From assembly GCA_907165135.1 (NCBI GenBank), contig OU015567.1, forward strand, positions 13,578,001 to 13,642,000: DNA of 64,000 nucleotides, given 5' to 3'. Origin of the DNA: Oikopleura dioica (Eukaryota; Animalia; Chordata). Shown here in pieces: positions 1 through 64,000 of the stretch. Each line of letters opens with the position of its first letter. Positions within the stretch are counted from its first letter, which is position 1. The notes under the pieces are model-generated. The model was not told the origin of the DNA and ran no database searches. It saw only the letters and a list, made by a program, of their open reading frames with translations. The position numbers and the translations under genes are program-made.

Positions 1-792
1 AATGCTCCTGTTCGAAAAAATTAGCAAAGCTCATCAAAATCTACCTAAAATCAAAGTCGTTCGTAAAATGCTCATTCGGTAAGAGAATACTCTTGAATCA
101 ATCGAGTCGGAGCATGAAAACGAATCGTTTTGGTTGTTTTGACTTTGATGAACTGTGTGAGCTTTCGTCCGGAGGTTTCGGTTTCTCGAAATCCGTCGCC
201 AGTTCCCACCGTCCTGCAGAGCTCATTTTGCTGCAGTGCGTATTTGATTGATACTTTTTTTCACTTCAATTAAGAATTTCAAGCTCTTTTGCTCTGAAAA
301 TGAGTTGTTGAAAAACAGTCGAGCTCGACGAAGCGGACTATTTTCAAAATGGAAACAGCTGCTCTTTGAATAAATCAGCACGTGCTGACGCCCAGAAATG
401 CTCTGAAAAATTCCAGCGACTCATGCAACTAGAAAAATGGAAAAAATTTTCCGAGACTGACGCAAATTAGAAAAACTCATTTTGAAGCCACAGTATCTTT
501 TGAAGCTTTTTTGATCTTTTATAAGTAATGCTTCAAGGAGTATTTGAAGTAGGTCGCGATTTTTTCGATGAATTTTGTTATGGGGCTAACATAGTGGCAC
601 CCTTATTGTTTTATTCAATTCAGAGGAGTGTAGTAAGTCAGATTCAATTCTAGTCACATTGGATGGCTCTTCTTTCGGGAAACTCTGCCCCGTACTCATT
701 CAATTACTGTATAATTATGTTTGCGGAGGTGGAGTAGAATAAGTGAAGCAGGACCACTCCCTTCGGTGCACCTGGTCGGTGGTGTTCTCTGG

Positions 793-3700
793 CGTGAGAA
801 TGAGAACTATCAAGACAACGGGCTAAATTCGCGCCTGCGTCAACTCCGAATAGCAATTTTTCACTCCCCGAAATTCTGCTCCCATGTAAGTCCTTACTTA
901 GCGAGAGTATTCTTTACTGCCTAGCTTGTTCTCAGAGCGAAAAAATAATATTTTTTTTCCTTTTTTTTTGAGTCGCTCCAATTTGAGCGTGTCGCCGAAA
1001 TCTTTAGAAGCAGCAGGAAGCTCATTTAGGTCATTTCCTCTCTGGCGGTTTTCCCGTGACCTTGGCCGCTCTTCGCTTATCAAACTCTGTGAAATGGAAC
1101 GGAAATCCGGAAGTAATGATAGTTCCGGAAATGGACCCGCTGCGTGACGATTATTTAGAACCTGCCAGCAGAAATCCGCTGTTAACCATGTTAACACCCT
1201 TATCACCAGTTTAAACGAGCTGATAATGTTGCTGATATGAGTTTCACTTTCTCAGGCTTCAGGAACGGCAGGTAACTGTATATTCAGTAAGCTTCCCGTA
1301 GATTTTTCTATAAGTAACTTTTGGCTCCTTTTTCTCATGCCTTTCATTTTTTTTCAATGGGCAGGGAATTTCCCAGGGAGCACCAATATACAGCTGAATA
1401 TAATATTTTATTTTGCCATAACAGTCGGAGCCCTTTGATTTTCCCATATAACAGTCTGACTACTTTCTCACCGCCCGCGGTAGCTAAGGGACTCTTTTAC
1501 CATTTTTATGGATAGTAGAGGAAATTTTTAATCTTTCTAATGATTTTTTTAGAGCCTGAACGCTCCCTGTTTTGCGCTAAAATGCTAGACTAGCATCTTC
1601 CTTTCCCGGTTCGGCTTTCAGAATGACACTTTTCGTATAAGCGTCTTTGTTGTGGGAATGCACTCGAGCCCGTGGATTTCGAAGCTTTTAGCTCCGACAG
1701 GTCGAGTCTGTTTATTTCCGCGTGCGTCGGATTATCCAAGTGGCTCTCGGACGAGTGTGTCGTTCCTTTTTTCCACAGTTCTCTTTCATTCTCAGCACGC
1801 AGAAAACTCGAAAAATCACCAACCGAACGGGATCACTATCGAGTGGCTTAGGTTTATGTTTCCAAACGATGCTTCTCTTGCTTCACTGAGCAAATTTCAA
1901 CGAAGAAAATAAGCTTCTTCTTCATGGAAAGAAATATTTTAAGAAAAAAGGAAACTTCCGGAAACAGCAAAAGGCAATAATTTGTCTGAGTAATAACAGA
2001 GAGTAGTACGTAAAAGAGGTACTTTCGACTTTTGAAAACTTCACCGTCATCGCACAAAAAATGTCTATCAAAATGCCTCGGAGTGTTTCCGCCTGCGACA
2101 GGAGACTTTTTGGTCACCGGAAGCAGCTTCTGAAAAGGTGATGCTTTACCGTTTTCTGAAGCTCGTTTGATTCAACATTACTTTTGAAAAGTTTTGTATT
2201 TGCGCGAAAACAGCGGTATTTGTCAATGATGAGGGTTGAAAAAAAACACTGTATTTGACAAATTCACGCTAATGAGGCTAGGCCAATCTGAGAAAGCAGG
2301 AAAGATATTGAATGGCTGTCCAGCGATGATTAGAAGAGGTTCAAGGCTGATCCATGAGAAAGGTGGACTGGGCCCAGGTTCTCACGCTTCGACATTTCCC
2401 ACCGCCACTGACCATCTAATACAATCGACGAAATTTTACACTTATTTCCGCAGCCCCTAATTCACAATTTTAAAGCTACACTCACCGAGTCCAACCCAGA
2501 AAAAATAATATTCTTCCATACAGGTCTTCGATCAAGCGCGCCGGCTTGTCGGAGGAACATCTTGGTCTGGGAAGACCATTGTACATTTTTATTCAAATTT
2601 TAATCGACGGAACATCGTTTAAGCTCAATTATATTAAGAAATTTTTACGAAGATTTGAAAGAGTTTTACTCAAAATATACGCAATTTAAGATGTGCCGAG
2701 TTTAACCGGCTTGTCACTCAATTTTCCTTCAATCTCGACCAAATTTTCTTTAGCCAAATCCATTTTTGATTTTGTTTGTGGTCGAAAATATCAACCAGAA
2801 ACTGCATTCTTTCTCTCAATAACCCCAGATGCCCATAAATACTCATAAATCCTCTGCCACGCTTATTTACTCCTCCAACAGCATAAATCTCCCCGTCAAC
2901 CTTCCCTCGTCCCTCGTCCCTCAACTCCCAACATTTACACAGCTTCCCTCGACTATTTTTATAGCCAAATAATGCTCCGGCGGAATACTGCGCGAAATGA
3001 TGTTCCCCACCGATGTAAGACAAATTTGAGATGTTTTAAAATGTTTGCCGATCATATTTTTTCCCAGATTTTTTGGCGCTGAGAAAAAGAAGTAATCTGA
3101 TGATTTCTCACTTACGTTCTTTTTTGAGAAAACGATTTTCTGACGCGCAAATGCCTTATTTTGAACATGAGAAGCTGGAAAGAACCAATTATGCCCAAGT
3201 ATTTGCTGAATGATACCTATTTTTGATATCAGAAAAGACTCCGAAAAAGCATGAAACAGAAATCGACAGATGCAAGGCTAGTAGACCTAGGCTAGCTGAG
3301 AAATGTTGAAGGACACTTTAGAAAAATGGGAAAGGCGTTTTTGGTTTCCCACAGTATTGACAATAGCTTTGACCGCTGTGTTTCTGGGAGCATCTCACGC
3401 GACAGGAAGAGTTCGGCGACTCTCTCACGATTGATGGACAAGCGTTGTCTTCCGGTGGCCCACTTGGCTTTTTGTCGCCGCGAGATTGTCCTTCTAAATA
3501 AAATACCCATGATTGCCTTTTACTCTCAGAAGGGCCGCGACGAACCACTAGAGCTGAAAATGTCTTTAAAATTATAGAGCTCTTCTGATCTCGCCTTTCC
3601 ATGAAATCTAGGCTATCCGTGGGAGAGCAGTCCATCACTAACCTTTAAAAAAGAAAAATACATAATCACTTTTTACGATTTAATTGGCGTTAAACGGGTA

Positions 3701-5160
3701 TGAAAGTACTCACCTGGGAATGCCAATGAAAAATGTCTTTTTACTAGTTTTCTTCCTATTAGGCAAAAAACGAGTAAGGTTAGGGTTAGGGTTTGGTAGC
3801 CGATAAGCTAGTTGATGAACAAGGGGCTCTTACCACTTAACAATGTGGATGAACAAGGGGGACCTCCGACCGTATCATCTTTTTTCAGACGAACGGACTA
3901 TCTACCAGCTAATGCAAGCTGCATATGAATCTTTTGATGGTGATATGCATTCAAAGCTCTGTGGGAAAGTGTTCGATTTCCGCGAAGACGGAAAGTGCCA
4001 TTTAGGACGTTGACCTCCCGCGATACTGTCAAACCGGCTGGCAACTTTGAATAACTCGCGCCTTATCGATAAGCGCCGCGGCCCGCGCGCTCGTGTATTT
4101 CTACGTTCTTTATCTTTTTCTAACATTTTTGACTTGGAAGATCAAGGTGCTGCTTGTCGGAAGTGCGAGCAGCTTCCCAGGAGTGCTTTCGCTGTTTTCT
4201 AATATTTTTCATCGGATGATGGAGGTGGCGGTGGGGCGCGGTGGGAACCGATTCACCCCTGATAGTCACAGCGGGACATGAGAAAATCGAAAAGCGCTCC
4301 CAGATCAGACCTTACACCACCACCGCCGAACGGAACGCCAGTCAACACACTTCCGAAAACAGCGTTTACCTTATTGCCTAGTCCTGAGAACTCGGCCAGT
4401 CCTCTCACGGCAGAAACTTTTCAAATGATGCCTACTCGTTTTTTGAAAAATATGCTTCATCCCTCGAATCATGAAATTTGGACAGAATGATTCTCAAATA
4501 AAGCGGCGATAATTGCCGTTTCCTGGGCCGTTGCGGCGACATTTAGGCAATTTTTTCGTCAAAATGTCAAAAAAATCTTTTGAACCGGAGGGTCATCAAT
4601 CGAGCTCATACCCCCGGAATGACCTTTCTGAGGCCGTTTTGAAGCCTCCACTGAGTAAAGTTTGAAAAGTAGCTAACTCCGGTAAAGAGGGCCTTTGAAG
4701 GGCTTGCCAGCAGGGACCAGAAGCAGCCCTGTTGACAGAGCGCGTGCACGTGACCTCTTGAGGAAGACAAACCGTCACTTGACAAGATTTGAAGCCGGTC
4801 AAGAAGATTTATTGAGGGGAAGTGTATTTGGAGAATTACTTCATATCAGGACAAGGAGCCATTTTCGAATATCTGCGACAGGTGCATTTTACTGCTCGAA
4901 AATCAGGTGAAAATCATATTTACCCATTCGATATTAAATTGACATGGGAACGAGTTTTTTCGCGAAATCATTTCCGATCGGACAATCAGATGCGTGCCTG
5001 CGAGTGTGTGCCCTAGAGGACGAGTTTGTTAGCTGCCTAAAATTTTAATCCGAAGCAGCGATTTCCCAACGCGATAAAAAAAATAAATTGTCCGATGAAT
5101 CTGGGCTAATGCGGAGCTAGAAATCAGCTGTTATGTCAAAAAAGAAGAAGAGCGTGGGAA
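793..5160. promoter_or_regulatory. Cluster of CSL/Su(H)/RBPJ consensus sites (YGTGRGAA) in a gene-poor region upstream of the NRARP-like gene
   Basis: CGTGAGAA 793-800, TGTGGGAA 1651-1658, TTCTCACG 2379-2386, TTCCCACA 3346-3353, TGTGGGAA 3960-3967, CGTGGGAA 5153-5160; weaker GGTGGGAA at 4240. TCF-type CCTTTGATC at 8332-8340. No convincing spliced ORF in 300-9300. Confidence 0.5.
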
Positions 5161-8100
5161 GATGAATATTTGGCGAACGTAATAAAACTCAAATTTTCAA
5201 GTGTAAAAGAGACCCTTTTGCCAGATAATTATTTTCCCAAAAATATTGGCGGGAAAAAACTCATCAAAAAAATGACTAAAATGAATCTACTGGGCAGAAA
5301 CAATGAGTTTTAAACTGTTTTGGGGAAGCAGCTAATTTTGTATTTTTCGGTGGCGACGTCGGATTTGTTCCGGAACGCTGGCTAACAAGGCTTGAATGAA
5401 TATTTGGCGGTGTTCTTTGAGCGGCCACAAGCTTAGGTAATCTTCCGCAAATTGGGTTGAATTAGGATGTTTAGGCACAAACTTCCTCGCGTCTTTTCAT
5501 CTGGACTTTTCAAAGGCCCCTTCCATTTTTCATCGGTTCTTGAAGGGCTCCTTGTTTGTATTTTGGGCGGAGCTGGCACCAAAGAAAAAGTGCGAGCTGA
5601 TAAGCTCGTCTTTTTGGAGCTTTTGGTAGATAATGAGAGATAAGCCTCTTCATTGGGGAAAACAAGCTTTTCTCAAAATAAAAGAAGAAAATTTATTTCT
5701 CCAGAATTCGCAAAAACATGAAAAAATGATGAAAATTGTGATTTATGATTTTCCATCAATGATTGATTCGTTAAAACTAAATTTGATTGAGCAAATCCAA
5801 AAATAATTTTCAGATTAAAAACCGAGTGTTCCCAAAATATAATTATACACATGAGATACACCAAGTATCCGTAAATGCGCATAGACGAGAAAATACTCTC
5901 CCAAAGTCTCAGGGACTGCCGGCTAATTCGTACGTATTTCACCTTCATTTAGAAATTGGTCCTACCTGACTGGAAAGCTCTCCCTGAGAATTCCTCACTA
6001 CACCTCGGCTTATTTTGTAAAGATATCGTAACCAAGCGGTACTGTGCCTTCTTTTTCTTACGGGAAATTTCCACTTTCAATCGAGAAAAAAGCCACTTCA
6101 CCGACCATGGGTTAACTTTAACCCATGGGCGAGGCGAAGGGTTAAAAGTCATCAACGTGTTTTTGCGTATTTTTTTGTCTGCGGTCAATTGGAATTGACA
6201 ACAAAAGAAGTCGATTATTACTTTTTACGGGTTTATTGGGCTAATAAATTTGCCATGGGATTAAGTTCTGGGGCGCGAGGAGCTGGATGGAGGTCAGTTT
6301 AACTCCCCGCAGCAGGTTATCAACGCACACTTTTCGCACCCTCGATGGGGGACGAGAGATAAACGCGTAACGGGTTAAATAGGATAAGCGCATTTTGACA
6401 AGAGTTTTTGAAGAGTTTCCAGTTGTTTATTTAGCGATTGATTTTTTTTTCATTGCCTTTTCTATTGTTTGAAACCGTTTTTTATCAATAAACGGCATAA
6501 GTAGCACTGTAACTGAACTTTTGCCATTTTGAGTCGAAAATATTTCCTCCTCAAAAAGCGAGTCAAGCGAAAATTGACATTTTGACGCGAAGAATTCCCG
6601 TTTCGACAGGATTTTGACGCGAAAGTGTGATCTTTTGATTACGGATTACTTTTTTTCCGCTGGGAAATTTCGCATTCACGCTCCGTAATTATCGATCCAC
6701 CAGTGTGATTCACCCTGGATGATGATTTTGTACAGACATGACGATCGTTATGTAACGAGAATCGAGCCGGGAAGAGTAACCTAGGATCATTTGCTTACTG
6801 CATGATGAACTCCTTGAGAGTTTCCCATGAGTAAAACGAGAACAACATTTTTCGCTATAATTAGTTGATAAGAATGCTCTTATCTGACCTATTAATCTCA
6901 CAATAACGTAAAACGCCCTTCTCTACTTGAAGTCTACCAGACAGCAGACAACAGCAATTGCAAAACAAACGAGTGGCGGAAGGAAAAGTGGCGGAATGCG
7001 AACATGTCGGACATTTTGTAGCTAGCACATTTCGACCGACCGGTTGAGGGGAAAATAGTCACGTGGATCAAGTGGCCGGGGCACGGCGGATCAAGAGCGC
7101 GTAGATCCCGCACACGCTCTAGAAAAGCTTTGATGAGCAGCTCGCCGAGGTTTTCCAGCTTGTCCGGAATTTCCGCAAAAGCCGACAAGGCGAAAATACT
7201 AAATATCAAATAATTGGAAGTAAAGAATAAGTTTGCCTAAGGAAGGTCAATTTGGTCGTTTTACCGTTCTTTGGGAATAGTCTAATATTAGACTGCTTCT
7301 GTAGAAATCTAAAGCCGACCTGAAAAAATCAAAAGAACTTCCTGAGAGCGGTTTTCCGGTGGAAACTAAGGCCAAGGGACGATAATCGGTCGCGGGAGCA
7401 GCTTTGAGCTCCGTGCAAAAGCTTCGAAAAATAAATAATCCGTCTTCAAAGGGAGGTGTAAATGCGCCTTGCAGGAAACTGATCCCGGATCAGCAGCCGC
7501 CCTTGATCACTGTGAGGCCCAAGCGTGCGACCTTTTTCTAACTCCCTTTTAGCCGAAAACTATCGGCCCGGGAGGCCACTGGCGATGCGCACTTCAAAGG
7601 GCAGGGATCAGTCCTCAGAGCCAGAAAGGATGAAAACATATATTTTTGACGGACTTAGTTTTTGGACGAATAGCTTCTTCATGCTCCGACTCCTGTGTTC
7701 GCAGCGCGATCATAGGTAGCTCCCCAGTATTCTCCAGATTTCATAACATTTTCGTAAACAACATGGCGTTCTCTCTGCGAAGATTGAAGGGTGAAGAAAA
7801 CCGGCGTCTCAGAGACTGCCGGCCTTGCGGTCTCTACCGCCAGTAATGTACCACACTTCCATTAAAATCGAGCATTAGTTCGACATCACTGAACACACGT
7901 AACAATTTCCTGATCCCATAATTATCCGAGCCTAAGTGGAGGAAAAAATTGTGTTGGGACTGATTGAAAAAATCGAAGCGAAATTGAGGTACTGGATCAT
8001 TTTCGCGCACCTGATCAATTATTCTGATCGAAATCGAATCCTCTTTCCCAGGACTTCATCCCTTCCCTCATCCGATTCGAATCCATGGAGAATTATCGCC

Positions 8101-9400
8101 AATTTTCGCTGAAATCTATCGACCCCTCTCACGGGGAATTATCACTCTGCGATGTCCATTTTGATTTTTTCTTTCTGTTTAAAATTTGTAAAATTTGTTG
8201 AAAGTGATGTAAAAGGGTCGCGCTCTTTGAAGGAAATCAAACTTGTATAAATATTTTAAGGGCAATTAAGTCATGTAACTTCCAATTTGAAAATGAAAGT
8301 GGTCGCCCGCTACAGCTCGATATCGAGCCGCCCTTTGATCACAGTAACAGCTGCTTTATGTCACCAGTACCAGGGGTCAGTGGAGCTCATCTGAAAGCAC
8401 CCCCATCGAGGAGAGTCCTATTTTTAGCTCTTTGAACACAAAAAGAGCGAAAAAACGTTTTTTTTTCTGGGCCATGCTTGGTCTGTCTTTTTTGGGTTAC
8501 TCTTTGAAGCGCCCAATAAAGCAGCAAAGATCGGATTCTTCTTTATGGAAAAAGTCTGAGAGCAACGTAACCATATTTAACTCGTAAAGTCCCTTTTTAA
8601 AACATGCAGCAATGTAAAACTGGCACTGGGCTTGAATGTTAATGGGCATATAAATCGAGCGCGTCGTTTTTCTTCGTTTTTAAAATAATTACCCCGTGCC
8701 GAGGACATTATTTTGGTTTCGTGAGATAACGCCAAATGTGCCTAATTTTAGGCTTTTCTTGGCACCGAGCTGAAAAACGGGTAATCACCAGTCTCAATTA
8801 TTAATTTTCGCGCGTTTTTAACGGCGAAGGAAACAACTTTCTTCAATTTTGATGGTGGCAAACAGTAACTGACATCGGCTTTTAATATCAGTTCTACCTT
8901 TTGTCCTTCATTGGTACTTTGACTTCGATTTTCAAATGTTGTTTTCAAACTGTTCTTTTTCGATTTTTATGCTCGTATAATAAGACTTAGAAGAGACTAC
9001 GTATTATATTCAAAAATTAAGGTACACCAAGATGTTTAGCCCAAGATGAGCTGTTCAGATTCCGATTTTTGGTTTATCCTAACGTTACGCCACGAGGAGC
9101 TCTTTCGAGCACCTTGAGCAGCTCACGAAAGAAAATGTTGCGCAGTGGCCCACTACCGCCCTCGGTTTCCCGCGTTAGCGCACTCTTACGCGGGGCGAAG
9201 TGTCGCGCAGCGTCGGACATCATTATATTTAACCACCACCACTGGCCTCGAAATCTCACAACCACAAAAAAGTGGATCAACAAAAAAACTAAAACAAAAA
9301 ACAAGAGATAAACGCCTCTTCTGAAAAATCAAGAGACCCAGAAAACAACAACGAAAACCCGAATCAGCAGTCACAACAGCAGCCTTTACAACAGTCAAGA

Positions 9401-10125
9401 ATGGTAAGCTATTCGAAAAATTTCTAGTAGCGGGGCCGGACGGGGAAACATACCGCAGCGTATATTGGATCTAATTTTGTGGCGGGCAGTTTTTCGCGCA
9501 TAATTTGGCAGCAGGCCATCTAGCTTTTCGTACATTTTCTGAACATCTCGTAACTTAATATCTTCAGTCCTACCTCGATTCTCCACCAGCGTCTCCGCTC
9601 AATGAATCTACAGAAGCTCCATCGGCAACGCTAGAAGAGTCCCTGACCTGTCGGATCATCCAAAAACGCTCGAGAAAACGAGTACTTGAAGATGACTCGC
9701 CGCCGACTCCTCCTAGCCCGTCAAAAACTCCTCCTCCCTCTTCCGATCCTCGTCCGGTCATCGTCTCTGCCAAGCGAAGGCGAATTCACGAAGAGCCAAA
9801 GGAGAAATCCCGCGAAGTGCTGAACTTTGAGAAATGCATCGCAGTCGGCCACTGGAGCTCCGTCTTTGCTCGTTTCTCTAGCCAGCTGAGCACGAATACA
9901 TCTTTGCTAGAAGGCGTCGATGTCAACCTCTACGACAAGTCTGGCCACACCGCTCTTCTGGCCGCATGTGCTCTTGGAGATGCCAAACTCGCCAAGACCT
10001 TGGTCAAATTGGGCGCGCGGCTGGACCTGACAAGCCTCCAAGGATGGTCGGTTTGGCACTACGCCGTCCGAAAGCCGCTCGTTATGGTGACACTGCTGGA
10101 CTTTGTCTACCCCCGAATGAGCTGA
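9401..10125 (+). CDS. NRARP: Small ankyrin-repeat protein, NRARP-like (about 187 aa, 2 exons)
   Basis: ATG 9401-9403 is followed directly by GTAAGC. Intron 9404-9567, then in-frame exon 9568-10125. The C-terminal half (VDVNLYDKSGHTALLAACALGDAKLAKTLVKLGARLDLTSLQGWSVWHYAV) resembles recalled NRARP repeats (G.TAL...LVKFGA...GWS..H). The ankyrin call is firm; orthology is inferred. Confidence 0.6.
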
Positions 10126-11459
10126 ACAAAGTTATTAGAAAAAATATATATTAATATGAATAACAAAAGACGTCAACAAATTCTCAGGAGAGCGCGTATG
10201 GGTGTTCCTCAGTCGCCTAGACTCGCTCTCAGGGTTGAAAAAATAGACCGACCAGCTGCTGTTCCTTCTTTTGTTATCACTTCATGGCGTATTCTTTGAT
10301 GATATTCTTCCTATATCGTTTAAAAAGTACGCTATGGCCTGATCCATACTAGTTCCAAATATTTTAAAAATTGAAAGAATGAAACGATCTTTATCCTCTT
10401 TATAAATCTCAACGTGCTAGAATCTTCTCATTTTCTACAAGCTTACTCGTGCCGCTTAAAAAAAATTTCAACCTTTGAAATTTTTCTCCGTGCTGCTTCT
10501 TTGTAAACTCGTTGTTTTTTTTACTTCTTTCTAGGCTTTTTAATATTTTTTGCGCTAAAAATTTACAACTTTCAAAAAAAAAGTCACTTCTACCTAAAAA
10601 AAATCGCTGCCAGAGTTGTCAATCTTTTCAAATATTATTATTTATACAATCTTAAAAATCTTCACTTGCTGAAAAAATGGCATAATAAAAAATATGCAAA
10701 AATCAAAGTTGTTGTTTCGAAGAAAAAAATGAGCAGGGGAATTTCATGGGAGCATTTGCAGGCGCGGACTTAAAATTAGCTTCCCAGAAAAATTGGAAAT
10801 TATGACTAGTTTTCTAGCAAAGCTGGAATAAGTAACAGACATTTTCAGTGCATAAGCAAGAAGAAAAAGCATGAAAAAGTGGCGAAATTCTAGCAAAAAA
10901 GCGACGATCACCAATGATCCGGGTCTTTTGTCCTCGAGCTCGATAAAAAATTAATTTGTTTGAGTGAGTTCAATTTGGCAAGTTGGCCATACGGACGCCA
11001 GAAGGGCCCCTGCGCGAAGCTGTCTATCCTCATGTGGCTTGAATCGATCTGTATAATTTGCCGGGAAGAAGGAAGAGCCGGCGAGAAGGAGGAGCTTGCC
11101 GTAAAGCTATAAAATCGAAATCGATTCTGTTGCAAGCGACAAGTTCAAAGGCGCTTCACGACCCGCTGAACAAATTTATGGCGAGCCAAGGGGCAAACTC
11201 ATATCAACCACAAAAGGCAAAATTGTTATTTCAATTTATTGGACTTGAAAGTGGGACGCGACGAGCCCATGAAATTAGGAGCACAAACTTTAGGGGTGAT
11301 AAATGACAATACATCGTCTTCCTGGTACAAGTTCTTCTTCCCGTAAGAATGATCGATAAACATGAACATTCATTTTACTACTTGATTGTCTCTAGAATGC
11401 TCTGGTCATCAAAGATTTGTTTAAAAAAGCTGCAGTTTCAGCCTGAAACTTTCAGGATA

Positions 11460-11880
11460 ATGCAGCTCAAGGATTACTTGAAATATTTTCATTTTTGTCT
11501 TATCTTCATCATTCCTGCTTTTCTAGCTCCGCTTTTCTTTGAACCGACTGAAGGTACTTGCAATTAATATTTTTGATGAATGCTAATGTGATATTTTAGA
11601 GAACAAGAAAGCACACTTGGAATATTTATGCATGGTCATAATTATCCAGCTTACCGAGCTAAAATTTATCCAGAAACAAATTGACGAACTCGATGCCATT
11701 AATGCAAAACAGGCAGAAAATTTGGAGAGACTCAAGAAGGTCTGGGCTCAACTGGAAAAACTCAAAAATCACCCAAAGCTTATGAAATTTAGGACAACGC
11801 TCAATCAAGCTCAAAAACTAAGCGAAAAACTTGAGGCAAAACTGAATCAATTCCGTGCCGAAAATTCATCTTCCACATGA
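11460..11880 (+). CDS. Small orphan protein with hydrophobic segments and a coiled-coil C-terminus
   Basis: ATG 11460; 46-nt GT-AG intron 11554-11599 joins MQLKDYLKYFHFCLIFIIPAFLAPLFFEPTE in frame to ORF 11617-11880 (heptad-like Q/E/K/L pattern). Confidence 0.5.
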
Positions 11881-12527
11881 TTACAGTGTAATTTACACAG
11901 TATAATTTTTCACGATATATTTTTTTACTGTAACTAATATATATTTTTCGCGCACTCTTCCAGTAGAATAAAAATGAACCGAATACATTCTTTCTTCTTC
12001 CGAAAAGTCTGGTATCGACTTTCTTCGGAAAAAAGTGCAATCAATCTTCTCACTCGTCGCCGGATGATCCAATTTGCATTGACACACCGTCCAACAATGC
12101 ACAAAATTCCCAAAAAGCTCGCCAAATTAGCCATCTGTTGTGCTGGACAAAGGTCGCCAGGAGAGTGATTGTGTCCATCCCTCTTTCAAAGGTTATTTTG
12201 TAAACAGGCTGAGTCTGGTAAAAAATGAAGGTCCATGAAATTGGGAAAATTCACGCGGCTGGGGAACCCCGAGTGTGGCCGATTTATGGCGGACAATGTG
12301 GCATTTACAGACCGCTGATATCGTTATCGTGCGCCGGGTTAGATGACCGCTAGAATTTATCGCTCCCCTTTTTCCAGGGTGGCTTTTTAGGGACTTGATC
12401 CAAATCGCAACCGGAAATCCGGTAATTTCGTTCCACTCCATTTTGTCATTTGCGCCCTAGAAAGATCAACCAACAATTTTCTGCGGTGAACGCCCATTTT
12501 AGGGATTACTGGGGTCCCTCCAAGGTA

Positions 12528-13172
12528 CAGTGAAACCCCAACTTAAGGCCACTTTTTGGATGACAGCTAATTTGAAAAGTGGCCTTAAGTTGGGTGATTC
12601 TCCAACTAAGTTGGATGACGCAAAAATTTTTGTATTTCTGGAGTAAGGGACTGAATCATGGGAATCTAAAATGAAATTTCTTGCACGAACCAAGTATGAA
12701 TTGGAAAAACTGAATGCGCTATTTGAATCAAACCTTAGGTTATCTTTTCATTCTCTTAAAAATAAATTTGCTGCAAACATGTCGCAAGAAGAAAAGAGAA
12801 TACACATGACATTGGCCAAGAAAAAAAAAAAGATATGCAGAGATTCTAGTGAAAACGCCGAAGAAGAGTGGAGCATTTCTTGGCGCTTCAAATTGATGAA
12901 ACACGAGCTGCAACTCCGATGGAGGTTGAAGAAGTACCACAAGTTCAAGTGAGAGAAGATGCCGACGCTGAAAAGCCATCGACTTCAAAATCGCCAAGGA
13001 AGCAGCCGAAGATAACGAGTTTTTTTATTAAAAAGTGAATCTGCGATTTACTCCCTGTGAATGAAAATTAAAAAAAAGTGGCCTTAAGTTGGTTTTTTTT
13101 CGGATGACAGATTTTGGGGATTTTTCAAAAAAGTGGCCTTAAGTTGCTCGGCCTTAAGTTGGGGTTTCACTG
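12528..13172 (+). mobile_element. Non-autonomous Tc1/mariner-pogo-type element (645 bp)
   Basis: 23-bp perfect TIRs CAGTGAAACCCCAACTTAAGGCC (12528-12550) and GGCCTTAAGTTGGGGTTTCACTG (13150-13172); TA TSD at 12526-27 and 13173-74; internal repeats of AAGTGGCCTTAAGTTG; degenerate basic ORF (RIHMTLAKKKK..C) reminiscent of a pogo/CENP-B N-terminal HTH. Confidence 0.85.
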
Positions 13173-13585
13173 TATATTAAAATATATTTATTCAGAGTAA
13201 TTCTCTTTTTCTTAGGAAGTTCTCACAGGCAGTCCTTAAAAGTAATTGCCAATAAATATATAAGATGAAGAAATTTAAGTGTAATTTAGGAGTCCTTACC
13301 CGAACGACCAGGGCCGGCTTTCCCCATCATCAGCCAGCAAATTTCATTATTTCAATGAAAATCGTCTTTTAAAGCTGAACCATCTGCTGTAAATATTTCT
13401 TTCCGAGAGAAATGAGATGTTCTGATCTCGAAATGACTAAATTTTTCATGAGTAGTTCCTGGAAATCAAGGACGAGATACTGTATCTTTCGCCGCCAAGT
13501 TCCTGTTTCGCTTAAATAATCCAGTACCTCGCAAACATATAAAGGAGAGCACGGGAATTTATTTCATCGAATCACTAGAACAACT

Positions 13586-13795
13586 ATGATCTTCAACATC
13601 TCCGCAATTATCACTCTTTTTCTAGCTGTTTTTGAAGTATCCGCATCCGCCTCCTTGGACTCTGTTCTTCGAGCCTGCATGAATGGTGTGCCGAATGTCC
13701 TCGCTCTTGAAGGCTTTCTGCCATCTGCAGAAGAGAGGTGCAATATTTTGCTCAAATTGATGATGGATAAGAACGCGTTGAACATTGGCAAGTAA
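13586..13795 (+). CDS. Small secreted peptide precursor (69 aa)
   Basis: Signal-peptide-like MIFNISAIITLFLAVFEVSASA, two Cys, ends in GK-stop; TATAAA 13538-43 upstream and AATAAA 13830-35 downstream. Confidence 0.6.
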   Translation: MIFNISAIITLFLAVFEVSASASLDSVLRACMNGVPNVLALEGFLPSAEERCNILLKLMMDKNALNIGK

Positions 13796-14162
13796 AGAAG
13801 AAACTTCTTTTACTGAACTCAGAACTTGAAATAAACGAGCAAAAGTAATATTGTGACTGGGGTTTGATGATTGGCTCAAGAATCAAAAGAGACGTTCCGT
13901 ATTGTTCTCTGGCAGAATGAAGCGACTGAATCACTTTCTTTTTCGTTTATTACTGAAGTTGCGCAAGTGTTAGATTACGTCTGATATTTGGTTTTGATTA
14001 TCGTCCGAAATTTGAACAAAGAGAACTTTGGCGAACGGCCATTATTTACATGCAGAGTTTTTGTTGAATTAGCTCTGCAGCAGAATTCAAGTATTTGAAA
14101 ATCGTTCCACACGAGATTCAAGCGCTACGCACAAGTTACTGCTCGTAACTTTTTTGTTATTC

Positions 14163-17100
14163 ATGAAAGAGAAAAATGCAAACTATGAAAAACAGACTGA
14201 AGAGGAAATTCACCAAAAACGACTCGAGGTAGAATAAAAATTGAAAAATCAATAGTACAGGAAGATTTCTAGTGCTCATAATTATGCTTTTTTTGTTACA
14301 TTATCAAAGTCAGTTTTAAAAATGGCCGTAAATTTTTTATAGAAAAACGAACCAACCGTTCTTCTAGGAGTTGGGGATTCAAGAAGAAGGGCCTTATGGA
14401 TGCTTCGGATGGGTTCCAAAATGTTTACAGTGCGTCAATAAGCTGGCAGCTCTCTCATTCTTTCTCTCGCTCATGTGCGTTTTCCAGGCAAGAATCATAG
14501 CACGCGCAAAAGCGAATTCAGAATTGTTCCTAGGGTGCGACAGTAAATGGCTTCGTAAATATCAGTATTTCGACGCTAGAAAAGCGGTTCGGCTTCGAAT
14601 CATGGATGACTGGTCTTATGGCTGTTTCCTACGACATTGGCTTTGTACTGATTAGCTTCTATGTCACTCATGTGCTTGTAAAGACACATATTCCAAGAGT
14701 TATTGCAATTGGATTCTTAACGCTCGGTCTTGGTTCTGTGCTATTTGCTCTGCCACATTTTCTGACAGGAGATTACGCGTACAGTTCTGGTGATATTCAG
14801 GATATTTGCGACGATCCGGAGGAATGTGTTGAGTCTGATTCCAAGAAAGAGTTTTTAAAAGCCTAAAGCAATTATTTATCAATGGCTTTTACAACTTTGA
14901 AAAGCTAGTTGGCTACATTGCAATGTTCATTTTTGCCCAGATTTTGCATGGATGGGGATCAACTCCGCTCTATACCATCGGCTTCAGCTTTGTTGAGGAC
15001 TCCACAACGGCGGAAAATGCCGGTCTCCACTTTGCTTTCATTTTAGGCAATGTTTTTGAAACATTCAGGCAACTCTTTTCCCATAAGAGAGGCTTTTTGC
15101 AATACCTAAATTTATTCTGACCCGATCTTCTCAGGGAAGATATAGCAATTTTTACGCAGCTATTTCTATAATAATACTATTATTTCTTAACTTTTCGAAG
15201 CTATATTAGCCGGTTTTTTGGAGAGAAAAGGGCCTTATATAAACATATTTTGAAGTATACTCGATACAGTATCCAAGGGACTAAAGATCCGGTATTATAT
15301 AAAAACTACACTTTTAAAACATAAATCAAAGCTGGCTCTTGCCTCGGTCCCGCCATCGGCTATGTATTTGGTGCTGTTCAACTCACTGTTTGGGTTGACC
15401 CGCATGTGGAACCAGAGATTGACATGGATAACCCACAATGGGTCGGGGCCTGGTGGATCGGCATGCTTGCCTGTGGCATCGGCGCGATTCTGTGCTCTCT
15501 TCCAATGTTTGGTTTCCCGAAGCAGTTTCCTGGAGTCGCGGAAATCAAGGCGCAGAAAAAGTCGGAATCGATTGAGTCGGAAGATCTTGGCGAAGACTCG
15601 AGTCTTATGCAGGGCTTCAAGAGTCTTTTGGTAAGAAAATATTTATAATATAGAAAATAAGGAGCTCCTTGTGATGCAAGGTTTCGACAAATTTCTTAAG
15701 AATAAATTCATATAGTCCGAAAATAGATATTTTTCTCAGATAGTGACTTTTACTTAGTGGAATCCTGTCTTTCTCTGGGCAACGATAGGTAGCGCACTGG
15801 ATGGTTACTTGTCATCAACACTAATGACATTTGGGCCTAAAATGTACGAAATTTGGTTCCGTCGAACAGCTGGACAAGCAGCTTTAGAAGCAGGAATCGC
15901 TTGTGTTCCTGGGGCAATGATAGGGTCACTTCTTGGTGGGATCATCGTCAAGGTCTTCAAATTGAATGGACGACAAATGATGTACATCTCCAGCCTCTGC
16001 GCAGTAGCCGTCTTCGGATTTTACTCTGCAGGAACGAGCTAGAAATCAAACGAGATAACTTATTTCAAAATCGATATTTTAAAATCATTTTCAAAATAAT
16101 TCAATAAATAGCTCGATGTAGCGATGCAATTTAGATGCGATGAAACAAACATTACTGGGGTTTTCTCTCCTTACCCTGGCATGGAGGAAACTACTCTTGA
16201 CATAAACGAGATTCCTTGTCTGTCTGACTGCAGCTGCGATACAGAGTACTACGACCCTGTTTGTCTTGACGGCAAGACCTATTTTTCACCATGTTACGCT
16301 GGTTGCACTCAAAGGTCTCGTGGTTTCACATTTCGTATAGGAAATAGACAATTAGAGGGATTTTCTTATACCGTTCTCATCGCATATTGTTTTGGATCAA
16401 ATCTACTGAGCCAGAGAGACGTCTGGAAATAGATAGAGAAATATTACCCAAAATTATCGAAATACTGTTTTTATGGCTGAAAGACCGATTATATCAAAAG
16501 TACTAGAGAAACACTCAGTAATTATTCGTCTTAATACTTCTTGAATTTTCCCTTGAAAACAACTAACCATGAGGACATCGTTTGGAAACTCTATTTTCAA
16601 TGTCTCCAAGACTCTGAGAACAGGCCAAAACATAACAATACGGCTTGATAATGTTTGATGATATAAAACACTATAAGATGTTTTTAATGGTAGTTGATGA
16701 GAACAAAAACATTGTATCCCTCTAAAATATAGAGTCTATATGATAGTTCTGAAACCAGCATAAGTACTCCTAATGAGAATTTTACAAGTTGTGCTTGCTC
16801 TGAATCCGGCGATCTTGATCTGGTAGCCATCAAAGGAACTTGCTCCGCTTCAGAGGATGAGCAAGAAATCTGCAATGATCAGTCTCGTACTTTCTTGATC
16901 CTGACGTTTTTCACCGTCATGTTCGAATTTATGCCACCGACACTCGGTGAAACCTAATTTATCGACTGAAATTCAATAAGATTTTAGTTCCAATTGGAAC
17001 CCTTCGCGCTGTTGACCCGAATTTGAAGGGACTATCAATGGGCTTACAGTGGGTGATCTTGAGAATATTCGGAACGATCCCCGGCCCGATCGTTCTTGGA

Positions 17101-17490
17101 AAGCTGATGGATATGGCATGCCTTGTCTGGCAAGAAGATAATTGCCAGGAGGTTGGATCTTGTTGGATTTATGACAACGAACTCTTGTGGAATGCCATGT
17201 TTATATTACGTAAGAAAGCTAGTTTGTTCTGAGATTACAAATATTTTCAGCGATTGCGATGAAGGGCCTAAATATATTCTGTTTCTTCCTAGCTGGATAC
17301 TATTTCAAGGGCAGTAGTAATGATTTAGCAATAATAGTTGAAAATAAGTGTTTATCTGCAATCAAAATTCACTGACCTTTATAAGCCAAAAGTAAACGAA
17401 AACGAGAAGGGCTTCGACTCCATCAAAGGTTCCAGCGAAGGAACGGGGAGGGAGCAAATAGAAGAAAATGTTGAATTGCTCCCTACCTGA
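14163..17490 (+). CDS. SLCO: Organic anion transporting polypeptide (SLCO/OATP family), multi-exon
   Basis: Motifs GCFGWVPKCLQ, ISTLEKRFGFESWMTG, WVGAWWIG, Kazal-like CLSDCSCDTEYYDPVC..YFSPCYAGC, GTIPGPIVLGKLMDMACLVW..C...GSCWIYDN; stop TGA 17488-90. Confidence 0.92.
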
Positions 17491-17739
17491 GAAGCAGAAA
17501 CCACCGATTTCTAACAATTCGACGAAAGAAGCAGCCAACAAAGCGGGATGACCACACTTTGCAGAGTTCGTAGACTTGAAAATTTTCCTTTACATATTTC
17601 TTCTTTCGAAAATACTCGTACAATCCTCATTTCGACTCACTTGACTCGTTGATAATATTTCTGTATTGATTTACATCTAATTTATTTGAATAAATATTCT
17701 GACAAAAAACGGAGTTCGCAGATAATGACTTGCAGTTAA

Positions 17740-18419
17740 GGGTACGGGTGTCGGCTCTCCAAATCCCTTAATAATAAAATACGGATAATAACAGAGCATT
17801 TAATTGAATTCTTCGCAAAATTTAAGCCTAAGTCTTAATTTATTGTTAGCCGCTATCTCTGTTATTTTACGAGATATGATCACGTGAAAAGTTGTCGAAA
17901 AAAATTTTTTGGCTCAGATTTTTTTCATCTAGGGCTCTTTAGATAGCTTAGACGATGAGGATCATCATGATAACCTCAGTTTTTCTTGAATCAGTCTACA
18001 ACAATTTCTAGAGCCGAAAATGTGTCGCCCGGTTTCAAAAAATGCCAATTTTCGGTAAAATGCCAAGGATACTTTTTTTCAAAAAATTAGATTCCATACA
18101 AATTGCAATTCAATCTCAGAAAGCTCTTGACAAAATTAAGATAAGGGTCTGAATTTTTATATAAAAATATAGAAAAGGTAAGTTACCAAGCTCAGTTTTT
18201 CGGAATAGCAGCATCTTTTAGGCTCATTTTGACCATTTTAGGTCGAGATCACGACTTCGAGCCAGTTTTTAATACAAAAAATCTTTCTCAATCCAAATTT
18301 CTTCTTGACAAAATGTAGATCTAAAATGAATCTTTGCTCCTGTGTGGGCGAATTATTTCCAACATTTATATATCCCGAGGAATAGAGCCCTAGTTAGAGC
18401 CTCGCCGACACCCGTACCC
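17740..18419. mobile_element. Non-autonomous TTAA-targeting DNA element (680 bp), Kolobok-like MITE
   Basis: 16-bp perfect TIRs GGGTACGGGTGTCGGC / GCCGACACCCGTACCC; TTAA at 17736-39 and 18420-23; termini are GG rather than the piggyBac CC; no ORF. Confidence 0.8.
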
Positions 18420-19025
18420 TTAAACTTTTGAAGGTAAATGTCAAAAATTATTCATCAATTTATATTTTTGAGTTCCCGGGATTCCAGAGTATGCCCAAGT
18501 TGGGCGAGAGTCCTTTTGGGCGGGAGTCCACTTGGGCGAGAGTCCTCCACTCAAATAATGGGCATGGAATTGCCTTGTTGACTTCGTTGCAAAAACCCGC
18601 TGTTGGGGAAAAGGCCCGTTGAAGAAAATGACGATATTTGATGTTCAGGAATTTGCTCATTCTAGCTTCCAAGTTTGTAACAAAGAGGATATGTTATATC
18701 GTAAAAATCCCATCAAAAATCGACCTCCAAGTGAGTGATAGAAAATATCTGGCACGCCGTCGTAAATTTTTGTGCTCAACAATCACTTTTGTCATTTTAC
18801 GGTGTAAGGACTAGAGAATTTTATCGAAGTTCAAATTTTACTTTCTTCGGAATATCATTCTTGAACAAAAAATAGCGAGAGAGACTGATTGAAAGAGACA
18901 ATTTGATTCAATATTGACGCTTTTGTACTCGGAAATAGAGATCATTCGTTTTATGACATAAAAAGATTACAAAAACTCATTCTTAAAATTTTAAGGTGAC
19001 ACCGAAATCGAGTAAAGACGGCTAA

Positions 19026-22000
19026 ATGAAGCTTTTTGCATCGCTTTCAAGCTATGGTAAGTTTTCATAAATATAGTTGAAGCTTTAAATTGGTATTTTT
19101 CTCTAGCGATTGCTGCCAGTACCGATTTTTGGGTGAATAGCTACGATCAGGGTTCTAAACGGACATGTCCGTGTACGGATTTTATCCGTGTCTGTCCGGT
19201 CTTGTCCGTACGGACAGACTAGACTTTTAGTCTATTGGTTGAGGAAAAAACGGACAGCCTAGACCGGACTTTTGTCACGATCCGGACAAAATCCGTATTT
19301 GTCCGTATTTGTCCGTGAAATCCGGACAACCCCAGACTTTTGTCCGTGTCTGTAAAATCCGGGCAGAATCCGGAAAAATCCGTAAAAAACACGATTTGAG
19401 TTGGAATTCGTTTCAAAAAAGCCTGAACCAACGTCATTGTTTTATAAAATAAGCCAGGTTTTATATCAAATCAAGGTTTAATCAAGTTTCATATAAAAAT
19501 TTTTGACTTTTTGCCGGAAAATATCGATGATAACTTTTAATTGATATGTCTTTTTGATGGTGCGAAGACGGAACTTTGAGGACCGAGTTTCAAGGAAAAT
19601 TGGTTAAATTAAGAATTAGGTCCTTCATTATTCCGCTAATTCATTGCGAGTTCTAATTTGGGACTTTCAGCTCAGCATTTTCGGAAAAAGCCAGCTCAAC
19701 GTGTTGAGGGGTCAGCGGTCCGGCTAGCCCGCTCAGTCATTCAGCTCGATCATTTTGAGAGAACTCAGCTCAGACTAATGATTTTCTTCATAAAGCGAGC
19801 TAAGGTCAGCTTGGATAATACCAGCTGACATTAACTTCTCAATACACGGGCGCGCGACTAAGCGCTCAAAACACGGGGTCCAATTATTGGACCACAATGC
19901 ATTATCCAGCCCCGCGCGGCGCGCCAAATTCAGAGTGTGAAAAACAGCGCTCAGGACTTTTGGCTCTAATTGACGTTTCCGTCGGGTAAAAAAGCTCGTA
20001 AATGTATTGCTAGAAAGCTTGAACCCTCTTCTATAAAAATAAACAATTGTAAATCGAAAAATCCGTTCCGATTTTTCACCAGAGAGCGAAAGAGAAATCT
20101 GGCGCAAAACGCCACCACTTTTGAGTTTTCATTCGAAACTTCACAGAGTGGTTCGTTTTTGTCCTGTCAGCTCACATTTCAAAATTCAGGTCAAACAGAT
20201 AACTACAACGGGAAAATCAGGGGGTCAAAGTCGCCGTGGTCCAATGATTGGACCACGTGCATTGAGAAGTTAAGATAACGCAAGCTCAGCTAAGTTTCGC
20301 AAATTTTCATACAGCTTTGCTCAGCTTTGAGAAATTTTCTTTAAGGTCAGCTTCAAAAAGGTCCTAGCTAAAAGTCGCTGTATTGTCTGCCGAATTTATT
20401 TCTCAAAGATTTTTTTTGGTGTTGTCGGGTTTATTTCGATAAAAATTTGTTTTTTTACCCATGGAATTTTACGGACATTTACGGACAAGACTTTTTAGAC
20501 CAGACTTTTTCTTTTAAAAAAAATGTTTCCGGATTCTACGGACAAAAACGGACAAAACGGACATGTCCGGGACTAGACCGGACAAAAATCCGTTTTTTCG
20601 ATCCGGACACGGATAGACTAGACTTGGGATTTTGGCGGAGGACACGGACACGGACAGACTAGACTTTTAGATTTTGCCTCAAATTTAGAACCCTGGCTAC
20701 GATAACTCGGCTAGAATTCCATGTGCCGACTTGACCTCCTTGAAGAACGTCCTCCAAATCAGTTGGTTTAGATCTGATCTCACGGGCTCGTCGAAAACAG
20801 AAATCGCTGAACTTGCGAATGAAAATGGAATAATCAAAAACGCCGAAAAAGTACCAGGATACACAGTCGATGATACGGGTGCTTTAGTCATCTCAAAATC
20901 GGGCGACGATGATTTCTCCTTGAACGACATTGCTTTTTACGAATGCCAAGCAGATGTAAAAGATGAGAACGGAAAGATTACTCCTGCTGATATCAAAAGA
21001 AAACTTCTCGTTAATTTTATAATGGACAAAAACGATCTTGAGCCTGTTGTCAGAGGTAGAATCATAAAAATTTAATCATTTATAATCAGCTGATCATATA
21101 AAAGTCTCATAAAAACACCGCTCTAGATAAACGACTCGGCGAAGAAGACAAAAAAGAATACAAAGAAGGCATCAGATATGAAATCGCTGAGTGCGAATCG
21201 AAAGAAGCCGGCCCCGAAGCGCCAGTATTGATCTGGAGAGCGCTCGATTCTAGCGGCGATGAAATTTCCAACAGCAACGAATTCGGCTCTTGCAAGAGCA
21301 AACTTAAAACTCTCGATGACAGCAACTTTTGTGGAAAAACAAATGGTTCGGGCAGTTTTCTTTACGAGATTGTTTTACGATTTAGATTTCATCCACATGG
21401 ATAAACAAGATCAGCGAAAACTTCAAACGACGACGCTTTCTCTCGCATTTGACTCAACTCAAATTGAAGGCATTTCTTCCAGCTTTGACAAGGCGCATTT
21501 TCTGTGCGAAGCGCACTACAAAGAAGCCTGGAACGGCGAACTTGTCGATGTCATTAAAGCAAAACGATGGCCCGCAGATGACAATACCATCCGAGTCATC
21601 AGTATTTGAATGCCTCGTAAGCTCATTTTCATGGAATTTAAGGCCCCGTGCGTAATGTTGATATTCTCGTCAATGGTGCTCCAGTTAGCGCTGGAGTTCT
21701 TGACATGACGAATGGAAACCCATCTTTGGAGTGCAGCTCCGACGGATTTGACAACAAAGGCGCAAACGAAATCAACCCACGAGGAACCAGATCGAGAACA
21801 GGAGACAATATGAAATTCTCGTGTAAAGCAAGAAACTCACTGAACGAAGGCAAATGGGTCGAAAAGGAGTTTACCTTTACTGAAGCAAGTTTGTACATAA
21901 ATTTAAGAGCCCCGAGAATATGTTTTTAGCGCTACAAACACCGACCGCCGAATATTCTCATTTTGGTCTCGTGGCAAAAGTGTCAGCCGAAAGCACACCA

Positions 22001-23017
22001 AAAGATCCGGAAGTAGCAAATCTAAAATATGCAGTCTTCCAGTGCAAAGAAGGATTTATAGCGAAAGATGGTCGGGCTGTTTTCAAAATCCTCTCCGAAA
22101 AATGTATAGAGGCAAAGGCACTAACCGATGGGACAAAGCATCTTATCGAAAGAGAAATCATGCGAGAATATCCAATTGGCTTTGGTGTTGCGATGCTGGA
22201 AGTGATGGACGTAAATGGAAATACCGAAACTCTTTATAACTACGTCCCGATGAAATCTGCCAGAACCAACTACGCGAATAAAGAAGAAGAGCCTTTCCCA
22301 ATGCAGGCATGGTTTGATAGAATGACAGTTTCAGTGTCTCGAAGACTTCGATCGATTTCAAGAGATAGTATTGTCGCGATTTATTACAACGAAGATGAAC
22401 AGTCTATCGTTGATTTGTCGGGCGATGCAGTCATTGATGAGGAAAATAAAGATCAGTTTCATGTTGTCATGGAACCTACCCCAACAGAAAGTGGAAAATA
22501 CATCGTATGTTTTGACAGAAATCCTCGTGAAATTAAATTTCTTATAGCTCTGCTACGACTTCTCTAGAAAGATCGACCTCCAAGAACTCCAAGGACAGAC
22601 TTATGATTCGATCCGTGAAAGCTTACAAAGAGATCACGCTGATTTCTGCCGATTTTTCGTCAACAAAAGCTTCCCTTGGTGGATCATCCTTGTTGTCATC
22701 ATTGTTTTGATACTTATCGGTGCTCTGATTTTCTTCATTTTGAAGCGCAAAAAGGATGACAAAGAAGAAAATGGTACTTATATCAGACGAAAAATCGTAG
22801 AAACATTTCGTTTAGATTCGGGCGATATTGTCAGAGACCCTAAAACTGGCGGAAGCGTGTCAGGAGTCCAAACACAAGAAAGCGATGCTAGAGATGAGTT
22901 TGCAAAAGTTGTCGAGAATCAACCCGACGAAACTACAGTTTGTTGTGCGTATCACGTTCCCAGCTAATTTTAATTTAGCCACTGAGAAAAGAAGGCGAAG
23001 AGTCAACTGCAGTCTAA
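19026..23017 (+). CDS. Type I membrane Ig-superfamily protein (signal, about 3 Ig domains, extra ~200 aa domain, TM, cytoplasmic tail ending STAV); exon 2 interrupted by a hAT-like element
   Basis: Exon 1 19026-19056 and exon 2 from 19107 give MKLFASLSSYAIAASTDFWVNSYD, which continues after the insertion as NSARIPC..ISWF..ALVI..DIAFYEC. Further Ig motifs AECESK..PVLIW..FLCEAHY and LECSSDG..FSCKARNSL; TM FPWWIILVVIIVLILIGALIFFIL-KRKK; stop 23015-17. Confidence 0.75.
19148..20695. mobile_element. Non-autonomous hAT-like element (1548 bp) inside a coding exon
   Basis: 12-bp TIRs CAGGGTTCTAAA / TTTAGAACCCTG; 8-bp TSD GCTACGAT at 19140-47 and 20696-703; subterminal TGTCCG/CGGACA arrays; internal GCTCAGC-rich nested segment. 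Confidence 0.92.
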
Positions 23018-23482
23018 ATAAAGCCAAATTTACCTAATTCAAATAAATTGATGTCTTCCATTTTTAATCATTTGTGAAACGCTGCATCTTTTATCTAATA
23101 AAAATTCAAACAAACCTATGAATATAAAAGTTGAATAATCAAGTCTAAGGTCATAAAAACGCAACAAAAGAGTTGTTATTGTTGATCCTCAAACCGGACA
23201 CACAGACGCTTTTTGCTCTCGGTCTTTTGTTTGAACTTCGGATCGTTAAAGTTTAAAAAAAAACTAAAATCAACTTTGGAAGAATTTTCCTTTTGCAAAA
23301 GTCAGAGAAAAGCTCATCCCTGAAATTTTTTATTAGAGTCCGCGGGGCAAGGCGGCTCAACGCAGGTTCTGGATGGTCATAATATGAAAACCCAGGCCGG
23401 CCATATCGTACATTTTTGTAAATTCTAGATCGCTAAACACCCTTTTTTTATTTATGCGTTAACAGAGAAATATTGGAAGAAG

Positions 23483-25479
23483 ATGAATCCTCTTGCTGCT
23501 ATTTTGTTGAAAAACTGGTTTTTATGTGGAATTGTGTTATTTATTCTTTTGGCCTGGGCTGACCCTGATATTGGCAAAAAGGAAAATTCAAAAATAATTC
23601 ATCAAATATCAATAACCGTGAAAAGGGTTAAGAACAGATTTTGAATTTTGCAAGGGTGGTCCTTTGCATCCTGAAGTCACGGTTAAATATTTCGCCGTTG
23701 GTTTTATTTTCTTCAATTCGGGACTGTCTCTGAAATCAGAAGAACTGAAACGAGCAGTTATGCAAGTCAAACTGCATACTTTTGTACAGGTATAATCTTG
23801 ACAAGATCGATGAAGTTTTACTCAATTTTTAGTCATTTACGCTTTTGTTTGTTCCGATCTTCATGTACTTCTTCAAAGGATTTCTCTCGAAAGTTACCTC
23901 GTTGGACCCTTGGCTCTTATCAGGACTGACTGTGGTTTCATGTATGCCACCTCCGGTTTCTTCCGCAGTTATTCTCACAAAAGCAGTTGGTGGTAACGAG
24001 GCTGCTGCTATTTTTAATTCTGCCTTCGGCTCCTTCTTGGTAAGAAATGATATTTTCTGTTTCGAATATTTTGAGCGTAGAAAATGAAAAATCTTTTTTT
24101 ATTGCAGGAATAATCACTTATATGTACAGGAAATTTCTTGCAGATGTGACAAAGAGATCCTCTTTGATATTTACATGGAGAATAATATTAGATGGCAATT
24201 AGCTCGTATTCGAGATGCTCTAGTAATTGTTAGTTTTTATAATTAAACAGCCTTACCTGATGCAGAGTCTCGAGTTGACGGTCTATATTTCTCTGATGCT
24301 CTAGCGATTGCTGAGTGTAAGTGTGTTGAACTGTATTGCTCGGTTGAACGACAGAGGTCGTGCCGATTGGGTGAGGCGGAGACTGTCTTGGCTCAGCCGG
24401 AGTCAAGACTCGCCGATGAACACGGATTGGCACGTTTGCACTCATTGATCGTAGGGGTACTCGGGTTGTGAGCCGAATGCGCTTTGGCTGCCGATTCATT
24501 CTGAAATAATAATTATTAGTTACTGTTCCGCAGGAAGGTGAATGTCGAGGGTGTGAATTGAACTCGAGGAGAAGGAGCCGCAGGCTCGGCGCTGCCAACT
24601 GAGCTAGTCAAGCGTTCAGCCGGGCGTGTTGTTTCGCGGGTTATAAATCGATTTTCTATTTCACGCCGACCAATTAGCGTGCTGCCTGACGAGCTTACGG
24701 GCGCTCCTTTTTTTGCTGAGGGCTCAAATATTATTCTTCAATTGTTTGCATCTTTGGCTGCCAAAGTTTGGCACGCAAAAATTGAAAGAATGTTTTTTGC
24801 AATATTCACAACACATATTTAGGGAATTGTCGCTACTCCACTTCTTTTGTTGACTTTCATGGGCGAATCTGCAGCGATGAGTTTCACTTCAATTTTTGCC
24901 CAGCTTTCTGTCACCGTCGTCATCCCATTAATTTGTGGTCAGATCTTACGCCAATTTGTCAAAGAGTGGCTCGAAGTAAGAAAGCCACCTTTTGGGGAGA
25001 TGAGCAGTTTTATGTTGCTGATGATTATTTACACCACTTTCTGCGATACATTTCTGGTAATTTTCAAATTGTATCATTCAGAATATACATTTTATTCAGT
25101 CCCCTCATCTGAAAATCGATCCTTACTCTTTGATCACTATCGCCGTCATCATCTTCTGTCTCCAAGTCTCCTTTATTTCCCTCACCTTCTGGCTTTCTCA
25201 GCGACAATGCTTTGGCTTCACGGCCAAAGATACTGTAGCAATCATGTTCACTGCTACTCACAAGGTAAATCTTTCAAAAAATAGGATCATCATTTTTAGT
25301 CCCTCACGCTTGGAATTCCCATGTTGAAAATCATCTACAGCGGCTCCGATCATTTGAGTCTCCTTTCGATCCCTCTTCTTTGCTATCATCCGACTCAAAT
25401 TCTTCTTGGCGGCTGTTTGGTGCCTTCCGTCCAGACCTGGATGAACTCGAAGCTTCGGCAAGTTGCTCCCGACATTTAA
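23483..25479 (+). CDS. SLC10A7: Sodium/bile acid cotransporter 7
   Basis: [98 protein letters not shown]; GA-AG intron 23582-23654. Confidence 0.93.
24199..24499 (-). CDS. Possible small basic orphan gene nested antisense in an SLC10A7 intron (87 aa)
   Basis: TATTTCAG acceptor just before ATG 24499; 81-codon exon [24 protein letters not shown] ending in CAG|GTAAGG; 37-nt intron 24220-24256; short last exon. Confidence 0.4.
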
Positions 25480-25735
25480 ACTCATTTACGCTAATTTATT
25501 GTAACAGCATTTACTCGTGCTAGAAGCGTATCCTCAATTAGCCTTTCTAGTGTTTTAGCTTTATAGCATTTTAAACTTATTTATTATAAACCTTATTTCT
25601 TTGCAGAAGAGCCTTTATTACAAGACCTGAAACTCGACAAATCCACAAAAAGTACCTATGCCCTTTGTGACAACCTCCTGTGTGCAATACGAATCTATAC
25701 AAATACGATATTCTAATAAACTATTTAAAAATGAT

Positions 25736-26973
25736 CTATTTGATGTGCACAGAAAACATAGAATCAGTATCGCCTTCCGAAATCCAGCGAGTTCGTCTTT
25801 TTGGAGTTCCTCCATCCTCGTCTAAAACATTTTCATTGCATTTCAATCATTTAAAAACGAGCTACCTTGATGCATAACATGATGCGTAAGTCTGCTTACA
25901 AATCCCTCTGCCAGCTCTTTCAAATCCTTTGGCAAAACAAGTTCTCGCTGGAGATCGAAGTTTTTATCTTCTACGAATTTGTACATGAACACATATCTGT
26001 AGAGCAAGCTGACGAGAAACATTTCAATTACAACAAGTGCGTTATGCAAAATAGTGCCGCGCCCAGCTGCTGTATGAGGATAGACGCAGGAGTAATTGAA
26101 GAATGATATAATAATTGGCTGGATGTTTACACTGAAATACACGTAAAAATTAACCTAAGTAATAAACATACGAAATGAGAGTTAGTCGAAAGAGCATGAA
26201 TTTAAATTTGATATGAAAATCGGCCATGCAAAAGTTCAAGTTTTCCGAGAGCACAATGAGACAGAAGACAGCCAGTCCAGTTGATACGAGTCCACCAAAG
26301 AGCGACGAAATACTACCAGTGTCAACAGTCCAGATTCCCTCTGCGACGAAGCAAGCATTTGCGATGATAAACGCACAGCGGACAAAGACGCATTGCAGGG
26401 ATCCCCAGTAGAGTTGAGAAAACCACTCGCGAGAAGGAGTTATTCTGAAGCACTCAAGAATACTTGTATTTGCTTGCTATTTACCGAGGTATACAAAAGA
26501 AAAATCTCCATAGCCAAATTCTCACCGACCATTTTGTCTTTTTCGCTTGATTGAGAAAGTGGTCAAAGCTGTCGAAATAGTCCAAAATCAAGGAGAAAAG
26601 CGCATTGATTGACAGACCAAAGGTGAAATTCAAAATGAATGTCATAAAAAGCGCGATCCTTGGAGAGAGCAAAATCATCAGTGAGCACAAGCAACACACC
26701 GGTGGTGTTCTCAAGATTGCGTCAATGTAGCCTGCTCTAATTGGCTTCTTTTTGTACAAGCCCATTGTGTAGTTGACGAAGTAGTGGATGGAGTAGCAGT
26801 TGATGCAGGTTGAAACTGAGATCAGAACTAGAACAAGCATTCCAACATTTTCTAGCGTTTCAGCTGCTGCTACTGTCATCGCTGACGATGGAGGTCCAAG
26901 GGCACAGGAATCCACTAAAACTCAAGATTGTCAACTTTATGTTTGAGTACATACCCGCTGGTAGAAGTTCCAT
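25736..26973 (-). CDS. SLC51A: Organic solute transporter alpha-like (SLC51A/TMEM184 family)
   Basis: PPVCCLCSLMILLSPRIALFM..SLILDYF and CVYPHTAAGRGTILHNALVVIEMFLVSL resemble OST-alpha motifs. Start MELLPA (26973) is spliced to the 26915 exon; the upstream frame is open, so the N-terminus may be longer. Confidence 0.7.
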
Positions 26974-27119
26974 GGCCCGAACTCGGGGATCTCTTGAGGG
27001 GGATGACTTCCCAAGAAAAATTTCATTGTACTTATCAGGGGTCAGTTCTAAAGCTTCACCCATTGACAATGGGCCATTGTTCAAGTGGAATGCTTGTGCT
27101 GTCCTGGTAGAAGCCCTAA

Positions 27120-27700
27120 TCATTCTCTCTGGATATAAAAAATGAATGAATATAAAAATTCCGTCAAATTCAAGTTCAAATAAAATACCAAAAAAGACGC
27201 CTGTCTGACCCTGCCTCACCAGTATCCCCCATTCTCTGAAATCCATTTCCTCGTGTTTTCCGTTTTTATGATGTCTCGGAAGCTCAAACCACAAAATTAA
27301 AAAATTTATCACCAGATGCTCTCACGCTGGAAGTCGCTATGTTCAACCACTGTGAGATGAATTGAAACGCACTAAACATACGACCATTTGATATTTGCGG
27401 GTCCTGGCGTTCACACCGGTGGTCAGGAAGTTTTTACAGTTTTATTTTATGAATTCCAGGCGCCAGGGTTACATTTTTGATGTGCAATTTTGACCCTGGA
27501 TTTCAAAATAATAAAAAGAAATGAATTTTTTTGAGATTGTCGAAGTGATTTTGACATAATAACTGACGCTAACTGCACGGGACTCTTACCACAGATCATA
27601 GTTTCGTCAGCATGTTCATCACCTTCCCTACTGCAGTCGATTGCCATTTGCAGGTAGAGATCGCTCAGACTGCATTTTAACGAGCTCACACCACATGCTA
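27120..27700 (-). CDS. Unidentified spliced coding segments upstream of the OST-alpha-like gene
   Basis: Exon-like pieces MAIDCSREGDEHADETMIC|GSKLHIKNVTLAPGIHKINCKNFLTTGVNARTRKYQMV| joined by GT-AG junctions; continuation unresolved. Confidence 0.3.
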
Positions 27701-28419
27701 AGCTGTCATAGATCAGAAAACTATATCGTATCGAAAAGGAGTAAATCAAGTACAGCAACCGTACTTATCATGTCTACCACAGGGTCGATCTGAATTCACC
27801 TTTTTCAGCTACTTTCAACATAGAAAGTGACCCTTTAAATTTATATCAGTTCGATCAGCAGCCCATTATTATGCAATTAATTAGTATCTAAGTCTTTTCT
27901 TCCGGCCACCTGCGAGAAGCGAATCCAAATAAAACTTAGCCGGTGTACATTTCAACACATCACAACAGCGGTTTGACAAGCGTTTATGCTTAGATAGGGG
28001 CATTTCTCACTGAGGAGGGGTTATAAATTACTAACAGATGTCACACCATCACGGCCATCTCCGCGCTAAGCTATCTTCTTTTTCCGCTGCTTTAAGCTTT
28101 TTTATCATTACTGCCTTTTAAGGTGTTTTATTATGGAACAAGACCAAGTTTACTGAAGCTCTATGGAAACAATAAAAAACGACATCGTTTTTGCGTGATT
28201 TTATGCAGACTTTTACGGTTTAAAAATGCTTTTATCTGGTGATTCAAGTCATTGTACGAAATAAGGGAGATTCGATGTCTCAACTTTATGAAATGTGAAA
28301 TCCAAGAAAATTATTTTAGCGTGAAAATTTTTTTACTCGTAAGAACTAATCTTCATAAATGTCACAGATATCTAAGAACACGATGGTTTTCACAAGCAAA
28401 GCTTAAGTTATAAAATCAA

Positions 28420-31400
28420 CTCTTGATGGGGTCAACGCTTGTGGTAGCGTGGTGACGAAGGCGCAGAAGGGTTTCTTAGCACTCACCGCTGACGAGACTC
28501 AGAATACTTTTGCAGAACTTCGTTGAGCGAAGTCCCAGTTTCAAGCATTTTTTAATTGAAGAGTACTAGCTGAGCTAGATCTCAGGTTCATAAAAATGGA
28601 ACCTCAGTGGAAGATTTCCGCAGAAGGCGTTGGAAAAGAGGCAAAGTTTGAGTTTCCCGGAAAGGAGGGCATCGAAGCTCAATGGTTTTTAGGTGAAGGC
28701 TTATTTTTTGCCAGAAAAGAAAAAGGTTTTTAGATGACCAGAGAATCGAAGAAAACGATATATTTTCTTTTGGATCGACCGATGGAATGAACTGGGTGAA
28801 AATGACCAGTGTTTCTGAGGCAGATGTCGGAAAGAAAATCGCGCTCGTTCTTGGAGACGATCGTCAGGAAGTCACGATTGAGTTCAAAGATAAACCAGCT
28901 GAAGAACCTCAAGAAGCACAAGAGCCAGTTCCGGAATCAGAAAAATCTGCAGAGCCCGAAAAAGTTCCTGAAGCGGAAAAAACACCAGAGCCAGCATCGA
29001 TGGAGGAAAAACCAAAAGAAAAGGCTCCTGAACCAGCCAAGCCGGCACCAACACCCCCAACAGACAAGCCCCTTGAAACAGTGAAAGAAGATGAAGCTCT
29101 CGAAACAGTAAGTACTCATACAAATTTCACCGTTTATCTGCTCTAGAAACCTAAATGGGTACCACCTCCTGGTGTTGACGTCAGCAGGCCGTACAAAGAT
29201 CCCAAGACTGCTAAACTGATAGATCCGGCGACAGGCGAAGAGATTGATATTGATTTGACAGACAAGAAGGCAGAAAAGGCCGCTCTTAAGATTCAGGTTT
29301 TCTTTAAGATTCTAGGTCTTTTTTCTTCATATTCAGGGCTTATTTCGCGGCCATTTGACTAGAAAGCTGGGTAAAATGAAGATCCTCGCCATGATGGGTG
29401 TTGGAGTTCAGAAGATCAGGAAAAACCTGATGACTCTCGAAATCGTCAAGCCACAGCCTACTGTTACTGTCAAACCCGCTGGAGTCAAAACGAAATGGTT
29501 TCGAGATCCCAATCACGGATACTGGGTTCAGCCAGGGGTCTGGATTTTGGCCAAAAATGAAAAGCGAAAGCGAAGCGAAAGCGAAAATTTTTCAAAAATT
29601 TTAAGCGAAAGCGAAGCGAAGCGAATCAAAATTTCGTGAGCGAAAGCGAAGCGAAGCGAAAAATTTTCCTAAAAAGCGAAAAAAAGCGAAAATTTTCCAG
29701 GAATATATAACCTTTGAAAAAGTGCCCATTTCATGTATGATTTCATTTTAATTAGTTTTTCGGACATTCGGACGATGGTCTCAGTTTGCCTGCGTCGCCG
29801 TTTACCCAAGTCGCCGTTTCCCAAAATCGTCGTTTACCTTACATTGGAAAACATAGATCTTGGGCAAACGGCGATGTGAAAAAAATTATATAGATTGATA
29901 ATTAAACATTGTTTGGCTTCTCCAACGTCAATCCTGGCTTCATCAATGTCAATCCTGGCTTCACATACTTCAATCATGTATTGTTCAACATCATCCATAT
30001 TTTATCAATGATGGCTTATTTATCGTCAAGTCTGGTTTCAACATCTTCAATTCTGTTTTTACCGACTTCAATCATGGGCCATTCATGGCTTTTCCAATGT
30101 CAATCCCGGCTTCTCCAATGTCAAATTGACATTGTCAATCCAAACTTGAAAAAGCCATGATCGACAAGTGAGAAGCCGGAATTGACGTCCGAGAGGCTAG
30201 GATTGAAAATGGTGACGCCCGGATCGGTGTTAAAGAAGCCGGGATTGATGCTGGTTGATGCCAAGGTTGATATGATGATTTATATCATATAAATTATATG
30301 ACAACCAGGATCGACGTCTGAAAAGCCAGGATCGAAGTTTTTGAAGCCGGGATTGAAAATGGTGATGTCAGGATTGATTGTGGGGAGGCCAATATATGTA
30401 GTCATAAGATCAATCGATTTAAATTATAATACAGTTAATTATGGAATTTTTGGACATTTTATGTCCCAAGATTTTCGCAAAAATGTCCAAAAATTTGATA
30501 CACGCGGCCAAAAAAAATGTCCCATCCAAATCTCCATCATTCTTTGTTTAATCCTTCTTCTAAAGACAAAAAATGTTTTAGGGGTACGAGATCAACCTTC
30601 AATCTTATCTTTCTCAAAAGTAAAAATTTAAGATAAAGAAAAGTAAGATTTTTAATAATAAAAAACTTCATATCTGGCAAAAAAAAACCGAAAATTTAAA
30701 AATTTGGCGCGGAAAATGTCCAAAAATTTGATACGGGCACTTTTGAAAAGTGTCCCAAGAAAACCCCTTAAAATAGCAAAAATGTCCAAAAATTTGATGT
30801 CCGAAAATTCCATAAAAAACTGTACATCGCCGTTTGTCCAATACGCCGATTCCTCATGTTGGGCAAACAGAGATCTTGGGCAAACAGCGACTCAAGAAAA
30901 TGAAGACCACTCCATTCGGACTCCCTCTCCGATTTTTCAAATTGCAAATTTTCCGAGGTTTGTGAGCTGAGGAGGCTGTGTGGCTCAGCTCAGGTCAATC
31001 ATTTTATAATATTGACTGCCTAGCTCAAATTAACTGAATGAATTTGAAGAGTCAGCTCAGCTCAATGATTATTTGTGAAGGACAGCTCAGCTCAGCGCAG
31101 CTCACAAAATTGGCTACTTTGAAAACAGTAAAACTTCTCTCAGGTCAGCTTTTACATCAGCTTTTTACTCCGCTTTGTGTTGGTGCTAAAAACTCACAGT
31201 GGCCAGGTACGGGCAAGGTATCAAGCTGTGCAAATAGGATGCAAGGGGCTCACCGACATGTGCTCCCACTGCGAAGTCCCGCAGAGACTTTTCCTAGCAC
31301 CAACTCTGAGCAAGGCTCGGTGTGAGATGGATTGAGCCAATAAATAGGGGGAACTGAGCTGCAAAATCGGATCAAGCTCAGCCGGTTAAAAGTGAAGATA

Positions 31401-32349
31401 TAAAAGAATAAAGATTGAAATTTTATGAAATCTCGCCATATATGGTGATTTTTTCGGAGATTTCGATTATGAACCCCAAAATGATCTTCATAAAAAATTA
31501 AGAGCCTCGGTTTGGCAAGAATATAAAAAATATAAGAAACGGTATCGCTATCTATAATCTGCTCTTTTTGCCTTGACACATTTTTCTCGACTATATTTTG
31601 AGCAGACAGTACCAATTGGTACCCGAACCTTCTTGTCTAAGGCAGGCTTAGGCGAGCTTTGGTAAGATAATATTATTTTCGGCCTCTGAATCAAAATCTA
31701 CAAAAAAAATTACGAGGTAATTTAAAAGGTAATTTATTTTATGAAATTCCAATTTTTTACTCTTTTATAATTTCACTTTTGAGCTTATCCTCGGCTTAGC
31801 TTGCTGATTTTGAAGCCATCTCACACCGAGCGTTGCTCGAAATTGGTGCTAGGACCAGTCTCTGCAGGACATCGCAGCAGGTTGCGCGTGTCGGTGGGCC
31901 CGTTGCATCCTATTTACACAGCTTGACACCTGCCTGTACTTGGCCACTGCGAGTTTTTAGCACCAACACAAAGCGGAGAACCCCTGCCAATTTAGCTCAT
32001 TCAGCAAAATTTCCACTCGAGTTTAAGCTAAAGCTAAATAAAAAAGGATAAATTTTCAATTCTTGGAAAGATTACTTTTGAGCGAAATTTTCGCGAAAAT
32101 TTTTGGTAAAAAGCGAAAGCGAAGCGAAGCGAATTGAAATAACAAAAAGCGAAAGCGAAGCGAAGCGAATTCGCTTCGCTTCGCTTCGCTTCGCTCATGA
32201 GCGAATTCGCAAAGCGAATCCAGACCCCTGGTTCAGCTCGAAGTTAAAACTCGTAAGAACTTTATTCTAAGATTTTGGACTGATCAATATTTTCAGAAGA
32301 CACCTGGGGTGAGGTCGGAAAATTCCGTCGACGCTCAATCTTTGAATAA
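28420..32349 (+). CDS. Intracellular Ig-like + Pro/Glu/Lys-rich + IQ-motif protein; late exon interrupted by a hAT-like element; 5' start unresolved
   Basis: Ig-like AQWFL.D..IEE and GVNACGSV; PEVK-like EPQEAQEPVPESEK..; EEIDIDLTDKKAEKAALKIQ|GLFRGHLTRK (neurogranin/SPA17-type IQ). The empty site reads YWVQLEVKT|QDTWGEVGKFRRRSIFE-stop (32347-49). Confidence 0.65.
29794..30891. repeat. Nested foldback unit with palindromic ends and an inverted 21-bp minisatellite
   Basis: Ends GTCGCCGTTTACCCAAG..TTGGGCAAACGGCGATG (29794-29876) and CATCGCCGTTTGTCCAA..CTTGGGCAAACAGCGAC (30825-30891); 21-bp units TTCTCCAACGTCAATCCTGGC from 29918 and reverse-complement units ~30168-30390; AAAATGTCCAAAAATTTGAT repeats 30480-30800. 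Confidence 0.7.
31168..31978. repeat. Long diverged inverted repeat (~163 bp arms)
   Basis: 31168-31330 is the reverse complement of 31816-31978 with scattered mismatches (roughly 80% by eye), flanked by GCTCAGCT-rich sequence. Confidence 0.8.
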
Positions 32350-32463
32350 GTACTGGCCTTTAATTCGATATTTTCTGTGACGTCTGTACAGTTGTAATAA
32401 ATAGAAAGCATTGTGGGTGATACGAGGTGATAATTACGTGCACTGAAAGCTTTGATCAATCGC

Positions 32464-35289
32464 TTAAAGTAAGAATCGATAAGCTTCAGGCCTTAGACCT
32501 CGCTTCTTCGTTCGTTTTCGCTCGATCAGGCGCACTTGTGAACGCTGTCGTAGGGAAGGAATGTCAGATGCTTTAAATGTTTCGCGTTGTTCGATCGGCA
32601 GTGGCAGTTGTAAATTCGGAACAGCTCGGAACGGCACTTTTGTGAATTTTTGTCCGCTTCCGAGCACCATAAAAGGGAAGGATGTTTGTGTTATTACTCT
32701 GGAGTTCTCTTCTTCTAGCGCAGCCTAAAAGACAATAATAAAAGTTGAAAGCTGGAAGTAAGAGTTTAGAAAAAACGAGGAAATTGCTGCAACGCAATTT
32801 CGTATTCGCGATTCAAACAAGGTTATTTATTGCGTTTAGTAGTTCTCGTTTCAAGCCTAAGGCGACCGCCCTAATCGCTTGTAGATCTTTCTCACAAATC
32901 ACCTTTTTAGCAACAGGGCATTCGAGATTGATGCAAGCACGCGTGATCCCGTATCTCCAGTTGTGAACAACTGCACCAGGATGAAATCCGACAGGAGACG
33001 GGGATCGGTAGTCTTGTAAAGTTTCGAATATTTTGGCGTTTTTGTTGAAGAAGCCTTATTTTGACTCTTTTCCTGAAATAGTTCCAGGCGTGCAATGCAG
33101 TGTCCGATAGACCTGAGTCTGTAGCCCCAGCTCAGAAATAAATCGCATTCGTCTATCCAAACTCCTGTTCCTTTCAATTTCATCACTCTCCTAAAACCTC
33201 TTTGAACTCAATCCTTGTTGATTTCAAAGTTAATTTACGCGATGACACGTTTTATCTGAGCGACTCCCGCATACGATTGTGTCATCAACTCTCTATTACC
33301 TTTATTGGATAAGAAATGCATTCCTCGACAAAATTGAAGCGTTTCCTCGCTGAGCGTACCGGTATTCTTGAGAGAGATCGAGGGCGAGCTCGTGGTCTTC
33401 TTTTGAGTTTTTCTTCTGACGATCTTGCGTCGGCTGATTTTTTAGATCTGTTTGAAAGCAACAAGGATGCTTCTGTTTCTTAGGGTTCGAGACTTGAAGT
33501 GAATGTCCATTCATTAGTCTTGAACCTTTTCCTTTATTCAACTCTTCTCGTCGCTGCTTTGCCATTTCTTCCCTCGCTTTCGCTACAGCTGTAGTTTGAT
33601 ACAGCGACCCGAGAGTATTCAAGAACTTTGCATACGGATCTTCGGCATCAGGAGATAATGACAGAGGGTAGGCTCTTCTGAATCCACTTTTATCAGGGTT
33701 ATATTTTGTCTTTTGCCCAAAATTAAACTTGTATGCGAAAAAATCAGAGTATACATTTACAGCTCTTAAATAATTGCTAATCACCCTAGCCAAGATGCTT
33801 AGATTCCCAAACGGCATCAGCGAGAGCACGTTTCGCGAGTTTCTCAGAACGATCCATGTCAGGTTTGTGTCGTTCTTTCTTTGAAAGACGATCTTGAGAC
33901 TTTTTCTTCTCCGCATTCAGCGCGACGACACGATCAGAAGCTTTTACGTGAATAAGTTTGAACGAGTCTTCGAGGAGTTGTTCTTTGATTTCTTTGTCCA
34001 TCGGACTGTCAGTGTGAAAGGAAGGAGTGTGGTTGACTTCGATGACCCAAGGTTTCAGGCGCTTGTCGAGCATAATGTCGAATCCAAGAATTTCAAAGCA
34101 TGCTGATTTTTCCGAATGATGGGCAAAGCATGTTCTGTAATTGTGCTGCAGCGTGTTTTGCGCTGATATTAATGTTTTAACAATAACATCGTCGATCTCT
34201 CTCCAGACTTGTCCAACATCGTGTCCGTTTTCCCTTAAAATAAGGTTGACTTTCATATTATTTTTGCTAAGTTACCTGAGCCATTCATTAATAGCAGCGA
34301 ATCTTCTTTTATGACCCTCGCTGTCATCGACAACAAAATTTTCTGACTCCTTGTTGATAGCATAGTTGGTCAGGTGCATCATGCTGTCAAGAGTTCCTCG
34401 ATTAACACAATCTGTCTGATAATTGACAAATACAAGCAGATAGAAAATTACTGCAATAATTTGGGAACACATTCCTGTCATCTATGTTACTGGTAGTGGG
34501 TTCTTTGTATGGCGTTGTGGCGAAACGAGCAAGTCCTTCGTGGAAAACATAAATTCTGAAAGGATCGCATGACGTGACCAGAACATATACGCGAAGATCA
34601 AATTTAAATCCATCGATCAGAAGTGGGTGAGCGAGATATTGTTGGACGACATAGCCTTGTCAGCGTTCTAGCAAGTGACTAGCAAGGATAAAGGTAGTTA
34701 TAGGGGGACCTAGAACGTTTCCTTCACTAGTTTTGACATCTTTATGAGGCTTCCGCGAGAGAAAGATCCCCCGGCCTTGGCATCCCCTTTGTGGCTTGCA
34801 AATAAATATCTTTTCTTTCTTCCGTCCGCTCAAGAATGTCAGAAAATCAGCCTGATCTGCCGGAAACGTCCACGTCCGCGGAAAGATCTGATAGTCTTTC
34901 CCAAACTGTTTGTACATCCGCGTCAGATTTCGCGAAAGAAGATCTTTGCGAGAAATTTCGTTCATGCCAGGAAAATGGTTGATTCTTTGGTAGCTCTTCA
35001 TTTTCAAGCATCTTTCGATTCCCACTGATTGATCGTTCCAAAACACTGTCCATTCCTCATCTTCATCCATTTCCGTAAATCCTTGCCGCTAAAAAAAATT
35101 TCCGTTGCCAAGCCAACGAAATGGAAATTATCTCACCTTCGACGCTCTTTTCACCGAATCGTAGTAACAATTTACTAAGCAAATGCCGGGTTTGTTCATT
35201 TTCCGAGGTTTTCTCTTTTTCAATGCGTTTTTTCGCTGCTCTTTTTTCTTCGATAAGGTAATTGGGGTTTCCCCGTCGGTCTCGGCCAT
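32464..35289 (-). CDS. TTLL6: Tubulin polyglutamylase, TTLL6/TTLL13-like; 3' exons uncertain
   Basis: WTVFWNDQSV..QRINHFPGMNEISRKDLLSRNL, FICKP..GCQGRGIFL, MHLTNYAINK, CFEILGFDIMLD..LKPWVIEVNHTPSFHTD, ESDEIER..RR..ISELG; ATG 35289. Confidence 0.88.
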
Positions 35290-35809
35290 GATTATTTTCT
35301 TTCAATTTTGACGCTCTTTATTGTCTGAGGATTTGTTTAATTTTTCTCTAGGGGCCCCAACTGAGTAACTCCAGAGCTTCCTGGTTGTTCTCTTGCCAGC
35401 TCAAACACTCAAGAATTTCTTCTCCTCGATCATTTAATTTGAAGAAAAAAATAGATAAAGTAATTGACGCAAAGCTGTTCTAATGCGACGAAAAATCTCA
35501 ACAGCAGGAGAGCGTGTTCACGAGCGAATGTTTCCTTTGTGTCCGGTCTATTCTCACCAGCATTTTTCGTTTCTTTCATCAGGACAAACAACAAATACGA
35601 TAGGGCTTGAAAGAGCCTGTCAATCAGATCTAACCAGACTGTGAATCTGCAGAATCAAGAAATAAAACTTGAAATAAAGAGAAAATATATCCGATAGAGG
35701 ATAAAAAATGATATCAACAAGGAGTAAACGACAATATTATGTTTATTTACAACATTTAAATAAAAATATTCGCAGTGATATAAACGTAGTGGTAACCAAA
35801 TGAAATTCG

Positions 35810-38504
35810 CTAAGAATCCCGATGAAGAAACTTTAGCTTGAAGGGTTCTGGTGCTAAAACTGATGACATGTTTTTGTCGATCTTTGGTAGGGATGCACCA
35901 TCTTCAAACTCGATTTTGAAGTTGAGGATGATTTCAGCAGCGAAGTAAAAATTTTCTGTTTTCGCTATTTGTTGTCCTTAATTGCGTGTGAGGCTGAACT
36001 TGTTTTAAGCGATTCAGTACCAATACAGTTTCGTTTCCCAACTCCGAACGAGCAAACCTTGTGATCGTGAACAAACTCCCCATTTCTCAAAAATCTTTCA
36101 GGAAGAAATTCGTCTGGATTTTTGAAGTTTTCTAAAAAGTAAACTCGTTAGTGCAAATAATTATAAACTTACTTGGATCACGCATAACACTCGCCAAAGA
36201 TCCTAAAAAGAAATCGCCCTTCTTGAACCGATAACCATCAATTTCGACATCTTCCGCCACTTGATGCGGTAAAGAGTCAGCCACTGGGAAAACTCGTCTA
36301 TTTTCTAGCATCACTGATGACAGCAAAGGACAGTCTTTTTGGTCAAACGATCCTTTATTACTAAAAAGTTTTGGATGAAGATTGGTTGGGATTAACTGAA
36401 CGTACCTTTTGGCAGTCGAGATTTCGTCATAAAGTCGATTTTGTAAAGAGGGTCGAAGAGCAAGCTGGATAAGAAGCCATCGCATTGTATTCGCTAAATA
36501 GGAATCAATTTTACTGCTGACGTGTAAGAACCGATTGGAAATTAACGATCCGAAACGTGAACCATCTGCGGTCACCCAAATTTTGCCCGGACATAAAGCC
36601 GCCTGTGAAACTTAGTTATTCGTAAGTCATAAAAGGCATTGACAATGGGCTTATTTGAGTTTTCCGGTCGTTGATTGACTCTTATTTCTTACCTATTGTG
36701 TCCGTTCCGCCGATGTACAGAGAAACTAAAGTAAATCCGATCGTATGGTAGCCAATTGTTGAGTCCGTTCGAGTCAAGTCAAGAAGAAAATCCATATAGT
36801 CGCGGAAGTTTTCTTCATCAAGGCCTTTCCTATGCTCTGCAACGGTTTGATGAGAATCCAAAAGAAGGATCTTACCTTTGATATACGAGTAAATGTAAGG
36901 CTGAAATTTCAGATAAAGCAATTCGCACATTTCTTTGTACTTCGGGAAGATCTTCATCTTTAGCTTCCTGAACCAGTGCATTCTGATGAGCCATTTAGGA
37001 GTTATTGATGCGGTCATCTTCGCCTGAACATAGCCCATCAGATTTCTCAGCAAATCTTTCGTCATTTTGGAAACTGTTTGAAAGTTTTCATCGTCTATTT
37101 TGTAGTGAACGCCAAGAAGAAAATTGGTGAGAACATTGATTGAGCCGTTGAGAAGGTATGGAAGGGGGTCCACAGGTTTGCCATCGAGGGTCGATAGTTG
37201 GGAACAGAGCTGTCTAGCGTTGTCTTTGACTGATTCCTGTAATTTATCAGAGCCATGAAGTTTCAGGACAGCATGGTACCAGTTAGAGCGTAATTTACGA
37301 AAAGAGTCGCTATGAGAATTCGACATTTCAGGTCCAGAACACACCTTCTAAAGCAGATATATCTATAGAATTCCATTCCTATACGGTCCATTGCCCACTC
37401 CATAGAGGCCTTCTATTAGCTCTGTGTCGCCAGTTGCATCTCTGAAGAATTTTTCAAGATTGAAGTCTTGTCTAATCAGCTTTTCTTCAAGTTCAAGCCT
37501 ATCATTGTGGAGTCGGTCCGAAACTTTGTGGCTACCAAAGATCTTCTTCATAAGTTCATAGTCAGTGATAATGATAGGGCCAATTGGTAGGCCTAGAATC
37601 TTCGACTTGTAAATCTTGGGCAACTTGTCATCTCTCAAATGCGGGTACCCTCCCAATCCCTGGGCAAAATCGAAAACCCAGGGATTCGGAGGGTCAAATC
37701 CGAAATGTTCTAGAAATGTCTTTCAGCTGTTTTACAGCAGATTCATTAATTAGTTTTCTCTAATAATTGGTTAGTGTTGAAAGAAAAACAACTTTAGCAA
37801 ACGCATTATATTTTTATATTAGTATATATTTATAAGCATCCACTATTGGTTAAATTAAAATAATTTTTAAGCCTTAAATCTTCATTTATATCGTCTGATA
37901 GTAATTTCGAAAAAAATGTCTGTTGGAAAATTACTTTCTGCTTTCATTCAATTTTCTTCTTTTAAGGGTTGGCGTTTAATCAAATATGACATACAAGTTA
38001 TCTTCTAAAGTGCTTACGTTTTTAGTATATTTTGAAAAATGATAAATAAAAGATTTTTTTGATCTTTTGTAGGGGTTTTCTAGAACATCACCCTCCGAAT
38101 CCCTGGACTTTTCCCAAAAACCCAGGGATTCGGAGGGTGCCCAGGGATTCGGAGGGTCACCCCTCAAATGATCTTGAATAAACTCAAAATTAGTCTCATC
38201 CAGGTTTACGTTCTCGTAAAAAAAAGTTAACAAGTATGCTAAAAAACCCTCTTCGTTTTCGAAATATATTGAATTATCATCAATTTCTTTGATTGTAATT
38301 TGAAATTTCTAAGTTGTCTTTAAGACCTTGAGAGGTTATGAAAAGGCCTTGAACTTCAAGGTCGCCATTGTAAACCGTTGCCTTTTTATCGAAAGGCCAT
38401 TCAAACACAGGAATTTTTCGTGACCTCTGGCCTTTCATGCGTTTAATAACTGCGATACTGGTAAGGACGAAAAGTACTGCGATGAGGATCTCATCATAGA
38501 TCAT
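35810..38504 (-). CDS. Cytochrome P450, CYP2-clan-like; exon 2 interrupted by a hAT-like element
   Basis: N-terminal TM anchor; I-helix GGTDT; K-helix ENRR; NPDEFLPERF; heme motif FGVGKRNCIG; stop 35810-12. Confidence 0.9.
37642..38162. mobile_element. Non-autonomous hAT-like MITE (521 bp) inside CYP exon 2
   Basis: Imperfect 23-bp TIRs CGGGTACCCTCCCAATCCCTGGG / CCCAGGGATTCGGAGGGTCACCC; 8-bp TSD CTCAAATG at 37634-41 and 38163-70; the ORF track shows the duplicated HLR on both sides (QDHLRGD.. / YPHLRDD..). Confidence 0.85.
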
Positions 38505-39208
38505 TCTTCTTCTTCGCCTTCTTATTCTTCTTTTGGGTTCGAAAAAATATGATAAAAATTATTCAGACATAATTTTGTTTACCTATTCCAAGTGCGTGCT
38601 CAACCAAAGAATCTTCCCCTTCGTTATTTATTCATAAGCTTCTTTTGGATATCTCTTACTGTTAACCCTCCGTACCTGCAAACATCATGCGCTCTATTGT
38701 GCCCCCTAAGAAGCGCGACAGTCTAAAAAATGATCGCGTCGCTAAACATTTAGTTACTCTCTATCTCTTCTTTTATATTTACTCTTTCTCTCTATCTCCT
38801 ACATCGTGAGGAGAATTGAGATTAATTATATTTCGGATTCTTAAACATTTGGTCGTCCGTGAGTGTCCTTACTATCCTATCTTTGACGGGTATTTTTACA
38901 ACTATGAACTCAGGTCCACCGTCACATGATGGACAGTTTTTAAACTCAAATATTCCTGGCAAATATTTGTAAAAAGAACAGACTTGGGTCAGTTTAGAAA
39001 AAAATGGAAGGAAAGGATTTTGTTAGCAGTATAAAGACGATGCTCAAAAAGGAGAGAATTTATTATGTTCGACTTCGTTGAGGCGGAAAGATAATGATTT
39101 TAATCGTTTCGTTTATTTTTTAATTTAGTTTAAAACGCACTCAATCGTTTATTCTAGAACAGAATAGTATCAACTTTGTGAGAATGGTTTTCTTGCAGTT
39201 AGTTGACC

Positions 39209-40037
39209 ATGGCTTCTTGCAGGAACGAGTAAACAAATTATAATTTATAAAGCAATTTATTTTCTTTTATTTACCAAACTCGATAAAGTTGCAAAGAAAG
39301 TACAAAAGATGCTTTCAAGTTATTGGTCGCCCACTTTTTCAGTTTCGAGGGGTTCTTTCGAGCAGTTATCAATATTGGTAAATATGCAATAAAATACGAA
39401 AAGTACTGTAATCTAAAAATAGCAAGTATTGTAAACATCGGCTTCCTCGCAAACGCACCAGCTCCGTCAGTACTCACCATCAACATAATCCAAATTTCCA
39501 TCATTTCAACGCTGATCTATCACTCACTGATTTATGTCATCAAAGCCTGGAAATGGAACGAATGGCTTCCCATTGTTAGGATTATCAATTACGAATGGGT
39601 AAGTATTTTGACTTTCAGTTTATCGCGAAAGGCTTATCATGAAAACATTAATCTTAGCTCGACATCTGGGCAAACGGAATTCTCGCAATAGGCCTTTTTA
39701 TTTCCGGTTGTTTGGGACTACTCGCATTTTCAGACGAAAATGCTTCTTTTGAAGGAGATGTTTCTTCGAGCATCTCTCTAAGTACAATTCTACCAGGAAC
39801 GGTTTTCATTCTTCCGTAAACTGTTGAAGCTCTTGAAGTACCTAGATGCCTTTACCATCATCAACCTTAAAAGTCACAACGCTTGCTTATGTCGCCAGAC
39901 GAACAAAGAATCGCCACGAACGAGAGGGAGTTTATGAGCGAGAAAGAAACCAACACCCCGAAAGCAACATTACACTATCTGACATCGAATCTGCTGCGAA
40001 AGTCGCCAAAGTCATCTCTACTACTGCAAAAGTTTGA
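39209..40037 (+). CDS. Possible small multi-pass membrane protein (MARVEL/CMTM-like)
   Basis: Spliced hydrophobic exons [54 protein letters not shown]; end not resolved. Confidence 0.35.
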
Positions 40038-40123
40038 AACGATTTTTATCTAATATATTTCCTTCTTATTACAGACTTGAACACACCTATTCGTTTATCG
40101 AAAATTTAAAGAGTCTATTTTTG

Positions 40124-42716
40124 TTACTTGAACTGAGTATAGGAAGTTTGATCGTTGTTTCTCGTCTCATAAATGAATTGGAGTAGGTCTTTCTTTGTGA
40201 TAAGACCAACCAGTTCGCCTTGTCGGAGGACAAAAACCTGGCGACAGCCGAGTTTTCGAAACACCTCTAAAACTAGAGCTATGGACGTCTGTTCGCTGAT
40301 TGTCACGGGACTAAAATAAAATTGCTAAGTTTGTAAGCATCTAAATTTCTACCTGTAATCGATGACATTATTTAGACGGATAGGAACCCTTCCCGCAGAA
40401 ACTAGAGGCGTCGACATCGTAAATAACACCGTTTGGTCAATGTGAGCATCATTAGGATCAAGTGTCATCAGTTTTCGTCCGGCAGCTATTCCTTCTTGTA
40501 GATCTTCTCTGAAGAAAAATTGCGTTTACTCATCCTTGATTCCTTTTACCTAGTTATAAATGCCACTAATCGCCCTTGAACGGTGACAATCGGGAATCCA
40601 GAAAAGGGATGGTCAGCCAACATTGTACAGAGCTTCTCAGTTGTACTTCCTTGGAAAGGGATAGTTACCATCGTCCCTCCTTTTGGATTCATAATTTGAC
40701 CGGCAGTCGTCTTAAAATAAGTATATTTCTTTGACAAGTATATTCTACCTTCTGCTGTTGCATATCGATCTTGACATCAAGATATGGATATTCGTTTAGG
40801 GTAATATGCCCATCATAAATTCCATCTTTTCCGAACGCATCTCCGATCCATTTTGAAGCCATGGTTGCAACCATGAATGGTACAATGTACTGCAGTCCCC
40901 CTGTCACTTCGAACATAATCACAACGAGAGAAACTGTCATCCTCGTGACGCCTCCTAAAGCAGCTGCTGCCCCGACCATTGAGTACAGTCCCGGCTCGAT
41001 GCATGAAGTTGGGTCTGCGCAAACACCCTCCCAAATTGACAATGTCGGGAAAGCTTCGATTATCTTTTGGGTCAAAATGCCGATAAGCCGTCCTTAATTA
41101 TTGTGATTAGTTTTCGAGACTTCAAGTGAATTTACCTGTTATTGCGCCAGTGACCATAGAAGGAATAAAGAGCCCAGCTGGGACCTTTATGCCAAAAGTA
41201 ATCACTGTGAGTGCTGATTTTACAACAAGGGCCAGTATAAGCTGCCATGTCGCTTGAGTGATGCCGTCATTGAAGACTGTTGTGGCATTTTGACTGTAAT
41301 TGTAGTCACAAAGTGGATTGTCATCGTATCTTTTGCACTCTTTGAATAACAAACGAATAAGATGGCCAGATTGAATTCTAGTGTATGGATTCGGATACGC
41401 CAGAATTGAAGTTCCAAGTGCAAGAATCACCACTTCGAGTAATGGATGCTGGCCAAGAATCGATCTTTTGCGAAAACGACACCAGGAGAGGTTCATGTTG
41501 ATGAATAAAATTCCATAAAGGCCTCCCAAAATTCCAAGAATAATAAATGGAAACAGCTCAAACAGATGATAAGGCTTGTCATATTCCACGTAGAAAAGAA
41601 CCAAGTGCTGATTTCCAAATGGGTTCATTGCTCTCAGTGAGAAAGCTGCAATCAATGCGCAGAAAAATGATCGCCAAAGCGTTTTGAGAGGGAAATAGTA
41701 GCTCACTTCTTCCAAGGAAAACAGAACGCCTCCGATAGGTGCACCAAAAGCAACAGAAACACCTGCCGCAGCTGATGCAGAGAGCATTTCTCGAAGCTTT
41801 GCCTATGTTGAAAATTAAAAAATGACCGGACTTCTTCCATTACCTGATTGTTTCTATACTTTGGAAAGAATTGAGAAACAGCATGTCCACAACAGCAAGC
41901 AACGTGAACAAGTGGACCTTCTTTGCCAAGCATAAGACCTGCAGATACGGCCAAGGGCATCGTCAAAGTTTTGACGAGTAGCGTTCCAAAACCAAGATAA
42001 CCCTTCATGATGAAACCAGAGAGAATCGTCTTGACCTCAGGAATGCCAGAACCACAGGCATAAGGCGCAATCATCTTCACAAGAATCACGGCGATTGTTG
42101 CAAAGAGTGTTCCCATCAAGCAGTACATAATGAAAAGAAGCACGTGACCTCCGTAAGTGTTTGGGTTTCCATAGTCTCTCCAAGCTGTGCAATTGTCTTC
42201 GTCGATTCCATGAAGAGTGTCTGACCAGCAACACTGCTCCTGGTTTAGGTAAAGATGGCCGCGGCAGTAGCCTGATTTCAAATCCGAAAGCCATTTTGTT
42301 GCGATATCAATGACTCCGGCAGCAAAACCCGCAAGAAGACCAATAACGGTAACTAAAACAGTTAAAATAAAGATAACATCTGTGTCTTTTTCTTTACCGA
42401 TAATCCAGCCAGAAGCAGCATCGGCAAGAGACCTTATATAATTAACAATATTCGGTGTTTTTTCTGCCTTTTCCTTGTCTCTCGCTCGTTTTCGTTGGTC
42501 CACCGCCAGTTCTCGATACCAATCGATACTTCCAAAATCTTTATAATGAAACTTAGTTTCGCCGGTAAAATCTTCTTCCAATGCATCTGGGTCGCTTCCA
42601 TACGAGCTTCCTTCTTTCCCTAAATCAAGCTCAACAAAGTCTTTTCTCTCCATGTCGTCGTTTGGGAAATCGGTTTTAATTATATTCAGTGCTATCGGCC
42701 TCGAGCGTGTTTCCAT
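40124..42716 (-). CDS. CLCN3: Endosomal Cl-/H+ exchanger, ClC-3/4/5 family
   Basis: [60 protein letters not shown], two CBS domains. Confidence 0.93.
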
Positions 42717-43351
42717 GCTTATTTTCTCTTATTTTCTTCTTCCTTTCTTTATTTTTTTCTGATTCACAGGAGAAGCTCAAAAGCGGAGGAAAACAAAATC
42801 GCGCTTTGTTTCTCTGACGGGTCCAATATCACCCCTTGGGATTATTGCCCAAATATCACTTCGCCTTTCGAGCACATTTTTGAACAGAATAAATCGATCA
42901 AGGCGATACTCATTCAAAATGATCTGTAGGGACGTGAGTAGTTCCACAAGTACACACACGCGCCTGAGGCAAGAAACCAAAAAGTGTTTGGATTTGCGCC
43001 AAATGAGCCCACGCTAATTAGAGAGAGAAATTCTAGCATGTCACGTACCTAGAAGAGGTTGATTCAGGGGAATTTTCTCGGACATGAAGAAATGAAAAAA
43101 GTTTATTTTTCCTTTGAACAAGATTGAATAATGAGAATATGGAAGGGTGAGGCTGCTGATGAAATAGAGGAACATGGCCGACAAACGTGGTTAATCGATC
43201 CGTTTGTCAGCAAAAAGGGTCGAGAAGGCGCCGCGGCATGCATATCCTTATCGAAGAACTCTTATTTGAATGATAATTCAATCTTTATTTCGAATAAAAA
43301 ATACAGGTCGTCAAGTTGGAAATTAATCTTCAGTGGTAGCAAAAGTTGTAT

Positions 43352-46300
43352 TTAGTAGCCATAGTTCAGATTCGGGTTTCGTCGAAGGGCTCGAGCGCTG
43401 AGTCGAGAATTCTGCTTGCGTACTCGCATCTGGAATTTCATCTCAGATCGGTTCTTCTTTTTGTTGTCTCGGTTCTTCTTTTTCTTGTTCTTGGCAGCCT
43501 TCTTTTTGGCTTTCTTCTCGGCCTTCTTCTTCTTCTTGGCGGCTTTCTTGGCTGCTTTTTGGGCCTTCTTGATTTCTTTTGGTGAAAGGTTGGTGTTCTT
43601 CTGTGGAGAAGATGGAGCTGGAGCTGCTTCTTTTGATGGAGCCCAGGTTTCAAGACCAGTATTTGCGGGCTCTAAGATACTTTGAGACGATGATAACATG
43701 CAATGTACTTACGTGCTGGAGGATCAACCAAAACAGCCATGATATCGGCAGAATTCACGCAGTGAGTCAATTTCTTCACCCACTTTTGAGAACCATTAGC
43801 ATACTCATGACAGACAGAAGTGTCATGTCCAAGAGCTGGGACTTCTCCATCTGGGCAGGTGAGAGTACAGAGCTTTTCTTTGATGACGACACAGTCTGGA
43901 TGAGTTGGAGCGGGTCCATAGTAAGCAGGTTGTCCAGTAGCCCACCCAGAAGAAGAACCAGAAGTTGAATGAGATGGCCTAGAATATATATAATAAATGG
44001 AATTTTTACATGATCCTACATGGATGAAGAACTACTGGAAGATGATTGAGCTGGCTGAGAGCTTGAGCTGGATGAGCCAGAGCTAGAGCTAGAGGATCCA
44101 GATGGTAGACCGAAGGTATGAAGACTTCTTCGCTTTCGACCGTAAGGGATGTTTTCGTAAGAATCGTAGCTTTCTGGGTAAGAGCAATAGTATCCATCCC
44201 AGTATTGCTTATATTTGTATTGGTTGTAGTTGTAGGGCTCGTGACCATATGAGTTCATGCCTCCATTTCCAGCAACAACCTTAAACATCGTAAAACAACA
44301 AAACAATATGAAAACAAACCTCGTATCGGACAGAAACGTCAGTAAGATTGGTACAAGTGTAAGAACCAGCAACTAGCTTTTCAGCATTATCAGTGACATT
44401 CATTGTGCTACCGGCACCAGTGGTCCATGATGGTGCAACAACCATATCCCAAGCGGTTCCCTCAGTTGTTTCAAGATCGATGGCGCAGGTTTCGTCAGGG
44501 TTCTGAAATACAATAAAATGTAACAATAAAATGTGCTTGAAAAAAATGGCAAACCTCAATAGCATGAACATCTGGGCAGCATCGTACAGGAGCAGCATCC
44601 CAGGTGGCGGTTTCAACAAAACAGTGGTAGGCAGTGATTCCAGAGACAGAAATGCAGTTGTCTTTACAAAGTGGAACACAACGCTGGACTTCTTGGATAT
44701 CGTCGTCCCATTCCCATCTAGATTTAATCTAATTATCAGAAAAGAAATGTTTCATACCTATCCATTGGGTCATCATCGACACTTCTTCGGCCAACGTAAT
44801 GGTGCTGAGTCGATGTATAGGTCGTAGAAGATGAAGAGTAAGAGTTGTATTTCTTGTAGACGTTGGAGTAGTACATACTTCCGGCGTTGTAAGTAACATG
44901 AGAGTACAAGTGATGGTAAGGATGTTGGTAGCCAGCAACGTAACCATACGCGTTGGGTTTGTAGTACTGTTGGTAGTTTGGAGAGCTTGCATAGAATTTC
45001 TCTGGCCAGTAGCTGTTCTTTGCTGGCATGTATCCGTAGTTGTGATAGCTGTACTGAGAGTTTCCGTAGGTACCTTGGATGGCGTTCTGGTTGTAAAATT
45101 GTTTTGAGCAGTCCCAATCAGTGCAAACATCTTCAGATGGAACATCACAGACAGGCTTTGCCTCACAAACTGGGAATGGGCTGAGATCCCATGATGTTCC
45201 GATGTAATCAGTGCAAGTTGTTACTGAATCGTAAGAAACCATAAATCCTTGATCACAGATCAATCTGCAAGTCCATTTGGCCTGAGCAGAGAGAATGTGA
45301 TCCTGATTGTATTCATTGTAGTTGGTATCGTAACCATAGCTTCGCTCGGCTTCATCAAAGAGCTCAGTTCGCTGGTCTTGAGAATAAACGACTTCGATGC
45401 CGGTGACAGAAGTTCGAGTACATTCCCATTGTCCATTAATCTCAGTAGTGTTAGTCGTGAGCTGTGGGTGTCCATCGAGGCAATAATCTTTGTCCTCAAT
45501 GCATCGGGTGATGTCAGACAGCCAGTTTCCGTCGTAACATCGGGTTGTTGTCTTGGAGAAGACTTCTGGTCGATGTCCTTGTTCGCATTTGAGAGTAACA
45601 TCGACAATACCTCCATTGATATTTGTATCAAAGCTGCCGCCAGTGCCAGCGTCGAAGAGAGCGCCAACTTGGGCGGCCGAAGTTGGGCATTTCGAAGGTG
45701 CTTCGACGCAGTGAGTAACAGTACCATTAGCACCGAGAGCATTGAGCCATTTGTCATCGGAGTTGCATGTGAGAATTGACATGTCAGTATCGTCAACTAC
45801 GTAGCTGAGGCCACGATGGTTGAGTCCTTCCTGGCACTGAAGGACACACTCAGTCTTCCAAGCTCCTGGGAGTCGAGTGCACAAGTACATGCCGTTCTCG
45901 ACAACTGACGGCTCGAAATCGCAATCTCTTGGGCAAGCCTTCATCTCTCGAGGAACACACACCGGTGGGTTGACGTCTGGTCCCCACGATGGCCAGTTAG
46001 TTGGGTCGCATGTGAGCTCAGTGTCGCACGTAGAAGAGACAAAACCAGGATCACAAGTGAGATGGCAATGTGTTTGTCCGTGAATAGAGGCATCATAGCC
46101 ATATCCATATGGCCCACTCTTTGTATAAGTCTTCTTAGGTGGCGAGTAACTGTATGCTGAGTAGTGCTGGTAGTTGCTGGCATAGGGAGAACCAGAGTAT
46201 GATGGTGCGGGATAGTTTGATGGATATCCGCTGGATGGATAAGATGGCGCAGAGTAAGAGCTTGATGGATACGAGGATGATGGGTAGGAAGGAGAACCGT

Positions 46301-47572
46301 AGTATCCTCGCTCACCCTCTTCGCCTTCTCCTTCACTATGCTCGGTATCTCGACGTCTTCGGCCATATGGGTCGTAGCCTCCATTGTACGAAGAAGGATA
46401 GCCTGGGTTGTAACCTGGCTGATAACCTGGGTTGTAACCACTGTATGATGGTTTTGGTTCGTAAGTATGACCGTGTGGGCCCTCACATTCCCATCGCCCG
46501 TGCCAATTAAACTGGTTTGAAGTTTGAGACTGTGGATTAGCGCATTGATGACCTCTACCAAATGGTTCATCACATCCTTGTGGAGGAGCTGGCGACCATT
46601 CTCCAGTTCGCAAGTCGCAAGTGATAGTTCCGACGCTTCCGTCAGCGAGAATTTCTCTTGGAACACTAGGTGCTGGGCACTGGACTTTGCAAACCTTCAA
46701 GTATCCAGCTTCTGTGCCCCAAATTGAGCGGGCTTCTTCTTCGGATCGAACTGCTTCGCCCTCGCCTCTGTTGTAAGAGCCATGAACAGCAGCATTGTAG
46801 TATTGATGAGAAGATGGGTATGGCTGGTACTCGCACTCGTACCATCCCGGGAACCAATCATACTTTTCGATGTTGCATCCGTCGTTGAAGTCAAATGGTC
46901 CGTGAAGATGAGTGCATTCTGCCATATTGTCCTTGATGGCGAAGGAGTTCTCAAGTTCATAGAGAGACTTTTCTTTATTAATCCAGGCTCCTTGATTACA
47001 GTAGAACCATCTTGGTTTGTGCTGCCACGAAAGATCTCTGTTGCTGTGAGCTTCTTCACCGTTTCCACCGTCCCAGACAAAGTTTCCGGAGTTACCGGAA
47101 TTGTTGTTGCCCGAACTGGAGGACTGGCTTGATGATCCAGAACTGCTGGAGCTACTGGATGGGAAAAACTCATGAAAACTTCTTCTCTTTCTCTTTCCAT
47201 ATTTTTGGCCGTAATGGGGAACGTAGTTATCTGGGTAATTCTTCCAGATTCCGATTTGGCAGCGGACTTCCATCAACACTTCCCATGTGGGCTTATTTGG
47301 CTCCCAGCCGTAATCGGAAGCTTGGTGGCAGAAAATGTTCGAGTGATGAGGAGTCGTGGTCATCGCTTGGAGGTCGAGACATTGCTGCATGCAAGAGTCA
47401 CTTGAAGCGTCTGTAAAGGTCTTGATATAGTCTGGGGCAACGTCATCGTGAGTTGCGCCCATGGGATCTGCATATTGGGCACTGCCCAAACCAGCGAGGA
47501 ATGCTGTCTGAAATTAATGTTACAATCTCTGATATTCTCTCTTTAGAAAATACGAACCTTTAGTCCCCACAT
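43352..47572 (-). CDS. Large secreted sushi/CCP-repeat protein with Tyr/Ser/Pro/Gly-rich segments, multibasic cleavage sites and a Lys/Ala-rich tail
   Basis: Exon 1 MWGLK (47572-47558) is spliced to TAFLAGLGSA; several C..C..G..C....W..C CCP-like modules; KRKRRS, RRRRDT and RKRRS sites; tail KKAQKAAKKAAKKKKKAEKK; stop 43352. Confidence 0.75.
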
Positions 47573-47912
47573 GGTTCTGCGACAGCAAAAGCTCCTAGAG
47601 AACCGCACCTGTTTTTATCATTTGGCCAGTGCGCCACAAACCTTCGAATGCTTGGATTTGCGGTAAAGATGCCAATTCGCGCTAACTGCGGACAAATATT
47701 AGCAATTAAAAAGATGTAGACCACTTTTTTGAACTATTTAGTTGACGTTTTGTTTATTTCTTTAGATCCGCACCCCCAATAAAATCTCGTACTTACCGGA
47801 AATTATTGCTAGCGGACATAATTCAGAAGAGCGTATTTGCTAATGATAAACAGTGCCAATTTCCTGGTCAGTTTTTGGAAGAAAGCAAAAACTCAAAATA
47901 AGAGAAACAAAA

Positions 47913-49529
47913 ATGTCACTCGGAAAGAGATATGTTTTGGCAATTATGGTGGTGTTTTCCGGTTGTAATATGCATTTTACAAGATCTAATATAAATATTG
48001 CGATTGTTGGTAAGTTATTTTATTCTTCGAATTTAAATCATAATTATGAAAAGGGATGGTGAACAGAACCTATCAAGAAAGTCTATCAAGTACTGGAAAT
48101 TCAACGACGGAGAGTGTTTGCGGCGGAGAGCACGTGGGCTCAAGTAATAACAACGATGGCCCGTTTATGTACTCAAATACTCAACAGACCCTTTTACTAA
48201 GCTCGTATTACTACGGCTACTGTTTGTTTTCGATTGCAGGAGGATATGTCGTTCATAAATATGGAATAAGAAGAACTGTTTCTTCGGGATTGTTGATTGC
48301 TGGATTGCTTACTTTGACGATTCCGTCAATTTTAAAAACTGACGAAGGAAGAAGTGGCGACTTTTATGGACTTTATATCTGCATATTTCTAAGGGCACTG
48401 ATTGGAGTGACTCATGTGGGTAAGAATTCGATGCTCGTAATCAAAGTTAATTGTTTCTTGAAGTAATTGGACCAGCAGCGGCGGGCTCATGGACCAAATG
48501 GGGCCCAGAAAGTGAGCTTTCTTTCCTCACAAGTCTGACATTTTGCCCAAACGTCCTTGGAACGTCGATTCTCAATACTTTCGGCGGCTGGCTCGGTTCA
48601 ATCTTTGGATGGGAAAGTATTTTCTACGTGACTTCTCTATCGAATATTACTGTGGGATTAATTTGGTATTTCATAATTGCGGAATCTCCTGAGAGCCATC
48701 CGTCGATATCTGAAAAGGAAAAATCTTATATTATCAAAAGTCGCAGGGAACAGAAAACCAAAAGCGACCAGAAAATACCAGTCTTTGACATTTTTACTTC
48801 TCCGGCTATTTTTGGGATAATTATCGCCAACTTGACTTCAAACTGGGGAACACTGACTCTAGCTATTCTCTTCCCAAAGGTAAATTCAAGCACATCGCTT
48901 ATAAATTCTAACGCTAGACCTTTTACAGTACCTAGCCGATGTACAGGGCTATGACATCGCTTCCGTCGGTTGGATGTCTGGCATCACTTCCTGCTTGAAT
49001 CTCGTGGCTTGTCTGTTTGCTGGAAAAATCTGCGACATCATTCACCAAAAATGGAAAGTCTCACGACTCAATCTCATTCGAGGATGCGTTATCATCGCAG
49101 GAGTTCCTTCTGCTATGTTTGCTTTTAGCATGTCTCTCGTTGGATGCAATATTCTCCTAATTCTATGTCTCGTGTGTCTTCAAAATTTCTGCATGGGCTT
49201 CGACAGTGCCGGATCAAAACCCAACGCGGCTTTTATTGCACCTGCATTTGCAGGCTTTATCATGTCGATTCAAAACTGCATGGCTTGTACCCCAGGATTC
49301 ATCTCACCAGTCATCGCTGGGGGAATTTTGGACGGAGAAGGAGATATTGAGAGCAAATGGAGAACGATTTTTCAACTTGAAGCTGTTGTTCTTTTTCTCG
49401 GGGCTGTTGCTTTTTGCTTCTTAGGATCAGGTAAAAATATGACCAAAACTAATGTTGACTTTTTTAGCTTCTATTCAACCCTGGGCAGAGCAAAACAATG
49501 AGAAGAAACTCATTCCATCTTCTGAATAA
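47913..49529 (+). CDS. SLC17A: SLC17 (sialin-like) MFS anion transporter
   Basis: RYVLAIM..R.NINIAIVGMVN, LLSSYYYGY, FGWESIFYV, P..HPSISEKEKSYI, DIFTSPA..II.AN, IAPAFAGFIMSI.N..A..PGFISP, QPWA. Confidence 0.88.
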
Positions 49530-49959
49530 AGGCTTTTAATAAAAAGTTAAATCGAGACTCTACTGATCGAGGTCACTTTTATTACGCTCCTAAAATCAAA
49601 GAAATGGGCACGCGTGAGACTCAGCGGGGTGCGCGTCATTAGCTACGGTTTGGGGGGTTTGCGTCACTAGTTACGGTTGCGTCAATAGCTACGGTGCGTC
49701 AATAGCTACGGTCCCTGTGACTCATTTTTAACCGTAACTATTGACGCACCGTAGCTATTGACGCAACCGTAACTAGTGACGCAAAATGGCAAAAGTTCAC
49801 GCAAAATTTCCAGAATTCAAGAAAAGCCGGCATTTTACACTGAGTCGTCTGTCTATGAGACTGTCGAAGTTAAAACCTAATGATCTGTATTCAATTCTGT
49901 TTGTTAATAAAGGGATTTCATAATTTCATAATTCAATTTCAAAATTAAATTTTTCTGCG

Positions 49960-52900
49960 ATGGAATTTATGGAAGAGAATGAGCACATAGAAATAGAAGC
50001 GCCGTTAAAACTTATGCCTTTCTATGATATGGTGGAAAATTTTGAAAATAACAATTTCTCTCATCAATTTTTAACAATTCAAATTATCTAAAACATTATA
50101 AACGCAAATCAGATTCTTCCATCACAAATAAGAATTAGAAATGGGAACTCCTTTAAAGCCTACTATTTGTGGCTTGAGTCTGACGAAGTATGGTTGTAAT
50201 TTTCGCGTTGGTTTGAAATTGGACTCAATTTATTTTTGGATGGCTCCAAGAAATGATTACAAATGGACAAAAGCGTCTGACGGATGGAGTAAGATTTTGT
50301 TATGGTGTCCTGGTGCTATGCATGGTGCTTCTTGTCTCACGACTTATATCTACGCAAGGACAACAAATTTGAAATTGCGATGCTTTTGGCAGTTTGAAAA
50401 TTTCAAAATTGATGGATTTGAAGGAAATTCTTAAATTTTTTATTCTTTGAATATTAATAAGATTGCTGTATTTGGCCTACCGGCAAATCATAACCCTTCT
50501 ATGAGAATTGAGTTCTATTTTTTGGTTTAGTCATAAAGATAAAGAATCCTTGAAGACTATGAAAAATTCAAAATTTCACATTCTCAAAAATGCACGGTCA
50601 AATCTATCTGGAGAGAAATAGTCTCTGACTGGATGAAGAATATGCATTATTTGAACTGCCTCTCGAAAAATCCTCGGAGTCCAAAACAAATGCGGGATTT
50701 CTTCAGTGAGCGACTTGAACTTGATTCAACAGAAAAAGCGTATTTCTCTGGCAACCATGATCGAAATTTGCGAAATTTGGCTAGTAAAAGAGCTAAAAAA
50801 GTAAAATTGCAGCGAGTGGTGGATGTTCAGGATACTGTGCTATCCAAAATTGAAGAAAAATTCTTTTTCCTTGGAATGGTTTTAATAATTAATAGTTATT
50901 AAAATATGATTTTTGTCAAAATGCCGAAAATCTCTGCAACACAATAATTAAAGATCTAAAACCAATGTAGAATGTAAACCTTTTAGGCTTACTAATGACA
51001 CCATTTCACCGCCGCTGGAGGAAAAAATTCCTTATCTTGATAGTCATATTATACTTGCACTTCAAGAAAATCTGGATATTCTTATGGAGTCATTTATCTG
51101 GGCGTATGACGGAAATTTCAAATGTGTGGATGGAAAGATTAAGCAGCTTTGGATTATCTCGAGTAGTGTTGATGGCGAAAATTTTCAACCTCGCGTTTGG
51201 TGTTTTTTGGAGGGACAGTCTACTGAAGATTATCGAGCTGTTTTTGATACAATTTATGAAGTGACACGAAAACGAATACCAAATGTTATGTTTATCACAG
51301 GTGATTTTGAGGATGCGTCGAGGAAAGCAACAAGGGAATTTTTTTCTGAGCGTTTTGCGCGTTATATTGATCTTGGGGCATGTTCGAGTGGGCTCCATTA
51401 TCATTTTTTTTAATGAAAATTAACATGCAGGCAAAATAAGGCAAAATTCTCAATTACTGATTACGGAGAGATCCCCTTAAGATTTTCGAAAAATTTTGGT
51501 CCTATAGTATAGCCCGATATTTTGTCTGGGGGACCAGAAGAACAGGGACGCACGTCCACTCCTTAAAGTTTTAAACATCGATTTTTCTTGGATAACCTCA
51601 AGTTACAAAATTTGATCAGACAAAAAAGATGATCAGCCAGAGCGAGTTTCATTGCCACAAATGGATGTTTATGAAACACCACAACAGAAACTACCTCCCG
51701 AAAATTTTAGAACGGATTTAATGTGACCCTCGAAGAACCTAGGATTTTTCACTTTTAGTGGGATATACGAATTGGCGCACTTGAATTTTTAGTATTTATA
51801 TCCGACTGTTGAGTTCCACCGACTCATAGTATCTAACTAACTGAGTTTATATCCAATTTTTGAAGCGGCGAAAGCAGCTTCTTCAGTCGCACATCGCCCC
51901 ATTGAGAGCATTTTAAATTCATCAGTTGCTCGTGTTCGCTGATAGATAGCTTGCCAAAGCAATCCGTTAAAATCGCCATCGCAACAGGACATTTTAGCAC
52001 GTGAGCGGCTACAGCTGCGTTAGGAAGTAAATTCCGCCGCAGACGGGGATAACAATGAGCAGCAACTTCAGCCTTTGAGTTGACAAGCGCCCAAACTAGA
52101 ATTGTATGGAAAATGTCGTCGTTTTCTATGTTGAGAGGACATCTGTCGAAATTGAATCCTTTTAAAAGCATAAGACACGAGTGTGCCCGAATTTTCGGTG
52201 TTTTGGTACATTTAGGATAATCATTCACGCGATTTCCTTGAACGCCAGCAAAATATTCCAGCAGCCAAAATCTGCAGACCAGGCGGTATATCCTTTTTGA
52301 AATGTTGGCCGACTTTCGAGGGCTAGCCACTTAATGGATCACGCCGTTCCGAGCGCAGATTCTGAAATTGCTGGCAGACGAGACGAACCTAGAATGTTCC
52401 GCTTACGGCGAGGAAAATCTGGCTTTAGCTTTGCTCATGGCTTGAAATTGAAAAAAGCAATTTTTAAACGCTGTTTTTAATGAAGGGTGAAATCAGGTTT
52501 GACATCACTCTCTTCTGCTTCATAAGGTGGGGAAGTAAGGGATGGACTTAACCGAGAGCTACACGAGTGTTCGCTCGGGAGGATGACTATTTACACCACA
52601 GGGAAAATGTTTTCCGCACGTTCGATCGATCACCAATTCGAATTGAGCCCATTTTCATTGAACCAATTTTTCGATTTTTATAAATATTAATAAGTTGTGA
52701 GCGAGTCGTTTTTTTTTGTAAAATACATAAGAATAGTTTAAAGAAAATAATCATGAGCGAGAGTATTACTTTTAAATTTTGTACAGTTAGTTTCGATGTT
52801 CTCGTTTATGTTTTCAGAAAGTAAAGCTACGATACTCCGAGATCCTAAGAAAAAAATTGAATTCCATGTTCTTGAATTAATATTTCATGCCCCAGTTGAT

Positions 52901-55900
52901 AAAAAAAGTAAATGTGATATAATATTTCAGACAGAAAAAGTGATTTAAGTGCGCCATAAAAGTCGACTCAGAACACAGCTCAGAGTTCAGCAAAAGTTTT
53001 TTTTCCGGATTTTCTGATAATAAAAGGAAAATAAATTTTGAATCTTAGGTATTGTTTCTTTAATTTGTTTTGCCTTATTTTGTCGATGCATGTTATTAAA
53101 ATTTGAAACTTTTGATTTAATAGAGCCACATACAGTTCCATTATCAGCAAAGTGCTAAAAGATACGCCGAAACCAAGCTCAGACTAGCTGTTTCTTACCG
53201 TGACAAGAAATCTTGGAAGGTCAAAGCTTTACTTAAGGACCCCTTCGTCAAGAAGTTCTAGGCATATTTAAGTGGTAGAACTAGGTTTTTCGAAAAACGG
53301 GCGCTCAAGGTCAGCCAACCTTAGATTTTCAAAATCTTCTTTCGGGTGTAGATTTCGTAAAGTCTTAAATTCGGAACATGTTGATCTAACTTAAGGGTAT
53401 CCGCCTCAATTCACCAATTCGCAAAAACTCTCCACTTATTTATGTGACTTGTTTTTCTTTTATTAAAAAGTTTTACGAAAACTGTGGCGATGTTAATCAG
53501 GAATCAAATAACAACCTTTACATTTAGCCTTCAGTTGGCAACTCCCGGCTGAGGGATTCGAGTTTCTCTATGTACTCGTAGTTTCTTGATTTTTGTTACT
53601 GCTATTATAATTAACAGTGATCAGATGATCGTTATAACCTTACCCATCATAATAAATTTGATTTACTTTGGCCGGAGAGGTTGAGGATAGTTTCTATCAC
53701 ACCGAATCCTAGTTCAAATTATACAAAGCAGCAAAATTCTAGTTTATGTATCAGAGCCACTGTCTCACGGTACTGAGGGCCAGAAACGAAGGGGTCTTTA
53801 AGCTTCAAACTGTCCTTCATTTTTCTGATTGTCTGATTGCGGAATCTTTTGAGGAATGCCTAAAAGAAGAAATTTCCGAAATAAAAAATGATGTCGATGG
53901 CCCAAAATGGGATGAATGGGCAAATTATATTTTCAAAACTTATACTCGACCTGACGCTCAGTATTCGCCACAAAGTTGGTCGGAAATTTGGGCGACGAGG
54001 GCAATTAGTGGTGATTTTGATTCTACAAACAATCATTTAGGTGAAGGATTTATTAATTATTCAGTGCCCGTGATCGATCTTACAGTATAAATTGACTTTT
54101 GCCTTTTTTGGCAAATGATAAATGCGTTTTTATCGAAAGATTTTCTTTTCTCGCCATTTATCAGACTAGAACAAACTCGTAACAAAAGTAGAAGGCCGTC
54201 ATGCGCTTTTTAAACAATTGAAGCCGCAAAGTGCCTCATCGTATTTTCCATCTCGTTTATAATCGTGCTTTCAGCCGCTTCGATTCCCAGAATCTCAAAC
54301 ACCTTCGGAATGTGATTCGAAGACGTTCTTTTCCAGTCGATTTTCTGACCGGACATAAGCAAAAAGTATCGACAATTTCTTAAATCTTTAAAAGAATCTT
54401 TAAATTCCTTGCTTCGAAAACGCGGACTATCGAAGCAGAAATCGATCAACGACATTTTACAAATAGTACACGATATTCAAACTGAGAAGATAAATTTGCA
54501 GAATTTTATGGCGGAACCCCGATTTGATCATCTAATTTTGGTGGAGAAACGACAGAAAAAAGTCTATTGCCTCAAGAATTTGATTTTTTATGATGCTCTC
54601 ACCAGATTCTATAACAATACTGGACGTCGAGCTATAACTGATTATGTTGAAAAATCGTCATTGAAAGAAGAAATGAAAATTCTTGCTTATCGACTGTACG
54701 GCGCCGGAAATCGAGCGGAAACTTTGCTGACGAATCCTCAGAAGTATGCTGAGTTTGTTCAAGATGCCGAGAAAAATGAAGTTTTTAATTGGCTTCTTGC
54801 AAAAATTGGAGAAAAGTCAAAAAATCAACATCCAAAACAACCACAACAAATAAACCCGCCGAACAATTTCACTCCAAGTCAACCTTCTCTCCCAAAATCA
54901 GTACCAGAAAATCCACCTGTTCAAGGGATAACGACCTATCCAGTTCAATACCAACCTCCAATACCAGTTTATCAGCAAGGAGCTGTTACGCCTGTTGTTG
55001 TGAATCATACAGATTATATTCCGAGAATCCAGTCTTATCTAGAGCCAGGGCCCTCTGGGTCATTTCTGAGATTATTGGAAGACATTGATGAGCCATTCTC
55101 TCCAGATACGCCTACTTTGGCAAGCAGCTGTAATCATTTTGAAATCGGGGGACATTTTGACTCTACAACTTCCGGAGACTCGGGCTTACCATCTGAAAAG
55201 ATTGATAATGCTGGAATGACTCCACAGAACAATTTCGCTCAAAATGGACTTGATAACTCATCAGAAAGTGAAGATGAGTGTATTTACGCTCAACTCCGAA
55301 CTCCATTTGAATTGAAGTCGCCTTCGGAAATTAGTCACGAGCCAGTTATTATCCAGAAAATTGGCAGGAAAGATAAATTTCCGTCATTGATTTCTATGGA
55401 TTATTTTCTCAGCGAACTTGCTCATGGAGTCGAGAGAGTGGTTATTCCGCTTAGTACTACAAAAAAAATGATGATGCGATGTTTGCGACCAGCCAATTTG
55501 ATTTTCACACTTCTTGATCAGAATTGGTTTTTACGTTGTGATACCCTTATTTTTCCCTGCCATAAGGAAAAGGAGAATGAATTCTACGTCATTGAAATCG
55601 ATTTGAAAAATCGGAAATCGAGGTAAAATATGTCTTGTTAAACAAAAATTGACTACGGTTGATAGAATTTATGATTTTCTTGTTGGCTCGAAGAACCTGT
55701 TTGGTTTCAATATTCTTACTGTTGGTCATGAGTTTATGAGTTTTGTGCTTGCTTTGAAAAATTTCTTGAATGGGAAATTTGGCGCTCATTTTCTTCATCA
55801 AGTATCCCAGGAGCAAATTGCGACGGAAGCTCTTTGTCGGATTGATATTATTCAGTGCCCAGTGGAAAAGGTTAACATTAAATTTTACACCATAAATTAT

Positions 55901-56080
55901 AAAAAATTTAGCGGTTCGAAAGAGGTGACTCTCATCTGGTTGTCCTAGGAATTGTTGAGAAATTATGCTCTGGAGAAGATCCAGAAAGTTTGGATATCAA
56001 AAATATTCGAAATTTTTATACTGAGAAGGTAAATTAAGTCATCCAAATTCATATAAAAAAATTCTAGTTTCGTACGGAGA
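49960..56080 (+). CDS. MULE transposase, multi-exon, with a long C-terminal extension; intactness unverified
   Basis: YDGNFK..QLWII..PRVWCFLE..EDYRAVF..ITGDFEDA (51084-51390); HYQQSAKR..KLRL..Y (53139-53212); W..YIFKTY..W..TNNHL|ESLNSLL (phase-1 intron 54041-54394 gives the TNN..E motif); ORF 54409-55626. Outer coordinates approximate. Confidence 0.75.
51833..52330 (-). pseudogene. Captured TRPM channel N-terminal (MHR4-like) fragment inside the MULE
   Basis: IFHTILVWALV..AEVA, AMAILTDCF and LKCSQWGD resemble recalled TRPM motifs PFHEL.VWAVL..MA, A..LL..CY and RRCPLWGD. No TM domain; flanked by stops. Confidence 0.6.
54228..54362 (-). pseudogene. Captured fragment of an RNA polymerase largest subunit (RPC1/POLR3A-like)
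   Basis: KRTSSNHIPKVFEILGIEAAESTIINEMENTM closely resembles the recalled RPC160-type motif RT.TNH..EVF.VLGIEAAR..II.EI..TM. Confidence 0.75.
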
Positions 56081-57505
56081 AAATGAACGCAAGAAAAAGA
56101 AAAATTCATGAAAGTTCTTCTTCTTCAAATTTTTCGTCCTCGATTGAACTCTGATTATGAACTTTTTTACTGAGAATAAATTTTTTTCAACTGAACTTGA
56201 TCTGAACTTTTTTTTGCGTTACTAGTTACGGTTGCGTCAATAGCTACGGTGCGTCAATAGCTACGGTCCCTGTGACTCATTTTTAACCGTAACTATTGAC
56301 GCACCGTAGCTATTGACGCAACCGTAGCTACTGACGCAAACCCCCCAAACCGTAGCTATTGACGCGCACCCGACTCAGCGGGAGCGAAATGTCAGAGGGA
56401 TGAGCCGTTAGATGGGCGAATTTTATGAGCAATAAATCCATCCAAGGTTGCGAGTGAGCGTTATTAGGAGGCTGAAAATCGTCAAATTGATTTTTTAGCG
56501 AGGAGTACTTTTTTTATAGCGTTCTCACGATCTAAAAAATAAAGAAAATCCTCATACTTCGACTTACATTAAGTGATTGACCGGCCTCTATATCATATAG
56601 ACTATATGCTCAAGAATTTTATTAAAGCTTTATTTATTAAAATAGTTTGACGAAGATCGCACTTTCGACAAAAACTCTTTGCTAAGCACTTTTCGCCATT
56701 TTCTGAATTCTTCGACCTTGGTGGGCTGGTTTCATATGCATTTATTGAACAGATAAGATTTCTATGATAAGAGAATTCACGCATTTGAATGAAGCAAGAA
56801 ACAGCTGAGGCAAAAATGAGCTTCTCAACCTCGGCGCTCTTGAGCGCGCTTCTCGAACGCGGAGAAATCTCCTACTTTTAATCGTCTGTGATTTTTTATT
56901 TAATATTTTTTGCGCTTCTCTTAGCGATATTTATAGAGCAAGCTTATCGCCTTCGTGGGGAGGAAAAGACACCTTATGAGTTAAAGAGATATAAATCCAG
57001 CGAAACACGTAGGACAGGAAACAAAACGCGTGAGAAAGAAAAACAGTAAAGAGATATCAGAAAACATTCGAAATGATGACTTTATGAAAACGTCCAGGTT
57101 AGCTGACCTAAATGATCATTCATGATTTTATAATAAAATCGTATTTTTGACACTTAATTGAGCTGAATGGAAACTTTTTGTAAAAAGAGAGGATAATCAA
57201 AGAATAAGCCCAATCTCAAAACATCGAAAATTTTCCGGTCTTTTTCTTTTCTTCGAAACAAAGCGCCTTTTATACAATAAAGCGTCCGGGGTTGAAAAAT
57301 AATCAAAAACGTCGAGAATTGATTTTGTAGCCGCAACTTGAGCCGCTGATTTATGAACAGTTTTAATCAAATTTGCGAAAGCCACGTTTAATACGCAGAA
57401 GCAAATCGCCACCTGGGGATTTACTACAGGGCCAGATTAAACCCTTGTTTAGGCTTCTCGGTGGAGACACAGAACACAAAAAAAAAGAGAAAAAATTGAC
57501 ATTTG

Positions 57506-60500
57506 ATGATGAAGGTGAAAAAGAAGAACATTTTCTTTCTAGCCTCAAGTGGTTTTGGCTTCAATTTGTTAGGAAAGGACTTGCTCAAGCATTAGTGAAA
57601 TTATAATATTAAAATTTTGAATATGGAACTTCGACAAATCCTGCCTAAAAGACAACCCAACAAATATCCTTCATTCAACAACAAAAAATGATTTTGGCAG
57701 AAGTGTTGCTTTCACAAAAAGTTCGAGGCTCCTTGTTGGCGCTCCAAAACATAACAACCAAGGAAACCTGTTTTCTTGCGAATTATCCTCCTACGAGCAC
57801 AACTGCACAGATCTTTACTTTGACAACATGCAAATAAACGCACCTGGCGATTATTCGAACAACTTTATCAGAAACTTGGACAATGAAAATTTTGGCTTTT
57901 CAATGACAATCAGCGATGACGGGATTCTAGCCGTATGTGCGCCACGATCGAAATTTCGCTCAAAAATCGGAGAAAAATATGCAATCACCGGTCGATGCGT
58001 CTTTCACAATGTTGATTCAAATGAACCCGCTCAGGAAATCATCCCTTGCAACCCAAAAGAAGAAGGACTGAAAGGCAAAGGCGAGGCTTTCTGCCAAGTC
58101 GGTCTTGGCGGAGTTACTTCTTACAGAGCTAGAGGAAACTATACTGGCTTCGTGAGCGGCAATCCTGGCGCAAATTACGGGCAAGGAGAAATCAGAAGAT
58201 TCTATCACACGGATCCGAGCAATTCAATGACGAAATGGACGGTCGATGTTCTCAACAAAGATTTCTTCGAAGACAAGCTTAAATTTCACCTGCTAAAGCA
58301 GCGGATCTACAAAGATCCAACTATACCCACAATGCTAGCTGTAAGTTTTTCGTGTTAAAATGAAGCTCTAACTCGCCAATAGAAAGAAATAGCTGCAGAT
58401 TTATTCGCTAACTGTAGCGAGCTTGATCAAAATAGTCAAAACTTCACTATTTGCATCGAATTTCAGGTTTTTGCATGATTCAAAGATCAATCATTCTTTT
58501 ATTTTCATATTTTCACGAATCGTGAATTTCGATGATTACCACCACTCTTATTCTTGATTGCACCGAAGTATGATTCCTAGGAATAAAAATTCAAATACTC
58601 ATAAAAACATTTTTTTAAGAAAAATCGTATTGTAACGAAACAGTACCAAGAATACATCGAAGAGTATTATGATGGACAGCACATGGGAAGTTCAATCGCA
58701 ATATTTAAAAGAGGGTTGATTGCTGTTGGAGCTAATCACCGATTCAGATACAATCTTGTCGGGGAGATGCTATTCTACAATTTGGAAAATCAACCTGATA
58801 AGTACGAATTTTATTAGTTTCGCTTTTCAAGAATTATTAAAAGAATTCGATTCTCGTTGAACTCCGAAAATTTCACATCTGGGGCACAAATGGGCGAGCA
58901 ATTCGGCGCCTCACTTGTTGTTGGTGATTTCAATGGGGATGGAAAAGAAGACATCGCTATTGGCGCGCCAACCTGGTCGAGAAATTTGAAAAATGATAAA
59001 TCTATGGAAGCGAATTGTGGACGCGTCTACATCTTTGAACGAGTAACGATCGAAATTCACGTTGGTTGGGTTCGTGAAGCGAATAGCTTCGAAGGAGGTT
59101 CTGCAAATGCTCAGTTTGGATCTTCCTTGACGACCCATGATTTGAACAGGGATGGATTTGATGACTTGATAGTTTCAGGTAATTGTCTTATGATAAGACT
59201 CTTATCATTTATCTATTCTTAAATAATTCCAGCGCCGCATGAATCTTCTGAAATGAGCGATCAAGCAGGCAGCATTTATATCTTCTCCGGATCCCCAGCC
59301 GGTCTACAAGAGCATTTTTTCCAAAAGATCTCGCCCGACTCCGGCCGTCTCCGATTCGGCAGTTCATTCGCTTTTGGATCAAAGCTTGCCGCTGCTTCCT
59401 CGCCTCCTCCATCTACCGGCTTACTCGCTATCGGCGATGCAGCCGCCTCCTCTGTCTTTGTCTTCGAAACGCTTCCCACGGTCAACATCGCCCTTTCGCT
59501 GCCCAGAATGAATACTGCTACCGTCGACGAAAACGGTTTCAATTGCAAAGGACAAAATAACTGCTGGCAAGTTTGCATGTCCTGGAACTCGAATTTCACC
59601 GAACTGGAAAATATGCAACTTGATTTCGAGATCATCACAGTTTTGGACAAACGATTGTCTTGCACTGACAACTGGCTATGCGGAGTAGATGAAAATATAA
59701 TCGTCGAGCATTTGACGAAAGTGTCACAAAATGAAGCGCGATGCTCAGACAGTGTTCCACTCAATTACACCATCATTCAATCGGAAATTTTAAAGAGCGC
59801 TGAACTGAAGACAAACATCACTCTGTCGAGCATGGCCGAAAAATTCGTCGTCAACCCCTTCTCACAATCTGTAAATACCTCAGTTCCAGTCCGAAGAGAA
59901 TGTGGGCATGATAATTTATGCAACAGCGTTCTTACGATTTCCAACTCGCCTTCAAAGCTTGAGCCAAAGAAGCTCGAGTACAGATCAAGAAGCTCGGAAA
60001 AAGAAGTTCAGCTGAAAATTAACTTCGGAGTTGAAGAAGATCCAAGCTACAACACAATTCTTTCGGTTTCTTATCCAAAAGGTGATTTGTCAAGAATGCT
60101 TGAAATCTTCAAAATTTAGGCTTTCGTGTTCGCTATGGAAAACGGCGTTTCAAAAATAGTCAAAAACGTCTCCATCATTACGTCAATGACAATGAAAATC
60201 GAGTGGCAAAGTTTTCTTTTGGACCCAAAGTTGAGAAAGGCTGGATTTACACGGAAATTTCATTCTTCGTCGAGCCAACAGGAAGAGTGAGTGAGGAAAC
60301 AATTTATTGGAACGTAACAAATGTCAACGATGGTGCTTCAAGTATGATCTCTGGAGAAGAGGTCATATTCTATGAGATAAAACCTGACATTAGGTAAAAC
60401 ACATCTCCTATTAATTTAACAATTTTCAGGGTTCTTGAGGGGCAAACCAACATCCTCTGCTCACAGCGCCAATTTCTTGACAATTGTGCAAACGATCTTC

Positions 60501-61345
60501 AAATAACCCATTCTTACTCGATAATCAACGAAGGTCGTATTGACGTCAAACATGGAAACATTTTAATTTACTGGCCGATGTACTCATCCTCCGAGAGCAA
60601 AATCCTCTCTTACGAGAGCCCCTCGATCTACCCCGAAGAAAGCGTAGAATGCGTTCTCTGGGACCAGCGCCAATTCAAACCAAGGAACTCGTCGGTCTTT
60701 TACGAGCATTTAGATAAATCCGGAGCTATTGATTATGTAAGAAATTGGTTTCAAACGGCCAAACTAATTAATTATTTCAATAGAGTTGCGAGCCAAGAGG
60801 AGCAGCTACCTGCATCACAATCAAATGCGAAATCAAAGATCTCCGACATCGTGACTCAATAGATATCTCAATCAGTGGAAATTTCTCTTCCGCCTGGTTC
60901 AATGCTCACAAAAACGATACAAAAATAACATCGAAGTTGTTGTTGCAAATCCCAAAAGACGGATATGAAGGGAAAATCCTCGCAAAAGATGAGATCAAAA
61001 TCGAGGAATCTGTAAGTTCAGATGAAAATTGTCATAAATAACGAGCTCGATTAGTACCTAACCAAAATCAACGTTCATCAAACTGTCCGTATCCCACTTT
61101 GGATCGTGATTGCTGCTAGCGCCCTCGGAGTGACGTTGATGGCACTTGTCTTTACATACTGCTATAAAGTCGGCTTTTTCGATAAATCAGAGATGTATTC
61201 TGCAGGTAAGTCTTCCTTGATTCCATTGTTTGAAAAGATAACTGAAAACGTAGAAGACGATTTTGTTCCAGTTCACACAGCAGTTATACACAAACCGACG
61301 CCGCGCGAAGCACAACACATCCAGTTCAATCTAATCGTGCAATAG
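57506..61345 (+). CDS. Integrin alpha chain (no I-domain seen)
   Basis: Signal, then FNLL|DNP..DFGRSVA..LLVGAP; FG-GAP repeats QFGASLVVGDFNGDGKEDIAIGAP and FGSSLTTHDLNRDGFDDLIV; TM, then KVGFFDK; GA-AG intron 57573-57651. Confidence 0.92.
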
Positions 61346-61497
61346 AAACAAACCTTGAATATTCCTTGTAAATAAAATTAATTTATTTTCTGTAAAATAA
61401 AGCTACTGACTCATTTTTTTCGAGAAGTTCTCCGCGAGAAACAACCATCTGTTTCTTTTTTCAGCTTCAGAACATGTGATAGCTCAGTATTCTGAAA

Positions 61498-62733
61498 ATG
61501 AAGTTCTCAGTTGCCTTTATCGCGGGCGTTTTTGCCGATACCCAATGTGAAGCAAAGGGAGGAACATGTACGGACTTCCGATATACAACTTGCCATGCAG
61601 GTTATGAGAGATACATTTGCAACGGCGATAGTAATCGCCAGTGCTGTCTATTCTGCTCACCAACTTGCGAGGAGAAAGAACAGCTTGACTCTCAAAATGA
61701 CTCAAAGTAAGTTTATTTGTTGCAATTTGATTTTCAACTTCGATTAGATGCACAAGCGCAGGTGGAGAATGCAAGCATGACACAAACTACTGCAGCGGCC
61801 AGTATCAATCTGGCCTCTGTGGAGGTGGTGCATCTCGAAAATGCTGTACTGCTAAGGCAGATCCGGAGCCGCCCGTAGATGTCGGAGAAGACTATTTTAA
61901 CATTTACTTTGGATACAAACTCGGCGGAAAAATCTCAGGCGAGAATTTCTCTTCATTGGGCGATGCAAAGGCAAGATGCACTGCACTTGGATCGGGCTGC
62001 TCTGGTGTTGTGAACGATTACGCGGGACATTATTATTTGTCAACGAGTTACTCCTTTAGCTCTGCTAGTGGCCACTACACGTACGAAAAGGGCGAGAAAT
62101 GGTCAGCCAGATTTGTCCCAAGAGTCGAGTGGGAAGCGAGAAGCCCAGTCGGCGTTTCGAACTTTAACCTCCCTGCAAGCCATGGTCTGATCGGCCATCA
62201 TACTGCTGGATCTCACTGTACTGACAAAGAATCATGTATTCGGGTTATGAAGGGCATTCAAAACTATCATATGGATTCTCGAGGTTGGTCTGATATTGGA
62301 TACAACTTTTTGGTCGGAGAAGACGGCCGAATTTACGAGGTTAGAGTTAAACACCACCCACCCATCCTCAATTATCGCTCGCTCATCCCTTGCTTAGATA
62401 AACAATTTGATAGGGACGCGGTCAATGGCGTCAAGGAGCGCACTGTAGCAACTGGAACTCGAACACTCTTGGATTCTCTATTATGGGAGACTACAGTAAC
62501 CGTCTCCCAAATCAAAATGCTCTTGATGCTGTTGATGAGCTTATTGCTTGGTTAGAGCGAAGAAACTACCTAAACAGAAGCTGTTACGAATTTGCAGGCC
62601 ATCGAGACCATGGAAATACCCTTTGTCCAGGAGATCCTCTCTATGGTAATTTACCACATTTTACAACACTGACGTATCATTTCAAGCTCTCTGGGGATCC
62701 GGAAAATATCCACACTGGCACGAAAGCTGCTAA
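61498..62733 (+). CDS. PGRP: Secreted peptidoglycan recognition protein (amidase type) with two N-terminal six-Cys repeats
   Basis: HHTAG..C...C...IQNYHM...GWSDIGYNFLVGEDGRIYE|GRG..GAH, GHRD..TLCPG; the Zn-ligand His/His/Cys and catalytic Tyr appear present; N-terminal CEAKGGTC..C..C..CC and CTSAGGEC..C..C..CC. Confidence 0.92.
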
Positions 62734-62945
62734 AGCATTCATTAGCAAAAACTGGAAAAATAAAACGCTATAATTATTTTTGAAGGAAGATTCTGTTCAA
62801 GCCAATATGATATCTGTAACAATTTATTTATTGGTGGCAATAGAAAGGCGAATACTGCATATTTTAATTAGCTCAGCTTACGAATTGGAGAAGTTGACAA
62901 TGTACAGTTGAAGATTTAAAAAATACTGATGAAAAGGGTCTTTCT

Positions 62946-64000
62946 TTACAAGATTAGGCAAACACCGAAGAGAACTGCCATGAGGGTTGAAACATGCGGC
63001 GTTATGGAACTATCGGGCATATTTCTTTGTTGCTCAACTCCTGAAATCAAGTTTGTTAGGCTTTGATCCAACTTTTTGACCTTACCTTTGAATGTGAGAA
63101 CATGGATGTAATTCGCTTCGGGAATGAAAATATCGACATTTCCGTCTCCATCCACATCCCGGACTGCAGGAACTCCGATGGTATTTTTTCTTTCAAGAAT
63201 AACTTCTGTTGTGTAGTGCCAGATGTACGCTGACCACGACTTTGGCCTCAAAATGTACACTTTTCCGTTTGATGCACCAGAGACGAGGATTGAAGGCTTT
63301 TCTGTAGGTGATTTTCCAGGGTAAAATGCATAGACTCCACCTTATATAAGCGCTTGAAATCAAGGAAGACCGACGTCTGAATTACCTGGCGTAAGTGCTC
63401 TATAATTGACGCTAGGCTCAAATGCTTGCGAGAGGATGTGTTTTCGCCAGATTCCCTTTTGGAATGAGCTTTGTTCTGGGACTTCGTAACAGATGACTTT
63501 TCCAGGTTGTCCTCTGATACCAGTGACGGACGTGAGAATATCAAGTCGACCGTCAGCATTGACATCGATAATTTCAATGTTAACATAAGATCCTTCTTCA
63601 CCAATGACTGTCTTTTGGATTCTATGAGTACAAGTAAGAAAATGATCGTTTGTCGGTTCTGATACCTGCTGATTCTTGTCCAATCGTTATCTGGATCATC
63701 AACCCAATAGAACACGAGCTGTGGCTCGGACGATCCTGCGCAAATGATCAGCAAACGCTTCACGTCACCATCCTTTATCCACATTGTTTTAAATTGAGTT
63801 CCTCCGACATTCTTATCAATAACAGACACCATCCATTTCGAGTTTCCTGGTGGCTGTTGCATCCAAACCAGCTCTTGCTGTCCTGTAGGATTTGTTCTAA
63901 AGATAAGATTAAAAGAGAAGAAATGGAAGATATATTTACCGGATAGCGATAGCATCAGCATTGCCATCCAAGTCCATATCAACCCATTCTACATGAGTGT
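62946..64000 (-). CDS. FG-GAP/VCBS-repeat protein with a hydrophobic (GPI-like) C-terminus; 5' part outside the window
   Basis: IIDVNADGRLDIL, VRDVDGDGNVDIF, DLDMDG at the window edge; C-terminus STLMAVLFGVCLIL-stop. Confidence 0.7.

Follow-up and report, generated by a model that had tools for sequence, protein, structure and literature searches.

Introns born from transposons, or introners, are known from Micromonas, dinoflagellates, other eukaryotes and the tunicate Styela clava (PMC9860276, PMC12130899, PMC11282704). Within a 64,000-nucleotide stretch of Oikopleura dioica DNA (the window) we find three elements, E1, E2 and E3, that resemble introners in being DNA transposons with TIRs and TSDs, in lying within coding sequence, and in differing in presence or absence among individuals. 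As in introners, the element could supply one splice site and either the element or its duplicated target the second, which here is a potential of the sequence. Whereas introners form many near-identical copies shown to be spliced, each family here has one copy in the window and the splices are candidates read from sequence; E1 and E2 also measure 1.5–2.7 kb rather than being short. O. dioica was not found among the named introner carriers in the introner literature that we searched.

Another larvacean, Fritillaria borealis, has non-canonical introns derived from MITEs (Henriet et al. 2019, as summarized in PMC11282704). According to that summary, TIRs and TSDs are found in the Fritillaria introns, and the spliceosome that excises them accepts unusual ends; O. 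dioica belongs to the same larvacean class. As summarized there, the Fritillaria introns are fixed and numerous with mostly AG-AC or AG-AT ends, in contrast to the polymorphic GT-AG and GG-AG candidates described here. A search of the E1–E3 junctions for AG-AC or AG-AT ends preceded by an exonic TAC found none. Ac/Ds insertions in maize exons usually cause mutant alleles, and certain of these insertions are partially removed by splicing. E1–E3 share with hAT alleles of this type the 8-bp TSD, the CAGGG-type termini (E1 and E2), the exonic position and the possibility of imprecise splicing at cryptic sites close to the ends; they differ in that three occur in 19 kb of a wild-derived animal genome, in constrained genes.

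Three transposons interrupt coding exons

The three elements are mutually unrelated, and 3/3 have TIRs and a perfect 8-bp TSD, which is single-copy in the empty alleles. They are non-autonomous DNA transposons of hAT type, E3 being putatively assigned from TSD length only. The usual hAT termini are short TIRs with YARNG-type ends (CAGGG/TAGGG), a pattern that E1 (CAGGGTTCTAAA) and E2 (CAGGGGTCTGGATT) match and from which E3 (CGGGTA.. / GGGTGA..) deviates. The internal ORFs of the elements gave no Pfam match. A within-window search found no sequence common to the three elements or shared with the remaining window, and further copies of the E2 family are present in contigs of a DNA run (X1). De novo scans of the window for more TIR elements with 8-bp TSDs recovered only E1 and E2, the remaining matches being repeat artefacts; E3 escaped these scans because its TIRs are imperfect. 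When JGI metagenome contigs were scanned with an 18-mer of the E3 TIR, no E3-family copies were found, and the 12 single matches, in unrelated contigs, were judged to be chance because a true family copy would hold the motif several times.

The original prediction had placed three hAT-like MITEs inside coding exons at these positions. TIRs, TSDs and ORFs that are continuous in the empty alleles bear out the positions and the exonic context, with one correction: E2 starts at 29533 as proposed, but its last base is 32229, the TSD beginning at 32230. The label of hAT-like MITE needed more revision, since only E3 is miniature (521 bp) and its termini (CGGGT/GGGTG) are off the hAT pattern, while E1 (1.5 kb) and the composite E2 (2.7 kb), both non-autonomous, are larger.

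E1 is inserted in exon 2 of an Ig-like receptor gene, directly past the signal peptide.

19027–19147, + strand: 5' part of the Ig-like gene, with start codon, exon 1, intron and exon 2 left of E1 (sequence reading)
19140–19147, + strand: left TSD of E1 (GCTACGAT); single copy, GCTACGAC, in the empty allele L003
19148–20695, no strand: E1, 1548-bp non-autonomous hAT-type element with a perfect 12-bp TIR, CAGGGTTCTAAA
19151–20688, + strand: candidate GG-AG intron taking out E1, leaving +18 nt (QNPGYD added)
20696–20703, + strand: right TSD of E1, copy of GCTACGAT
20704–21039, + strand: rest of exon 2, with a weak V-set match; pN/pS 0.05 versus the empty allele L003

Exon 1 of this gene spans 19027–19057 and is followed by a GTAAGT intron at 19058–19107; the ORF runs uninterrupted through the empty allele (P0006/L003). 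No in-frame GT-AG pair was found in E1. The canonical GT at 19152, joined to the acceptor of the candidate GG-AG intron, leaves +19 nt and a frameshift.

E2 lies in a gene for an IQ protein, 22 codons upstream of the stop.

29337–29532, + strand: IQ exon up to the insertion point of E2, ending in the left TSD GGTTCAGC at 29525–29532; pN/pS 0.14–0.15
29533–32229, no strand: E2, 2697-bp composite hAT-type element with TIR CAGGGGTCTGGATT and GCGAA-repeat subtermini
29538–32236, + strand: candidate GT-AG intron taking out E2, leaving +6 nt (PG added)
32230–32237, + strand: right TSD of E2; the empty joint in X1 is 29524 to 32230, with 8 shared letters
32238–32349, + strand: 3' end of the IQ gene (sequence reading)

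The candidate donor is GGG/GTCTGG in the TIR and the candidate acceptor GGTTCAG/ in the TSD, with a predicted joint of ...GTTCAGCCAGGG/CTCGAAG... Beyond E2 the gene continues with a 15-nt exon remainder (32238–32252), a 44-nt GTAAGA...TTTTCAG intron (32253–32296) and a last exon with its TAA stop at 32347–32349. The C-terminal tail ...DTWGEVGKFRRRSIFE, encoded downstream of E2, is kept in two relatives (P0012 and P0014). E2 holds nested inverted-repeat elements, for example at 31168–31978, and these nested parts are skipped by X1 contigs.

E3 is inserted in a cytochrome P450 gene on the opposite strand.

37310–37378, − strand: P450 intron 2, 69 nt, for which GA-AG ends are required to join GPY/SDSF
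37632–38160, − strand: candidate GT-AG intron taking out E3, with 0 aa change (AGA to AGG, both Arg)
37634–37641, − strand: TSD of E3, downstream copy on the coding strand (CATTTGAG; window-strand TSD CTCAAATG)
37642–38162, no strand: E3, 521-bp MITE in exon 2 of the P450 gene, with an 8-bp TSD
38163–38170, − strand: TSD of E3, upstream copy on the coding strand, copy of CTCAAATG

The imperfect TIRs of E3 are made of five copies of ACCCTCCGAATCCCTGGG, and its RNA is predicted to form a long terminal hairpin (z = −8.4, −160 kcal/mol) with donor and acceptor buried inside. An alternative acceptor after 37650 leaves +18 nt with both sites wholly within the element. The internal GT...AG pair of E3 is in frame whatever the target and is present in one orientation only. 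Non-canonical splicing is already at work in this gene, whose intron 2 must be GA-AG; this intron is missing from a genomic contig of a related larvacean (L002). Related larvacean ORFs (P0016 and P0017) are unbroken at the E3 site.

Empty alleles and constraint on the host genes

Exact empty sites were found in marine-metagenome contigs for E1 (L003), E2 (L004 and L005) and E3 (L001). Of the wild contigs recovered, 5/5 are empty and 0/5 are filled. The host ORFs are continuous in these contigs for all three genes. X1, which has the same species label as the window, also carries the empty E2 site. Over 18900–23000 the share of sampled words present in X1 is 0.62, the same value as the proportion of this interval outside E1, and X1 may therefore lack E1 as well. 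Since exact empty sites occur in wild contigs and, for E2, in X1, the three insertions are young presence/absence polymorphisms.

Between insertion and empty haplotypes pN/pS is 0.14 for the P450 gene, 0.05 for the Ig-like gene and 0.14–0.15 for the IQ gene, and the P450 haplotypes show no indels over the entire gene. The host genes are under purifying selection and functional in the species. The empty alleles in the wild contigs and X1 are as compatible with new introns as with haplotype-specific knockouts.

Transcript and protein searches

E2 was chosen for RNA read mapping for its closeness to the 3' end of the host gene, an advantage with oligo-dT and single-cell libraries. The IQ gene had zero RNA depth in each of three runs, two bulk and one single-cell (X14, X15 and X11). 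Protein collections were searched with the exon pieces that flank each element, and representatives were searched exhaustively with the P450 exon; both gave genomic ORFs only, and these served as empty sites. The searches returned no transcript-derived or annotated full-length protein across any junction, and for E1 and E3 neither a transcript nor a protein spanning it. An exact look-up of a nearby 337-aa ORF gave no record.

In-frame splice potential and chance

The frame-restoring donor and AG that had been proposed for each element (+6, +2 and 0 aa) exist in the sequence, and stop-free in-frame splice options are present for every element. By sequence potential, E2 has a GT in its TIR and an AG in its TSD, E3 has GT and AG in its TIRs or in the TSD plus flank, and E1 is in frame only by GG-AG. 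We simulated 5000 random insertions per element and orientation. Under a permissive rule that accepts any G[ACGT] donor near the start and any AG near the end, an in-frame pair was present in all 5000, and with GT-AG only it was present in 0.37–0.48 of random insertions. Frame-restoring pairs therefore do not discriminate, because under the permissive rule they are always present, and in-frame splice potential at the three sites is no better than chance (5000/5000 random insertions positive).

Intrinsic pairs that leave 18 nt at any target were found in E1 (3+7+8 = 18) and E3 (2+8+8 = 18). The 3+7+8 geometry had been attributed to E1 and E2 in common; it holds for E1 (18 nt) and fails for E2 (17 nt). 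By qualitative judgement the candidate sites are weak compared with the GTAAG...TTTYAG introns of the host genes themselves. A species splice-site model built in two versions from ORF pairs of the window was dropped, having converged on false introns or coding-like motifs.

Possible new introns or disrupted alleles

Three unrelated non-autonomous transposons recently and independently entered coding exons of three constrained genes in one Okinawan O. dioica haplotype. Our best guess, which we regard as having about an even chance of being right, is that at least E2 and E3 are spliced, wholly or partly, as newborn introns. An introner reading of the insertions is plausible. The donor would be a GT inside the terminal repeat and the acceptor an AG from either the opposite repeat or the TSD, and splicing would add 2 aa for E2 and 0 or 6 aa for E3; E1 would be removed in frame only via a non-canonical GG-AG splice. 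This would be the ordinary transposon-to-intron route, eased by the tolerance of the species for G[ACG]-AG introns; about 11% of introns in the Okinawa assembly are non-canonical (PMC8008620). Against splicing stand the weak sites, the frameshifting GT of E1, the E3 hairpin, the length of E2 (2.7 kb, where the median intron of the genome is 49 bp; PMC8008620), the zero RNA depth of the IQ gene and the five empty wild contigs. A broader claim, which we hold to be rather unlikely, is that we see chordate introns at the moment of their birth, with unrelated, polymorphic hAT-type elements spliced in frame from the mRNAs of constrained genes, E1 and E3 leaving 18 nt anywhere, and hAT elements an ongoing source of the rapid intron gain of Oikopleura and of its G[ACG]-AG introns.

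The insertions could instead be recent, rare, recessive and haplotype-specific loss-of-function or hypomorphic alleles, unspliced or spliced out of frame, in the sequenced animal or the laboratory line, and to this we give a substantial chance that falls somewhat short of even. With read-through, the Ig-like receptor and the P450 would be cut short, and the IQ protein would end in other residues than its conserved C-terminus. Every wild contig is empty, as is X1 at E2, and exact look-ups of ORFs running from exon into element, whether as filled alleles or as retained transcripts, gave no record of a filled allele elsewhere. The in-frame splice potential is expected by chance, the sites are weak, the canonical GT of E1 shifts the frame and the sites of E3 are hidden by a hairpin. 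The assembly also derives from a single laboratory-cultured male with high heterozygosity (~3.6%; PMC8008620). However, three knockouts of constrained genes (pN/pS 0.05–0.15) within 19 kb would be a heavy load, and 3/3 insertions lie where a few added residues are likely harmless.

We consider it improbable that a specialised introner system is involved, with hAT termini selected so that TIR and 8-bp TSD always yield a frame-preserving intron that allows persistence in exons. The intrinsic pairs of E1 and E3, leaving exactly 18 nt at any target, suggest such a system, but chance puts one in three intrinsic pairs in frame, E2 is off the geometry with its 17 nt, and the E1 pair requires a GG donor adjoining a competing GT. 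Each family has a single copy in the window, the JGI metagenome matches are at chance level, and we observe no sign of a dedicated intron-generating system. An assembly artefact that misplaced repeat sequence inside genes is very hard to credit: nothing specific favours it beyond an X1 word share over 18900–23000 compatible with E1 absence, and it is opposed by perfect TSDs around exact empty-site breakpoints in three independent cases and by element-internal pieces, identical to the window, at single-copy depth in X1 contigs.

Implications

Transposon-born introns as such are already known, including those of the larvacean Fritillaria, and intron gain in animals is still mostly inferred from old, degraded cases. 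Here filled and exactly empty alleles are both extant today for three genes in 19 kb. If the elements are unspliced, the window shows a very compact genome bearing a notable burden of exonic knockouts; if they are spliced, the high intron turnover of Oikopleura and its 11% of non-canonical introns would be linked to hAT activity.

Insertion sites and empty alleles

Coding exons of three genes in the window are split by transposon insertions, designated E1, E2 and E3.

Exonic insertions and their empty sites
E1, 19148-20695, Ig-like receptor gene: starts CAGGGTTCTAAA and ends in its exact reverse complement, with GCTACGAT on each flank; empty site in contig L003 (ERZ17095642)
E2, 29533-32229, IQ protein gene: starts CAGGGGTCTGGATT and ends ...AATCCAGACCCCT, flanked by GGTTCAGC; empty site in contigs L004 (Tara Oceans assembly) and L005
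E3, 37642-38162, cytochrome P450 gene: flanked by CTCAAATG, with imperfect arms made up from five copies of ACCCTCCGAATCCCTGGG; empty site in contig L001 (ERZ17293588)

E1 lies directly after the signal peptide (...STDFWVNSYD / NSARIPCADL...), in exon 2 of a gene whose product is a type-I membrane protein that matches V-set weakly. E2 occupies the penultimate exon of the IQ-motif protein, 22 codons 5' of the stop (...HGYWVQ / LEVKT...), and E3 is in exon 2 of the minus-strand P450 gene (Pfam p450; ...EFIQDHLR / DDKLPKIY...). When the exon pieces beside the elements were used as queries in protein searches, marine-metagenome ORFs were found that run uninterrupted across all three sites. Alignments of the fetched contigs to the window are interrupted precisely where the elements end, and the 8-bp target is single-copy in the contigs, which are genomic DNA because they contain introns. 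E1, E2 and E3 thus arose by true transposition and are polymorphic for presence or absence. The exon insertions noted originally are sound, and the case for them is strengthened by an empty-site allele for each. Flank identity between contigs and window is 90-97%, except on the 5' side of E1, where it falls to 83%.

E2 was previously taken to end at 32230; the true end is 32229 and the extra G belongs to the target duplication. Inverted-repeat elements are nested inside E2, making it a composite. The description of all three as MITEs holds for E3, which is small enough, and fails for E1 and E2 on size. No Pfam matches were found in the internal ORFs of the three elements, and comparison within the window found no sequence common to them or shared between them and the rest of the window.

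Constraint on the host genes

Comparison of the insertion haplotype with empty haplotypes gave pN/pS values of 0.14 for three P450 exon blocks, 0.05 for the Ig-like exon and 0.14-0.15 for the IQ exon; all three host genes are constrained. The P450 gene aligns without gaps to L001 across 1977 nt. Read-through of E1 or E3 meets a stop in 20-60 codons, and both alleles should be null if unspliced. The IQ C-terminal motif 3' of E2 (TWGEVGKFRRR...) recurs in P0014, a 63%-identical relative, so that a conserved portion of the protein would be lost on read-through of E2. A tubulin-tyrosine-ligase (TTL) family gene (33302-35300, minus strand; Pfam TTL, two exon blocks), situated between those for the IQ protein and the P450, is apparently intact and insertion-free.

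Frame-restoring splice sites are expected by chance

We enumerated all donor/acceptor pairs close to the ends of each element. The three frame-restoring splices proposed originally are all present and their arithmetic is correct.

Candidate splices
E1: GG-AG, skips 19151-20688, adds 18 nt
E2: GT-AG, skips 29538-32236, adds 6 nt
E3: GT-AG, skips 37632-38160, minus strand, residues unchanged (AGA to AGG, both Arg)

Under a permissive rule (any G[ACGT] donor near the element start and any AG near the end), in-frame pairs number 3 for E1, 13 for E2 and 11 for E3. As a chance control, each element was placed at 5000 random window positions per orientation; no placement lacked an in-frame pair under this rule, and restriction to GT-AG left one in 37-48%. 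The in-frame splice potential of E1-E3 is real, yet it is not evidence of splicing, and the frame-restoring sites carry no weight in support of introns.

No in-frame GT-AG pair was found near the ends of E1, where the canonical GT 1 base downstream of the GG donor adds 19 nt with the same acceptor, a frameshift. The E1 pair CAG/GG...TTTAG/AACCCTG always leaves 3+7+8 = 18 nt; the same geometry had been assigned to E2, wrongly, since there it leaves 17 nt. The host genes' own introns (GTAAGT...TCTCTAG; GTAAGA...TTTTCAG) have visibly stronger sites than the candidates, and the modelled RNA fold of E3 (-160.5 kcal/mol, z = -8.4) places both of its candidate sites within a long terminal stem.

Reads at E2 and the IQ gene

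Reads from four runs were mapped on 28600-32600: the best DNA run (X1, labelled as the same species) and three RNA runs, of which two were bulk oligo-dT and one was single-cell. RNA depth over the IQ gene exons was essentially zero in 3/3 RNA runs. RNA reads do pile up on the GCGAA-repeat subtermini of E2, and their loose ends on both sides indicate that they come from other loci. These microsatellite-like GCGAA/GCGAAA repeats (29538-29671 and 32084-32217) are abundant in polyA RNA; such reads carry unrelated flanks, so related repeats are transcribed at other loci, and some reads join both arms on opposite strands. The sole non-repeat place with RNA reads in 28600-32600 is a second, small pile at 32352-32485 (RNA runs X14 and X15). 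It may represent a divergent allele, or the 3' UTR of an adjacent gene on the minus strand. A>T at 32432 is common to all of its reads, and in a subset of them changes also cluster at 32394-32410.

One X1 contig contains the exact empty E2 joint (29524 to 32230, skipping 2705, with 8 shared letters; depth 20.9). X1 holds two E2-flank haplotypes, one identical to the window (depth 9.5) and the other with 31 differences (depth 11), and it contains window-identical E2-internal pieces at depth 15-21. Other X1 contigs join 30429 to 30823 and 31156 to 31985, skipping the nested inverted-repeat elements 30430-30822 and 31157-31984, so other alleles, or sites elsewhere, must carry the E2 backbone without them. 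X1 also has E2-family members that are shorter, their two GCGAA-rich ends being joined directly. The X1 word share for 18900-23000 is 0.62, the non-E1 fraction of this stretch, a weak hint that X1 may be without E1.

Possible splicing or loss of function

At least partial in-frame splicing of the inserted elements has, in our judgement, about an even chance, and is more likely for E2 and E3 than for E1. The host gene of E3 already uses a non-canonical, lineage-specific intron: P450 intron 2 (37310-37378, minus strand, 69 nt) joins GPY/SDSF only as GA-AG (..TAT AG/GAATGG...CTCATAG/C GAC..) and is absent from L002, a genomic contig of a related larvacean in which GPYSDSF is continuous. In the Okinawa assembly, 11% of introns are non-GT/AG and the median intron is 49 bp (PMC8008620). 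That assembly derives from a single male with heterozygosity of ~3.6% (PMC8008620). That the insertions are plain loss-of-function alleles on the sequenced haplotype is a serious possibility that falls somewhat short of even. A selected 'introner' design in any form, itself a subset of the splicing reading, is improbable. A review (PMC11282704) covers introners in other organisms as well as non-canonical introns derived from MITEs in Fritillaria borealis. Styela clava is a listed introner carrier (PMC12130899), and the two introner surveys searched, PMC12130899 among them, make no mention of O. dioica as one.

E3 is the exceptional case. In its actual orientation an in-frame GT-AG pair was present in all random placements, since the pair GG/GTGACC...GGGAG/GGTACCCG comes from its own ends and, once the duplication is counted, leaves 2+8+8 = 18 nt at any target; in the opposite orientation just 48% of random insertions had such a pair. 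Two intrinsic in-frame pairs (E1 and E3) prove nothing, because the chance in-frame rate is one in three. If the E3 family really makes introns, an orientation bias is predicted for its insertions.

Follow-up and report, generated by a model that had tools for sequence, protein, structure and literature searches.

Some plant Mutator-like (MULE) elements keep a transposase together with an acquired cellular gene, an example being the ULP1-protease-bearing MULEs. Pack-MULEs are elements without a transposase gene (PMC6446971), and MULEs are established to capture genes in plants, whereas in animals this is only suspected (PMC13359780). MULE target-site duplications measure 8–10 bp, typically 9 bp, according to the range quoted for the superfamily, and the MULE/hAT transposase signature places a (C/D)(2)H motif at a distance of 15–45 aa past the second D, and a Trp ahead of E (PMC5499845). 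Muta1, the active animal MULE of Aedes aegypti, has a size of 3.2 kb, a 504-aa transposase, 12-nt repeats and no reported cargo (PMC5499845). Among animal MULEs, the Phantom lineage has been reported from Tunicata and has 8–10-bp duplications and TIRs of 18–613 bp; a zinc-finger domain is common in MULEs in general, being not universal (PMC6446971). MULEs of chordates are barely documented; a single Ciona sequence was all that a broad survey recovered (PMC6446971).

The locus presented here was identified in a 64-kb stretch of DNA from the tunicate Oikopleura dioica (the window, i.e. the whole stretch that was analysed), in which a Mutator-like element spans exactly positions 49627–56371 (6.7 kb) and occupies the gap separating an MFS-transporter gene and an integrin-alpha gene. 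An 83% identity to O. dioica PGRP marks the host as Oikopleura. In the empty-site comparison, the PGRP locus of O. dioica Okinawa (L001) was not syntenic with the window. On balance, we consider it probable that the element is a young MULE in Oikopleura carrying an RNA polymerase exon piece as an intronic passenger, that a second, TRPM-like piece is unconfirmed, and that the copy is probably defective. The ends and the duplication, which are observed directly, comprise the following features.

49618–49626, no strand: left target-site duplication, GACTCAGCG, read directly and identical to 56372–56380
49627–49786, plus strand: left TIR of about 160 nt, with a 24-nt terminal part beginning GGGTGCGCG, then a G-run, then a 128-nt palindromic unit
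49658–49785: left 128-nt palindromic unit, composed of 17-nt GCGTCAATAGCTACGGT subrepeats
56212–56371, minus strand: right TIR of about 160 nt, including the 128-nt palindromic unit at 56213–56340
56372–56380, no strand: right target-site duplication, GACTCAGCG, a perfect 9-bp direct repeat

The TIRs are about 96% alike, an 18-nt loop excepted, and the left and right 128-nt units share 98% identity as a direct repeat. For the left TIR as single-stranded DNA, a hairpin with a folding energy of −68.8 kcal/mol is predicted (z = −15). A search of the window located 14 copies of the 17-nt subrepeat, confined to the two element ends, and a fifteenth match with three mismatches at position 19131, where 0.02 matches were expected by chance. 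In other MULEs, the transposase binds subrepeats of such a kind, and by analogy the arrays at the ends of this element may be transposase binding sites. The 9-bp duplication and the long TIRs with subterminal repeats are those of a MULE, and the same end architecture, i.e. a GGGT-starting terminal motif followed by short subterminal repeats in a foldback-like TIR, is shared with Muta1. At 6.7 kb, however, the Oikopleura element is larger than Muta1; its gene is longer and has several exons, its repeats measure 17 nt, and it contains foreign DNA internally. Compared by description with the Phantom group, the duplication and TIR lengths are within range, whereas FLYWCH and SWIM were not detected by Pfam.

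Between the TIRs, five long open stretches of 100–425 codons on the plus strand were read as MULE transposase exons. The resulting gene model, built by eye and by motif, amounts tentatively to about 845 codons and is organised as follows.

50141–50391, plus strand: tentative exon A, starting at the first ATG of the 100-codon open stretch 50132–50431
50392–50544, plus strand: link between exons A and B, in-frame GT-AG
50545–50894, plus strand: tentative exon B, a 119-codon open stretch
50895–50970, plus strand: link between exons B and C, in-frame GT-AG, 76 nt
50971–51386, plus strand: exon C, catalytic core, with the first D at 51108–51110 and the second D at 51303–51305
51387–53754, no strand: 2368-nt block splitting the C-S-S / H motif (C-x-x-H), with GAG at both borders
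53755–54040, plus strand: exon D, starting S-H-C-L (His at 53758–53760), with Trp residues upstream of E
54041–54394, plus strand: canonical intron, GTGAAG...TTTAAAAG, GT-AG, 354 nt, phase 1
54395–55626, plus strand: exon E, about 410 codons plus stop, from a 425-codon open stretch

The open exons and the geometry of the 354-nt intron are direct observations. Residues D, D, C, W and E are encountered in the order expected of a MULE transposase, C-x-x-H being formed only once 51387–53754 is removed. The Cys of (C/D)(2)H, in exon C at 51381–51383, is situated 26 residues past the second D, and both this spacing and the Trp upstream of the Glu agree with the MULE/hAT signature, the putative DDE transposase with (C/D)(2)H and upstream Trp being a further candidate likeness to Muta1 (PMC5499845). 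Exon D ends with S-T-N-N-H-L and the first base of a Glu codon, and exon E completes that codon and encodes the transposase C-terminus, in which one stretch is rich in Pro and Gln. The 354-nt intron thus splits the catalytic Glu codon, and its removal gives TNNHL-E-SLNSLLRKR, the catalytic-Glu motif of MULEs (N-N-H-L-E-S-L-N-x-x-L-R-K). For comparison, the introns of the neighbouring host gene are 47–48 nt long and also GT-AG.

When the exons were searched individually against profile and protein databases, exon C aligned with positions 1–86 of 99 of the Pfam MULE profile PF10551 at an E-value of 0.009 and 16.9 bits, which is below the gathering score of 27.6. Exon B returned no family match in Pfam, exon E none in Pfam, PDB or NCBIfam, and the IS256-type models in NCBIfam matched none of the exons. 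A Cys/Trp-rich segment in exon A was recognised by eye as a candidate DNA-binding domain; zinc-finger domains (FLYWCH, SWIM, WRKY-like) gave no Pfam match in any exon at E ≤ 1. A ULP1-like protease as the C-terminus of exon E was considered and dropped for lack of Pfam or PDB support. Word searches for transposase relatives were blank with exon E (proteins of 234–744 aa) and exon C (84–268 aa). Because such searches reach only proteins 0.55–1.75 times as long as the query, they would miss transposase models of full length (about 800–900 aa). The element had no match in viral collections, neither the TIR 28-mer nor exon C had one in metagenome collections, and no other copy of the element was detected in the 64-kb window.

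The preliminary description of this DNA, which had proposed a MULE-type element in an animal, with long TIRs, a perfect 9-bp duplication and recognisable transposase exons, is upheld on these points: the borders are at 49627 and 56371 with GACTCAGCG on both sides, five open plus-strand stretches display the MULE hallmarks with a weak match to PF10551, and the host is the tunicate Oikopleura. The open transposase stretches (100–425 codons) and the similarity of the TIRs (about 96%) make it likely that the copy is young. The element would be a recently inserted cut-and-paste DNA transposon of the Mutator superfamily with a multi-exon transposase gene on the plus strand, and its insertion would have duplicated 9 bp of the target.

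Removal of the 2368-nt block from the transcript is less straightforward than that of the 354-nt intron. Enumeration of junctions returned no in-frame GT-AG pair removing 51387–53754 while keeping the His, and the canonical pair GT 51388 .. AG 53754 is off frame by 1 nt. A GA-AG pair at 51386..53756 keeps the frame, but it yields C-S-H (C-x-H) instead of C-x-x-H, and its context, TTC/GAGTGG, departs from AG/GAA, the consensus of GA-AG introns in O. dioica. Since GA-AG introns abound in this genome, such an intron at 51386..53756 is nevertheless conceivable. Neither terminal repeats belonging to the block, as expected of a nested element, nor tRNA or Rfam matches were found, the latter in the whole window. 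The autonomy of this copy is doubtful, because the block that splits C-x-x-H cannot be removed as an in-frame GT-AG intron, and judged from its sequence the copy is probably not able to make the full transposase. The block might be an old intron that a 1-nt change has disabled, or else an insertion at GAG microhomology, and under either origin the full transposase would be lost in this copy.

A rival explanation holds that both internal pieces entered this copy alone, later and independently of each other, e.g. as filler DNA of double-strand-break repair, and are not cargo of the family. GAG at both borders of the block, the precise interruption of a conserved motif without splice sites, and a G+C island in the block that differs from its surroundings all speak for this explanation, and no second copy sharing the cargo emerged from the window or from the metagenome and viral collections. 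It is weakened by the piece within the 354-nt intron, which is located in a well-formed intron and breaks no exon, and which is far more decayed than the exons and the TIRs, as fits an old acquisition carried along with the element. We regard later insertion of both pieces as rather unlikely, and prefer the reading of a young MULE with an intronic passenger, which is the following unit.

54216–54344, minus strand: RPC1-like exon-sized unit of 43 codons (129 nt), antisense to the transposase and wholly within the intron 54041–54394

The unit corresponds to domain 5 of the largest RNA polymerase subunit, a homology that is observed directly: it matched Pfam RNA_pol_Rpb1_5 (PF04998) with an E-value of 6.7e-7 and 29.5 bits (gathering score 28.5) and NCBIfam TIGR02389 (rpoA2) with an E-value of 1.9e-7, and its PDB matches comprised yeast RPC1 (residues 1310–1349), human RPC1 (1235–1281) and archaeal A''. 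Across 47 residues the piece is about 47% identical to human RPC1. The bit scores were 23.6 for archaeal A'', 23.0 for yeast RPC1, 21.6 for human RPC1, 19.8 for the best RPB1, 17.2 for RPA190 and 14.3 for human RPB1, RPC1 being the best eukaryotic match with a lead over RPB1 of only 2–9 bits. The scores rank as expected for RPC1, but by small margins, and RPC1 is no more than a candidate source gene. The homology did not extend further, as the next 50 minus-strand codons (54060–54209) gave no match. On its own strand, the unit is flanked by an acceptor-like pyrimidine tract and CAG just upstream and by GT just downstream, and due to these splice-signal-like flanks the piece was most likely acquired as genomic DNA. 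It would have been captured from the host, and would now be a passive passenger in the transposase intron.

A different source has to be weighed at this point. The RNA polymerase stretch could have arrived with the element horizontally, from another organism or a virus, in which case the internal pieces would not be host DNA and the long antisense frame inside the block would be either a chance frame or a gene of the element. The piece scores as well against archaeal A'' as against RPC1, the transposase is without detectable relatives in the searched length bands (84–268 and 234–744 aa), the block's antisense frame is only mildly unusual, and there are signs of horizontal spread in MULE groups to which tunicates belong (PMC6446971). 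The own-strand flanks of the unit, however, resemble introns of the host type. Among eukaryotic subunits, RPC1 is nearest to the archaeal one, and the observed pattern of scores is what an RPC1 exon would generally be expected to give. A horizontal origin is decidedly improbable, and capture of the piece from the host is retained in the preferred reading.

The other internal piece proposed in the preliminary description was a TRPM-like fragment, also antisense, for which the block contains one candidate only.

51836–52330, minus strand: 165-codon antisense open frame, the only candidate for the TRPM-like piece

The frame is located within a G+C-rich island at about 51800–52650 (43–47% G+C, against 30–38% around it), and its length is mildly unusual (P about 0.011–0.016). 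It had no match in Pfam, NCBIfam, PDB (even at E ≤ 10) or among 1.84 billion representative proteins, and searches with the other frames of the island were likewise blank. The single-sequence AlphaFold (AF2) model of the frame reached a pLDDT of 38 and was kept out of the fold search, since matches from so poor a model are meaningless. What we take to be a faint resemblance to the N-terminal helical region of TRPM was given no weight, and on the basis of the blank sequence searches the TRPM identity was rejected.

Of the two antisense host fragments once claimed, the TRPM-like one thus found no similarity in any sequence search, whereas the RPC1-like one was substantiated as a fragment of the largest RNA polymerase subunit by Pfam Rpb1 domain 5, rpoA2 and the RPC1 structures in PDB. 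Their placement between transposase exons is correct by position for both pieces, but only the RPC1-like piece is in a clean in-frame GT-AG intron (54041–54394), so that a foreign gene piece antisense within a transposase intron is confirmed for the RNA polymerase fragment. The accompanying proposal, cargo held in introns while the element stays autonomous, is accurate in that the transposase exons are kept and the RNA polymerase piece is in a canonical intron; its second half is doubtful, the 2368-nt block being without in-frame GT-AG removal.

In its full form, that proposal holds that an autonomous MULE keeps TRPM and RPC1 fragments in spliceable introns and stays mobile, and, as a speculation, that its pre-mRNA would supply antisense RNA against essential host genes. 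The clean GT-AG intron around the RPC1-like piece and the openness of every transposase stretch are consistent with it, and GA-AG introns are many in O. dioica, where the GA-AG pair would excise the 2.37-kb block in frame. Yet that candidate has the wrong context and gives C-x-H, not C-x-x-H, and the TRPM identity failed all tests. Moreover, RNA silencing needs long perfect complementarity, and the strong divergence of the RNA polymerase piece from conserved RPC1 sequences speaks against it. We consider this model very improbable. A generalisation at the level of the family, that a chordate MULE family uses its transposase introns as cargo bays for antisense exons of the host (a POLR3A exon at the least), being Pack-MULE and autonomous at once and placing antisense host sequence in every transposase pre-mRNA, appears distinctly unlikely as well. 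In the preferred reading of a young, probably defective MULE, the passenger would have no antisense role and the copy would be non-autonomous.

Set against the plant Pack-MULEs of rice, maize and Arabidopsis, the Oikopleura element shares the MULE ends, the 9-bp duplication and a cellular-gene fragment between the TIRs, and the fragment is likewise exon-sized with intron-like flanks, as if captured as genomic DNA. Unlike in Pack-MULEs, all recognisable transposase exons are retained, so that the loss of the transposase gene typical of Pack-MULEs is not seen, although the copy may be defective at one junction; the one confirmed fragment lies in an intron of the transposase gene, and the element comes from an animal. 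With the ULP1-type plant MULEs it has in common the combination of a transposase and acquired, here putatively host-derived, sequence in one element, but these carry a separate gene, and the Oikopleura element an antisense exon in a transposase intron.

With one copy and one 129-nt fragment as its basis, the case is a lead, not a discovery. The genome of Oikopleura is very compact and transposon-poor, and the element there has intact ends and a putatively captured polymerase exon, which makes it a concrete case for asking whether capture of the Pack-MULE type occurs in animals. Intronic cargo may be a way for foreign sequence to ride along without destroying the transposase.

The element at 49627-56371, which carries its transposase gene on the plus strand, is a MULE by its ends and its target duplication. 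The borders given in the preliminary description were exact (49627 and 56371), as was the 9-bp TSD, the 9-mer GACTCAGCG being present at both 49618-49626 and 56372-56380. GGGTGCGCG opens the element and recurs in reverse complement at its other end, and the long TIRs were recovered as an inverted repeat of ca. 160 nt (49627-49786 versus 56212-56371), with six mismatches outside the 18-nt central segment when the left end was aligned with the reverse-complemented right end. In each TIR the terminal 24 nt are followed by a G run and then by a near-perfect palindrome of 128 nt, the arms of which measure 55 nt. The palindromes are composed of a 17-nt unit, GCGTCAATAGCTACGGT, of which 14 copies were found within the two ends when up to three mismatches were allowed, with one extra match in the window (three mismatches, at 19131) and 0.02 matches expected by chance. 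As direct repeats, the 128-nt units (49658-49785 and 56213-56340) are 98% identical; their 18-nt loop has the same orientation at both ends, so that only the arms are truly inverted. Folded as single-stranded DNA, the left end reached -68.8 kcal/mol (z = -15), and a very stable hairpin (-68.8 kcal/mol) is formed from each 128-nt unit. The ends resemble those of Muta1, an active mosquito element, in that a terminal motif beginning GGGT leads into short subterminal repeats, making the TIR foldback-like (PMC5499845).

The window represents a compact animal genome and encodes PGRP, integrin alpha, a CLC channel, a TTL-family ligase and MFS transporters. The element lies ca. 125 nt past the stop of an MFS gene and precedes the integrin gene, the three sharing the plus strand, and the two introns read in the MFS gene are of 47-48 nt and GT-AG type. 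On the minus strand, a 925-codon open stretch at 44739-47513, rich in Ser, Gly, Pro and Tyr and with a Sushi-repeat match (E 1.9e-6), is a large, low-complexity host gene. The PGRP exon was 83% identical to a protein of the Okinawa assembly of Oikopleura dioica, all else being far less similar, which points to an Oikopleura lineage distinct from the Okinawa one as the source; the Okinawa PGRP locus is not syntenic with the window. The genes flanking PGRP (61731-62770) are wholly different at the Okinawa locus (IMD-domain and LepA-like there). Gene order is reported to be scrambled between Oikopleura lineages, with which the differing neighbours are consistent. No second copy of the element was found within the window or in metagenome or viral contigs, and two exon word searches were blank within their protein length bands.

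The transposase exon model was predicted from sequence, with a tentative 5′ part, and profile and protein searches were run on the exons singly. Five plus-strand open stretches in differing frames (100, 119, 153, 115 and 425 codons; exons A-E) were recognised, with in-frame GT-AG links between the first and second (50392..50544) and the second and third (50895..50970). The third matched Pfam MULE weakly (profile positions 1-86 of 99, E 0.009; 16.9 bits, gathering score 27.6). It contains a first Asp (51108-51110) and, 65 residues on, a second (51303-51305), with a Cys (51381-51383) 26 residues past the latter. According to PMC5499845, MULE and hAT transposases have in common a (C/D)(2)H motif, placed between 15 and 45 residues beyond the second Asp, and a Trp that precedes the Glu. 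The fourth stretch has S-H-C-L at its start, Trp residues inside, and S-T-N-N-H-L at its end, and is linked to the fifth by a canonical phase 1 intron of 354 nt (54041-54394, TAG/GTGAAG ... TTTAAAAG/AA). Splicing turns the split codon into Glu, giving N-N-H-L-E-S-L-N-S-L-L-R-K-R. In MULE and IS256 transposases the catalytic Glu typically sits within N-x-x-E-S-x-N-x-x-L-K; in the unspliced reading of the fourth stretch the Glu spacing is wrong on both sides and a stop follows 14 codons on. With two Asp, Cys, Trp and a rebuilt Glu, the open stretches are in line with the earlier identification of transposase exons, the Pfam match being weak. Past the transposase stop, overlapping open stretches at 55592-55996 (minus, 135 codons) and 55607-55945 (plus, 113 codons) had no significant family match, and their lengths were within chance for the composition.

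Exon C ends in G-A-C-S-S (..TGT TCG AG) and exon D starts with S-H-C-L (AGC CAC ..), and the expected motif, C-S-S-H, forms if 51387-53754 (2368 nt) is removed. Depending on the placement of a shared GAG, this 2.37-kb block is bordered by AG..AG, GT..GA or TG..AG, and no GT..AG is among the possible borders. The sole in-frame GT-AG pair across the junction omits the His. O. dioica has many GA-AG introns, for which PMC7072748 reports a consensus with AG preceding the GA and A following it; the GA-AG pair 51386..53756 is in frame, but yields C-S-H, and its context (TTC/GAGTGG) misfits that consensus. GT 51388 .. AG 53754, the canonical pair, misses the reading frame by a single base and reaches a stop; the block may be an old intron in which one base was altered, either in this copy or through an assembly error. 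GAG is found on both borders (51384-51392 and 53750-53760), and the block could alternatively be DNA inserted at this microhomology. On either a damaged intron or an insertion, the copy as sequenced probably lacks complete transposase coding, because no in-frame GT-AG pair removes the block while keeping the His, and it is doubtful that the copy is functional. An 18-nt direct repeat (78% identical; 53112-53129 versus 53743-53760), both copies ending in AGAGCCAC, was also seen. The second copy lies at the start of exon D. The first, located 631 nt before exon D, begins a frame of 45 codons that likewise starts S-H; it may represent a partial copy of the exon D start, or chance.

The block holds the only candidate for the TRPM-like fragment of the preliminary description:

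51836-52330, minus strand: open frame of 165 codons, within the 2.37-kb block

This frame lies in a G+C-rich island (43-47% versus 30-38% around). Pfam and NCBIfam assigned it to no family, PDB yielded nothing up to E≤10, and a complete HMMER pass over 1.84 billion representative proteins gave no hit at E≤0.001; the remaining frames of the island were likewise blank. Had a capture been recent enough to keep ca. 45% identity to known TRPMs over at least 100 residues, a clear score would be expected, and the TRPM label is treated as unsupported. The frame length is mildly unusual, occurring in 1.1-1.6% of Markov simulations of the block, and single-sequence structure prediction was useless (pLDDT 38). 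A 45-nt GTAAGC...TTTCAG segment of host-intron size and style (52362-52406, minus) within the island may well be chance, by rough estimate.

The antisense RPC1-like fragment between transposase exons was recovered. The minus-strand open stretch 54213-54476, compared with Pfam, NCBIfam and PDB, matched RNA_pol_Rpb1_5 (E 6.7e-7, 29.5 bits, over the gathering score) and rpoA2 (E 1.9e-7), and in PDB one conserved segment of, in descending score, archaeal A'', yeast RPC1 (1310-1349), human RPC1 (1235-1281; ca. 47% identity over 47 residues), RPB1 and RPA190. The matching part (54216-54344, minus, 43 codons), preceded on its own strand by a pyrimidine tract and CAG and followed by GT, looks like one exon with intron stubs, and no RNAP match was present in the next 50 codons. 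This unit lies entirely within the 354-nt transposase intron, antisense to the transposase.

The preliminary description thus stood for the ends, the exons and the RPC1-like piece and was unsupported for TRPM, and its interpretation was supported in part: for autonomy, transposase exons are retained, but the C-D junction has no in-frame GT-AG keeping the His. An autonomous chordate MULE storing host exons in its own introns, the stronger reading, is quite improbable. MULEs are nearly unreported in chordates (PMC6446971), and gene capture by animal MULEs is suspected only (PMC13359780). In the manner of plant Pack-MULEs, the element behaves as a MULE with acquired foreign DNA; transposase loss is one defining feature of Pack-MULEs (PMC6446971), whereas here transposase exons are kept. 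The RPC1-like piece is far more decayed than is usual for this conserved segment, in contrast to the well-preserved transposase exons and TIRs, which suggests, from this one copy, an old acquisition carried by the family.
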